Shown one piece after another: positions 1 to 64,000 of a stretch of 64,000 nt of DNA (the first letter of the stretch is position 1; every line of letters starts with the position of its first letter). The translations under genes were made by a program, and so were the position numbers. The stretch spans positions 36,332,001 to 36,396,000 of the forward strand of contig OX597831.1 in NCBI GenBank assembly GCA_951406725.2. Direction: 5' to 3'. Source of the stretch: Octopus vulgaris. Taxonomy: Eukaryota. The notes beneath the pieces were generated by a model. That model worked only from the letters and a program-made list of their open reading frames with translations, had not been told where the DNA came from and did not search any database.

Positions 1-8
1 ATATAGAA

Positions 9-208
9 ATATAGAAATATAATTAAGGGCTCCTAAATAAGGATGCCAAGTGCTAGGGGCACTTGGCATCCTTATTTAGGAGCCCTTAATTATATTTCTA
101 TATGAATAATATTTTTCTGTATGAATAATATTTTGTCTAATAACTAATTCGTCTTTTGTGCTGGGCCACTGGTAATAATCCATATTATTACCCTTTGTTT
201 ATATTCAC

Positions 209-210
<2 letters not shown>
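9..210 (+). mobile_element. Short fold-back element: 45-bp perfect inverted repeat plus tail, ending at (TA)n
   Basis: Arms 9-53 and 59-103 are exact reverse complements around a TAGGG loop. The tail carries GGCCACT and a 9-bp hairpin before (TA)n at ~211. Confidence 0.55.
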
Positions 211-249
<39 letters not shown>

Positions 250-377
250 CAGTAAAATTTAGATTCAGCTGAATATGGTACTTAAGTTAAAGGCACCGGA
301 ATTTAGTATGGTATTATCCATATAATTCAAAATGGGGTGATTACAATCAAAATAAGCAACAAGGATATCCACAGGTA

Positions 378-457
378 ATGCAGTACGATCGTTTCATTTA
401 ATTGAACAATGAAAATAGTACATCAGTTTTAAAATGTATAGCAATCTTCAGCTGCAT
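378..457 (-). ncRNA. Type I hammerhead ribozyme motif
   Basis: Minus strand reads ATGCAG-CTGAAGA-[~50 nt]-GAAAC-GATC-GTA-CTGCAT. Perfect 6-bp stem I, canonical core, palindromic stem III (ACGATCGT), GUA site. Stem II is weak. Confidence 0.7.
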
Positions 458-1335
458 AAAAATATAGATTTTAGTTAAATTCAAAGGATTCATTTGTATA
501 GTTATTTTATTAACCAAAATCACAAAGTGGATAAGTAGATACACAAAGAACATGTTTCACCAACAACATCATAGTTGTAACTGATATTTTTTCACAGGAA
601 GACACTGCTTATCATTGATTTTGTTATTCAGATTTACTACTGGGTGGGGGAGGGTTAGTTCTAATTTATAGACTAGTTTATCACGTCTAATAGAAACTAG
701 AATCTATCTTTTATGGATAGAGTAAAAAGATAGTTGAAGTGGCAGAGTCATAAATCAAGATTTCTTTGAAGTAAAAACCATTTGGTTCAGTAAGAATATA
801 TTTCAGCCAAATTTGCAGGCTAAAGCTGATGGGTTAGGGAGAGTAAAACTTATAATACTTAACTATTTGACAACCATAAACTCAGTGTTAATTTGAAATA
901 CATAGGTACATTTTAGAGAGTTTTTTTCCCCACACAAAAAAATCAGAATAATTTCAGTATTTTACATAATATAGGGATGGAGAATATCGAAATGATTCCA
1001 TATTTATGTAACTTCTATACTAACTTAACATATATTTATAGTTAATTAGTAAATAGTAATTTTTGGTATTAATATGTTAAATTAAAGGAATATATTAAAA
1101 ATTTATATATTTTCTAGATGCTAATAATCTTAGAACATATTTCTTGTATTATAAAATAAATAGTGAAATATATCAGTATGGTTCTGTATAGGTTGAGTAT
1201 GAAATTTATAGAAATATATTATAAATAAAAAGATATAGCGAGTAAATAAGTAAGAAAAATTGGTTCAAAATAAAAATAAAGAAATATAAATGAGTATAAT
1301 GAAAAATAAATATGAATTCCTGTAGAATATTATAG

Positions 1336-1660
1336 ACAGGAATGATGTGGGGTAAGTATCTTGCGGTAAGTAGGTTCCGGGTTCGGTCTCGCTGCATAGC
1401 ATCTTGGGCAAGTGTCTATTACTATAACCAGGGCTTTGTGGGTGAATTTGGTGGACGAAGGCAGAAGGAGACCCTTCGTCCCTGCGTGTGTGTGTGTCAC
1501 CGTGTTGGTGTGTTTACATCCCCGTAGCCTAGCGGTTCGACAAGGGTGACCGCTAGAATAGGTGCTAGGCTTACAAAGAATAGATCCTGGAGTCGATTTG
1601 TTCGACTAAAGGTGGTGCTCCTGTATGGCCGCAGTCAAATGACTGAAACAAATAAAAAGA
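1336..1660 (+). mobile_element. tRNA-derived SINE, family A (diverged)
   Basis: Matches the copies at 44159 and 32518 (cttgggcaagtgtct...ggtgctcc...gcagtcaaatgactgaaac). Confidence 0.8.
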
Positions 1661-1673
1661 ATATATATATATA

Positions 1674-1902
1674 TTTGGCCAGAAGTCAGCTGACAGTAAA
1701 TCAAAATTCCATAAACACTTAATATTTAAATTTTGTTTATTCATTACAATTATGAATGTTTAATAATTGAATGCTGTGATTTAAAATAACCGCTTTTTTT
1801 TCCCAACATTTGTCCTTCATGAACGAAGTCTTATATAAAGTAATTTCTCGTTTTACTCTTGGAATTAAACGGGTTTTGATTTACTGTCAGGTGACTTTTG
1901 GC

Positions 1903-1910
<8 letters not shown>
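1674..1910. mobile_element. Tc1/mariner-type MITE
   Basis: ~33-bp TIRs tttggccagaagtcagctgacagtaaatcaaaa / ttttgatttactgtcaggtgacttttggccaaa, TA-repeat flanks, no coding capacity. Confidence 0.8.
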
Positions 1911-1966
<56 letters not shown>

Positions 1967-1969
<3 letters not shown>

Positions 1970-2163
1970 AAGGTTTACGAAAATAAACAAAAGACGGAGG
2001 CAGATGGAGTACAAACAAATAATGTATTAGTATGGCGCTCAGGAATAGAAATAAAACAAGTCATTTACGTTTCGAGCCTACGCTCTTCGACAGAAAGATA
2101 CACAGAAAAGAAACAAGGAGAGAAACAAGGAGAAAAAAATTGCGTGTAGGGGCTAACGATCAA

Positions 2164-2165
<2 letters not shown>
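1967..2165 (-). mobile_element. (TA)n-flanked ~200-bp element with a minimal HHR variant
   Basis: Minus strand 2061-2099: TCTTT-CTGTCGA-A-GAGC-GTAG-GCTC-GAAACGTA-AATGA. Related to the copy at 23745-23935. Confidence 0.6.
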
Positions 2166-2196
<31 letters not shown>

Positions 2197-2526
2197 GTAC
2201 AAGTAGAAAGATATTTTTTACAACGCGTAAGTACTGATAGAACAGCATATATAGGATAAAATTCTTACAGAGCAGAAAAATCTGTCTGCAACCAGCCATA
2301 TCTTTAATTTCCGGTCAAAGTGCTCTACAATTAAGCTAAATTGCTTTACTGACAAATTCTTCTGCAATTTTAGGACTTATAAACTCATTTAGAAATGCTT
2401 GATACAATAGAAAATACGTCATATTTAAACAAACATAAGTTTGTTCTTTTGAAGCGCCGAAATGCCGTTGTACCAGTACAATATACATATTGTACCAGTG
2501 TGTGTATACATATATATATATGTATG

Positions 2527-2846
2527 AGGGCGCGTGGCTTAGTGGTTAGGGCATTCGGCTCATGATCGTAAGGTTGTGAGTTCGATTCCCGGCGACGCGT
2601 TGTGTCCTTGAGCAAGACACTTTATTTCACGTTGCTCCAGTCCACTCAGCTGGCAAAAATGAGTTGTACTTGTATTTCAAAGGGTCAGCCTTGTCACTCT
2701 CTGTGTCACGCTGATTATCCCCGAGAACTACGTTAAGGGTACACGTGTCTGTGGAATGCTCAGCCATTTGCACGTTAATTTCACGAGCAAGCTGTTCCGT
2801 TGATCGTATCAGCTGGGACCCTCGTCGTCGTAACCGGCGGAGTCTT
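2527..2846 (+). mobile_element. tRNA-derived SINE, family C
   Basis: A box tggcttagtgg, B box gagttcgattcc, body ccttgagcaagacactttatttcacgttgctccag shared with 6165 and 21625. Confidence 0.85.
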
Positions 2847-4873
2847 TAATAATAATATATATATATATGTATGTATGTATATATCGTGAGTGGATCGTAT
2901 ATGATCGTGGTTGATAAAATAAAATACCAGTTTACTACTATTTTAGACGGCCGCGACTGACCCCCACCCTTCAATATTGCTGGCGTTGTTCCAAAATCAG
3001 AACCATTATTATATTTTGAGTAAGAATACAACAAAGTCTTCACTTCAAACAAAATGTAAAATAAATAAATAAAAAAACAGCACTTTGTCCATTCAACAGA
3101 CACTCTCTTATTCTCGCTATCGGAATAACAGTAAACCAGTGGCCGACTCGCTGGAAACTTAAAATCCAACTACGGTCTTATTTAGAAATTACATTGTATA
3201 CATAAATAAGTTGAGGAGCAAATGACTAGTGTTTCACAAAAAGAACACTTACTTTGAATTATTTTCAGTTTTGCAAATTGAAATGTTTAAGAAATTTTTC
3301 TTCTGTATTTTGTTTCCTTTTTTCTTTATGACTCTGTTGCGAATATACTTGCGTTAACTAGCGACATTTTAATGACATGTTTACGAATTAAAATTCTGTG
3401 GAGTTTTCGTTTAAAAAAAAGAAAATGTAATAAACAAAGAAATAAAATTAAAAAATAAAGAAATGCTATCTAATTTTCGAGCAAGGATATAATCAGCCAT
3501 AAATTTCGTTCTAAAATAGATGTGCATGTTAAAGTATAATCATTGAGTTGTGTCAGATAGTTTAGTTTAATTCAGTTCAGGTTTCTCGTAACTGAATACA
3601 CAGTAGAACGACAAAGAATTGCGCAAATTGATGGGGGTAAAGCTACAGCAGTAACAGAAATTAATAAATATCATTTAATAAATGCAATTACTAACTATTG
3701 ACTGATAAACACAGAGAGCAGACAGAAAATAGTATCGTAATTATGTATAATTATATGGAAGACGGGAAACCTATTTTGTACACATACACTCTGTTTTAGT
3801 TGTAGGATGAGGTGTTAGCAATTGTACTGCTATGGAAAAACTAAGTATTTTTGCGCTTTAGCATATGGTTCAAATGCGTTTGTAACGTAGCGTAAATAGT
3901 AGCAAGATAAACAGTTAGTGATTTACCAGTGACGAAGTGTTAGATGATAAACTTTGTAGCTATGCGTATTAAAAATGCCGAAACGCATGATTCACGAATG
4001 TAATTATAAACTTCTTACTCGCTTAATCAAAAGTAAATTATATCCGAGAGACAGAATTAATTACAGGCGCTGATGGGTCTTTTGGTTAAACTAAATTCAA
4101 GTGGCGGTGTATTCCACAGGTTCCGGTTCCCTTATCATGAATCCTCAGAGAGAATGAGCATCATAAGGTACGCGATAAGAATCGGACCTTTGAATCAAAA
4201 ATATAGTCCATCAGACTGGCTTCGCCACAGTTTCTGTCAGCTCAATTTCACTCTAAATGGCTTGAGTCGGTTATGGTAAAGATAACCGCTCATGGTGCTA
4301 TGCAGTGGAATCAAATCCGGAACATCACTATTGCGATGCGACCAACTTAACCCCTTAGCCACAACTGTATCTTCAGCCAGCCTGCACGACTCTTTTGATA
4401 GTAACTCACCTGAGACCGCTCCTTGTTCTATGATACAAACATCTTGTTTTACGGTGCTCTTATTTAAAACCTTCAATCAATGTGAATATGTTCCAAATAC
4501 CCGCTTAATAAGGATAGTTTCTATATTTTTCGTAAAAGCTACGTTATTTTCAAAATTAATTGAAACAAAATGTATTTCAACAGAAATATAGAAACAAGAG
4601 TATTAAATGTGAGGGAAAAATAGTGGAATACAACAGTTATATTTACAACTGGCCAAATACCATCCCTTCTAACACAAGATGCAACGAAAGAGTTTGTACA
4701 TTGTAGTTTAACATGTCAAGATTAACAAATATCGCTTTCATATCACAAGCTGCCATTTTGGAAAAGGACAGGTCTGAATAAAAAATATATTTTGGTCATG
4801 ACTGTGACACCTTTGACCAAATGTCTGTTTGATCAAGGCTGACCTGAGGCTAAACGACAATAACAACAGCAGC

Positions 4874-5466
4874 TGTGGAGGCACAATGACCCATGGGTTA
4901 GGGCAGCGGACTCGCGGTCGTAAGAACGTGGTTTCGATTCCCAGACCGGCATTGTGAGTGTTTATTGAGCAAAAACGTCTAAGCCCCCGAGGCTCAGGCG
5001 GGGTGGTGGTGGTGAACCCCGCTGTACTCTTTCACCACAACTTTCTCTCATTTATTCTTCCTACTTCTGCCACAAAGCAAAGGAACCATGGCGTAACCCA
5101 CTATGGTGTGGTAAACTTTCAGACCCTAGTCTAGATTGCGTATCCTCTGTACCCCAGGATGGTTCAGCTCTCCACCCGTTAAAAGCCACCGTTTACGGAA
5201 TGAAGATTACAACGTAGCTTTCGCGCCCGTGCAACCGCCAGTCTATCGCGTGTGGTGGGTGGACCTTGAAGTTGCCACACGCATTGTTAGTAGCTTAGAG
5301 TTGGTTCGAACTAGAGATTATTCTTTGTGGCTAATGGCGTGAGTCCTGATTGGAAGAAGAAGAAGAAGAAGAAGAAGAAGAAGAAGAAGAAGAAGAAGAA
5401 GAAGAAGAAGAAGAAGAAGAAGAAGAAGAAGAAGAAGAAGAAGAAGAAGAAGAAGAAGAAAGAAGA
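4874..5466 (+). mobile_element. tRNA-derived SINE, family D, with LINE-like tail ending in (GAA)n
   Basis: tRNA-like head (B box gtttcgattcc), body shared with 28140, 39122 and 43925, (GAA)n tract 5353-5466. Confidence 0.7.
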
Positions 5467-6164
5467 CAAATGCAGCAGCTAAAAAGCCCGCTGATGGAAT
5501 TCGTTCCAAAAGTAGTGAAATATTGCTTCGTGTCACCGAAAAAAGAAGGGGGCGGACAACTCACTGATAAATATTGATATCACAACAGATTAAGAAAAAT
5601 TTTAATGGGTTTTCTGTTGGTTTAAAGATTCAAAGATTACAAAAACGGTGTGATAATCAATCATAATTCTAATTTGTTCGAGAACAATGCCAAAAGTTAC
5701 TAATAAATTATCATCTGATATAAGTCTCCAGAACACATGTACACAAACAGCTTTGGTTGCGATAAACTTCTGAATGCCAATGGTTTGGTTGATTATATAT
5801 CTTAGAATTCTTTAAGGCAAACAATAAATGAAGAAAATATGATTGCGATAACAAGTGAAAATGTCTAATGAGTAATTGGGCATGATCTGTGTGTGTTTCT
5901 TAGTTTCTTACTGCCTGTACGCTTCTATTTGTCTATCTTTATACAGTATGCGACAGAAAAACTGCTAATGTTTTACGCGTTCATCGGTGTGGCGCTTGTA
6001 AAGTTCAGCTATTACAAATGGTGTCTTTACGTGACTAATGTGTTGTTTTTTTGTCTTGTTATATTAGATACCATTGTTGTTTGAACAGATCCACACAATA
6101 GGTTTGCTGTTAAAACATTTACCAAGATTGGTGAATGTGAGGGTTTTTGCCGTGCCATATATAT

Positions 6165-6497
6165 CCGGGACCCCCTTCGGTCACGACACTGACCATGGGA
6201 TTGCACCTAGAAAGTTACCCTCCTAGTCACAAGTCTGGGCATGGTTGTTTATGGAAGACCTGCAGTCGCCCATGCATACCGGCCTCCCCTCTCCAAGCCA
6301 CCACTGTTATCCAAGGGAAAGGCAAAGGCCGATACAAACTTGGCACTCGTGACGTCGCAACTAATTTCTACAGCTGAGTGAACTGGAGCAACGTGAAATA
6401 AAGTGTCTTGCTCAAGAACACAACACGCAGCCCGGTCCGGGATTCGAGCTGACAACCTCACGATCGTAAGCTCGACGCTCTAACCACTGAGCCATGC
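6165..6497 (-). mobile_element. tRNA-derived SINE, family C
   Basis: Close match to 21625-21958. Reverse-strand A/B boxes. Confidence 0.85.
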
Positions 6498-6862
6498 ATG
6501 TTATATATATGCATATTATTAACCCTAGGTCAGCGTTAAGAAATGGTTTTACGATTTAATATTCTAACACCTTAAGTTTTCAGACATGACTTTTTTCTCA
6601 GGCTGCATGGTTTAATTTTTCATTACTACTCGTTTTAAAGATGTCCTAAGAAGACCATTAGAAATTAGATAATTGAAGTCTTCTTTGGATGCTGAGGAAC
6701 ACTAAGAAATATTTTGAAAAGATACTAACATCTTGTGAATGTTATTGCAGCACGAAGTATTTTGCACCGAATGAACCCATAAATTGGTTGAGTTTATAAA
6801 TGATAAGTTGAAACAATTTCGTCACAAGTGTTACATACAGTCACTAATTTTACTGTTTGGTT

Positions 6863-7250
6863 TAAGGCAGTGAGCTGGCAGAATTGTTAGCACGCCGGGC
6901 GAAATACGTAGCCGTATTTCGTCTACAGTTACGTTCTGAGTTCAAATTCCGCCGAGGTCGACTTTGCCTTTCATCCTTTCGGGGTCGATAAATTAAGTAC
7001 CAGTTACGCACTGGGGTTGATATTATCGATTTCATCCGTCTGTTTGTCCTTGTTTGTCTCCTCTGTGTTTAGCCCCTTGTTGGTAGTAAAGAAATAAGTA
7101 TGTTCTGAGCTCAAAGTCCGCTAAGGTCGACTTTACTTTTCATCCTTTCAGAGTCAATAAAAGAGGTACCGGTTGAGCACTGAGATTGATGTAATTGAAT
7201 TACCAAATGCACCCCTGTGAAATTTCTGGCCTTGTGCCAAAATTTCCACT
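6863..7250 (+). mobile_element. SINE family B with duplicated body
   Basis: aaggcagtgagctggcagaa head, gagttcaaattcc B box, central gcctttcatcctttcggggtcgataaa, second body from ~7100. Confidence 0.85.
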
Positions 7251-7314
7251 CGATATTACTCTAGAAGAACAAAAATGGGTTTCAGAAAACCGTTTTCCTT
7301 CGTGAAGAATTATA

Positions 7315-7715
7315 ACTAGGTTTGGCCACGCAGTTAACGATGTTTGCTTTCCAACCAATTGATTTTAGATTCGGTTCCACTTCGCGACACCTTGGACAAA
7401 TGTTTTCTATTATATCCCCGAACCGAGCAATGTTTTGTAAGTTAATTTAGCTGACTGGAACTCTGTCGAAGCCCATCGTATATTTTTGTCTATCGGTGTC
7501 TACGTGTCTTTGTGTTTGCCCTCCCACAACGAAACGACCAGTATCAGTTTGTTTACGTCCCTTTAACTTTGGTCAAGGATACCGGTAAAATAAGTACCAG
7601 TCTAAAACACGCACAAACACACAACAAATGAAAAATAAGTATTGAGGTCGATTTCTTTTACTAAAATCTTGAAGGTGGTGCTTCAGCATGGCCGCAAAAC
7701 AATGACTCAAAAGAA
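7315..7715 (+). mobile_element. SINE family A (diverged)
   Basis: Similarity to 44159-44585 across head, core and tail. Confidence 0.7.
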
Positions 7716-7723
7716 TTAAACAT

Positions 7724-7774
<51 letters not shown>

Positions 7775-8752
7775 AACAATAGTCTCCTCGATGAGGAGAA
7801 AGATTTTACTTTTTGGCTTTTGAAGTTTGAGATAATGCGATCAAAAGAAGGGTTTTTGAATCAGATTATGAGCAATTATTTAATTATTTGATACATACAA
7901 AACAATCTTCTCGTTTTAGAAGTTTAAGTAATGTCTCTTTTTTTCATTGTAACCCGTTTTATCTTTAAAAAAAAATGTCAGAAGAGATTGTGAACCATGA
8001 TATGGTCCACTTAATTACACGCCGCATTTATTCAGCACGTTTAAACAGCTTATCTCTGAACAAATTTATAAGACTAAGGTAGGTGCATTCAATTTTTGCA
8101 CAGTGTTCGCCTTTACACGCCTTTATCGGTGTGTAGTAATTTCGTAACAGCTAAACAGTAAAAGTAAATATATAAATAAATATAAATGATAAATATAAAT
8201 TTGTGCTAGACTTCAAAAAAAAAAATTATTTCAATGAGGAAAAAATAATAAATTAATTCACAATAAATAATAAAATTTATGGCTTTGCTTAAATAATTGA
8301 CTTCACAACATTCGACCAATGACGACCCCAATATCCACATTTAAACTAGATTAACACTTAATTAGAATAATTAGTGAAGTTGATAGCTGAAGAACTTGTG
8401 AACATTTTAATATAAGTTTTCGTATTAGACACTCGAATAATGGTGAAGCAAATCAACTTGAACTAATAAAGCAACCGATTTTTTGCTTCCTTTATTATCT
8501 TTATTGACTTTCACTAACTTTCTTTTGTCCTCATGAAAAGTGTTATCTTATGGCTGCTGTGTCTACCTCATCTCTCTTCATCCTCCCTTTTTCTGATCAC
8601 ACACACACACACGCGCACGCACACTCTCGCTCTTTCCTTTTTTAATTCATTCAATCAGATGTTTAAGCTGTGCCGAAATCAAGCCATCAACAAAACCAGT
8701 TTTCCGATACGAATTATACTTATCTGCATGATTGAATCTTTTGAATCAAGCC

Positions 8753-8904
<152 letters not shown>

Positions 8905-8906
<2 letters not shown>

Positions 8907-9347
8907 AATGCCCCGATGCAGTACCAGGCAGTGGCTCCCGTGGCTTCTGATCTTAACTCATTGGAAGTGTTGTCATGTACATTGTTTTGTCTTGGTATAA
9001 AAGATGGGCTACAGCAAATATTCTGTTCGATAGGTGAATTATCCAAACCTCCAAGAATTTCCCTTCAACACATGGCTATGATGCTCCCCCACTACTTCTG
9101 CTCGTGATCAGAGACACACATATCGTCAGCCACTACGGGACATGCTCAACTGGTTAAGATCAAACAACTGACAAGCAAATCTGTGGTATTGAGCAGAATA
9201 TTTGCCCATCCTTTATACCAAGACAAAACAATGTACATGATAACACTTCCAATCAGTTAAGATCAGAAGCCACGAGAGCCACTGCCTTGTAATGCATCAG
9301 GGCATTTATGGTACAGCATCAGGGCATTTATGGTACTGCATCAGGGC

Positions 9348-9352
<5 letters not shown>
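8905..9352. mobile_element. Fold-back/MITE-like element with ~125-bp inverted arms
   Basis: 8905-9032 is the reverse complement of ~9187-9308. The terminal 22-mer occurs three times on the right (last copy ends 9352). Confidence 0.8.
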
Positions 9353-9401
<49 letters not shown>

Positions 9402-9418
9402 CATCATTATTATTATTC

Positions 9419-9628
9419 AGTAGTTTTATTTTTATAGCGTGCTTTCACTTCACTACCGAGCGCAGCTCTGTGTGCCTTGGGTATGTGCTGTGATTTGTTG
9501 TGATGCTCTGATGGTTATTGTATGGAAAATGTTCTGCGTAGGATGTGTGCAGTGCCTAGTAGTGCAATTTTCTGTATGTTATTTGTGTTTGTAAGTCCTG
9601 GTGTTTTTGTTATGTATTTGACTGAATA

Positions 9629-9631
<3 letters not shown>
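9419..9631 (-). mobile_element. 3' fragment of an R4/Dong-clade non-LTR retrotransposon inside (TAA)n
   Basis: Minus-strand translation ...TPGLTNTNNIQKIALLGTAHILRRTFSIQ*, a typical R4/Dong C-terminus. (TTA)n on both sides. Confidence 0.75.
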
Positions 9632-9679
<48 letters not shown>

Positions 9680-9683
<4 letters not shown>

Positions 9684-9992
9684 CGCCACTGCCTGTATTC
9701 GAACTCGGAATCTTGGTGTTAGTAGTCCGCGCTCTTAACCACTATGGGCATATGGCGTAGTGGTTAAGAGCGCGGACTACTCACCCCAAGATTCCGAGTT
9801 CGATTGTAGGCAGTGACGTGAATAATAATAATAACAACAACATCGAAAAATACCTGAGGAATGAGAACCCAGGTTCGAAATTTCCCCAAGACACCTGATG
9901 AAGGCTGGAGGGTATATCAGCCGAAACGTTGTGTTAACCACAAACAAGATGAAGACAAATATCCGTCAAATGTAAATAATGTAAATAATGTA
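9680..9992 (+). mobile_element. tRNA-head SINE carrying a minimal HHR, with inverted head duplication
   Basis: A box 9753-9763, B box 9796-9805, inverted head copy 9680-9746, HHR 9890-9935, (AATGTAAAT)n tail. Confidence 0.7.
9890..9935 (+). ncRNA. Minimal hammerhead ribozyme motif (PLE-type)
   Basis: GACAC-CTGATGA-A-GGCTG-gagggtatat-CAGCC-GAAAC-GTT-GTGTT. Intact core, perfect 5-bp stem II, stem I, loopless palindromic stem III (AACGTT). Confidence 0.8.
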
Positions 9993-9993
9993 T

Positions 9994-10170
9994 TCTTTTC
10001 TAATCTAGGCACAAGGGCCGTAATTTGAGGGGAGGGGACCCGACGATTAGATCGACCCTAGTACGCAACTGGTACTTAATTTATCGACCCCAAAAGGATG
10101 AAAGGCAAAGTCGACCTCGGCGGAATTTGAACTTTAGAACGTAAAAGCGGGCGAAATACCGCTAAGCATA
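9994..10170 (-). mobile_element. SINE family B (partial)
   Basis: tttatcgacccc..aaggatgaaaggcaaagtcgacctcggcggaatttgaact. Confidence 0.8.
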
Positions 10171-11550
10171 TAATTAAGAACTTACGTGATTGTGACCAAG
10201 ACTATTCTTATTACCATATGCCAGACTTCGTTTAAACATAGCATATACAAAACTACATTTTAGCACATTGTGACTGCACAGCAGCTTTCCTTTGGAGTCG
10301 AATAAGCGCTTATAGTATATTGAAATCAATTTTTATGGTGGTCAGTCAGTATTAGATATAAAATTGGTTGTGTCTCACATATACGCTCACACACTGAGAA
10401 ATGGGCATACAACCCATACAGGAAGAGATAGTAATGTTGTGTAAAAAGATTAAAAAGAGTAGACTCAATGCTTTTGTATTATCTAATTTAAGCTTCAAAG
10501 TTTAAGGTTCAAATCCAAATGAAACTGATAAAAAAAGTAATTTTGTATTTTTTCGTTACAAAAATAAACGTTTTAATTCAAAAGCTCTGTCTTTCTGTAT
10601 TGTCTCGTGACATTCTGATCTCACAACATACGGACTCAACTCTCTGATCCAGGTTCGGCATTTTATCTAATGACACACAACACCAACAATGGCACACAGA
10701 ATGAGTAATTGAACTGAATAAAGTAACGAGAATATATTGCTTGTACAAATAACCGTTGGCAGACGAAATTTGAGCCAGAAAAACAAAAGAAACAGGTATT
10801 TGATGGTTTCTAATAAACGAAGAAAAATGAGATTTATATTTGGAATATGCGTTTAATCCTCCCCTCATAAAACACCGATGCCAGACAGGAACCTTTGTTA
10901 ACGACTTAATCGATTCTGGTTTATACATTCAGTAACACCAACCTGTTCTTCCTATCTTACACACGATCCTACCACTGACATCTCTATATTTCAACATTAA
11001 AAGCAAACTCGGGATAGTGGTAGTGATTTATAATTTAACAGAACAGAAAATCCCAATTACTTCTATAAGAAGCTATCTATAAATATCAATAAACCTGTGA
11101 TAGTGGGAAATAAAAACAAGAAAAAAAAACGTTGTGGAAATAAACGGGGTTTAGAGTTTTAAAAAATACATATATACATAACTTGGTAAGCAGTTTAAGA
11201 TGTTGCGATGAATAAAATCTCAAATTAAGCAGAATCGTCTTACGTAGGGTAGTAGAAGTGATTGAAATTAAACCACTTCGGCAAAATCCATGCCCTTTAA
11301 CTAATCTGAAATTAAACTAGGTATCAATCTTATTGCTGCCATTTTTCCTATATCAAGTTTATTTTCAAATCATTGATAATGCTTGACAGAGTTTACACAA
11401 TGCTGTCTGCTTTATTGCAAACTGTGCTGTTTCTAAACAATCTCCAAGAAATATTTCTGTTCCAGTTCACAAACGCACAAACACACACACACAGGCACAC
11501 AAACACACACAAACACACACACACACACACACACAGGCTCACACACACAA

Positions 11551-11789
11551 GTGGATATTCCTATAGAGTTTTAAGCACATGCCAGCTAAGACATACTCAT
11601 GTTTGGAGACACACCACACAAATAAATATTCACAAACGCACAAACACACACACACAGGCGCGCGCACACACACACACACATACACACAGGCACACACACA
11701 CAGGTGGATATTCCTATAGAGTTTTAAGCACATGCCAGCTAAGACATACTCAATGTTTGGAGACACACCACACAAATAAATATTCACAC
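11551..11789. repeat. Local duplication of an ~85-bp unit separated by (CA)n
   Basis: gtggatattcctatagagttttaagcacatgccagctaagacatactc... at 11551 and 11705. Confidence 0.9.
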
Positions 11790-12475
11790 AAAACAAACAT
11801 AAACTGGAACGAACGAAAGAACGAATATATTTATAGAGTGTTCTAACTGAATAAAGTTAAGAGATGGTAAAACTAGTCGGCAGTGCCATGGAAGAGAAGA
11901 AATCCAATTTTGCTTGTGAGAAAATTGGACAGCACAAACTTGGAAAAACAAATTAATTTGTATAAAAGTGTATATAAGCTGCTGGGTGTGTGTAAGCATG
12001 CGTGTTTGCACAGCGTGTGAACACGTATGTGTGCGCTGCGTGCATAGGTCTATGTGTGAGTGTGTGTATCTGTCTGTATCTGTCGGTGGAATGTAACTCT
12101 ATATTCGGATTTTTACGCTCAAATATACTGACAGTCGATGTTCTCCCAAGAGCATACGAAAGCGTACACATGCGCACAAGCAAACGCGCGCACGTGTCGG
12201 CGCGTGAGTTACTCGAGATGGTCCCAAAGGCAAGCTGTACAATTTCTCTCATTTCCTTATCAGACATTTATCAATTTGTGATGTCATTGCTTTATTTATA
12301 CAAATATATATATATATATACATTATACGTATATATATATATATATATGTGTGCATTTATGTATGTATATATATATATAAATGTATATATATATATAAAT
12401 TGATAGATTGATAGATAGCTAGATAGATATACATTTACATAGATGCATATATATGCATTATATACATAGATGCAT

Positions 12476-13745
12476 CAGGGTGAGGAAGCAAAACTTGGAA
12501 TATTTTGGAAGCCTTATTTTTCATATATTCCTGAGCGTAAATACTAAAATGTTGTTTTCTATTTCAGAGTAGAGGTATATAGAGTTATTTAAGCAGACTT
12601 TCCTGTCATACGATCTAACATGTCCACTTAAGAAGCTAAGGGGCAACGCATTGCAGATTTGCTTCGTGCTGGGGTTGCAACTAGATGCATTGCCCAGACA
12701 GTTGGGGCCTCTGTGAGCACTGTCCACGACGTTAAGAACCAAATTCTGGATATAGGAGGCAGCATGAGAAAGCAAGGATGTGGAGAAAAAAATAACAAAA
12801 AAAAAACGGATAATGCATTTCTTAAATCTCAAAGCCAAACTTTCGAAAGACCCAACAATATCCATGAGAAAACTGTCTATGGACATGAAAGTTGATCTGA
12901 AGACCATCAGAAATGTTGTAAACAATAATTTACATTTGGGGGTCGTACGTAAGGACCCCGAGGCACCTATTGACTCATGCAATGAAAGCCAAATGGCATG
13001 AAATGGACAAGAAAGTTTTACGATACCTGAAGTACAATGGACAAACCATCAGAATTTTTTCAGATGAGAATATCGTTACCATCGATGCTGTTTTAAAACG
13101 TCGCAATGATCAATACATTGCTAAGTCACCTTCTGAAGTAAAGGGTGTCTTTAAGACCAAGCCTCCAGCTCAGTTTATGACGAAAAAAAAGATGCCTCTC
13201 CATTTTTCAAGATAGGGGAAAAGGTGGTGGAGGCTGACGTTTATTATAAAGTCCTGCGGTATAAGGTTTTGCCTTGGCTGAATTCTAACTGCTCCAACGG
13301 TAAGTATGTGTGGACCCGAGTTGGTTCTCCTGCTCATACGGCGAAGAAAGTGCAGGAATTCTGCGAAGACAACTTTGCCGATTTTGGTCTGCCAACTTCT
13401 AGCTTTCTTCCAGCCTAGACTTGAACTCCCTGGACAATGCCGTAAGGGGCAAATTGGAGCACTCTACCAACAGAACTTGGCATCCAAGTCTTGATCATTT
13501 TAAGCTAATCCTGAGGGGAGAGTGGGACAACGTGACTGAGCACTTCATCATGAAGAGTTATGACGCCTTCAGGCGGCGTGTGAAGGCTTTGGTGGACAAT
13601 GAAGGCAGACATTTTCAATAAATTATCTCTTTATACCCCTATAAACTTGAGTTAAAATTATATTTATATCAGGCTGCTGGTTGTTGTAATATAAAAAAAT
13701 TTGGTGAATTACCTATTATTTTCCAAGTTTTGTTTCCACACTCTG
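12476..13745 (+). mobile_element. Full-length decayed Tc1/mariner, DD37D (maT) type
   Basis: TIRs cagggtgaggaagcaaaacttggaa / ttccaagttttgtttccacactctg(TA). Frameshifted transposase ~12620-13621 with IFSDE, SPAHTAKKVQ and (P)DLNSLD. Reconstructed spacing is D-37-D. Confidence 0.85.
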
Positions 13746-13749
13746 TAAA

Positions 13750-16285
13750 TTAGGTGGGGTTAAAACAACTATTTTTAAAGACCTTTAATTCTACAGTATG
13801 CACATGTTCAAATAGTATTTTAGATGAAATATATGAAAATGTGACTCCACCCGTACCCCTCTCATACACCCCTCACAATTAAATAACTTAATTTTCTATA
13901 TTAATCATATAATCTCTAACACATATGTGTTAAATTGCTTATGGATATGAAACATTTGATCTTATTTCACTGTAAAATCGTTGTTTAAAACATCTGATGA
14001 GTAAAGATAACAAAAACATCAAGATATAAGACAATTAGTGGATAGGTAACTCTCCAACACGGTAAAATGACAACTTTTCAATATGTTAAAAAATGTTTTT
14101 TAATGTATACATTTGTTAAATGATTTTCTTTTGTCTTTCAGATTATTTCTGAGCTAAATTGTATTATAATTTTACAAAAATACTTCCATAAATTTAAACT
14201 GTAATAATTTACGTATATAAAATTATATAATGGCAACTAGAAGTAAAAGCCGTGATTCAGCATTTGGATTTCCTGTGGAATATCCTACAGCAATGACCCC
14301 ATCAAAAGGCTGGTGTATTCCGACATTATTTATACATAAGAAAACGTGAAGAACAGATATCAAAAAGAATTGTTGCTGCAGGTATGCAAACAATATGGGA
14401 CAAATTTTCTTTTCCTTATATTGGATTTGAGGAAATTGCTCTAAAAATTGAAAGGTTGATTGAATCTGCTTATAATTTAGACACAATACCTATCAAGCAA
14501 AGAGAAGAGGAGATAGTTTTGATAAGAAATTAGAAGAATTCAATGAAACGTTTGATGTATGCACCTGCTCGCATTATGACAAACAAATAAAAGAGATCTG
14601 GCTGTAGTTGCGACATAAGAACACCAGCAATGGAATGGGAATCAATTGTTGGACAGAAAAAAAGGCTTAATCAGTTAGGACCAGTAGATAGAGAAATAAC
14701 TTCAGGTAGAAAAAGAACTGCAGAAAGAGCGCAAAGATTTGAAAATAGGAAGGCAAAGACGCGCTTAGACATGGACTTTGCTTCAACTAGTTATCAGTGC
14801 ACAAGTGATATTAATGAGGATAGTTGTGATTCATGTGACAATGATGACAATGACATCGACTTTGTTCCTGAGAATGAACTTAAAGAAAACCAAGAAGACA
14901 GATTTACTTATCAGAATAAAGCCATCACAGCAGATAAATATCGGGTAAGTTGCAGAGCTGCTGCTGCCATTGTTAATGCAGCTTTGAGAGATATGGGAAC
15001 TTTAAATGATACAAATACGCTAGATAAGTAAAATGTTGAAAAAGAAAGAAAAGAGTTGTGAAAAAACGAGATAATAAAAATGAAAACAGAAAATACAAAG
15101 CTCGACTGCATCAGTTTTGATGGAAGAAACGATGAAACTAAAACAAGAGCACTATGTTATTGTGAAAGAGCCTGGTGATGAGTATTTAGATCACGTTTCC
15201 CCAGATAATGGAACAGCTCGTTGCATTACAGAAGAAATTATTACTTTTTTAATTGATTCTGACAGTGAAGAAAATTTAAAGGCTGTATTGTGATGGTATT
15301 CCAGTAAACACTTGTCATTTAGAAGGGGTAATTAAAATAATTGAATTATACTTCAATAAGCCACTTCAGTGGCTGATATGTCTTCTACATACAAATGAGC
15401 CTCCGTTTCGACACGTAATTAGCACCATAGATGGAAAGACAACAGGAGCATGAACATCAAAAGGCTTAATTGGCAATGAAATTAAAGATGCAACAAAGAC
15501 ATCAAATTTTCTTCTGTAAAAACTAAAGTGAAGGAATTGCCATTAGAAGTTGCTAATTCTTTAAGCTCAGATCAAAAATATTTGTATGAAATGTGCCTCA
15601 GTATTGATACAGGGTTTATTTCTGAGCAGTTAGTAGCAAGATCACCTGGTACAATCCATCATGCAAGGTGGCCAGCACATGCAAACAAAATTCTTCGCTT
15701 ATATGTTTCCAAAAAATACCCCCAAAAGAATATTATGGATCTTGTTACAATCATAACGCAGGCTTAAGCTCCAAAATGATTCTGGATTAAATCTTACTCA
15801 AAGTTACATGAAATAGCAAGTAATGTTTAGTATATGGCACATCTAATGCAAGATATGAACCAAGATCATAAAGAAATAATGGATTAATTGTTAAAAGCTA
15901 ATTCGTATTTTGCCCATCCGGACGGAGTATATTTTACTGCCAATGTTGAATGATGGAAGAAGACAAATTAGGAAAATAACAATTCAGCGAATTATTAAAC
16001 CAAGAACATTTCCCCGAATGCCGATGAAGAATTAAGAGATTTCAAACTGCTAAGCAAAATTAATTTTGCACCACAGGATTATGTTGATTTCAGTAACTGG
16101 GAAAATGAATTTAAATCATCCCTTCCAGTTTTACGGAACTTTACAAATCTTGATCTTCTTAAAGCTCGTTCAGAACCATTAACAGCAATACCTCTTCCTT
16201 GTCGAGTATGCCAAGAAGTCGAGTATGCTATCAATTTAGTAACAAAAGCTTCTTAAGTCAGAACAGGCTACGAAGATTGACACAA
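13750..16285 (+). mobile_element. Decayed hAT-like (hATm-like) DNA transposon, 3'-truncated
   Basis: Broken transposase ~14230-16280 with FDGRNDET, KEPGDEYLDHVSP, DGIPVNT, LQWLICLLHTNEPPFRH (CxxH) and HHARW. Left end ttaggtgggg. Superfamily assigned from recalled motifs only. Confidence 0.6.
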
Positions 16286-16826
16286 ATTCATATTAAATGT
16301 GTCATGGATCCACATTCCACTGAGTCTGGCTTGAAAATCGGCACAAAGGAGTCTCTGAATATCCTTAAGAACTCTCCGTTACCTTGGATGGAGCATAAGT
16401 TTGGGCTTGACAACATGATGCTTATCCATGATTCTGTACTATACCATGGGTCAAAAGCAACACAAGCCTTCCTTGGTGAGAAGGCACCATTTTGTTTTGA
16501 GGGTGAACATCGGGCCAAGTAATCGCTCAGACCTCAACCTTCTCGATTACTTTTTATGGGATGTAATTGAAGCAAGGACTAATGCTTCACCACATTCGAG
16601 TATCAAAACCTGCATCGTGCGTGCGACACGCAAAATCAAAAAGCTGGTGGTTGCGGCAGCTGCAAAAAATTTCGTTCTCGTGTGGAGCAGTAATTGCCCG
16701 AAAGGGCGGCCTTACTGAGTGATAGGTGACACATTAAAATTATATCTGTTTACTACCAATTATTTTAGTATTTATAACCAGTTCTAGGCATCGTAAAAAT
16801 TGTCTCACTTCATTTGCAAGACCCTG
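16285..16826 (+). mobile_element. 3' half of a second DD37D-like Tc1/mariner
   Basis: LPWMEHKFG...IHDS..YHGSKATQAFL...SDLNLLDYFLWDVIEA. Right TIR ...gcaagaccctg followed by TA. Confidence 0.75.
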
Positions 16827-16917
16827 TATATATACACATATATATCCATATACACACGTGTATATATTTATATACATACACACACACATATGTATATATG
16901 TATATATATATATATAC

Positions 16918-16961
<44 letters not shown>

Positions 16962-17128
16962 GTGTGTGTGTGTGTTTGTATGTGTGGAGAGAGAGAGAGA
17001 GAGAAAGAGAGCTTTTGATGTGATGTACCGATATTGTATATTGAGAATTATAAGGCAGTTAGAATGTTGGATGATTAGATATATTTTTATTTACAGTTTG
17101 GGCACTCAAAATGTAAATAGTATATATA

Positions 17129-17320
17129 TATTCTTTTATTTGTTTAAGTCATGTAACTGCGGCTGTGCTGGAGCACCACCTTTAGTCGGACAAATCGACC
17201 CCAGGACTTATTCTTTGTAAGCCTAATACTTATTCTATCGGTCTCTTTTGCCGAACCGCTAGGTTAAGCAGTTATTAAGCGATGGTGGGGGGGGGACAAA
17301 GACAGACACACAAACATATA
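17129..17320 (-). mobile_element. SINE family A 3' fragment
   Basis: gctggagcaccacctttagtcg...cttattctttgtaagcc...ttttgccgaaccgcta. Confidence 0.8.
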
Positions 17321-17406
17321 CAGATACATGCATATATATATATATATTCATACATGTATATATATATATATATATGTGTGTATAAATATATATATATATA
17401 TACATT

Positions 17407-17487
<81 letters not shown>

Positions 17488-17510
17488 GGATTAGCTCGTA
17501 TACGAGTAGG

Positions 17511-17891
17511 TATATATTTGTAAAAGATGAAGTTCGAAAATGCTGCTGTATTATACAATTTTTAATTTTTATATATACATTATAACATGTTTCAGTTCCT
17601 GAAATGAACCTTATCAAAAAAAGTTATATATAAAAAAAGACAGCTCATGCCGTCAAACACAAGAAATTCATTTATAATACACAACGGAGTCAGACATCTT
17701 AGAGTTCATGTATAGTTGATATATAGTTCATGTATAGTTGATATATAGTTTGAAGTATATGTTCAAAGTGTTCGATGCAGTGGCCCACGGTGGCGATACG
17801 TATTCAATACAAAAAACAGATCAAAGTGGTGGAAAGCGGTCAATACAGAAGATTGATGTTTCCGAAAGAGCGAGGAATTCATTTTTACCTT
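17511..17891 (-). repeat. PLE 3' pseudo-LTR segment (inverted repeat arm 1)
   Basis: Reverse complement of 21192-21572 with only two mismatches that I could see. Both arms share an internal 22-bp tandem duplication. Confidence 0.95.
17583..17617 (-). ncRNA. HHR variant (U3-A8) in the PLE pseudo-LTR, element sense
   Basis: TTGATAA-GGTTC-ATTTCAG-GAACT-GAAAC-AT-GTT. Compensatory U3:A8 pair, palindromic AACATGTT stem III, imperfect stem I. Confidence 0.55.
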
Positions 17892-17997
17892 AAGCAATTG
17901 TGATGACCCATGGTGGAAGTTCGCTGGGTGGTTCTAGTGAGTTTTTGTGAAGTGCTCGGTTTTATAATGCCTGTTAGGTGGTCAATCTAGCGTAGCG

Positions 17998-18330
17998 TGA
18001 CGTCATCAATGTTTTGACCAATCGTTTCGTTAGGTGGCTTTAATCAAGTAGAACGGGACGTCATCATTATTTTGACCAATCGCTGCATTATAACTCCCTC
18101 TTGTTTGTTTCCTGTTTTGACCAGTCGCTTCGTTAGTCAAGCAGAACGGGACGTCATCCAGATTCTGCCCAATCACGACTTATAGCTACATTAGATCTGC
18201 CCCCTGTCTGTACTTGTTAGGTGACTATTCAAGCAGAAAAGGACGTCATCAATATTCTGACTAATGACTGTCCCCTGTTTGTATCCTGTCCATTCTAGCA
18301 GAGCTAGACGTCATCAACTTGTTGACCAAT
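17998..18330. promoter_or_regulatory. Five GACGTCA-N12-CCAAT modules (CRE-like plus CCAAT box) in the PLE 3' region
   Basis: GACGTCA at 17999, 18057, 18150, 18242 and 18307, each followed after exactly 12 nt by CCAAT (CTAAT in the fourth). Confidence 0.55.
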
Positions 18331-18497
18331 CAGAATCGGGTCTGACCCTTAGCTGTATCGTATGTATCAGGGTCAGATTTGCACGAAAGAATTTTTTCCT
18401 TTTTTACTAAGGCATATTTCCGTCAGAGTGAGTGTCTGTTTGAAGTAGCGGCCGTGGTGAGATTTGGTTCTCCTTTTCGGAGGACTTATCTTTTGTT

Positions 18498-20795
18498 TTA
18501 GTATTCCTGGCCCAGGGTGTTTAAACTTGGTCTAAATTTTTTTATGAAATATAGTTCTTTATTTTGGCGTTGTGTGAAGGTTGCGTTGTCACTGAATTTA
18601 TAGAGCGGGTTAGTTGTAAATTTCGGATTTACATTTCCAGCACATCTATCTATGTGTCCGCTGACTGGTATTTTGCGGTAATCAGGGTTTCTAATTTGTG
18701 ATTTATGCACCGCCATCCTGTTACGTAAGCTATTTTTTGTATGGCCTATATACTGCCTATTGCAGCCTGCGCATGTTATGACGTAAATTAAGTTTTCTGA
18801 TGAGCAGGTGAAGTTTGTTCTAATGGTGAACTGGTGGCCTTGTTCAAGTATAAATTCTGATCCTTCTTTTAAGATGACACAGATTCCGCAGTTGGGCCTT
18901 CCACATTTTCTAACTGCTGGTTTTGTGGTTGATGTTGAGTGCAGTGTAGCTTGGGTTAAAATCCTTTTCAAGGATTTTGGTTGCCGTTTACTTTTAATGA
19001 TGGTGTGTGTTTCGAGGATCCGGTTCATCTTTGGGTCTCCCTTTAGTAGGGCTGTGCTTTGTAGTATGGTGTTGAAGGCCTTATTGTTGAGTGGGTTGTG
19101 TGTAGAGATGTAGGGAAGGGTTTTTAATTGTTCTTTCTTTTTTGGTTTTGTTTGTCTCAGGTCTTCTATACTTAATTTAAGTACCCGTTGGATTGCACTG
19201 TCTATTAGGGGCTGTGGATAGTTTCTATTTGTGAGTGTGGTTCTAAGTTCCTGGAGACGTGTGTGTCGGGTGTTTGTGTCTGATATTATGGTGCAAATCC
19301 TTCTAGCTAAACAAAAAGGGACATTCATTCTAGTGTGTCGTGGGTGGCATGAATCAAAGGGTAGGTACTGTTTAGAGTCTGTCGGTTTATAGTAGATATC
19401 TGTCTCTATTTTGTTGCCGGTTTTCTTAATGAGGATGTCTAAAAATGGTAATTCTTTTTCGTTGTGGTCCATCGTGAATTGTATATTGTCATTTATTCCA
19501 TTTAATAGAATTTTAAATTCCTCAAGTTTCTCTATGCCTTTGTCCCAGATGATGAAACAGTCATCGAGGTATCTTTTCCAGTTGTTATGGATATAGGTGG
19601 CGAAGGTGTTTCCATATTTCTCGAGTGTCATCCGGTATAGTATTTTCTCGAGGTATCCCATCACTAGGTTGGCAAAAGATGGTGCAGTACGCGTGCCCAT
19701 CGCTGTTCCCGATCTTTGCCTGTAGAAATCATTGTCAAAAATAAAATAATTGTTCTCTAAAATGAATCTAAGTCCTTCTATTATAAGGTCTTTGTTTATG
19801 CGAGTTGGGAGTTCAAAGGGGTAGTTATTCAGCCAGAAGGTGATCGCTTCTATTCCTAGGTTGTGAGGGATGTTAGAATAAAGATTAACTACGTCGAATG
19901 ATACTAGAAGGGTTTTCTCATTGACTGTTTTAGGGAGGTGGTTGAGCATATCTATATCGTCTCTTACGTAGCTTTTGATGTGTTTTAGGAAAGGTTTAAG
20001 AAGTGTGTCTAAGAAATTGCTGAGGCGGTGAGTTTCACATGCTGGCCCTGCTATTATCGGTCTTAGTTTAAGATCATTTGGTGAAGGGATTTTGATGAGT
20101 GTGTCGGTGGATGTTTTGCACGTTTCTCTAATGGTTTGGCTTTTGTGTACCTTAGGGACACCATAGAACAAACTTGATTTGCATTTGAAGTTAGTGATAT
20201 ATTCATACTCCTTGTTCGTGAGTCCTTCTTGGTATGTGTTGATTAATGTCCTAAGGTTATGCATTATTTTTTGCTGGTTATACTGTTGGGCCCTTTCATA
20301 ATACGTTTCATCTCTTAATAGGGATAGCACTAAATTTTGATAATTGTTTGTATTCATTATTACTATCGCGTTGCCCTTATCTGCCTCCTTAATTGTTATT
20401 GTTTTGTCTTCTCTTAGTTTGATGAGGTTGTTCCATTCTCTTTTGTTGAAGTTAGGGCTGTGTTTTTGTTTCTTGATGAATTGAAACGGGAAATTAGTTA
20501 TGTAGTCACAATAGCGGTCTAAGGCTTTATTCTTACCTTTGGTGGGGGTGTAATTGCTCTTGTTTCTAGCTATTGAGTCCTCCTCTATTTGTTTGTCTTG
20601 AAATGCCTCGGTGAGTCTTAGTTTTCTGCAAAATTCCGAAATATCATCTTTCATTTCATAATAATTAGAACGTTGTGGGGTGGGTGTAAATTTAAGTCCT
20701 TTGGAGAGTATGCTTATTTCGTTAGGTGTAAGTTCTTTGTTTGAGAGATTGATTATCTTAATTACCTGAGGTTTCTTCTGTTTGTCCTTTGCCAT
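18498..20795 (-). CDS. PLE polyprotein: reverse transcriptase + Cys-rich linker + GIY-YIG endonuclease (765 aa)
   Basis: IINLS..LSKGLKF, IKEADKG, FYGVPKVHK, LRPII, SFDVVNLY, GTAMG, RYLDD, LPFLD, YYKPT, CGRPNCGIC, LIYVITC..CNRQYIGHT, R...H, E..FIKKFRPSLN. Confidence 0.95.
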   Translation of the reverse strand: MAKDKQKKPQVIKIINLSNKELTPNEISILSKGLKFTPTPQRSNYYEMKDDISEFCRKLRLTEAFQDKQIEEDSIARNKSNYTPTKGKNKALDRYCDYITNFPFQFIKKQKHSPNFNKREWNNLIKLREDKTITIKEADKGNAIVIMNTNNYQNLVLSLLRDETYYERAQQYNQQKIMHNLRTLINTYQEGLTNKEYEYITNFKCKSSLFYGVPKVHKSQTIRETCKTSTDTLIKIPSPNDLKLRPIIAGPACETHRLSNFLDTLLKPFLKHIKSYVRDDIDMLNHLPKTVNEKTLLVSFDVVNLYSNIPHNLGIEAITFWLNNYPFELPTRINKDLIIEGLRFILENNYFIFDNDFYRQRSGTAMGTRTAPSFANLVMGYLEKILYRMTLEKYGNTFATYIHNNWKRYLDDCFIIWDKGIEKLEEFKILLNGINDNIQFTMDHNEKELPFLDILIKKTGNKIETDIYYKPTDSKQYLPFDSCHPRHTRMNVPFCLARRICTIISDTNTRHTRLQELRTTLTNRNYPQPLIDSAIQRVLKLSIEDLRQTKPKKKEQLKTLPYISTHNPLNNKAFNTILQSTALLKGDPKMNRILETHTIIKSKRQPKSLKRILTQATLHSTSTTKPAVRKCGRPNCGICVILKEGSEFILEQGHQFTIRTNFTCSSENLIYVITCAGCNRQYIGHTKNSLRNRMAVHKSQIRNPDYRKIPVSGHIDRCAGNVNPKFTTNPLYKFSDNATFTQRQNKELYFIKKFRPSLNTLGQEY

Positions 20796-21193
20796 CGTGT
20801 GTCCCTGTTCCTGTGTGTGGGGTCTAAAAAATGGTTGGTGTAGTTATGTTCAAAGCTATTATTTATCTGTCTCATGTTGTTATAATTGTCAGAGTGAGTT
20901 TGTGGTGCTCTGTTCTGGAGTCTGTTGTTGAACCTAGTGTTACGTCTTAGTTCCTCAGGTATATTGTGTTGGTAGTTGTTTCCTCCGTAGTGCATTTGTT
21001 GTTTGTTATGGTTGTATGGTTGGTTCCTGGGGTGGATGTTTGGTAGTAGCGTTTTGGTTTGGTTATGTGGGTTGTATTTTATAGTATTGTATGTTGTGGC
21101 TCTTAGGTTCGTGGAATGGTGTGGTGGGACCCTATAAGTGTTTTGGGGTTGGTGTAGGTAGTGTGGGGTGCGTTTTAAATGCACCCCACACAA
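20762..21193 (-). CDS. 5'-truncated upstream ORF of the PLE (N/H/Q/P-rich), overlapping the RT ORF start in another frame
   Basis: Stop-free for 143 codons from the inversion junction; basic C-terminus; 34-nt overlap with the RT ORF. Confidence 0.45.
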   Translation of the reverse strand: MCGVHLKRTPHYLHQPQNTYRVPPHHSTNLRATTYNTIKYNPHNQTKTLLPNIHPRNQPYNHNKQQMHYGGNNYQHNIPEELRRNTRFNNRLQNRAPQTHSDNYNNMRQINNSFEHNYTNHFLDPTHRNRDTRWQRTNRRNLR

Positions 21194-21566
21194 GGTAAAA
21201 ATGAATTCCTCGCTCTTTCGGAAACATCAATCTTCTGTATTGACCGCTTTCCACCACTTTGATCTGTTTTTTGTATTGAATACGTATCGCCACCGTGGGC
21301 CACTGCATCGAACACTTTGAACATATACTTCAAACTATATATCAACTATACATGAACTATATATCAACTATACATGAACTCTAAGATGTCTGACTCTGTT
21401 GTGTATTATAAATGAATTTCTTGTGTTTGACGGCATGAGCTGTCTTTTTTTATATATAACTTTTTTTGATAAGGTTCATTTCAGGAACTGAAACATGTTA
21501 TAATGTATATATAAAAATTAAAAATTGTATAATACAGCAGCATTTTCGAACTTCATTTTTTACAAA

Positions 21567-21572
<6 letters not shown>
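21192..21572 (+). repeat. Inverted 5' copy of the PLE pseudo-LTR (arm 2), including the HHR variant at 21466-21500
   Basis: Reverse complement of 17511-17891. Confidence 0.95.
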
Positions 21573-21598
<26 letters not shown>

Positions 21599-21624
21599 CA
21601 TATACATATATATGTATATAGTGA

Positions 21625-21958
21625 CTTTAGTGACCCCCTTCGGTCAGACACTGACCATGGGTTTGTACCTAGAGAGTTACCCTCTGAGGCACAAGTCTGG
21701 GCAAGGTTGTTTTATGGAAGACCAGCAGTCGCCCATGCATACCGGCCTCCCCTCTCCACGTCACCGATGTTGTCCAAGGGAAAGGCAAGGGCCGATACAG
21801 CTTGGCACCTGTGACGTCGCAACTCATTTCTACAGCTGAGTGAACTGCAGCAACGTGAAATAAAGTGTCTTGCTCAAGAACACAACACGCAGCCCAGTCC
21901 GGGATTCAAGCTCACAACCTCACGATCGTAAGCTCGACGCTCTAACCACTGAGCCACA
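21625..21958 (-). mobile_element. SINE family C
   Basis: Close match to 6165-6497. Confidence 0.85.
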
Positions 21959-23744
21959 CATATATATATATACATATACATATATAGATTTACATAAACA
22001 CTCGCACACACACACACAAACACAAAGACACACACACATATATAATATTACGACTGCCACTATTTACTCATGCGCACAACCGCTCAACCAGCATGCATAC
22101 TTTTTCAACTAATAAGTTGACTACCACATAGTCGCTCGCCTTCTTAAAGATAGTACCAAAGTCAGTCGTTTCCACTAAAAAACGAACTCTAAAATATAAA
22201 ATAAATAATTATGAATAAATATTATAAATGAAATAATATTGGAATAATACAGAAAAACTGCGTGCCTTTGGTGATTTACCTGTTCGACCGAGGTTGTAAT
22301 AGAGTTAAAGAACAATGTTCGCAATAAGGTGAACAACGACCAGTGTGCTTATTAATTTGAAAGTACTTGAAATTGACGTAGATTATTTCTTTCTGATTGG
22401 TTCTTTAAAGTAGAAAGTGACACGGATAAATTTAGGTATAAATCTAAAGACATTTGCGCCATAAACGGACACGAACTTTGTTGTGACTTAGATGTAGCGA
22501 CGTGCCTAATTAAAACACAATGTCGAGAGATTTTCAAACTGTCTCCATTCACTGAGATCGAGACCAATCACGATCGCAACTACAAGAAGTTGGAAATCTG
22601 TCTATTATTATTAATACAATCATCGCACACAGGCTTCATTGAACGCCATATTTTCGCCAAAGACTTTTAATTTTGACACCTAAATCATCATAAAAGCGAT
22701 TTAATGTTTTCACTACAATTTTCGGTCTCAACATACTAATATATCTAGTCGTAAAATATTATTGTCATCGCTACTATTACCATATTTTTAGTACATTTAT
22801 CTTGTACCTAGTCAAATGAATTCACCATCATCATTATTATCATCATCATCATCATTGTCATCACCCCCACCACCATTCTCCGCGTCATCATGAATATCAT
22901 AGTTTTCATTGTTATTTTTGTTGTCGCTTGCTAGTTTTGAGCGAACTTTGTAAAACTATTCCTGCTTTGTAAGACAGAACATATTGATTTCTAAGAATTG
23001 TCACTTTTATGGTAATGTTGTCTTGCTGGCATTTTGATCAAGAAACGCCGGCTGCACAGATGTTTCTGTGTGTGTAATGATTTTGTGTTCAAGGCTAGTA
23101 CTAAAACGCAGCGAAAGCCACTTCGTTTTCCTGTTTACTAACGGACTGTAGTAAGATACTAAAACTAAAAGCAATAAAAGCTACGTGTCTTTTATTTGTT
23201 TGATTATGGCGATTTTCAGTTTATGTCGATGCTCAAAGTGAATTATACACGAGAAACACAGACATATAACTATTACAGTATAGCATCAAAAATATTTGGT
23301 TTAATCATCGGGATAAATAAATAGCAATTTTTGCTACCACCCGCCCGCCCGCCCGCTCATACCGACTCCGCATGTCGCCGACGAATTCAATTGAAATGCA
23401 TGTCACGGATTTCAGTTACTGCCGTTTGGTCAGACATTTGTACACAATTTGAAATAATCATTCTCAACTGAAATCAACGAACATTGTACTCTTTTATATT
23501 CAGGAATATCAATACAGAAATGAAAGTACGTAAAGTACAAAAGGAAGTTAGTGTAGAGTATTGCGTTGTTGTTTTTGTCTCGTACTAGACCAAGCCTAAG
23601 CGAGCTGACACATTCAATGAGGTTCCATCTATAATCATCCTCAATTTTAAATATATAATGTACACATAAACACACACACACACACACACACGCAATACCT
23701 ATATGTGTGTGCGTGTATTAATATGTGTGTGTATGTGTGTAGAG

Positions 23745-23935
23745 CCAATTCAAATAAGCGAAAAATAAAATTAACGACGGGGGATGTGCACAAAGAATGT
23801 ATTAGTTTGACGTTCAGTAAAAAGAGAGAAATTTTGACGTTTCGAGCATAGCTCTTCGTCGAAAAGGAGAAAGGGAAAAGTCCAAAGAAGGAAAAGAAAT
23901 CGCCAACGGCACCTGTGTAGTTACATTGTCATATA
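23745..23935 (-). mobile_element. Short element with a minimal HHR variant (related to 1967-2165)
   Basis: Minus strand 23832-23865: TTTT-CGACGA-A-GAGC-TAT-GCTC-GAAACGTC-AAAA. Shares the aatgtattagt..g.cg.tcag context with the 2-kb copy. Confidence 0.6.
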
Positions 23936-23999
23936 TATGCGCACGCGTATGTGTACCATAGTCTCTCCTGTTGTTAAACGACGTATGAGGGTTCTGTAA

Positions 24000-24242
24000 T
24001 TTCTTAGTGAACAACCATACGGATGGTTTCTTTATAGGAATCGAATGTTTGTGTACACATAATCTCACCCCTTCCATCAACCCGACATTATCTGGACAAT
24101 GTAAGGTGACGAAATGATCGCAGAACAACGTGAAATGAAGTGTTTTGCTGAAGAACTCAACGCAACACCCGGTCTGGAAATCGAAACTACGATCTCACAA
24201 TCGTGTGCGCAACACTCTAACCACTAAGCCAAGCACCTCCAT
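24000..24242 (-). mobile_element. SINE family C (diverged)
   Basis: caacgtgaaatgaagtgttttgct...ctctaaccactaagcc. Confidence 0.65.
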
Positions 24243-24464
24243 ACAGGAAAAGATGCTGAAAAGTTTCTGACTTTCAGACTACTGCGAAAGGCCTGGCTGG
24301 AGGCCCAACCTTCCAAGTTCTTTTACGGTGCTTAGAAAAACTGGAAGACCGCTGCAATAAATGCATGAAACTGAGAGGGGAATATGTTGGATAAAATCAT
24401 AATTAACTGATCCTCCTGTATTTTCTTTCACCAAAAGACAAGACCTTTTCAGCAAACGCTCGTA
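24242..24464 (+). mobile_element. Internally deleted mariner (MITE)
   Basis: Imperfect TIRs gctgaaaagtttctg / agaccttttcagc. Retains the transposase C-terminus KLEDRCNKCMKLRGEYV. Confidence 0.7.
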
Positions 24465-27400
24465 TGACGCATTCTAAGGCAGTATGGTATGATTTCAGAG
24501 AAATTTGACTCGTATATTTTGGTGATAGTCTAACATCATATAAGTTACATCATTTGTGATGCTATATATTCAGATGTATCCTAAATGTAAGCAAGTCAGG
24601 ATTATCTGCAAAACATCTATTAATGAATAAAGCAATTCATTGAATGAAACTAATACGAAAATAAAACGATATAATGAAAAAGTTGAAGTCAATTCCTGAC
24701 ATATCAGTTCAACAAAAGAGACCAATAGAAAAAGTAACAGGCTAAAAATAAAGTACTGAGGTCCCAGCATGGCTGGTGTCCAATAACTGAAACAAGTAAA
24801 ATATATGTGCGCGCACACACACATACAAACCGCATACATAAGTATTGTATAATACTTTGCGAAATGCACCCCCGGAGTGCTTTTAACGGAATATACGCAA
24901 CATGTTCTCCGTTCTCCGGCTAATCTTCACCTTTCTTTTCTCTCAGTCCTCGGTGGCCTCTAGCAATGTCAGGGAAGCTGGTCTTATTCCACTGATTAAA
25001 ATATTTTAATTGTTAAATAAGTTCTTCCTTGACACCGAACCGTGTCGCAGATACGGTTTGCAAGGAAACTATCAGATATATTAAGCCACCATCGTAGTAG
25101 AGAACTGGTTTGAATGAAAACAAAATGTAAAGTGAATTAGAATGAATTTCTCTGCGTAACGTGGTATTTATAAAGACACAGGTGCTTAAGTTCGAAGCTA
25201 TGGCGAGTCCAAATTTACTTTGCTATGACGCTTGCGTGTGTATATCCATGTGTGTGTGCGTCTATGCGCGTGTGTGTACGTGATATCTGTCTATCTATGT
25301 ATTAATGACAACTTCACTTATGCTTCCTGAATATATACAGCTAATAACCCTTTACATCATCAAAGCCGATATTGATGCCGTATAGTTACAAATATCCTTC
25401 AGAAGAGATTTATTGATCCATCAACAACAGCTGCAAATCCTGTTTACTGATGTACATCTTATTCTAATTCTTGGTATTAAAGTGCAGATTTATATGTAAG
25501 AATCTGATTCAATCAATCAATATTGCATATGTATGACGCAAAGTGCAATAAAATGAGACAGCCGATCAAATGTTTGTAATCAGAAGTGCTGGTCGATGGC
25601 TGACCAGATTCTTGTAATGTTACGGAAGAGACAAATGGGAGATGCGATGATTCATTGCATTTGCCTTGAAATATATCAGCAAAACTCCTACGAATTGCAC
25701 TCTAGCTTTCCAAAAAAGTAAAGTATTTTCAATGTTGTAGTCATTGATACATTATATTTAGAATAAAAGAGATAACCAGGACAAGGAAAATTTTGATTAG
25801 AGATCTGCCTGAATGCTGTTGACTTGGGTCTAAACTCACCCACATTCTAAAATTCTGTAAGGAATTTAATATTTTACCATATGAGTGTATAATATGGAAA
25901 AAGGACCCCGTGTTTAAAGGGAATGATATATTTGATTATATTAGCGCCAATACATATAACTGCATTTTTATTGAAGGATCCCGGATAGGTGAAAGTCAAA
26001 TTTCACTTTGGCATAAATTGAAATTCCAACAAGGCATTCTCTCCGTTGCTCTCTCTATCGATGGAATGGCGAAAATGTTAGATTGATAGACTGTAAATGT
26101 CTTTGGAAATTTAAGCCTCATTGTATGTATTCTACAATATAGTATCATCATAGGCGACTTCATCATTCACGACACTGCAACCGGTCGATAAAGTAAGGAC
26201 CTCTAATTTATTGAGTTAAATAAACTACATTAATCTTTCTCTGAAGTTATATGATGTTGTGTCAATATTACGATCGATAAAATCAAAATGATTTGCTGTA
26301 TTTAGTTACGTCTGGTGAGATTGATGTAGTGGATGTCCAATCCGAATATCTACAGTTAGCTAACGGGTAGAACTGCACGAATGTCGGACAGATATTGACT
26401 TCTTTGGGATAATCGATTTTGCTCTCTATGTTGTGAGTTCAAATTACGCCGATATTAACTTTGCCTTTCTTCCTATCGGGGTCGATAAATAGAGATACTA
26501 TTCCAATGCTGGGATCAATCCTTCGCTTTGTTTTTGTTTATCTACTTTCTCTCTTCTGGAAGAAACTGGCTGTGGTAAGACTGGAGTGGGGGTAGATTCC
26601 TAAAAGAGCCCAAGTCTCCCTCAATGAGTAGAGAGCCCAAGGACGTCTATAGAGATATCAAGAACGAGGTCAGAAGCTACAATATGGTTCTGATGCTTGT
26701 AGGGGAACGAACTACGCTAAAGACCCCCAAAGTAAAGAAAGAAAACCGCACCAAGTGTGTAATTAGACACAAAAACATAAAAGATTTTGTTATGTCGTGG
26801 GTACACACGTCCAGTGTAAAATTATATTATACAAATAAATAAATTATTTATTGCAGAAAAATATGTTAACACAGAATGTACTCCGTACCACTCGAACGTG
26901 GGTACGATATTCAGTATTTACGTCGAACTAACACACCAAACCAGCACGGCCGAACTAACACCGTCAACTACGTCCCTGACAGTTCGCTCAGTTCTTATCT
27001 ATTGTAATCGGTTAGTCCACGTTCAGTCGCGTGGGTGTGTTCAGAATTCTCCCATAGCAGATTTGAACAAAACAAAAGCTACAAACGTGTGACGGTCATA
27101 TTTTTCTTAACAAGAACTTCTCGATTGGCAGAAGCTATTCCAACATGCAATGTGTGTTACATATAATACATTCACGATAACGAAAATTTCTTATTCCCCC
27201 CCAAAAATCTCTCATCGGTCCCTTTTTCTCTTATGTATTTTTGCCTATAACAGGAAAAGGCTTATTAATTTACGACATTGTGCAAAGGAAAGAAACGGAA
27301 AAGTAAAAACCGTAATAAGATTTATTCTTTTCTCTTAACAAGAATTGATGCATTATGGGTAGGGAAAACGTTGACAAGGTGCGAGTTCTTTTAGTTGTTG

Positions 27401-27520
27401 TTTAATGCTGGAAGTTAGAGAAGAAAGAGAAACGAATAAATCAAAATCCTTGACAATAATGGCGAGTTATTTTAATAAGCTGTCTAGTAAGCTAACGTCA
27501 GCAGCAAATAAATAGGGTTG

Positions 27521-27582
<62 letters not shown>

Positions 27583-28139
27583 TCTGTTGCTGCCTCTGCT
27601 GCTGCTACTGCTACGACTACCTCATTAATAATCATCTAACTTGCCATCGTAAAAAACTGTTAAATTACACCCCTTTCCGCATTTATTTTCACACTTACAT
27701 GCACACACACACACACACGCACACTCCCTCACACACACACACACAACACACACACACACACAACGTGCATGCATGCAAGAGAACCGGTAAGATTTGAATT
27801 TAAAAAACAACAAAATACCAGACAAAAATTCTCAATAGGAAACGTAATCGAGTACTATAGATTAAAATTCACAAAAACAAGACAAAAACAAAACACCTTT
27901 TTTCAAAATTCTGTCGCTTTTCGTTCGTTTGATGTTTATTTACTCACTTATTTATTTATTCATTTATGGTACAATGTCCAGTAGGTTTTAGTCACGGAAT
28001 AAAACATGATTTCCTAATGATAAGTCATAAACAGTACACATCTTGATTAGAAAAAAGATAGATAAAACACGCGAACACACACATAGACAGAATCTAATAC
28101 TAAAGACGTCATAGAAGAAGAAGGCAGCAACAACACCAC

Positions 28140-28345
28140 CCCCTGCGAAAACAGCTAAAGCTCCGGCAGAGGGTGGTGGCGACCCTTGTTGTACTCTTTC
28201 GCTCCAACTTTCTCTCACTCTTTCTTCCTGTTTCTTGTCCCCGACTTCCTACGCAACCGCTGAGCCTGGATGCGCATTCATTCATCCGTCGATGCTCTCG
28301 GTGTCGGGAGTTGACCTGCTTTCTCTTCTGCGGGTCTTACGAATA
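28140..28345 (+). mobile_element. SINE family D body
   Basis: ctaaagctccggcagagggtggtggcgaccc...caactttctctcactctt shared with 43925 and 4874. Confidence 0.7.
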
Positions 28346-28725
28346 GCAAAGGACCACGTATCGGACTTCTCCCACTGGGACGAAGACCGCTTCGCTCAAC
28401 AAACAAACAAACAAACAAAGCAGCAACAACAACAAATAGAAAAGAACTCGGAGAGCGCAGACCTCCGCCAAGCAGCTCATTTCCACCTATATACACGCAT
28501 TGCTGAAAATCGCCCAATTTTCCAAACCAACGCCGGCAAAAACATAACCTCCTTGGCGGGGAGAAAAAGAAATAACACAACCATATGATTTTAAGAAAAC
28601 AAATACCTTTAAAAACAGGAATCATCTGAAGCAGTTCACAACCACCAACGTCATCAGCAGCATTGTCATTGCTTCCACTTCAACCACATACACAGCCATC
28701 AATGTAATCATGACGGTTCCCTTGA

Positions 28726-28957
28726 CAGGCGAGCTGGCAGAAACGTCAACACGCCGGGCGAAATGCTTAGTGGTATTTCGTCTGCGTTACGTTGTGAGTT
28801 CAAATTCCGCCGAGGTCGACTTTGCCTTTCATCTTTTCGGGGTCGATAAATTAAGTACCAGATACGCACTGGGGTCGATGTAATCGGCTTAATACCTATG
28901 TCTGTCCTTGTTTGTCCCCTCTGTGTTTAGCCCCTTGTGGGTAATAAAGAAATAGGT
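28726..28957 (+). mobile_element. SINE family B, full length
   Basis: Head, B box, central domain and tail gccccttgtgggtaataaagaaatagg all present. Confidence 0.9.
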
Positions 28958-29469
28958 TGCCTTGACAGTCACTTTCACCACCACAACCAGTATAACCACT
29001 GCAATACCATCATCACACAACTAATACTATTATCAACACCACTGTTACCACCATCACCTCAGCATCACACATCACACCACTCCTGTCGCCATTATAACCA
29101 CCGATACTATTTTATCCTCTCTCATACTTATCTCGACCATCATCATCATCATCATCATCAACAGTTTCTAAACAGCAACGCCCCCATAGGTTATGTGGAA
29201 ACGATGTGTTTTCAAGGGAGATAATCAAAGAACGTAACATTGTAATATTTCATGTAAAGTAAATATAACAAATGAAAAGTCCTTCAATTCCCGGACCACT
29301 ACCAAAATTTCATTCTCTGTTTCGTGAGTCATTACCAACGTTTCCTGCAAGTTTCATTAATTACCGTTCCCAACTTTTTAAGTTATTTTGCACACAGACG
29401 GACAGACGGACAAACCAACACCGATGAAAACATAACTTCCTTCCTTGTCGGATTAACAAGCGTAATAAT

Positions 29470-29673
29470 ACTCCTTTATAACATGAGCATAAGGCTTGAA
29501 ATTTTAGGGGAAGGGGATGAGCCCAGGGCTCAACTGGTACTTGTTTTATTGATCCCAAAATCATGAAAGGCAAAGCCGACTTGAGCGGTATTTGAACTCT
29601 GAACGTAAATACGTACGAAATGCCGCTAAGCATTTTATCTGGCGTTGTGACGATTCTGCCAGCTCACCGCCTT
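29470..29673 (-). mobile_element. SINE family B (diverged)
   Basis: tgaaaggcaaagccgac...tttgaactc...ttctgccagctcaccgcctt. Confidence 0.75.
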
Positions 29674-29686
29674 GATAATAATAATG

Positions 29687-29772
<86 letters not shown>

Positions 29773-30232
29773 CCTTTCTGCTTTGGCCACAAAGCCTGAA
29801 ATTTTGGGGAGGCGGTAAGTCGACTACATCGACTCCAGTAGGCAACTGGTACTTAATTCATAAAGGCGGAGAGCTGGCAGAATCGTTAGCACGCTGGGTG
29901 AAATGCTTATTGGTATTTCGTCTGCCGTTACGTTCTGAGTTCAAATTCCGCAGAGGTTGACTTTGCCTTTCATCCTTTCGGGGTCGATAAATTAAGTACC
30001 AGTTACGCACTGGGGTCGATGTAATCGACTTAATCCGCTTGTCTGTCCTTGTTTGTCCCCTCTGTGTTTAGCCCCTTGTGGGTAGTAAAGAAATAGGTAC
30101 TTAATTCATCGACCCCGAAAGAATGAAAGGCAAAGTCGACCTTGGCGGAATTTGAACTCAGAACGTAACGGCAGACGAAATACAGCTAAGCATTTTTTTC
30201 CCAGCGTACTAACGTTTCTGCCAGCTCACCGA
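29773..30232. mobile_element. Nested SINE family B: plus copy (29862-30098) inside a minus copy
   Basis: 14-bp direct repeat ggtacttaattcat at 29848-29861 and 30096-30109. Confidence 0.85.
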
Positions 30233-30234
30233 TG

Positions 30235-30271
<37 letters not shown>

Positions 30272-30307
30272 TAATAATAATGATAATAATAATAATAGTA
30301 ATAGTGT

Positions 30308-30375
<68 letters not shown>

Positions 30376-30427
30376 TATAATAATAATGATAATAATAATA
30401 ATAATAATGATAATAATAATAATAATG

Positions 30428-30489
<62 letters not shown>
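30232..30489. repeat. (TAA)n-rich microsatellite
   Basis: Direct reading. Confidence 0.95.
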
Positions 30490-30491
<2 letters not shown>

Positions 30492-31962
30492 TCGCAACGG
30501 CGCAAATAAATCAGAAGAATTTTGCTAAAACGTCTCCAAGTCTGGTTAGTTTGTTTTCGAACTAAATCATTTCTTGATGTCTAATTGTAAAACGCTGTAA
30601 TTATTTCTTTTTATGGTATTTTGCTGCTTTGGTGTATTTTGTCTTCTTTGTTGTTTTTATGACATTTTTCTGATATCTGATATTGTTTTTATTTATTTAC
30701 CATGATTTTTCTTTAAGTCTGGTCGCTTTCTTTTTTTCCTTCTGTCTTTTTCTATTTTTTTTTTTTTGTTTTCGTTTTGCTTTTTTGATATTGGTTCTTC
30801 GATGCAAAGAAATAACCTAAGATTTCTTCATTTTGACTTGTTATAAATGTTTTTTGCTGTTTTATAACATACGGGCAATTAAGTTACAACTTATTTATTC
30901 ATTGAATAGGATTAGAATACTGTTATGTAGATTGTACCAACGCTGCTGGACAATTTTATAGCAATTACGCCTGAATGCTAGATTATTTCTCAGCTTCACT
31001 AATATTAACTATAATACTATTCGTTAGTACTGTCATTTATTTCAGCTATTCTGGGATTTAATCTGAGATTTATTTCAAAATAGCGAAGCGGTATTTTCTG
31101 ACTGCGACACAAATCAGATTCCTTGCTGTGTTTGAATTTCAAGTTGGAAAACTACTTCATTGGCATCACTGGGGAAAATAAATGAACGGTTTTATATTTC
31201 CCTTACCAATATATTCGAAGATACATATTTATGTTAGGAATTACAGATTTCATCTACTTTTCATTCAAGTGAATGTATTGAAAATTCTGTCCTTATAGGA
31301 AGACAGAAACTCAAGTGTGTCGAAAATCTAATTGACTGAACTTCAGTACACAATCAATATAGATTCTATATTTGACCTCTCTCTTTCATTCGGACATGCT
31401 TTTTCGCAAGAATAATTTATATACATTGCTTCCCTCGAGTAAACAGCTATATCGTTTTCATTCTTTTGTATCTTATACAAGACTGTACGAGAACCAGACC
31501 GGTCGTTATGCGAGAAGAATCCACAGCAAAAGTATGGATATCATTTTCTTTGAGATCCATAGCTGATATCAGCAAATAAAAAGTTAGTAGAGGGTAGTTG
31601 TAAAACATGTGATGCAACGAAGATGGAGAAAATGGAGTTACGTGAGATAAATCTGTCAATTATGAGAGTTTAGTTGTTTCCTTCCTTCCTGAAGGATCGA
31701 TAAGTGTCAGTTACACAATGGAGTTAAAACCATCGATAATAACAATTTACTGTTTCTAAAGGAATACGTGCTCATGTGCAGAATAAATGGATAAGAAATA
31801 TGAAAGACTTTTGGCGCAATGGTTTAGCTTGTGGTTTACATTAATACCGACTCCATATATTCTGATAGACAACCAGCTGAAGAAGACACCGAATCGACAA
31901 ACTATGGTAGAAAGTTTTCTTCCGTAGCTTCTGATTATATTATATTATATAATATATATATA

Positions 31963-32003
<41 letters not shown>

Positions 32004-32113
32004 ATATATACATTCACTCACAATCATATATATGTACATACACACACATGCATATAAATATATACATACACATACACACATATATATACATATGTACATA
32101 TGTATGTATGTAC

Positions 32114-32145
<32 letters not shown>

Positions 32146-32249
32146 TTCGGTGCGAATATACGCGCGCGTGTGTGTAAATGCGTGTATGTAAACGTACACA
32201 CCATTTACTTTCAGGAAGACAAATTATGAACAGTATATCTTTCTTCTTG

Positions 32250-32314
<65 letters not shown>

Positions 32315-32317
32315 ATA

Positions 32318-32355
<38 letters not shown>

Positions 32356-32476
32356 GCTAGCTAGCTAGCTAGCTATCTTTGTATCTGCCTGTCGATCCGT
32401 CTATTTGTCTAACTATTTATCTTTCTATCATAAAATTTACTTTTAGATGAAAAAAAAAACAAATAAGAATACTGAA

Positions 32477-32517
<41 letters not shown>

Positions 32518-32520
<3 letters not shown>

Positions 32521-32711
32521 TTTTACTCTTTTACTTGTTTCAGTCATTTGACTGCGGCCATGCTGGATCACCACCTTTAGTCGAGCAAATCGACCACGGG
32601 ACTTATTCTTTGTAAGCCCAGTACTTATTCTATCGGTCTCTTTTGCCGAACCGCTAAGTGACGGGGACGTAAACACACAACCATCGGTTGTCAAGCAATG
32701 CTAGGGAGACA

Positions 32712-32743
<32 letters not shown>

Positions 32744-32927
32744 TATATATATATACATATATACGACAGACTTCTTTCAGTTTCCATCTACCAAATCCAC
32801 TCACAAGTAATTGGTCGGCCCGGGGCTATAGCAGAAGACACTTGCCCAAGATGCCACGCAGTGGGACTGAACCCGTAACCATGTGGTTGGTTAGCAAGCT
32901 ACTTACCACACAGCCACTCCTGCGCCT
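32518..32927 (-). mobile_element. SINE family A, full length
   Basis: Reverse-complement match to 44159-44585 with internal (CA)/(TA) tract. Confidence 0.9.
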
Positions 32928-32955
32928 ATATATATTTATATTTATATATATATAT

Positions 32956-33038
<83 letters not shown>

Positions 33039-33654
33039 GGATGTGGTGGGTGTGAAGGGATTGTCTAAATTGTGAAAATTTATATTCAACTTCATATTTA
33101 ATGGTGATTGACAATTTTTACTTGATAAAATTGCATCAAAAAGAATTTATAGCCTCCAATTCATTTCAATAAAATTTTGGAGGTAGTTGTGTTGCTGGCC
33201 AAGGCGAACGTAGTGTCGGCATATCTGTATGCTTTGCTTTTATTCTATACTATGTTACTTTATTTTATTTTCCTGTAGTCTGTATTTATAATCAACAGAC
33301 GCACCGAGTCTTAATTGCTAACCGTTTTATTTTTCAGCTCTCCTCAGCATCATACACTTAACACATACTCAAAGTATATAACGCAGATCCTCACACATAA
33401 ATGCTACGTAAGTGTGAAGATACTTGCTGGAGGTAATGGTAGCGGTGGTGGTTTAGATTGAAGTGCCGTCAAAATACGCTAATGAGTAAATGACAAGAAG
33501 TAAATAGTTTGATTCGTAATTAGGGTACCTACTTTACGTCTTCCAAAGTGGAACATACGCATTCATATTTGCATACATACACATATTAACTCACACGTTT
33601 GTAGATACAAATATATGTGCACGTATGTGTATATCTGTGTATATAGACGCATAT

Positions 33655-33715
<61 letters not shown>

Positions 33716-33941
33716 TATCTGTGTGTGTGTGATATACATTACACACATCGCACATACAAATTTATAGATTTTCGAAAACCAACTTCAACATATGATTTAG
33801 TTTTTTTATTTATTAAACTTTCTTTAAAATATCGTAGCTCATTAATGAGCGTATGTTTGTGTGTATATGCATACATGCATGCGTGTGCGTATGTATGTTT
33901 CTCTATGTATGTATGCATGTATGTATGTATGTGCGTATATC

Positions 33942-33978
<37 letters not shown>

Positions 33979-34123
33979 TTACGACGAAATAGTTCCTTTT
34001 GTCTATAGGTTGGATTTGTGTGAAAATCGGAACAGTTATGTATGACTCGTTTTTAGTTTTACTCAAATATTTCTCTCAGTATATATCGTATTGTTTATGC
34101 AAATCATCTCAAACATAATTATA

Positions 34124-34284
34124 TAGCAGGAGTGGCTGTGTGGTAAGAAACTTGCTTCCCAGCCACATAGTTCCGGGTTCGATCTCATTGTATGACACCT
34201 TGGACAAGTGTCTTCAACTATAGCCTCGGGCCGAACAAAACCTTGTGAGTTATTTGGTAGATGGAAACTGAAAGATGCTCGTCG

Positions 34285-34340
<56 letters not shown>

Positions 34341-34590
34341 TGTCTGTGCGCGTTTGCGTGTGTGTGTGTCTGTGTTTGTCCCTCACCGCCGCTTGACAAC
34401 CGGTTTTGGTGTGTTTATGTTCCCCGTAAGTTAGCGGTTCGGCAAGAGACCGATGGAATAATTACCAGGCTTTGAAAAATGTTTAAAATTTTGTGGTTAA
34501 TGCATTCGATTAAAATTCTTCAAGGCGGTGCTCCAGCATGGCCGCAATCAAATGACTGAAGCAGGTAAAAGGAAAGAATAAAAGAATACA
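34124..34590 (+). mobile_element. SINE family A, full length
   Basis: gcaggagtggctgtgtggtaag head, gggttcgatc B box, ggtgctccagcatggccgca tail. Confidence 0.9.
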
Positions 34591-34666
34591 AGCTGAAGTC
34601 GTAGAAACCATGCAATATTTTATATGGGTCACAAAGCAGTCAGTCCCTTCATTATAAGCGATCATT

Positions 34667-35048
34667 AAGGCGACGAGCTGGCAGAAACGTTAGCACGCCG
34701 GGCGAAATGCTTAGCGGTATTTCGTCTGTCTTTACGTTCTGAGTTCAAATTCGGCCGAGGTCGACTGTGCCTTTCATTCTTTCGGGGTCGATAAATTAAG
34801 TACGAGTTACACACTGGGGTCGATGTAATCGACTTATTCTATTTGTTTGTTTTTGTTTAGCCCCTTGTGGGTAGTAAAGAAATAGGTATTTCATATACCG
34901 GTACGTTCGGAGCTCAAATTCCGCCGAGGTCGACTTTGCCTTTCATCCTTTTGGGGTCGATGAATTAAGTACCAGATGTGTACTGGGGTCGATCTAATCG
35001 ACAGGCACCCTCCCCAAAATATCTGGCCTTGCGCCTAGAGTAGAAAAG
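34667..35048 (+). mobile_element. SINE family B with duplicated body
   Basis: Two central domains joined at aagaaataggtatttc. Confidence 0.88.
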
Positions 35049-35196
35049 TTTATTAGCGATCATTTTCTCTTGGTATATAAAACGTTTGTGAGAATGTATA
35101 TAACAATTTCTTTCGAAACTGTGCGTTTTGAGCTATACACACAGCAAAAGACTACCCAGCAATATTTCACAGCAGATGGTTACAATTTTTGCTTAA

Positions 35197-35315
<119 letters not shown>

Positions 35316-36785
35316 GAAATGAAGAAAATGCTGACAAAATAATTTAAGTAATTTAAGTAATTTAATTAGGTGAAAGTTCTCTTTACCGGTTTCCTTACTG
35401 ATAGATTTTTTCCTCTTATATATATATATATATATATATATTAGTTTGTGTGGTAGTCATTCACATATTCTCAAAGTCTTACTCTTCCTATCATCTAGGA
35501 TCTGGTAAGACCAGCATCAAACAACTTTCCTACTGCATGTTCATCCCTTTTTATTTTGGATTTTCGTGTTATATCTCTTGTCTGTCCCGACAAGAATTCA
35601 TCGTTAAAACTATCGGTTTTATTCTTCATAACAGGTATTATTTAAAATAATGAAAAATTTATATCGCCACACTACATTAAGTATGTCAGCTCTTACTTAA
35701 CTGTATCTTCTCCCTACAGGAAACACCCTAGTGAACTTTTAATTTTGATGAAATACCTTCCTATTCAGACCAGTCTCAATTTTCATGTATTCTGTTGCTT
35801 TTCTTAAGTATTATACTGATATGAACGACGAAAAAATATCGTACGGCACAGCATGTAATAACCAAAGAATAGAGTATTAGTTAGTACATTGTTTTCACTT
35901 GTTTCCACTGAAATTTTTATCACAGCATCACACTCTTCATTTTAGATAGAGTGCATCTAAATATATTTTTACTATTTTAAATTACATCAATCAGAGCAGT
36001 TTCATACAAAACAATTCACGAGAATGTATAATGATTTGGTTTCTTTCCGACGAAAGAAAATCACATGGAACTATCTTTATCTCCAGTATTTATCTCTACT
36101 CTACACAAAGTAACTCGTAACAATAACGATATATTCCTTATTGATGTAAGAAAACTGTCAGGTACACCATTACGGTTTAACTATTTGCATTCATTACCGA
36201 AGTTGATTTAGCTTCAAATAGAAGCTTAGAGTTGTGATAAGAGTTAGTAAATTATTCAGAGTGAGCGAATCCGATCTTGTAATAGAATCGTTGATAATCA
36301 TCAGATACCAATCGCAATCAATTACCAATTAACTTGAGAAATTTACTGAAAAAAAAAGCAAAAACAAAACAAAACAATAAATCTGAAACATAACAGAGGA
36401 ACGGCGTTTGCTTTCCAATTTTCAATGACACTAATGTGGAAAAAACCCCAACAAAACAAAACAGTCCTTATGTTGGGAGAAGAAAAGGGATCTTTGTTGA
36501 CGGGTAATGGAATATAATAGATTCCATATAACGCCGGTGTAATCTTATCACGTGTTTGGGCAAAAATTAGAATCAGTCATAAGGTGCACATAAACCAAAA
36601 AAACAGAACTAACATTTTGATGACATACTTATTCGTTGCTTACATCAGACGCATGCGCGCACGTGTTTGAATTTATAAGAAGAGGAAAAACTATTAATTA
36701 CATGCAATAAAATTTAATGATTTAATGGAATCTAAGGGATTCCATCGTCGCTATTCCAATGTTTTCGCTCCTATTTTATACATCG

Positions 36786-36840
<55 letters not shown>

Positions 36841-36842
<2 letters not shown>

Positions 36843-37161
36843 GGATAAGATCGTTAATTCAAAATAAAATAACGATTTTATCAAGTGGCCAGTATGGAAA
36901 AAATGACCTTCAAAGGTAATAATTATTAAAATTATAATCTAAAACCACCTTAATTGTCTGTGTGTATTCTACTGACGAGGCAAAGCATTCCTAAACGCAA
37001 ATTCAGAAACCCGGGATCTAGAATTATCCAGTAATTTTTACTAGCTTCAACTTGTCTCTGTTTTCCCTCCGTGTTTGCGATATGGACAATTAAGGTGGTT
37101 TTAGAGTCAGATCATGGTTGCTAGTTTCAGCATGGTGGTATCTCGCAGACACCCTAATTTA

Positions 37162-37165
<4 letters not shown>
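36841..37165 (+). mobile_element. (TA)n-flanked ~325-bp element: 21-bp inverted repeat enclosing an HHR-like motif
   Basis: Perfect IR 36938-36958 / 37085-37105. ATTCTA-CTGACGA...GAAACCCGGG-ATC-TAGAAT at 36966-37024. Confidence 0.6.
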
Positions 37166-37213
<48 letters not shown>

Positions 37214-39121
37214 ATAATTAGAAAATGGGACAACCAGTTGTCCCATTTTTCTAATTATGCAAATTATTAATAGCAAAAAAAAAACGTCGTAACCCATTAT
37301 CATATGTGTAAGAATTTTGAAAACTCTCGTCAGTTGATCAAAATAGGCTGAAGTAGATTAGATCCAACAAAAGCAAAACATGTGCTCAACAGGCCTCTTG
37401 CTTACAAACAACGACCATGTAAATTTTATGAAAGTAATTCTCAATTTCTTGAAATTCTCTCCCTTTCATTTGGAGTCAGTAATATTGAAATTAACGACCG
37501 TCGAAAACTCGTATGACTCGGTAGTGTGTGCTCTGCTTTCTCTAACTGTTTGGTATCTGTGTGCAGTTGTGAGCGGACCACAACCTACCTGAAACTCTAC
37601 CTTGCCTTTTGACCTAACATAATATCTAAATAATAATAATAGGTGGAGGAAGATAGGGCTGCACCAGTACTTGGCTGGTATACATTTTCAGCAGAGCAGA
37701 CGGCAGCAATGTGAAGTAAAGAGTCTTGCTCAAAGAGGCAATGTGTTCTTCAGTCCAGGAACCGAACCCAAGAACTTGCAATCGTGATGTCAACATTTAA
37801 AGTAAATTAGGCCGTGTACTTTTACGGCGGTAACAAATACTGCTGTGTTTCTCCGATAAAAGAGGAATTTGAATGAGCAAGAAGCATTTTGCATGCATCG
37901 TTTAATACATTAACCGTTAATTTATTTATCTAAGTTCAGTGCCATTGACCCGCTTGAGTTATTTCCCTTTGAGCATTTTAATTTTAGCTATAAAATAAAT
38001 TATGCGACTTGATACCATAAATACAACACGAGAGTGCGTGTGTGCACGCCCCTATTAATACAATTGCTGTAGTTTTTACAACAGAAAATCACAGAAATAT
38101 TCACTACTCTGTTGCATTACTTTCCATCTCATTTAGTTAATAGTCGCAAAATGCACAATTTTAATCAAGCCTGCTGAAAGCCGTTCGCCTTTCTTTGAAG
38201 AATACACTTCTAAATAATTGTTGTTCCCGAGTTTAATACATTTAAAATGTAGTACTCTCTATAATTAACTCTTACTCTGATTAAAATCAAATAGGAAAAA
38301 CGAACGGATTTGCAGGAGCTCTTTCACTTAAAGATTAAACACAGCACTTTGATTTACTTTCTTAAAGTGGCATCGGAAACAATTCAAACGTTTCTTAATC
38401 GGTAACTGATAATTGCAAGAATTTGAAAGCGTTTGTCTTGGAATTCATATTATTAAGAGGAAAATCCTCTATTAGAGAAGCTAACAAAAGATTGAGAGCG
38501 GGGAAAGAAAATGAAAAATATAAACAATTCTACGTAAAAAGATAAGATTTTCCTTTCGAAAGTTGTTACCACTCTGAACAATAATAGATGGAAACGTGCA
38601 AATGGAAATAATTTATAGTATAAGGGATATAAGGGTGCTTGGTTTTACTATCAGTTTAAATTTCTGAATACAACTTGAATCACTAAAAGTATAATCTATC
38701 TGTCTATCTATCTATCTATCTACACCAAGAAAAATTGTGGGAGTACATAATCAATTCTTAACTTAATCTGACACAGCGTTATAGTAACGATAGGATTTAC
38801 TCAATGAGAATAGACTTAGCTATCGATATCTCCAGTAAATTAATGTATTCTTTACAAAGCATTGTTTATTTCTAGGTCAACCCTGCTAAAACCGAACCAT
38901 GAACAAACATTTTATCTATGACTATCCAGCCTTTGTAGACGTTTATAGGAATTCATAGCTTCCACTTTTATTTTTAAGACGAAAATACGTGATTTGGATG
39001 TAATTGATATTTATTAGCAGTTGAAAAAACAGCGTAAGCGGGTTACTTTTGTTGCTATCGTTGTTGATCTTCAGGATCGTATTCACCCAAATTGAGCTAC
39101 TCATGAACATCTCGTCTGTTG

Positions 39122-39419
39122 AGTTGTTATTTGTTCCTTCTCGAGCCAAGCCTGGCTCAATAGGGCCGGTTTCCCGGTTTCATTGGCGTATAGGTTCCCC
39201 ATCTGGACGGGAAGCCGGTCCGTCGCTAGATGTAGGAGGAAAGAGTGAGAGGAAGTTGTGGCGAAAGAGTCATCAGAAGTTCGCTATTACCTTCTGCTGG
39301 AGCCGTGTGGAGCTTAGGTGTTTCGCTCATAAACGCACACATCGCCCAGTCTGAGATTCGAACCAGCGATCCCTCGACCATAAGTGCGCTGCTCTAACCA
39401 CCAGGCCATGTGCCTCCAT
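39122..39419 (-). mobile_element. SINE family D
   Basis: Reverse tRNA-like head (ctctaaccaccaggccatg), body shared with 43925. Confidence 0.8.
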
Positions 39420-40934
39420 AAAGGTTATATAGGACAACATTATCTAAGGTTTCCGCTGATACGTGTAAGCTTAGTTATTTACGTTAAATATTCGGATTTG
39501 GACGGTCAAAGTTGCAATGTTGCTTTGGGGTCGTGTTTACCACGGCTACGGCATCTGAGTCTCTTAAGCGACGTTACAACTTCGTTGGTTGCGGAATTCG
39601 AACACTGTTTGCTGTAAACCATTGTTTTCCAACCTATTTCCCCTCAGGCTCAACTATAACTTTCCAGAAAAATATATGCTCCACCAGTGGTTGGAAAAAA
39701 ATCAACAAAAATATTTTATCACAATTATTTGAATCTACTGGTAATTCTTTTATTAAGTAGTGAGTATTGACATCTAATAATTACATACTTTCCTTAAATA
39801 AATATCCGCACTAAGGCATTAGAATAATACTATACTGTAACAAATAGTCTTGATACAGTATGTTTGGCTGGAGCGATTGGCTTGGCTAGGCTGAATATAG
39901 ATGTATTATGTTTGCTGTGATAAAAAAGATTTCCACAATTCTATATCCCACTAAAAAAAAGAAAGAAATTTTGGATCCTTAGCCCCACCATAATTTTCCC
40001 AGGCGCCACCGACGGGGCGTATACCCCACATTGGGTAATCACTGCTGTAAACTTTATAGCCATACTAACCACTACACCTAAGCGGCAGAACAAATTTGAC
40101 CATGAAAATAAAAGAATATTCAGCTTAATTTTTCACAATTACACCTGTCAGTGGCTTATCAATGGAGATTGAAATGCAGATAAAACCTGCGTGAAGGTTG
40201 AAATTGAAATAGATATAACTGAAAGACGAAACCGCTTTATGTCTGAACATGCCGACATATTGCCTATTCTTGTTAGGTTACATCTCATATCAAACTACTT
40301 TGCATTTTAATACTCTGAAGCATTAACTAATAAATTCGTATTTTCATTTTTCACCACGCATACTTATTTGTGACGTGGTATTATTATCAGCCTATTCCTT
40401 TGGTCTGGAAGGCAACAACCGGAATCGTCTAATTGTGGATGCAAAATGCAGATATTGCAATTTTTGATAAAGTAAAATTAAATTATTTTGACACAATTTT
40501 AATAATCTAAAATTTATTATAGAATTTTACGAAGCTAAATGCAATAATTTTAATTGGATGAATTATACAACCCATATCAATATCGATTAAATAATATAAA
40601 TGAATAACTGCATAATTGTTATGATTGGAATTTCACAGAGAGTTAGCAAAATTTGCCGTAAGGACCAAACTAGCACCGAAGTTTATCTGTTCTGCGAGAA
40701 CTCCTTCAGATTTGATACAAGTATTAATTACATTAAATATAATTCCAACATGTTATTTAGGCAATTTTACTTTCATATAATAATTCAACAAATGTGCTGT
40801 GGATATCGTTCGTAACTTAGATCGTGCGATGATATCCAACTGTATATTGTCTCAGACAATATGATAATATGATTATAAGTGTATTTGCACCATTTCAGAT
40901 CATTCATGTTGATTACACACATCCATGATATCGG

Positions 40935-41525
40935 TTTCAAATTATGGCACAGGGCCAGCAGTTTCGGGGGATGGGGTAAGTCGATTTCATTGGCCTCAGT
41001 GCTTCGCTGGTACTTATTTTATCGACCCTGAAAAGATGAAAGGCAAAGTCAACTCCGACGGCATTTGACCTCAGAATGTGAAGTCGCAAGAAAATGCTAC
41101 TATGTAGTTTTCCGGTCATAGCAGCGATTCTGTCAGCTCGCCGTCCGATACACATCTATAATATTGATTACTAATTCTGGTAAAAGTCCAGCAATTTCAG
41201 AGCGGGGGGGGGTAAATCGATTGCACCGATCCCTGTACTCAACTGGTACTTGTTTTATCAAGCTCAAAATGATGAAAGTCAGAGTCAACAGCGGCAGAAT
41301 TTGAACTCAGAACGTGAAGTAGGACGAAATGTCACTAAGCATTTTGTCTGGCTACACACATCTGCACACGGGACTAAACATAGAGGAGACAAACAAGGAC
41401 AGACAAAGGGATTAAGTCGATTACAGCGCGTGACTGGTACTTATTTAATCGATCCCGAAAGATTGAAAGGCAAAGTCGACCTCGGTGGAATTTGAACTCA
41501 GAACGTAATGGCAGACGAAATACCA
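40935..41525 (-). mobile_element. Cluster of SINE family B copies
   Basis: Three central domains (tgaaag.c...gtc.ac..cgg...atttga.ctcagaa). Confidence 0.8.
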
Positions 41526-41649
41526 CATATATATAATATTACAAGAACTGCAAGGTCAGAAAATACTTCAGCAATGATTTAAATGATGATCTTCAGCTCA
41601 GCTCAGATGCAACCTAAACTGTAAAACAAAATGTTCACATCTCTGTAAT

Positions 41650-42030
41650 TGAAATACATTTTTGCTCCTATGGCTGCACCACGCATCGTACTACTTCTTG
41701 AGTAGCTCTTACTGTACGGCTGATAGGTGTACATGAATCCCCGTCATGCTGCAAGCAATGCTGTTGCATGCTCTTTCTGGTTTTTCTTTTATCTCTGGCT
41801 TTCTCTGCTTCACCGAATTCTGCTCCTTTGATCAACCAAACAAGCTGCGAAACATTTCTACCTAATACAGTATCTGTAGCCATTATTCATCATGTCTCTC
41901 ATGTCTTAATACCATACCTTGCTGTACCTCCCCATAAATTTTATTAATCACTTTTTCCCCAGTGTTACAAACATCCAAAATCCCAAGCTTGCCCATAGTG
42001 AGATTGCTTATAAATACGATAGTTTTCTTT
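41650..42030 (-). mobile_element. Degenerate LINE 3' fragment (possibly RTE-type)
   Basis: Broken frame with EAEKARDKRKTRK followed by a decayed Cys/His region, as in RTE C-termini. Confidence 0.35.
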
Positions 42031-42035
42031 TTCTA

Positions 42036-43321
42036 TCGGGTCATCTCATAAGTTCTGTCCGAATTTTGAATAAAGAAAACAAGTGAATAAATGTTATATT
42101 TAATTGAAATTTAATCATCAATGTACTTTCCTTGATTATCTATGACTTCCTTCCATCTATTTACAAGCTTTTTATCCCATCATTGTAAAACACTTGATTT
42201 CAAAGCGAAGAACTCTGAAATGTCAGTTTTGACCTCCTGCTGGCTTGCGAAAGTTATGTCCCTCAAATGATACTGTAAACTACGAAACAAATGGTAGTCT
42301 GAAGGAGCAAGGTCGGGAGAATAAGGTGGATGAGGAATTTTTTTCCTAACCAAACTCTTCGATCTTCTGTGATGTGATCTTTGCAGTGTGGGGTCGCGCA
42401 TTGTCCTGGTAAAATATCACTCCTTTTCTATTCACTAAAGCGGGTCTTTTTTCTTCAAAGCTTAGTTCAAACGCTCTAATTGCTGACAGTAGACTTGAGC
42501 ATCGATTGTTGCATTAGCTGGTAACAATTCAAAGTGAATTACTCCTTTGCAATCCCACCAGATAGAGAGAAGAACCTTTTCCCCATGAAGTTCCTTTCTC
42601 GGTTGTGGTTGAGCTTTTCCCCTTTTACCAAGCTACTGTTTACGACGTTTAACATTTCGATAGAAGATCCATTTTTCGTCACCAGCCACAAGTCTATCGA
42701 AAAACGGTGAAAGGAGTTCGCGTCAATGGAGAGAAGAGCAGATGTCAACTCAGGATTTGCCGTTGGTTTCAGACAATTCACGAAGCACCCATTTTACAAG
42801 TTTAGGAACCTTTCCAAGTTGTTGAAGATGAACGATAAACAGTTGTATGGTTTGAACTACGCTTTATTGCCAATTCTTCAATTGATAATGCAGGTTTTTC
42901 TTCAAGTAATGCCCCAACGAGCTTATCATCAAACTCAACTGAACGTCCTGTTCGATCTTCAGCTTCAAGGCTGAAATCTCCACTTCTGAATTTTGCAAAC
43001 CATCTTCTGCAAGTTTTTTAATTCAAGCATTCTTTCCCATAAACTGAGTGTATGTTTCGAGTCGCTTCGGCTGCAGAGTTTCCTTTTTTGTACTCATAAA
43101 GCATTTTATGCCTCAAATGCTCTTTGGATACTTCCATGTTAGAAAAGGCTTTAATCAAAGAAATTTTAATTCTATTATTCTGTAAAATAATATTTAATTA
43201 GTTTAAATGTACACAAATGCATAAGAATAATTTTGAATCCCATTAGACATTCTAAAATACTATTAAATTTCATTCAATTTTAAAAAAGGTAAAATCGGAC
43301 AGAACTTATGGGATGACCTGA
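42036..43321 (-). mobile_element. Full-length decayed mariner (DD34D)
   Basis: TIRs tcgggtcatctcataagttctgtccga / tcggacagaacttatgggatgacctga with TA on both sides. Confidence 0.92.
42111..43137 (-). pseudogene. Mariner transposase pseudogene
   Basis: MEVSKEHLRHKMLYEYKKGNSAAEATRNIHSVYG..., PHPPYSPDLAPSDYHLF, ...GKYIDD*; several stops and frameshifts. Confidence 0.92.
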
Positions 43322-43924
43322 TACTTGGCACTTAATGTCCATGTGTCTGAAAAGAGTATAGTTTATTCAAATTTCAAAAATGATGAACAAAAGTTGTAGA
43401 GGAAGAATAGAGCCCCACCAACACTACTGCCCCTCCCCTATAAAACAGTCCGATAAAAATAGTTTCGGTGTCGAGTCAAATAACATTGAGATGTGTTAAA
43501 AGTAAATGGAAAAAAAGAAAAGAAAAATGAACGTATTCATCTGACGGCACCAAATATTTTCGGTGTAAGAATGTTCAAACTGAACTTCTGCAATAACCTA
43601 ACTAGCCTCAAGAGCTCTACAAATTACATGGAATTTGGTCTTTTCATTTTTCTGCGGTCTAATAATAAAAGAAGTATCTTAGTTTACGTGAGAGCTCATG
43701 AAAATGTCATTGCCAAATTCACGTCACTGAGTGCAAGGAAACAAGAAATATTTGACAACCTAGGGCCAAGAGGATACATTTCGGCAAACTAGAACTTCCA
43801 ACTGGATTAGTCTCTGATACCTTAAAATATGACTTACAAGACCACTCCAAGTTTAGCCATTAAGTTAGAAATGGTTAGGACCAAACTTAGATAAGTTTTA
43901 CATATATATGCATATGTATATATG

Positions 43925-44140
43925 TATATATTGTTTATTGAGCGAAAACATCTAAAGCTCCACGAGGTTCCGGCAGGGGGTGGTGGTGACCCCTGTTTTA
44001 CTCTTTCGCCCCAACTTTCTCTCACTCTTTCTTCCTGTTTCTTGACTAACGCCTCGATGGACTGGCGTCCTGTCCAGCTGGGAGGAACACATACGCCACA
44101 GAAACTAGCCCCATGAGCCTGGCTAGGCTTGAAATAAAAA
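43925..44140 (+). mobile_element. SINE family D body/tail
   Basis: tgtttattgagcgaaaacatctaaagctccacgagg... Confidence 0.75.
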
Positions 44141-44158
44141 TAAATATATGTATATATA

Positions 44159-44327
44159 GGCGCAGGAGTGGCTGTGTGGTAAGTAGCTTGCTTACCAACC
44201 ACATGGTTCCGGGTTCAGTCCCACTGCGTGGCACCTTGGTCAGGTGTCTTCTACTATAGCCTCGGGCCAACCAAAGCCTTGTGAGTGGATTTGGTAGACG
44301 GAAACTGAAAGAATCCCGTCGTATATG

Positions 44328-44361
<34 letters not shown>

Positions 44362-44585
44362 CATGTGTGTTTGTGCGTCTGTGTTTGTCCCCCAGCATTG
44401 CTTGACAACCGATGCTAGTGTGTTTATGTCTCCGTCACTTAGCGGTTCGGCAAAATTGACCGATAGAATAAGTACTGGGCTTACAAAGAATAAGTCCCGG
44501 GGTCGAGTTGCTCGATTAAAGGCGGTGCTCCAGCATGGCCGCAGTCAAATAACTGAAACAAGTAAAATAGTAAAAGAGAAAAGAG
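44159..44585 (+). mobile_element. SINE family A, full length
   Basis: ggcgcaggagtggctgtgtggtaag head, ccgggttcagtccc B-box-like motif, gtaaaagag tail. Confidence 0.9.
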
Positions 44586-45596
44586 TATATGTGTGTTAAT
44601 TTCTAAATAGATTGCCGACGACACAGACTTGCAAATCTAATCTCTGATTCCACATTTCAACTCTGGGTTTACACTGCAACCTCTCAAATACTCACCCTTT
44701 CTTTCGTCTATCCCTTTCTCGTTAGCCATACCATGCCTTCCCACAGGCCGTAACCCAATCACTACGTATAATAGTTACTTTCCAAAACATCGTTGTGAAA
44801 AATCCCTCCTGTACATATTTGTTTTGCAGCTGTTGACTTGTAACTGTTAAGGCTGAATGTTAAACACATCAATCGCAGCGTTTCAGGAGCTTGTAAATGC
44901 CAAGACCACAGATGTTATTCCCTTTATTTATCGTAGTCTCAAATGCGACTCGAAACAACACCACTTTTACTGATGCTTTGTCGTAATTACTGCCAGGCCA
45001 CACAGGCCTTCAAATGTTTTTTTGCAGATTCCGTGAGAATCTCTCTCTACCAGATACAAATAGTAACGAAATAGCAGTGAAATAACATTTAAATCAATCA
45101 AATTCTGCGGTTTTAAAAACAAAAAAAAAAGCACACCTGACACCTGACGCCGGAAGATCTTTGATTATAGATCTGCAATAGGAACTAACTTGGGGCTAAA
45201 AATCACCAAGGGTTTCATCTGGCATAAAAATATCCATATGGTCTACCTTGTAAGAGCTCGGAGTTCCTTATATTGGTTTCAAGGTTTGGCACAATGCCAA
45301 TAGTTTTGGGGAAAGGAATAAGTTGATTAAATCAACCACAATGTCCTCCTGGTACTTATTTTATCGACCGCGAAAGGAATTTGAACACAGAACGCAAAGA
45401 CGGACAAAATGCCGCTAAGCATTTTGTCCGGTGTGTCAGCTCACCTCCTTTTGAGATCGTTATATTGTAAGTCTGATTCCGTTGTAATAGCAGAGATTCG
45501 ATCCGGAAACCTATACTTCGTTATCTAAACATTGGCTAAAATATAGTAACCTACGATTAAATTTCATACATATAACTTGTATGAAAAATGGGAACG

Positions 45597-45665
<69 letters not shown>

Positions 45666-45734
45666 TGCCGAACGATCATGTGAGTGCTGAACACCGCATT
45701 GGTGGATATATAATTTCTTTATATCTGATATATA

Positions 45735-45798
<64 letters not shown>

Positions 45799-45939
45799 GT
45801 CTTTTGAAAGACTGAGTATTTCAAAATGCAGCCCCCAACCCGAACTTCAGCCTATCTACGTTCTCGGATCTTAAGTAAAATCGAAATACTTAAGTTGTAG
45901 AAAATCCAGGTGTCACAATGGTAAGAACCATCATTGATG

Positions 45940-46057
45940 CAGGTCTGAAGAAGCGCCACTCTAATGTTTAAAACCCCAAATATGTCAAATTTTCCCATGG
46001 AACTTTTTTGTAAGCTGGCGTTAAAAACAGTATTGGTACAGAAACAATTGTAACTGG
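45940..46057 (+). ncRNA. Type I HHR motif with a long stem II insertion, inside a (TA)n-flanked element (45797-46147)
   Basis: CAGGT-CTGAAGA-AGCGCCA...TGGCGTT...GAAAC-AATT-GTA-ACTG. Palindromic ACAATTGT stem III, GUA site. Confidence 0.65.
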
Positions 46058-46144
46058 TCATTAAAGATGTGATAAATTCATTCTTTGTCTTCCTCTTTGG
46101 ATTTTGTGTGTATGTGTGTGTGTGTGCGAACAGACTCTTTGGCA

Positions 46145-46195
<51 letters not shown>

Positions 46196-48254
46196 TGATA
46201 GGTATATATTTGTACCTGTGATTTGCAAACTTGTATTGAGCAAGAGATAAATGTTTACAAAAGCCATCGTTATCGACTGTCCTATCTCCTCAAGCGTATT
46301 GTATGAGGAATCCGTACTTTTACTAGAGAGAATGTATAAACGAAGAGAGCCTAGAAACAAATATATAAACTCAGTGAAACTTTCATGTACATTAAATTTT
46401 CGACGTTGTTGTTGTTTAACTTCCTATCAGCCCTGAATAAAAAGTCCTATGATTAAAAGCCACGTCATGTTTGAAAGTGTATACAAGACTGTTGTCTTTC
46501 AAATATGGCTGCGTGTGATCTGAGGTGATTTCGTGGCTATTTCCTGCAAGTCATTTCAACTTCATGGACGGCTTCACATCGTTTCATCTGTAGACATTAG
46601 CTTTCGATCAGCTCTGTTTAAACATCCTTCTCAACAAATCGTTTCATCCATGACCAATCGGTCTTATTTGGGGACACTGTGTATCTAAGACATCTGTATA
46701 GCCCCATCAGATATTCTTTCGCTTATCTTTCTTCAATAAAATTACCACACAAATAACTTTTATTCCCGTTACAGGTAGAATTTAAATTTATTTAAAATCT
46801 TCCGGGCTTGAAACATTTGTCTGGAGCGCTTTGTCAATGGTTCTTATCTCATTACCAACATTCTTCTGTCTTTATGACTGCAACACTTAACATTCAATGG
46901 CTTATTCAACCTGGATGTAAATAAGCACCATGATCAGGTACAGCATTTACCCTAAGCAGTGACAAGCCTGCATAATTAACGATTAATTTGTTAGCTGTCA
47001 TCTCTGAGTTTCAATACGTTACTGAACAATACAGTGTAATAAACACTTTCAGGATACAGTATTGTCTCACAAATTGGGCGAGCAAATTCTGCCACAATTT
47101 CTCTCTTCTAATTCCTTCCTATAACTGAATTCATGATAAGTTGTGAGAAAGTTTACTTAATATATTATATATGATCTAATTTGTTTAGAATTCTTCGAAA
47201 AAATGTTAACTTCCTAGGCGTGTTCTAAGATTGGTCTGCAAGTATATTATTTTTCTCTCGTCTTAAGCCTGATTCTTGCATTCAAGCAGTCGGAGCGGAT
47301 TAAGGTTTTTCTTCAATATCGTCTTCATGAATAGATGCATGATCCAAATAATGTTGACTGACAGTTATTTCCCAGTAATACATTCTTTATCTTTTAATTA
47401 CCAGCATACTAAGCGTTGTAGCGTTAACAAAGATAAGGTATTAGAATTCGTTTATACCATATTGCAAGCAATAACATAGTTTAATTCCCTCCAAGCCATA
47501 TTTTCAGTGCAGTTAAGCATCGTAAGGTCAACATAGAATTATTTTGCAAGAATATAAAAAGAAATTGCAGGCGAAGAGTGAAGTATCTCCAACGGTTCAG
47601 TGTGTTCGTTCTTTAGTTAACAGAATTCTTCTTCTTCGACATCTACATACGTTTCCACAAAGTGTATTCTACAGCGTAAAAGATATTGTCACTCAACACT
47701 GGCAATTCTATTTTCCCCATTGAGTAAACAGAAGCTTACTAGATAAATGATTCCGAAATCGTGTACCGTGGTGCACTGATGCGCATGGAGATGCATTGAA
47801 ACTTTTCAAAACTATAATTTGCAGTTTTAGAAATTCCATATAAACGTTTGAGCGTCTTGGAACATTCTATTCATTCTTTTCTTATACACAAAAAACAACC
47901 AGCTTTCAAATTCGCTGAGGTCGACAATGCCTTTCTGAGTCGATAAATTAAGTGTCAGTTGCGTACTGGGGTCGATCTAATCGACTGCCCCGCACCCCCC
48001 AAAATTTCGGGCTTTGTAACTAGAATAGCAAAAGAAATTCGTTAGAGCGTCGGGAAAAAGTGCTATGTGTTATTCATTCTAGCTCTTTACGGTTTGAGTT
48101 CAAATTACGCCGAGGCCAGCTTTGCCTTTTATCCCACCAGACTCAATGAAGTAAGAATCAAGTATTGGGGTCAATGGAATCGACTGACCTAATCCCTTTA
48201 AAAGAAAATGTCCTGTGATAAACTCAGAAACGATTACACTTTGTTTTTATATAT

Positions 48255-48513
48255 CTTTTTATCCTTTACTTGTTTTAGTCATTTGACTGTGGCCATGCTG
48301 GAGCACCGCCTGGAAGAATTTTAGTAGAACTAATCGCCGACCCCAGTCCTTAATTTCTTTTTTAAGCCATGTATTTATTCTCTCGGTCTCTTTGGGGAAT
48401 CACTAAGTTACGGGGACGTAAACACACCAACACCGGTTGTCAAGTGGTGGTCTCACACACACATGTGCATACACACATACATACATACATATATATATAT
48501 GTATGTATGTATG

Positions 48514-48565
<52 letters not shown>

Positions 48566-48728
48566 CACGAGGGGCTTTTTCGTTTTCCATCTGCCAAATC
48601 CACTCACAAGGCTTTGGTCAGCCCGAGGCCATATTGGAAGACTGTTGCCTAAGTTGACATGCAGTGGGGATGAAGCAGGAACCATGTGGTTGGGAAGCAA
48701 ACTTCTTACCACACAGCCACGCCTGTGC
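48255..48728 (-). mobile_element. SINE family A
   Basis: Reverse match to 44159-44585. Confidence 0.85.
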
Positions 48729-48736
48729 CTATACAC

Positions 48737-48783
<47 letters not shown>

Positions 48784-48884
48784 GCGCGCACCCACACACA
48801 TATGCATATGTGTATGTGTACACATACACATACACGCACAAGCACACACACACACACACACATATATATACAAAAGATATATAG

Positions 48885-49323
48885 GGTAGCGAATATTTAT
48901 AAAAATTTCACTACTAGTGGCCTAGCAAGTATAAAAAATCAATAAACAACATATTTTCAATATAAAATAGTGTACATTTAAACACAAGAGAAAACTATCT
49001 TTCACAGGTAATTTTTACACCCTAGAAGAAGCAGTCAAAACGACCAAAACCACATCTAAGAGCCATTTTCGAAGGGAATGAAAAATAAAAACTGTTACCT
49101 TGTTATTTTTTTACGGTTATACCTAGGCTTCAGATTTCTTTAGCAAATAAAATAATTTGCTAGGCGAATCCTCGTCAGTAACCGTGCCTTAACAACTAAC
49201 ATATAATTTAGAGACAAATAACACGTGTAACATCATTATATGCTATAATTTTTCCAAATGCAGCTCTTCTTGTATCGTGTAAAAATTACCTGTTAAAGGT
49301 AGTTTTCTCTTGTGTTTAAATGT

Positions 49324-49326
<3 letters not shown>
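48885..49326 (-). mobile_element. Miniature PLE-type element: 50-bp inverted repeat enclosing an HHR
   Basis: IR 48971-49020 / 49277-49326, HHR 49113-49185, TA-rich flanks. Confidence 0.7.
49113..49185 (-). ncRNA. Type I HHR motif (GAAG core variant)
   Basis: ACGGTTA-CTGACGA-GGATT..TAGCAAAT-tatttt-ATTTGCTA..AATCT-GAAG-CCTAGG-TA-TAACCGT. Perfect 7-bp stem I. Confidence 0.72.
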
Positions 49327-49386
<60 letters not shown>

Positions 49387-49749
49387 TGAGAGAGAGAGAG
49401 ATACACACACACACAAGTATATATATATATATATATGTCAAATTTTTCTATATTTTATGTTTGTTCTAAATTTACACCTTGAAAACACTTTTTTCTTTCT
49501 ACATGCCAAGTGTGACGATAGTTTTCCTTTTTTCTTCTTTTTGATCTCCAATGTGACTCGAAATTGATTGAGAGCCACTTAAGAAATGGATGTCTTCCTT
49601 GAAGCATAACCTCTCACCGCAACGCGATAAGAGTCTGAAACTTTATTTTATGGTTCAAAAGATTAACAGATAGTATATTGATCTATTAAGTATGTGCGAT
49701 GAAGATTAATATTTTCGAATCCAAAATGCTATCATCGTACGTACTTTTG

Positions 49750-49953
49750 AGGCAGCGAGCCGGTAGTATCGCTGGTACGTCGGGCGAACTTCTTAGCGGC
49801 ATTTCGACCGTATTTATGTTCTGAGTTCAAATTCCACGGAGGTCGACTTTGCCTTTCATCCTTTCGGGGATCGATAAAATAAATGCCAGTTGAGTATTGG
49901 GTTCGCTGCAATCGACTAGCCCCTTACCTGAAGTTGCCGGCATTATGCCAAAA
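49750..49953 (+). mobile_element. SINE family B
   Basis: gagttcaaattcc...gcctttcatcctttcgggg.tcgataaa. Confidence 0.8.
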
Positions 49954-50469
49954 TAGTTATTAATTCTGCCAGAAATATTAACCAAATCCCTTTCCTTTAA
50001 ACGAACCCCTACTAGCTTAAAGAAAATGACAAGAAATAGCATCTAAAGTAATAATGTACTGCCACAGGTGTAGTGCATTTGGTAATTGATTTTTCTCAGT
50101 AAGTTCCAATGTTTAATCAATATTCAATTGAATTTTCAATTTCAAAAGTTATATTTAAAATGGAGATCAAAGTGTATCGTTTACAATTAATTCTATGCAT
50201 CACCTTACCCCGAAGTTGCCGGCTTTATGTCAAAATATAAAACCACGATATAGGCTTGTATATGAGCTCGCTCACTTTGTACACTGAATTCCTCATACAA
50301 CCGATTATATGCTTGAAGTGTTCAGTTTAATAATATAAGCCCGTGAGTTCTGTTGCCAGATGATTAACCCGGACACTATTGACTGAAAAGAAAGAAGATT
50401 TCTGTCTAAAATAAGAATATATTATCACAAATGGAAAGCTCATGATCTTAGATTTGTTCATTAAGTGCA

Positions 50470-50861
50470 AATACGTGATGTTTGTTTCCATTCTGCTGGT
50501 TGCGGGTCTCCAAGAACGTTCGTCAATATCGACATTTTTCGGTCATCTTGGAAACGTCTGAACCACTCGTACACTTGTGTGCGGCTGATGCACTCCTCTC
50601 CATACACTTTCTGCAACTATATGTAGGCCTCTGAGCAGGTATCGCCATGACAACGTTCTCTGTCATCGTCAATACGACGATCACACGCTACACACCTTCC
50701 TACAAAACATTGCTGTAAATAGCAGAAGTGAGCTAGAACGTTAGATCTTAGTGTGCATGCACAGCAAAGTTCAAGGTCAATCAGTGCCAAGCGGCTTTAG
50801 TCTGCGTGCTTTAGCTTCGTTACTGTGGAACAATTAGTATACATATTGATCAGACCTCGTA
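50470..50861 (-). mobile_element. Mariner 5' remnant
   Basis: Minus-strand LQKVYGEECISRTQVYEWFRRFQD (mariner HTH). TIR-like tacgaggtctgatcaata at the right end. Confidence 0.7.
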
Positions 50862-52929
50862 TTGTGCCTTCAAGCAAGACACTTTATTTCACGTTGCCTC
50901 AGACCAGTCGACCCAGGTAAAAAAATTTTCCGCCAAATGTTGGTGCCACCTCCCTCTTTACGCAACTGCCACATCCCAAATGTTTCAGGGGGCCAAGCTT
51001 GGGGGTGGGGACAAGAGAGTGTATGTATCTGCTGATACCTACGAGAGCACCTAAAACCATTAGCGAAAGCATGGCACATGCTGACAAGTCTTATTCCCTG
51101 CCGGGTCACGGCTGTACTAGAGAAGAAACCAGTACCATTAGAGAACCTATTTTCTTTCTCAGCAATTCAGATTTCAAATTAGTACCTGATCAACATTACT
51201 GCGTTTATATTTATAATATACGTTGCAATAATGTATATTATGCATACTTGCTTTCAATGCATAAAGGATTCTGCTTCACTTATACCTTTTGAGAAAAAGC
51301 TTAAATGTCATACCATTGTCTTATTTGAAAGTATTAAGTATGTTGCTTAAGTGAGACACTATTATTATTGTTGCTGAGTGTGCTGTTGTCATTTTTAATG
51401 ACATTTTTGCAAAGGGCATTTTTATAAAAGCCGTAAATATTGAGGCAATTAATTGTTTTCCTTTCTAAGAATAAGCAGAATTGAATTCGCTTAGAAATTA
51501 TTCAGCCCGAAGAATGTGAAATAATAATGCCTTTTGAGATTCTATTGTCAAAATAAAAATAATCTGCTAATAGACTATAGAATGCAGGCAACTCTAAGTT
51601 AATTTCTGAAGTTTCTAGGACAGATGAGACAAGATGACATCACGTTCGTATCTTGGTGAATATGCAGACCTGAAGTAAAATGATTAAAGCCGCGAATCAA
51701 AATCAACGAAGCATCTTTACATAGACGTTAGGTCTGCTAAAAGCATGTAACCGAATCCACACCCGATCATCCCACAGAAGACCTAAATATATTAGGCTTG
51801 ACGAAAGTGCGAGATGGTCACGTCCGTTGTGCAAAGGCTTCCTGGATCAGGACTGAACTACTATTGCTAATCTCGATACAGTTATTAATTCTGCTAGAAA
51901 TATTAGCCAAATCTCTTTCTTTCAATCGAAATACTACTGGATTAAAGAAAATGGAAGGAAATAATGCCTGAAATAATGTCTTGTCTCAGACGTAGTTCGT
52001 TTGGTAATAGATTTTGCTCAGTAAGTTCCAATGTTTAATCAATATCTAATTAAATGTTTAGTTCAAAAGTTTATTTAAAATGGGGATCAAAATGTATCGT
52101 TTACAATTAATTCTATGCATCACTTAACTACATAACTTTATGTTAAATCTGTTTTACGCCAAGAATTAGGAGTCAGATATAGATTTCACGTTGGCGTTAG
52201 ATTTAAATACGATTTTAATGGATTGGCTTAATACAATATGTGAACAATTAATTCTAAATGTTAGTATTTAAGGTAATAGAAAATAAAATAATTTTCTGTA
52301 TTACACTTTATCTATGAACTCTTAAAAGAAAATTTTATTTATATTTCAATGGTTTTAGATCATATTTTATATTCTTTTCTGCATTTTTAATATTTTGAAT
52401 AATAATTTATATAAGGCGAATAAAATATATTATTTGAATTATAGAGTTTAATCACTAAAATAATTTGTTTATTCCTCTCAATTTAATGGAAACTAAAACA
52501 AAATATTCAAGCTGATAAAAAAAATCTTATCAAATGAACTTTGAAAATTGTGAGATATCTTTAATTAGAAATTTAGACGGACGGATGATTCTCACTCTGT
52601 TTCGACGATGAGGTTTCAGATGTTCGATTAACCGAGCTTCCAAGTTAACGTGAAAGTGGCTGGCCCTTTCCATACTCACGTGTTCACTTAACACAATTTT
52701 CATACAGAATCGGCGCGAATCAGTATATGTATGACAAGGCTGCACTTTTGAATTGCGAGTAGGACCCATTTGACGAACTTCTATACAAGTTCACTTACAG
52801 AGCATAAGTCAACAAGCGATCATAGAAAAATGATAGTTGCTCAAAATGCTGCCTAATGCTACCATTGTGATTGCAAAAAAAACTTCTTAACCATTCGGCT
52901 ATGCTGGATTACGTCATCGTCATATATCA

Positions 52930-53310
52930 TACGCTTTTACAACACGTCGATGACGCTACAACGAAAATCTTCCCGGTTGAGCGCGTGGTCTCCCATCGGA
53001 TGAAGCTGAGTTTCATACGAAATTTACCGGGCAAATATATTGGGATAGTTTCCCATTGCCTTCCTCAGGTGGATGGCCATTGGCCCAGAAGGAGCTCATC
53101 CGCCCTTCTACAGGTCTTGTTTGTAGTCCTGTTGGGTGTCCAGAAACTTTCCTCACAAGAGTAACAAACTACACGATTGGGGGAACTGGTTTAGTCGCTC
53201 ACCACTCGACCGTGAAATAGGTAGTACTGATTTACAAGGTACCAATAGCAGGTCTCACCATCCTGTGTCGTGATCCCTGACTGGTACTCATACTGGATCT
53301 GCGATTAGAA
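52930..53310 (-). mobile_element. Probable RTE-type 5' UTR/SINE remnant
   Basis: GC-richer patch with minus-strand gaggaaggcaatgggaaac, similar to an RTE/BovB-type motif recalled from memory. Confidence 0.35.
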
Positions 53311-54539
53311 AGGAAAACCAATCACTTATAAATACTTGTTGCCGCCATTTATATTGTTGCTGTCATTTATATTGCTACAAATTAATAAGGTTCAGGCTTA
53401 AGCTATAGTAGTCAGCTTCGATTATAACAAACATCTTGCGAAATTCACCGGAAATCACAAATATTATTATCGGACAAAATGCTAAGTGGTATTTCTTCCA
53501 GTCCTCTATGTTCTAAGTTCAAATTGCGACGAGGTTGTCTTTCATTATTCGCGGTGGATAAAATAAGTTCCAGTTGAACACTGGAGTCACAGTAATCGAC
53601 TTTTTCCTCTTCCTAAAATTGCTGGCTGTGTACCAAAATTTGAAACCATTATTGTTATTGCTTAAGCATAGAGTTATGTCAAGCACCGGCTGATATATGT
53701 AGGGTGAATATGGTTATCATCGTCCCGCTGCCTTCATTTAGGAAGGAAAGACAGGCCATCTTTGTCTAGGGACTTTGGTGAAACAGATTATGTAATGGAC
53801 CAAATTAAAGGGGCAGCTAGAAACCGACTCCTTCCTCATTGGATTGGCCCTTATTAATTTTTTCTAGTTTTCTTTTGTAAATGAGGGTGAGGAGAGACGT
53901 ATTAACACCCAGTAAATTTGCTTAAATGTGGATGAGATTAGCAAGGATGGTCCGAGTGAACAGGCCAGCTTGGAGCTTGCGGCTGTGTATTACAGGAGGG
54001 CAACAGAGGAAGATTACTTGTGTATGTAGTCAATGTAAACGTGGTTTTGTGGGGTTTCCACGAGTAACCTTCAGAAGTCTCCTTCTTTTGTGTGTATGTA
54101 TGTGAGTTTGGGCGGGAGAATTATTTCTTGGTTGACGTTGCTTGTTTAGCATGTTCGTACAATTTCATTTCTGGTTTCACATCAAAGTGTTGGTATATCG
54201 TTCAGTGTGTTGTTGATCTCTCGATTACATTGGTGTATATACTGTAATTAAGCAAGAACTAAGTACTAGCTGAGTATTGAGGTCGACGTAATCGATTCAT
54301 CTACTCTTGGGTATGAGTATTAAAAAAACTGCATTCCTCTGCGAAGCCATGTCGAACCAGTGTGGTAGAGTGGTAGAGTAGGCTAATCAGTCTTGTATGA
54401 GCTCAAGCTCAAATTCACAACCTCCACATAGGACCGTGGTTGGTGTAGAGAACATATTGAAGCCTTCGCCCTGCATTGGACCAAGATCAGACCATTCAAT
54501 CCAATCCAAGAAAGGTTTGGGCATCCGCAGATGATGTGG

Positions 54540-55105
54540 TAATTTTGTTACTAGACATTTTGTATTTTGGTGCTGAGCCCGTTTTCATTTTGTTGTTTTT
54601 ATAATTATTTGCTGCCAAGCGTTGATCTTGTACATATAGAAATCAATGCTTCAGTTTCTATTTTTAGTCCAGAGTTGGCTTTAAAATATGTTTACTTCTT
54701 CTGTGTCGAACCTTACAAGTACTGGCTATGCAAATAAATTTTCTCTCCTTATCCTCTTAAGTATATTTTGCAGCTCTGTTTTCATGTCGATGTTTATTTC
54801 TATCCCTTTGACTATCGCTGTTACATTATCTACATTTATTATTTCAATGTCGTATGTTTTTTTCCTCTTTACGTTTATCACTCTTACATTGTTTCTAAAT
54901 ATTTTTACCAGGACGACAGTTGTTATTTTATAACATAGTTTTTTAAAAGCATTTTGCCAGGCCACGTCTTCTGGATGCTGGTTAGATATATTCTTTTCAT
55001 ATCTGGCCTGGGGTGCTATCAATTGTTTCTGTCAATAGCTTCTCGTTTTAATGTTTAAATTCCAGTTGATTATACTCAAGCTGTAATTTGTAAAGTGTGC
55101 CAGGC
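54540..55105 (-). mobile_element. Degenerate R4/Dong-type LINE fragment with an unrelated insert
   Basis: Minus-strand SGLKIETEALI..QDQRLAANNYK...KTGSAPK matches the R4-type ETE..IAAQDQ region. Confidence 0.55.
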
Positions 55106-55174
55106 TTCTTCTTCTTCTCGTCGTCGACGACGACGACGACGACGATGATGAAGAAGAAGAAGAAGAAGAAGAAT

Positions 55175-55582
55175 TAAGGCGGTGAGCTTGTTGAATTGTT
55201 AGCACGCCGGGGGAAATTCCTAGCAGTATTTCGCTTGCTGCTATGTTCTGCGTTCAAATTCCATTGAGGTCGACTTTGCTTTCAATTGTTTCGGTGTTAA
55301 TAAATTAAGTACTAGTGAAACAGTTCACCAAAATGGTTGCCCCTGTTGCAAAATTTGAAACCATTATAAATTATTAGCAGGCGACGAGCTGACAGAATTG
55401 TTAGCACGCTGGGCAAAATACTTAGTGATTTCGCCCATCGCTATGTTCTGAGTTCAAATTCCGCCGAGGTCGACTTTGCCTTTCAGCCTTTCGAAGTCAA
55501 CAAATTTAGTACCAGTGAAGCACTGGGGTTGATATAATCGACCTACCCCTCCCCCAAAATTGCTGGCCTGTGCCAAAATTAT
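55175..55582 (+). mobile_element. Two adjacent SINE family B copies
   Basis: Heads at 55175 and ~55378, each with B box and central domain. Confidence 0.8.
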
Positions 55583-56444
55583 TAAACGGTAGAATCGTAG
55601 TAAGGAATAAGTGTTTTATACCTCGAGATGACAAAAGCATTTTAAAAGAAAAAGGGAAGAAAGATACAGTAAACGTTTTAAAATGTAATGTACTTGAAGT
55701 CTGTACCTGTTTTCGGTGGATTGGGGAGCGGTTTACTTTATTTTTAGTCATCGCAAACATTCATCAGAATCCACTTTGTTATAAACATGTTGACCAGGTC
55801 ATAGGTGCGAGAATAAATCAACATCTTGTTCAACTACATCCTAACGCACCATCGATCAAATCGTATTATAATCTTTCTTTCCTCTATGAATCTAAGAAGT
55901 TCGCCCTTCCATTTCTGACTAAATCGAGCACACACACACACACACACGGAATGGAAACAAACGTAAATGTTCACAAACTCAATCACAAATCAAAAACAGA
56001 ACTACAGAACGATTTAAAATTCATCTATTGTTAGAAGTTACAAATTAGTAACGGTGGAAATTTGGGCGTCAATTATATACTTCAATTATATGTCATTTCC
56101 TTAAAACTTTACCGAGGTTAGCGACTAAAAACAAACAAAGAACAACAAATTAAACAACATGAAAAAAATAACAATGTTATTTCCTCTTTGTTAACGGTCG
56201 ACTAGTCCTAGATTTGTTGATCGTGATTAAGTCTTCCAAGCCAATTGTAAATAATGTATTCTATAAAAATCGGAATGTCATAATTCTTCGGGTAAAGGAA
56301 TCTGAATTAGATTATAAAATTAATGACAACAGTTATAACAAACAATCGGCGAATACATTATTGATAAAGAGGAGAAAAAAAATCAATGAAGAAATTAGAG
56401 AAACTAAACTAATTTGTTTGAAAACTCATTCCAACTGAATAGAC

Positions 56445-56860
<416 letters not shown>

Positions 56861-58086
56861 TTTGAGTGATTGTAGATATGTATATCTTTGTACATATACA
56901 CATAAATATATATATGTATGTGCATAGACATATATGCATAAATACTTATATTACACTGTACACACATATATATGACTATATATGTGTGTAGAGAGGAATT
57001 ACTAAGTCAGTATGAAACAAAAAATACATACATACATACACAAGTATAGTCTTAAGCCAATATCAACCAACATCACTCAATATTATTTAGCATAGTTTGT
57101 TGAACTAAATAGTTAAAACAAAACGGGGGAAAAAACACAGCTTAAAACCCTATTATTATTTCTTTTATTATTACTATTATTATCGAAAATATTACGTACA
57201 GTTGCAATGAAAATGTCATTTTAACCAATCAATAACAAAGTGAATTTAAAATGTCTATAATGATGAACAGGCAAACAAATAAAAGACGAGAAAAAATAGA
57301 GAAATATATCGTGTACCAACAAGCGAGTTGGTGGTAGATTATTCAATAAATGGTAATAAGATTTAATTGACGATTTGGGTAAATTTGTCTGATTGGTTTT
57401 TTTTTATGGTAATTTATATATATATTTTTTTACATTATTGGTGTTTCTGCATTATTGTATTTGGTCTTAGTTTTACGATATTGGCTTTTTTTTAATGCTA
57501 GGTTTGTATTGCATCTACTTTGCATTAGTATCATATATGCTATAGGGAAGCCATTTTCTTTCTCTCGTAGCTTCTCTCTCTCGTTTTTTTTTTTTTACGA
57601 GAGCATAGTTTTAATTAAGTATACTAAAGCACATACTCTCTCACTTTCTCTCTCTTTAAGTCACACACAGCTTGGTGTATACACAACGACATACGAACTA
57701 ACTGTATATGGTTTTGCACATAAAACCGTCATAAACAAGCAAAAACCACGTAACGTTAGCAACGCCATTAAGGAAAGAAATATTCCTATCATGATTTACT
57801 GTGCTCTAGATTACTCAAACATGCACACACACACACAATGTAAGTACTTATGTTCTGTACAGATTTACTGATAGATAAGCATCTGAATTCAGCCCCCCAC
57901 CCAAATTGATTATAAGATTAAATACCACAATTAGGTATACACATAGTTCTACGTCATCATATAACTATGTAAATATTAAACATACACTCGCTCAAACACG
58001 ATATAATAATAATAATAATAATAATAATGATAATAATAATAATAATAATAATGATAATATATACTATTCTTTTAAGTTTTTTATCA

Positions 58087-58143
<57 letters not shown>

Positions 58144-59018
58144 CTCGTACATATATGTATACACTTTAACGACTAAGCACTCTACACTGATGGGAGGTAC
58201 TTAAAGTAAGTACACCAGTCAAGAAGCAATAGTCACATAAGTGTTTAGAGAATATATTGCACAGACACACCTTTCATATCGAAGTCAATGGTTAAGTTAG
58301 TGTTAACATATTCAAAACCGATTACAGCAATTAGTATGCATTGAAAGAAAACCATCACTGCATTCAGCGGAGAAACATTCAATAATATTGTTAAAATTAA
58401 GTATCACTCTTGTACTGATAATTTAATCTATTTTAACCCTCCTCAACATTTCAGGCTTTGGTTCGATGTCAGATGTAATAACTAAACGAATAAAATATAA
58501 CATTGATAAGAAAGACAACTCTAGACACGCTTCGATCTTGTTAGACCAATTCAGAAAAGAATAGCTTTCACCGTACACCGTATACGCGCCGAAGTAGTGA
58601 CAAGGGAATGACAAATGAAGTTAGATTAATGCTCATTTGAAGAAGTAAGAAAATGAGACTAGTTTCCTAAATAGCTAACAGACACCGACCAGAACAGTTA
58701 ACCGGGTTTGAATACTTTAATACTGGGGGCATAAAACAGCTAACAAGAAAAAATAATTATGCATTAAAGAAAAACAATATTAGCAATAGGTTAATATTAT
58801 TGTGATTGTAATTCTAAGTATGAGAAACACTTCTGGAATATTTTGCCGGATTTAAGCCTCCACAGCCCAGCTTGTAATTCCCTGTACCTGCCGAAGTAGT
58901 GAGTGGGAGAAATAAGATGCTCTAGTAATTAATTTGCTATCACGATGAGCCGCTCCAACGGGGAAAAACGACTCAATTATTCCTACTCAATAAGTTTTGA
59001 GTCTTTGGACATATGTCT

Positions 59019-59421
59019 CCTATTTCTTTATTGACCACAAGGGGCTAAACATAGAGGGAACAAACAAGGACAGACAAAGGGATTAAGTCGATTATATCGT
59101 AACTGGTACTTAATTTATCAACCCCGAAAGGATGAAAGGTAAAGTCGACCTCGGCGGAATTTGAACTCAGAACGTAACGGCAGACGAAATACTTATTTCT
59201 TTACTACCCACAAGGGGCTAAACACAGAGAGGACAAACAAGGACAGACAAACGGATTAAGTCGATTACATCGACCCCAGTGCGTAACTGGTACTTAATTT
59301 AATCGACCCCGAAAGGATGAAAGGCAAAGTCGACCTCGGCGGAATTTGAACTCAGAACGTAACGGGTGACGAAATACCGATTCACATTTCGTCCGGCGTA
59401 TTAACGTTTCTGCCAGCTCGC
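59019..59421 (-). mobile_element. SINE family B dimer (head + 2 bodies)
   Basis: Two body/tail units joined at gacgaaatacttatttctttac. Confidence 0.9.
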
Positions 59422-60244
59422 TTTGGACATAAGCCTCTACAGAAATAAAGTCCTAGCTATTTCCAACAACAGAAATGGGTGTAATCTGCATAAAATGAGA
59501 GAAGGCCTAATTAGTTTCTTTGAAGATCTAAGACATGCAAGTTACTGCAACTACTATGATAAATAAATTTCTAGCTGATGCCTAAAAATTCCAACACGTA
59601 AATACAAAGAATAAACACACAAAAAAAGTAATGAAATGTCATTAAATCATTTACTCAGAACTTCGCACAGTCAATCGTTCTAAGTACCTCATTGTTTATA
59701 AATAATAGATGGATCCCCGAATATTGCTTATTTTTCGGTAATTAAACATAGAGGTGTTCACGAAAATCTTGCATCTAAAGTACGTTGGATCTAAAATGTA
59801 TATTTATGTCCTATGTCTGAGAGAGACTAGGACCAGGAGCAATGGTTCTTTCAATCAACTCTTCCTTGGCTACACACGACACGTCAGTGAGCTGGAATGA
59901 CATATGTACAGGAAACCAAAGAGAGAAATTGTGGTTAGAATTTTAATCACTATTTATCCTGTGCGCGCGAATAAACACGCTATCCATTTGTTTGTCAATT
60001 AGAATTTACTACCAACTACATGAATACGAGACTATATTTTCATAATAGCTTATAGTGATTTGTTAAATTAGCACAAGAGCAGGTGTTTGTATTATAGATG
60101 CCATCGAATAAAACTCTACATATGCATGTCACAAATTTTAGCGGTTGCCTCCAAAACGCCACAGGATTTTGAAAAATTTAGAAATTAAGCGTAACACATT
60201 TACAATTATTATCATTAGAAATATAGTCACGATTAGCTTTAGAC

Positions 60245-60602
<358 letters not shown>

Positions 60603-61417
60603 TTATGTGAAACTTCGCGTTACAGTGATCGAAAATCAGTCTGAATATATATCCAAGAGGATGAAGAAGACGCGGACATATGCGGAACCAAGTGAGCGAG
60701 CTGTTGGAAGCTACTAGACTGGTTGTTTCTTTGAAAGTCTCATTGCTAAACGTGTTGTTAATGACCGTGAACTTTCTTAGATCGATAACTTCAGAATGTT
60801 GATATCGATTTCTGGCATGTGCACAAAGGTAAAAAAAATTGAGAGGAATGTTATACAGAACTAACTCTAAGATTACTGAGGTTCTAGGCAAACTGAATCA
60901 AGATGCCCTGAAATGATATGTTTTCTTTTTAAGTTTGCATAAGAAAAACGGCAAAGAAGGATCAAAGTGGTTATTTCAATATACGAAGAAAAACTGAAAC
61001 AGCATCAAAGCTTCAGACTATCATTAACATTAATATGAGAGAGATAGAGAGAGAGAGATTGAGAATTGATGTTACTGGCAATAATCTCGACACATTTTTA
61101 TAACAAATGTTGGGAAGATGGACAGGAGAGTGAATGTTCGAAGGGTGCTGGGGATCGGCTGTGAATGTAAAGAAATTTCTCCTGATAAGTTAAAATATAT
61201 GAACAGAACAAAAGCTGCGAAAGAAAACCCATTGTCCTAAAACCATAATGTTTAAAATTTTAATCTGGATTTATACCTAGAAGACCCCCAAACACATGTC
61301 GTGACGTCCGCTATGAGGTGCAGACATGAGCGACTGCTCAAGAAGTTGTCGGTAACTTCGGCAGACCTTGAGGTTATTAGTCGATTATTTGTAAATGAAA
61401 CATAATTGTTGCTTTAC

Positions 61418-62003
61418 TTTATCGAGCCAATAATACTGAAAAGCAAGTCGACCCCTGGCAGAATTTGAACTCAGATTGTGAAGTAACGTGAAGGAATGCC
61501 GCAAAGCAATTTCGTTTGTCACTATCATGACAATACCAATGATCTGCTTTCAAATACTTGTAGCATGCTGAAAATAAGAACCATATATATTTCTTTACTG
61601 CCCACAAGGAGCTAAATATAGAGGGGACAAACAAAGACAGACAAAGGGATTAAGTCGATTACATGGACCCAGTGCGAAACTGGTACTTTATTTATCGACA
61701 GCGAGAGGATGAAAGGCAAAGTCGACCTCGGCGGAATTTGAACTCAGAACGTAACGACCGACGAAATATCTATTTCTTTACTACCCACAAGGGGCTAAAC
61801 ACAGAGAGGACAAAGAAGGACAGACAAACGGATTAAGTCGATTACATCGACCCCCCAGTGCGTAACTGGTTCTTAATTTATCGACCCCGAAAGGATGAAA
61901 GCAAACTCGAATTGGCGGAATTTGAACTCAGAACGTAGCGGTAGACGAAATACCGCTAAGCATTTTGCCCAGCGTGCTAACGATTCTGCCAGCTCGCCGC
62001 CTT
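61418..62003 (-). mobile_element. SINE family B dimer plus an older copy
   Basis: Junction gacgaaatatctatttctttac at ~61760. The direct repeat tgaaa(a)taagaaccatata flanks the dimer (~61569 and ~62003). Confidence 0.88.
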
Positions 62004-62485
62004 GAAATAAGAACCATATACTCCTCATATCACACTTATCCTATTTTAAAGAAATCAATTGCAGCATTCCGTTAGATTCACTTCAACATTTAAATTTAAT
62101 TTGTTGAAATATTTTCGTCGCTTTGAGACAGTGACCTGTTCACTGACAAAATTCCATGATGCATCTCATTTAAAGAAATGTAGACAATAAAAGAATACCC
62201 TGGTTAAAATAGCACAATGATCGACATTAAGATGTGGTGGTCGTGTTTGAAACATTTTTGACTATATATTTGCTTCATCAAGATTGACCCAAAGTGCAAA
62301 AACATGAACAACAACTGTTGTGGTAATCATTCACCGATTCTCTTTTCCCCTCCTTAGCCTTCACTGTTTTCTCACTCATTGATATATTCTATATCGTAGC
62401 CTCAACGTCATCCCAGCCAAATATCAAATCTCACCTTGGTTAATGTTCTTAGGTTTCCCGTACATATACAAAAAGAAAAAGAAAA

Positions 62486-62684
62486 GCACAAGGCCTGAAG
62501 TTTTGTAGAAGTGGGATAGCCGATTACATCGACACACATGCTTCACTGGTACGTAATTTATCGACCTTCGAAGGATGAAAAGCAAAATCGACATCCGCGG
62601 AAATTTGAACGCAGACCGTAGAGATGGACGAAATGCCGCTAAATTTTTCGGCCGGAGTGCGAACGATTCTGACAGCTCGCCACC

Positions 62685-62745
<61 letters not shown>

Positions 62746-62974
62746 TAATAATAATCCTTTCTACTAGAGGCACAGGCCTGAAATTTGGTGGGATGTAAGA
62801 GGTGGATGGTCGATCATATCGGCCTCAGTGTTCAACTGGTACTTAATTTATCGACCCCGAAATGATGAAAGGCAAACTCGAATTGGCGGAATTTGAACTC
62901 ATAACGTAGCGGCAGACGAAATGCTGTTAAGCATTTCTCATGGCGTACTAACGATTCTGCCTGTTCGCCGCTTT
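62486..62974 (-). mobile_element. Two SINE family B copies separated by (TAA)n
   Basis: Central domains at ~62560 and ~62850. Confidence 0.8.
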
Positions 62975-63008
62975 AATACTAGTATTAATAATAATAATAA
63001 TAATGATA

Positions 63009-63042
<34 letters not shown>

Positions 63043-64000
63043 CGATGATGATGATGATGATGATAATAATAATAATAATAATAGCAGCAGCAGCAAAAGC
63101 TAAAACACCAACTATGATAGTAATGCATTAGAGAGTCAGCTTAGAAATATTTTACAGTACGTAGCTGAGTTCTTAACAATTTAGTTACCAAATTCTACAA
63201 CGAATTAAACCCCGCAGAGCAGAACAGAATAAATACCAACAATACAGTGGTAAAATTTGATGTTGAAATGAATTGGTTCTTTATGTACACTTCGCACATA
63301 AAGATCCATTGTGAAGGTGACAGTAATTCTGAAATATAAAATTGTTCTAGAGTTCTCACGATTAGATTAATGGCCTTATTCTTACAAGTTATAAAGATAA
63401 CTTTTACAAAAGATAATTCCACGTTGTCAAATGGAGACATTTTTGTTCTTCAAAAGTGATATTAAAACAATTTTACGTTCTTAATACTTTATATTTATAC
63501 CAAAGATTACATGAGTGAATGAGTTAGCCTCTAGGTAGTCGATCAGTCTGCTAGAAATAGATCTCGAATCTCGCCGAAGTCACAGTTTAGTGTCTAGAAA
63601 TAAAAGAAAACAAATACACGAGTGTAATATAAGTTATGTCTGATGGAGGGGTCATGGTTAGAATGCTGGTCAGTATGGTGGCTCTGCTCAGTCTGTAGTT
63701 ACCTGGTTCTAAACAAGGACTTTGAAAATTTTGACTTGTGTTTCAATTCCTCATTCAGAATTCTCATCACTCCATCCAAAACACTCAAATTCGCCACATC
63801 ATAAACAGATTGTGGAGACAACAACGTCCAGTCTACACATTCATAACTCTCACGCAAAGAGACGAACATTTTTTTTTTCCTATTTTAAAGATATTAAAGA
63901 TATTTGAAGGGCTCTAATTATATACAAAATCTGTTCTGACACACGTAGCTCCGGCAAGAACAAACCTCAGCACTTCCGTCCATACATACATAGAGATACA

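Follow-up and report, generated by a model that had tools for sequence, protein, structure and literature searches.

A hammerhead-bearing 442-nt repeat copy in the Octopus vulgaris genome, probably a truncated and decayed Penelope-type insertion

INTRODUCTION

According to the accessible parts of Craig 2021 (PMC8557442) and Arkhipova 2013 (PMC3846280), insertions of Penelope-like elements (PLEs) often carry an inverted, 5'-truncated copy, have a tail on one side only, and show a bias toward (TA)n tracts; in the source text available, the published tail length is 30 to 40 bp. For the PAc protein, the part of PMC11167929 available to us reports that, with the purified protein, both DNA strands are cut and extended, synthesis begins at two sites within the RNA that bound the tail, and hammerhead cleavage is not required. 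Here, we analyze a 442-base piece, read on the minus strand from 49326 to 48885, of a 64,000-nt stretch of Octopus vulgaris DNA (contig OX597831.1), referred to below as the window. It is composed, in this order, of an inverted arm, a junction, an upstream segment, a hammerhead, a spacer, an inner arm, and a tail. We consider it probable that this piece represents one mutated copy, truncated at its 5' side, of the hammerhead-carrying end of an abundant repeat family, likely inserted into (TA)n by a PLE protein with reverse transcriptase (RT) and GIY-YIG domains.

RESULTS

Anatomy of the 442-nt copy

The features of the copy and of its flanks, listed from the 5' to the 3' end on the minus strand, are as follows.

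49327..49355, no strand: (TA)n tract, 5' flank and likely insertion target (from the sequence)
49266..49326, plus strand as family-sense strand: inverted, tail-less short copy of 48971-49031, 51 to 61 nt
49260..49265, no strand: head-to-head junction, apparently private to the 442-nt copy (from contig depth)
49186..49259, minus strand: family sequence 5' of the hammerhead, 74 nt, 5' truncated at about 49259 (from contigs)
49113..49185, minus strand: type I hammerhead with palindromic helix III (CCUAGG) (from descriptor and family contigs)
49032..49112, minus strand: spacer between hammerhead and inner arm, abundant family sequence (from contigs)
48971..49031, minus strand: inner arm; family copies without a tail commonly end in the zone of its 3' edge, 48960-48971
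48885..48970, minus strand: one-sided tail of 86 nt, missing from the inverted copy (from arm comparison and contigs)
48916..48922, minus strand: GGCCACT motif (sequence match)
48885..48915, minus strand: terminal hairpin of 12 bp, -9.1 kcal/mol, directly after GGCCACT
48873..48884, minus strand: probably the last few bases of the family sequence, adjoining the (TA)/(TG) flank at an uncertain boundary (from loose contig ends and depth)

The preliminary description had claimed a 50-bp inverted copy without the tail, and this was confirmed: the arms 48971-49031 and 49266-49326 are 92% identical over 61 nt (E value of 1e-19 within the window), with only 2 mismatches in the first 50 nt and 3 in the first 51 nt. 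The tail with GGCCACT and a hairpin was also found as described, the motif running from 48922 to 48916 and the hairpin that follows directly ending at 48885-48886. With the family-majority letter at 48915, a 13th pair closes and the hairpin reaches -11.4 kcal/mol. Loose contig ends at 48877 (X13 and X17) place the 3' end perhaps some 8 to 12 nt past 48885. No target-site duplication is readable at the (TA)n flank, within the microsatellite. The copy has no credible coding capacity, the only ATG frames wholly within it being 20 to 21 amino acids long, and 121 PLE proteins compared with it by tblastn gave no match. At the gathering threshold, Rfam gave 0 matches in the whole window. Elsewhere, the window contains dispersed SINE-like repeats of 120 to 240 nt in many copies (e.g., 6862-7204, 29519-30203, 34661-35029, and 59088-59422).

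Comparison with the large element at 17484-21572

The minus-strand element at 17484-21572 is apparently a young, intact PLE, with a 781-codon open frame that contains RT and GIY-YIG domains and whose best database matches are 58% identical. Its sequence contains a CX4CXXC linker and a CCHH motif, which suggests the Neptune/Nematis type in the definition given by PMC8557442. Its arms are 381 nt long and differ at 2 positions; the inversion junction contains an imperfect palindrome (21161-21191). Its hammerheads, one inside each duplicated arm, are of the U3-A8 variant, already described in the available text of PMC4209133. The tail measures 24 to 27 nt and does not include GGCCACT, which is found about 300 nt away from the end. 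The distance from stop codon to hammerhead is 870 nt, which is more than is visible upstream of the 442-nt copy. We also observed short internal repeats in the 3' untranslated region and an upstream 154-codon frame that overlaps the start of the ORF.

The preliminary description had read the 442-nt copy as a miniature of the full PLE architecture, matching the geometry of this large element. The individual parts, namely, the inverted 5' copy, the hammerhead, the tail, and the absence of an ORF, are all present; the idea of a scaled replica of 17484-21572 did not hold, since the position of the hammerhead inside the arm, the 24- to 27-nt tail, and the placement of GGCCACT all differ. No similarity between the two was detected by blastn; what matches is therefore the generic PLE layout, which makes the 442-nt copy neither a replica at smaller scale nor a proven partner. 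On the same grounds, we rejected 17484-21572 as parent of the 442-nt copy. The search for an autonomous partner was likewise extended to 83 loci related to the protein of the large element, most of them distant relatives, and blastn gave no match to the 442-nt copy; neither these loci nor 17484-21572 provided the partner whose identification had been called for. No RT/GIY-YIG ORF linked to the terminal repeat was present in the 442-nt copy, upstream of which 30 letters of family sequence are visible. Among the related loci, L060 (2835-5091), from another organism, has the same inverted pLTR pair with hammerheads, and PLE-like contigs (L081 to L083) lie in three assemblies labelled bacterial, where they are probably host contamination.

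The hammerhead is conserved in the family, and GAAG is private to this copy

A well-formed hammerhead had been described from the letters, and all of its elements were recovered at 49185-49113 on the minus strand: a 7-bp stem I, CUGACGA, a two-part stem II with 5 basal and 8 apical base pairs, GAAG, the CCUAGG palindrome, and the GUA triplet, with predicted cleavage after A49120. The descriptor matched once in the real window and not at all in 200 Markov-1 random windows of 64 kb. The fold energy by itself is unremarkable (z of -1.8).

To place this copy among its relatives, we used contigs from public sequencing runs. Of the 24 runs listed, the family data come from four DNA or unlabelled runs and four presumed-RNA runs, the kind of run being partly guessed; none of the runs that contain the family is recorded as RNA. 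The contig tables are unphased, summed depth does not equal copy number, and none of the listed contigs spans the whole 442-nt copy. In the four DNA or unlabelled runs, 1,813, 2,008, 2,322, and 193 family contigs were placed on the locus, and the family is therefore abundant. Family contigs are also present in the four presumed-RNA runs.

At A15.1 (position 49128), the 442-nt copy has G and the family has A. The letter T on the plus strand, corresponding to GAAA, accounts for 97, 97, 98, and 81% of the depth in the four DNA or unlabelled runs (83, 94, 88, and 10 contigs, respectively) and for all depth in the two of the four presumed-RNA runs that cover 49128. GAAG as a natural hammerhead variant was thus rejected, canonical GAAA making up 81 to 98% of the family depth, and the earlier question of GAAG versus GAAA turned out to concern a private mutation of the 442-nt copy. 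Since A15.1 mutants are reported to be 10- to over 100-fold slower (in the available text of PMC3088659 and PMC4075628), the ribozyme of this copy is probably crippled by A15.1G. As a caution, hammerhead "variants" such as GAAG that are seen in a single copy are often mutations. The copy also departs from the family at 49174, where 92 to 99% of the depth gives CUGAUGA. Overall, at least 15 sites in 375 nt differ from the family majority among 40 of the 96 difference rows, which sets a lower bound of about 4% divergence.

Variation within the family leaves the functional parts in place. (i) Positions 49124 and 49125 change together in X18 and X16, converting CCUAGG into CCAUGG and keeping the palindrome. 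(ii) A relative with the same flanks and an unalignable 111-nt middle (joint 49106-49218), found in X13, X16, and X17 from two studies, still has GAAA-CCAUGG-UC. (iii) Loose contig ends reveal further relatives in which a new stem I adjoins CUGAUGA. (iv) Among the listed variants, those at the paired stem positions 49113/49185, 49118/49180, and 49133/49170 are compatible with compensation, in unphased data. Judged from this sequence pattern, in which core and palindrome are kept and stems change, the family hammerhead is conserved and under selection. In intact family members, the hammerhead would be predicted to cleave in dimeric form by way of its palindromic helix III, and hammerheads that keep the palindrome fit the dimer-type hammerheads of PLE ends, as the accessible part of PMC4209133 describes them.

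The relative with the 49106-49218 joint is represented by a relatively deep contig (depth of 37 to 65) in three presumed-RNA runs and is a candidate active member. Downstream of the hammerhead, an intron-like stretch of 77 nt (49098-49022, minus strand) runs from GT through a pyrimidine-rich segment to AG; a corresponding splice joint was absent among the 4 joints listed for the presumed-RNA runs, so that an intron is unsupported. In metagenome contigs, an exact family 20-mer gave 0 matches, as did the family hammerhead pattern in viral contigs. A literature search on octopus, Penelope, and hammerhead returned nothing on this family as judged by titles and the beginnings of abstracts; supplements or Repbase consensus files may contain it. 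A literature search on misclassification as MITEs likewise found nothing relevant.

This conservation bears on whether the locus is a DNA-transposon MITE with terminal inverted repeats of 61 to 65 nt, a TA target duplication, and a chance hammerhead-like motif inside. The arms can indeed be extended to 65 nt with TA adjoining both, a fixed duplication being unreadable within the microsatellite. This explanation is largely refuted by the 86 nt of family sequence beyond the right arm, so that the arms do not lie at both ends; moreover, the core and palindrome are conserved through a double change, the descriptor found nothing in the 200 random windows, and the copies are not uniform, with inner ends that vary, divergence at 49254-49259, and a junction that is not abundant. 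The preliminary description had named inverted repeats of a MITE with a hammerhead motif that is not conserved as the finding that would speak against a PLE; what we found is a hammerhead conserved in the family and its relatives, and we regard a MITE as extremely improbable.

Family copies share their outer ends and differ at their inner ends

It had been asked whether copies share identical inversion breakpoints, as expected of an amplified family. They do not: breakpoints vary among copies, and the family continues upstream. At the junction, the summed depth of bin 49254-49269 is 4 to 16% of that of bin 49222-49237, and none of 64 listed contig pieces bridges 49260-49265. Because no listed contig spans the whole copy, these figures show just that the junction is not abundant. 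Past 49254-49259, the family continues with a different sequence that is shared by 4 contigs of X3, 3 of X18, and 2 of X16 (median of 160 nt), and 4 listed records extend 65 to 165 nt upstream of this point. Opposite-strand joints occur elsewhere, at 49106/49194, 49111/49181, and 48960/49228, among the 15 of 56 joints listed. One contig has arm sequence joined at 49111, and another ends in (TA)n at 49110. Depth declines toward the 5' side unevenly and is confounded by related families. From the varying breakpoints and the upstream continuation, we conclude that the copy reflects independent truncation and is not a self-contained miniature element.

At the other side, the ends coincide. In X4, 29 contigs pass into (TA)n at 48960, and the start of many listed pieces falls at 48956-48964. 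The arm start of the 442-nt copy (48967-48971) lies beside AT-rich bases in the same zone as these family ends. Family contigs enter (TA)n at 48960, at 49110, and beyond 48877. Outer ends are thus shared among family copies, and inner ends are variable.

These data weigh on the proposal that a non-autonomous mini-PLE, comprising the whole 442-bp unit with its inversion, was amplified with its breakpoints fixed. What speaks for it is that one compact unit contains every cis part, that the family is abundant, and that non-autonomous derivatives of PLEs are known; against this stand the low junction depth and the 0 of 64 bridging pieces, as well as copies that extend upstream or invert elsewhere and the roughly 4% decay of this copy. 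We therefore judge an amplified mini-PLE very unlikely and retain the reading of a single truncated insertion.

The arms raise a question of timing, namely, whether the body was inserted first and the inverted arm was added later or separately, either by a second (TA)n insertion or by DNA fold-back and repair. At all three mismatches in the first 51 nt, the 5' arm (49266-49326) has the family-majority letter and the private change is in the inner arm; this, and the fact that (TA)n tracts are repeated targets, speaks for such a sequence of events. However, finding 0 changes in 51 nt at 4% divergence has a P of about 0.13, so that there is no significant age gap between the arms; in addition, there is no (TA)n at the junction, and the layout is a published by-product of single PLE insertions (in the parts available of PMC8557442 and PMC3846280). 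A later addition of the arm is accordingly unlikely, and insertion of the copy in one event is preferred. Different parents for the two halves were also considered and rejected as not significant.

GGCCACT and an adjoining hairpin recur in unrelated stubs

GGCCACT occurs 6 times in the window versus 2.8 times expected, and 6 of 100 shuffles reach 6; two of the six sites are a duplicated copy within the large element 17484-21572. Of the five independent sites, three are followed by (TA)4 at distances of 40, 42, and 45 nt. About 6% of the window positions are within 60 nt of (TA)4, which by hand gives a binomial value of about 0.002 for a motif chosen after the fact. In the three stubs concerned, a hairpin of 9 to 16 bp follows directly after the motif (z of -1.2 to -2.4), and each has a one-sided tail and an inverted repeat. 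The three stubs showed no similarity to each other by blastn.

In the stub at 9-210 (plus strand), a fold-back of 45 nt without mismatches encloses a spacer of 5 nt; next come a tail on one side only, which includes GGCCACT and a 9-bp hairpin, and then (TA)n. It is a second, unrelated PLE-type stub. The stub at 36841-37160 lies between two (TA)n tracts and has GGCCACT and a hairpin on the minus strand. Its inverted arms (36938-36958 and 37085-37105) are perfect over 21 nt and then diverge abruptly, which is unexplained, and by eye the plus strand of the stub, opposite to the strand of the tail, shows a motif that resembles a hammerhead and includes the palindrome CCCGGG.

GGCCACU plus a long hairpin might be a shared PLE-type RT start signal that repeat families of this genome have retained despite their unrelated sequences; we put this forward tentatively and would sooner expect it to fail than to hold. 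Against it, GGCCACT of the large element lies outside the tail, and the sample amounts to three stubs. Among the 83 related loci, some have GGCCACT, and none was seen in a tail-like position. A literature search for GGCCACT and Penelope found nothing relevant. If the signal is true, one enzyme would serve several non-coding hammerhead families via the GGCCACU motif, and tails could reach 75 to 90 nt; such a short RNA element, if real, would lend itself to tests of template and start-site choice by a PLE enzyme.

DISCUSSION

The copy shows features of insertions by PLEs with endonuclease (EN+), namely, an inverted 5'-truncated copy at the 5' end, a type I hammerhead in a terminal repeat, and a (TA)n target. 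The private GAAG, the decay of about 4%, the upstream continuation, and the differing inversions indicate a one-off decayed insertion and neither an amplified mini-element nor a MITE. The link of a short hammerhead element to Penelope-type integration, drawn in the preliminary description, is upheld.

Anatomy and family variation are read directly from the locus and the contigs, and the enzymology proposed here is inferred from PAc. Following the presumed cleavage of both strands of an AT-rich target by the endonuclease, the two DNA ends would serve as primers for reverse transcription, each starting from one of two positions inside the family RNA. Site 1 would lie just past the GGCCACU hairpin, at about 48873-48885, and site 2 some 75 to 90 nt upstream of it, at about 48960-48971 as deduced from contig ends. 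The cDNA from site 1 would have reached approximately 375 to 385 nt, stopping about 75 nt beyond the hammerhead, and that from site 2 would have stopped after 51 to 61 nt. The two cDNAs would have been joined head to head, which accounts for an inverted arm without tail. Since the arms overlap on the template, two RNA molecules, or one that was re-used, would be needed. After insertion, the copy would have gathered about 4% of point changes, including A15.1G. As to the template, the pLTR of a coding PLE and a non-coding retrozyme-like unit appear about equally probable. The tail, which is family sequence, measures 75 to 90 nt, about twice the published length.

The locus itself is of small importance, being decayed debris of a known insertion type whose layout is already published. 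Its shared outer ends and variable inner ends fit a two-start-site model of PLE integration.

The following comparisons with known systems refer to the accessible portions of the sources. (i) The EN-bearing PLE units, including Adineta Pen2a (PMC8557442 and PMC3846280), likewise have a head-to-head, tail-less inverted copy, a one-sided tail, a sense-strand hammerhead, and (TA)n; the 442-nt copy differs in that it has no ORF, a tail of 75 to 90 nt, and an inverted arm too short for a hammerhead. (ii) The PLE hammerheads with a small palindromic helix III (Cervera and de la Pena 2014, PMC4209133) are similarly type I, correspond to the canonical core of the family, have a palindrome suited for dimers, and occur mostly as single motifs in truncated copies, whereas the 442-nt copy has a longer stem I (7 bp), a long two-part stem II, and A15.1G. 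(iii) In common with Poseidon PAc of the green anole (Frangieh et al. 2024, PMC11167929), there are two preferred ends bounding the tail, a stem-loop adjoining the end, and an AT-rich target. However, the PAc ORF starts within the hammerhead, the 442-nt copy has no such ORF, and its start sites are deduced from contig ends. (iv) Animal non-LTR retrozymes (Cervera and de la Pena 2020, PMC7229834; Li, Clavereau and Pollet 2026, bioRxiv 10.64898/2026.07.22.740005) are also short, non-coding, pLTR-related repeats with a type I hammerhead. In contrast to them, no tandem array, second hammerhead, or circular junction is seen in the 442-nt copy, and no go-back joint of tandem units occurs among the listed joints, for which the reference lacks part of the unit. 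Solo monomers are described for these retrozymes as well.
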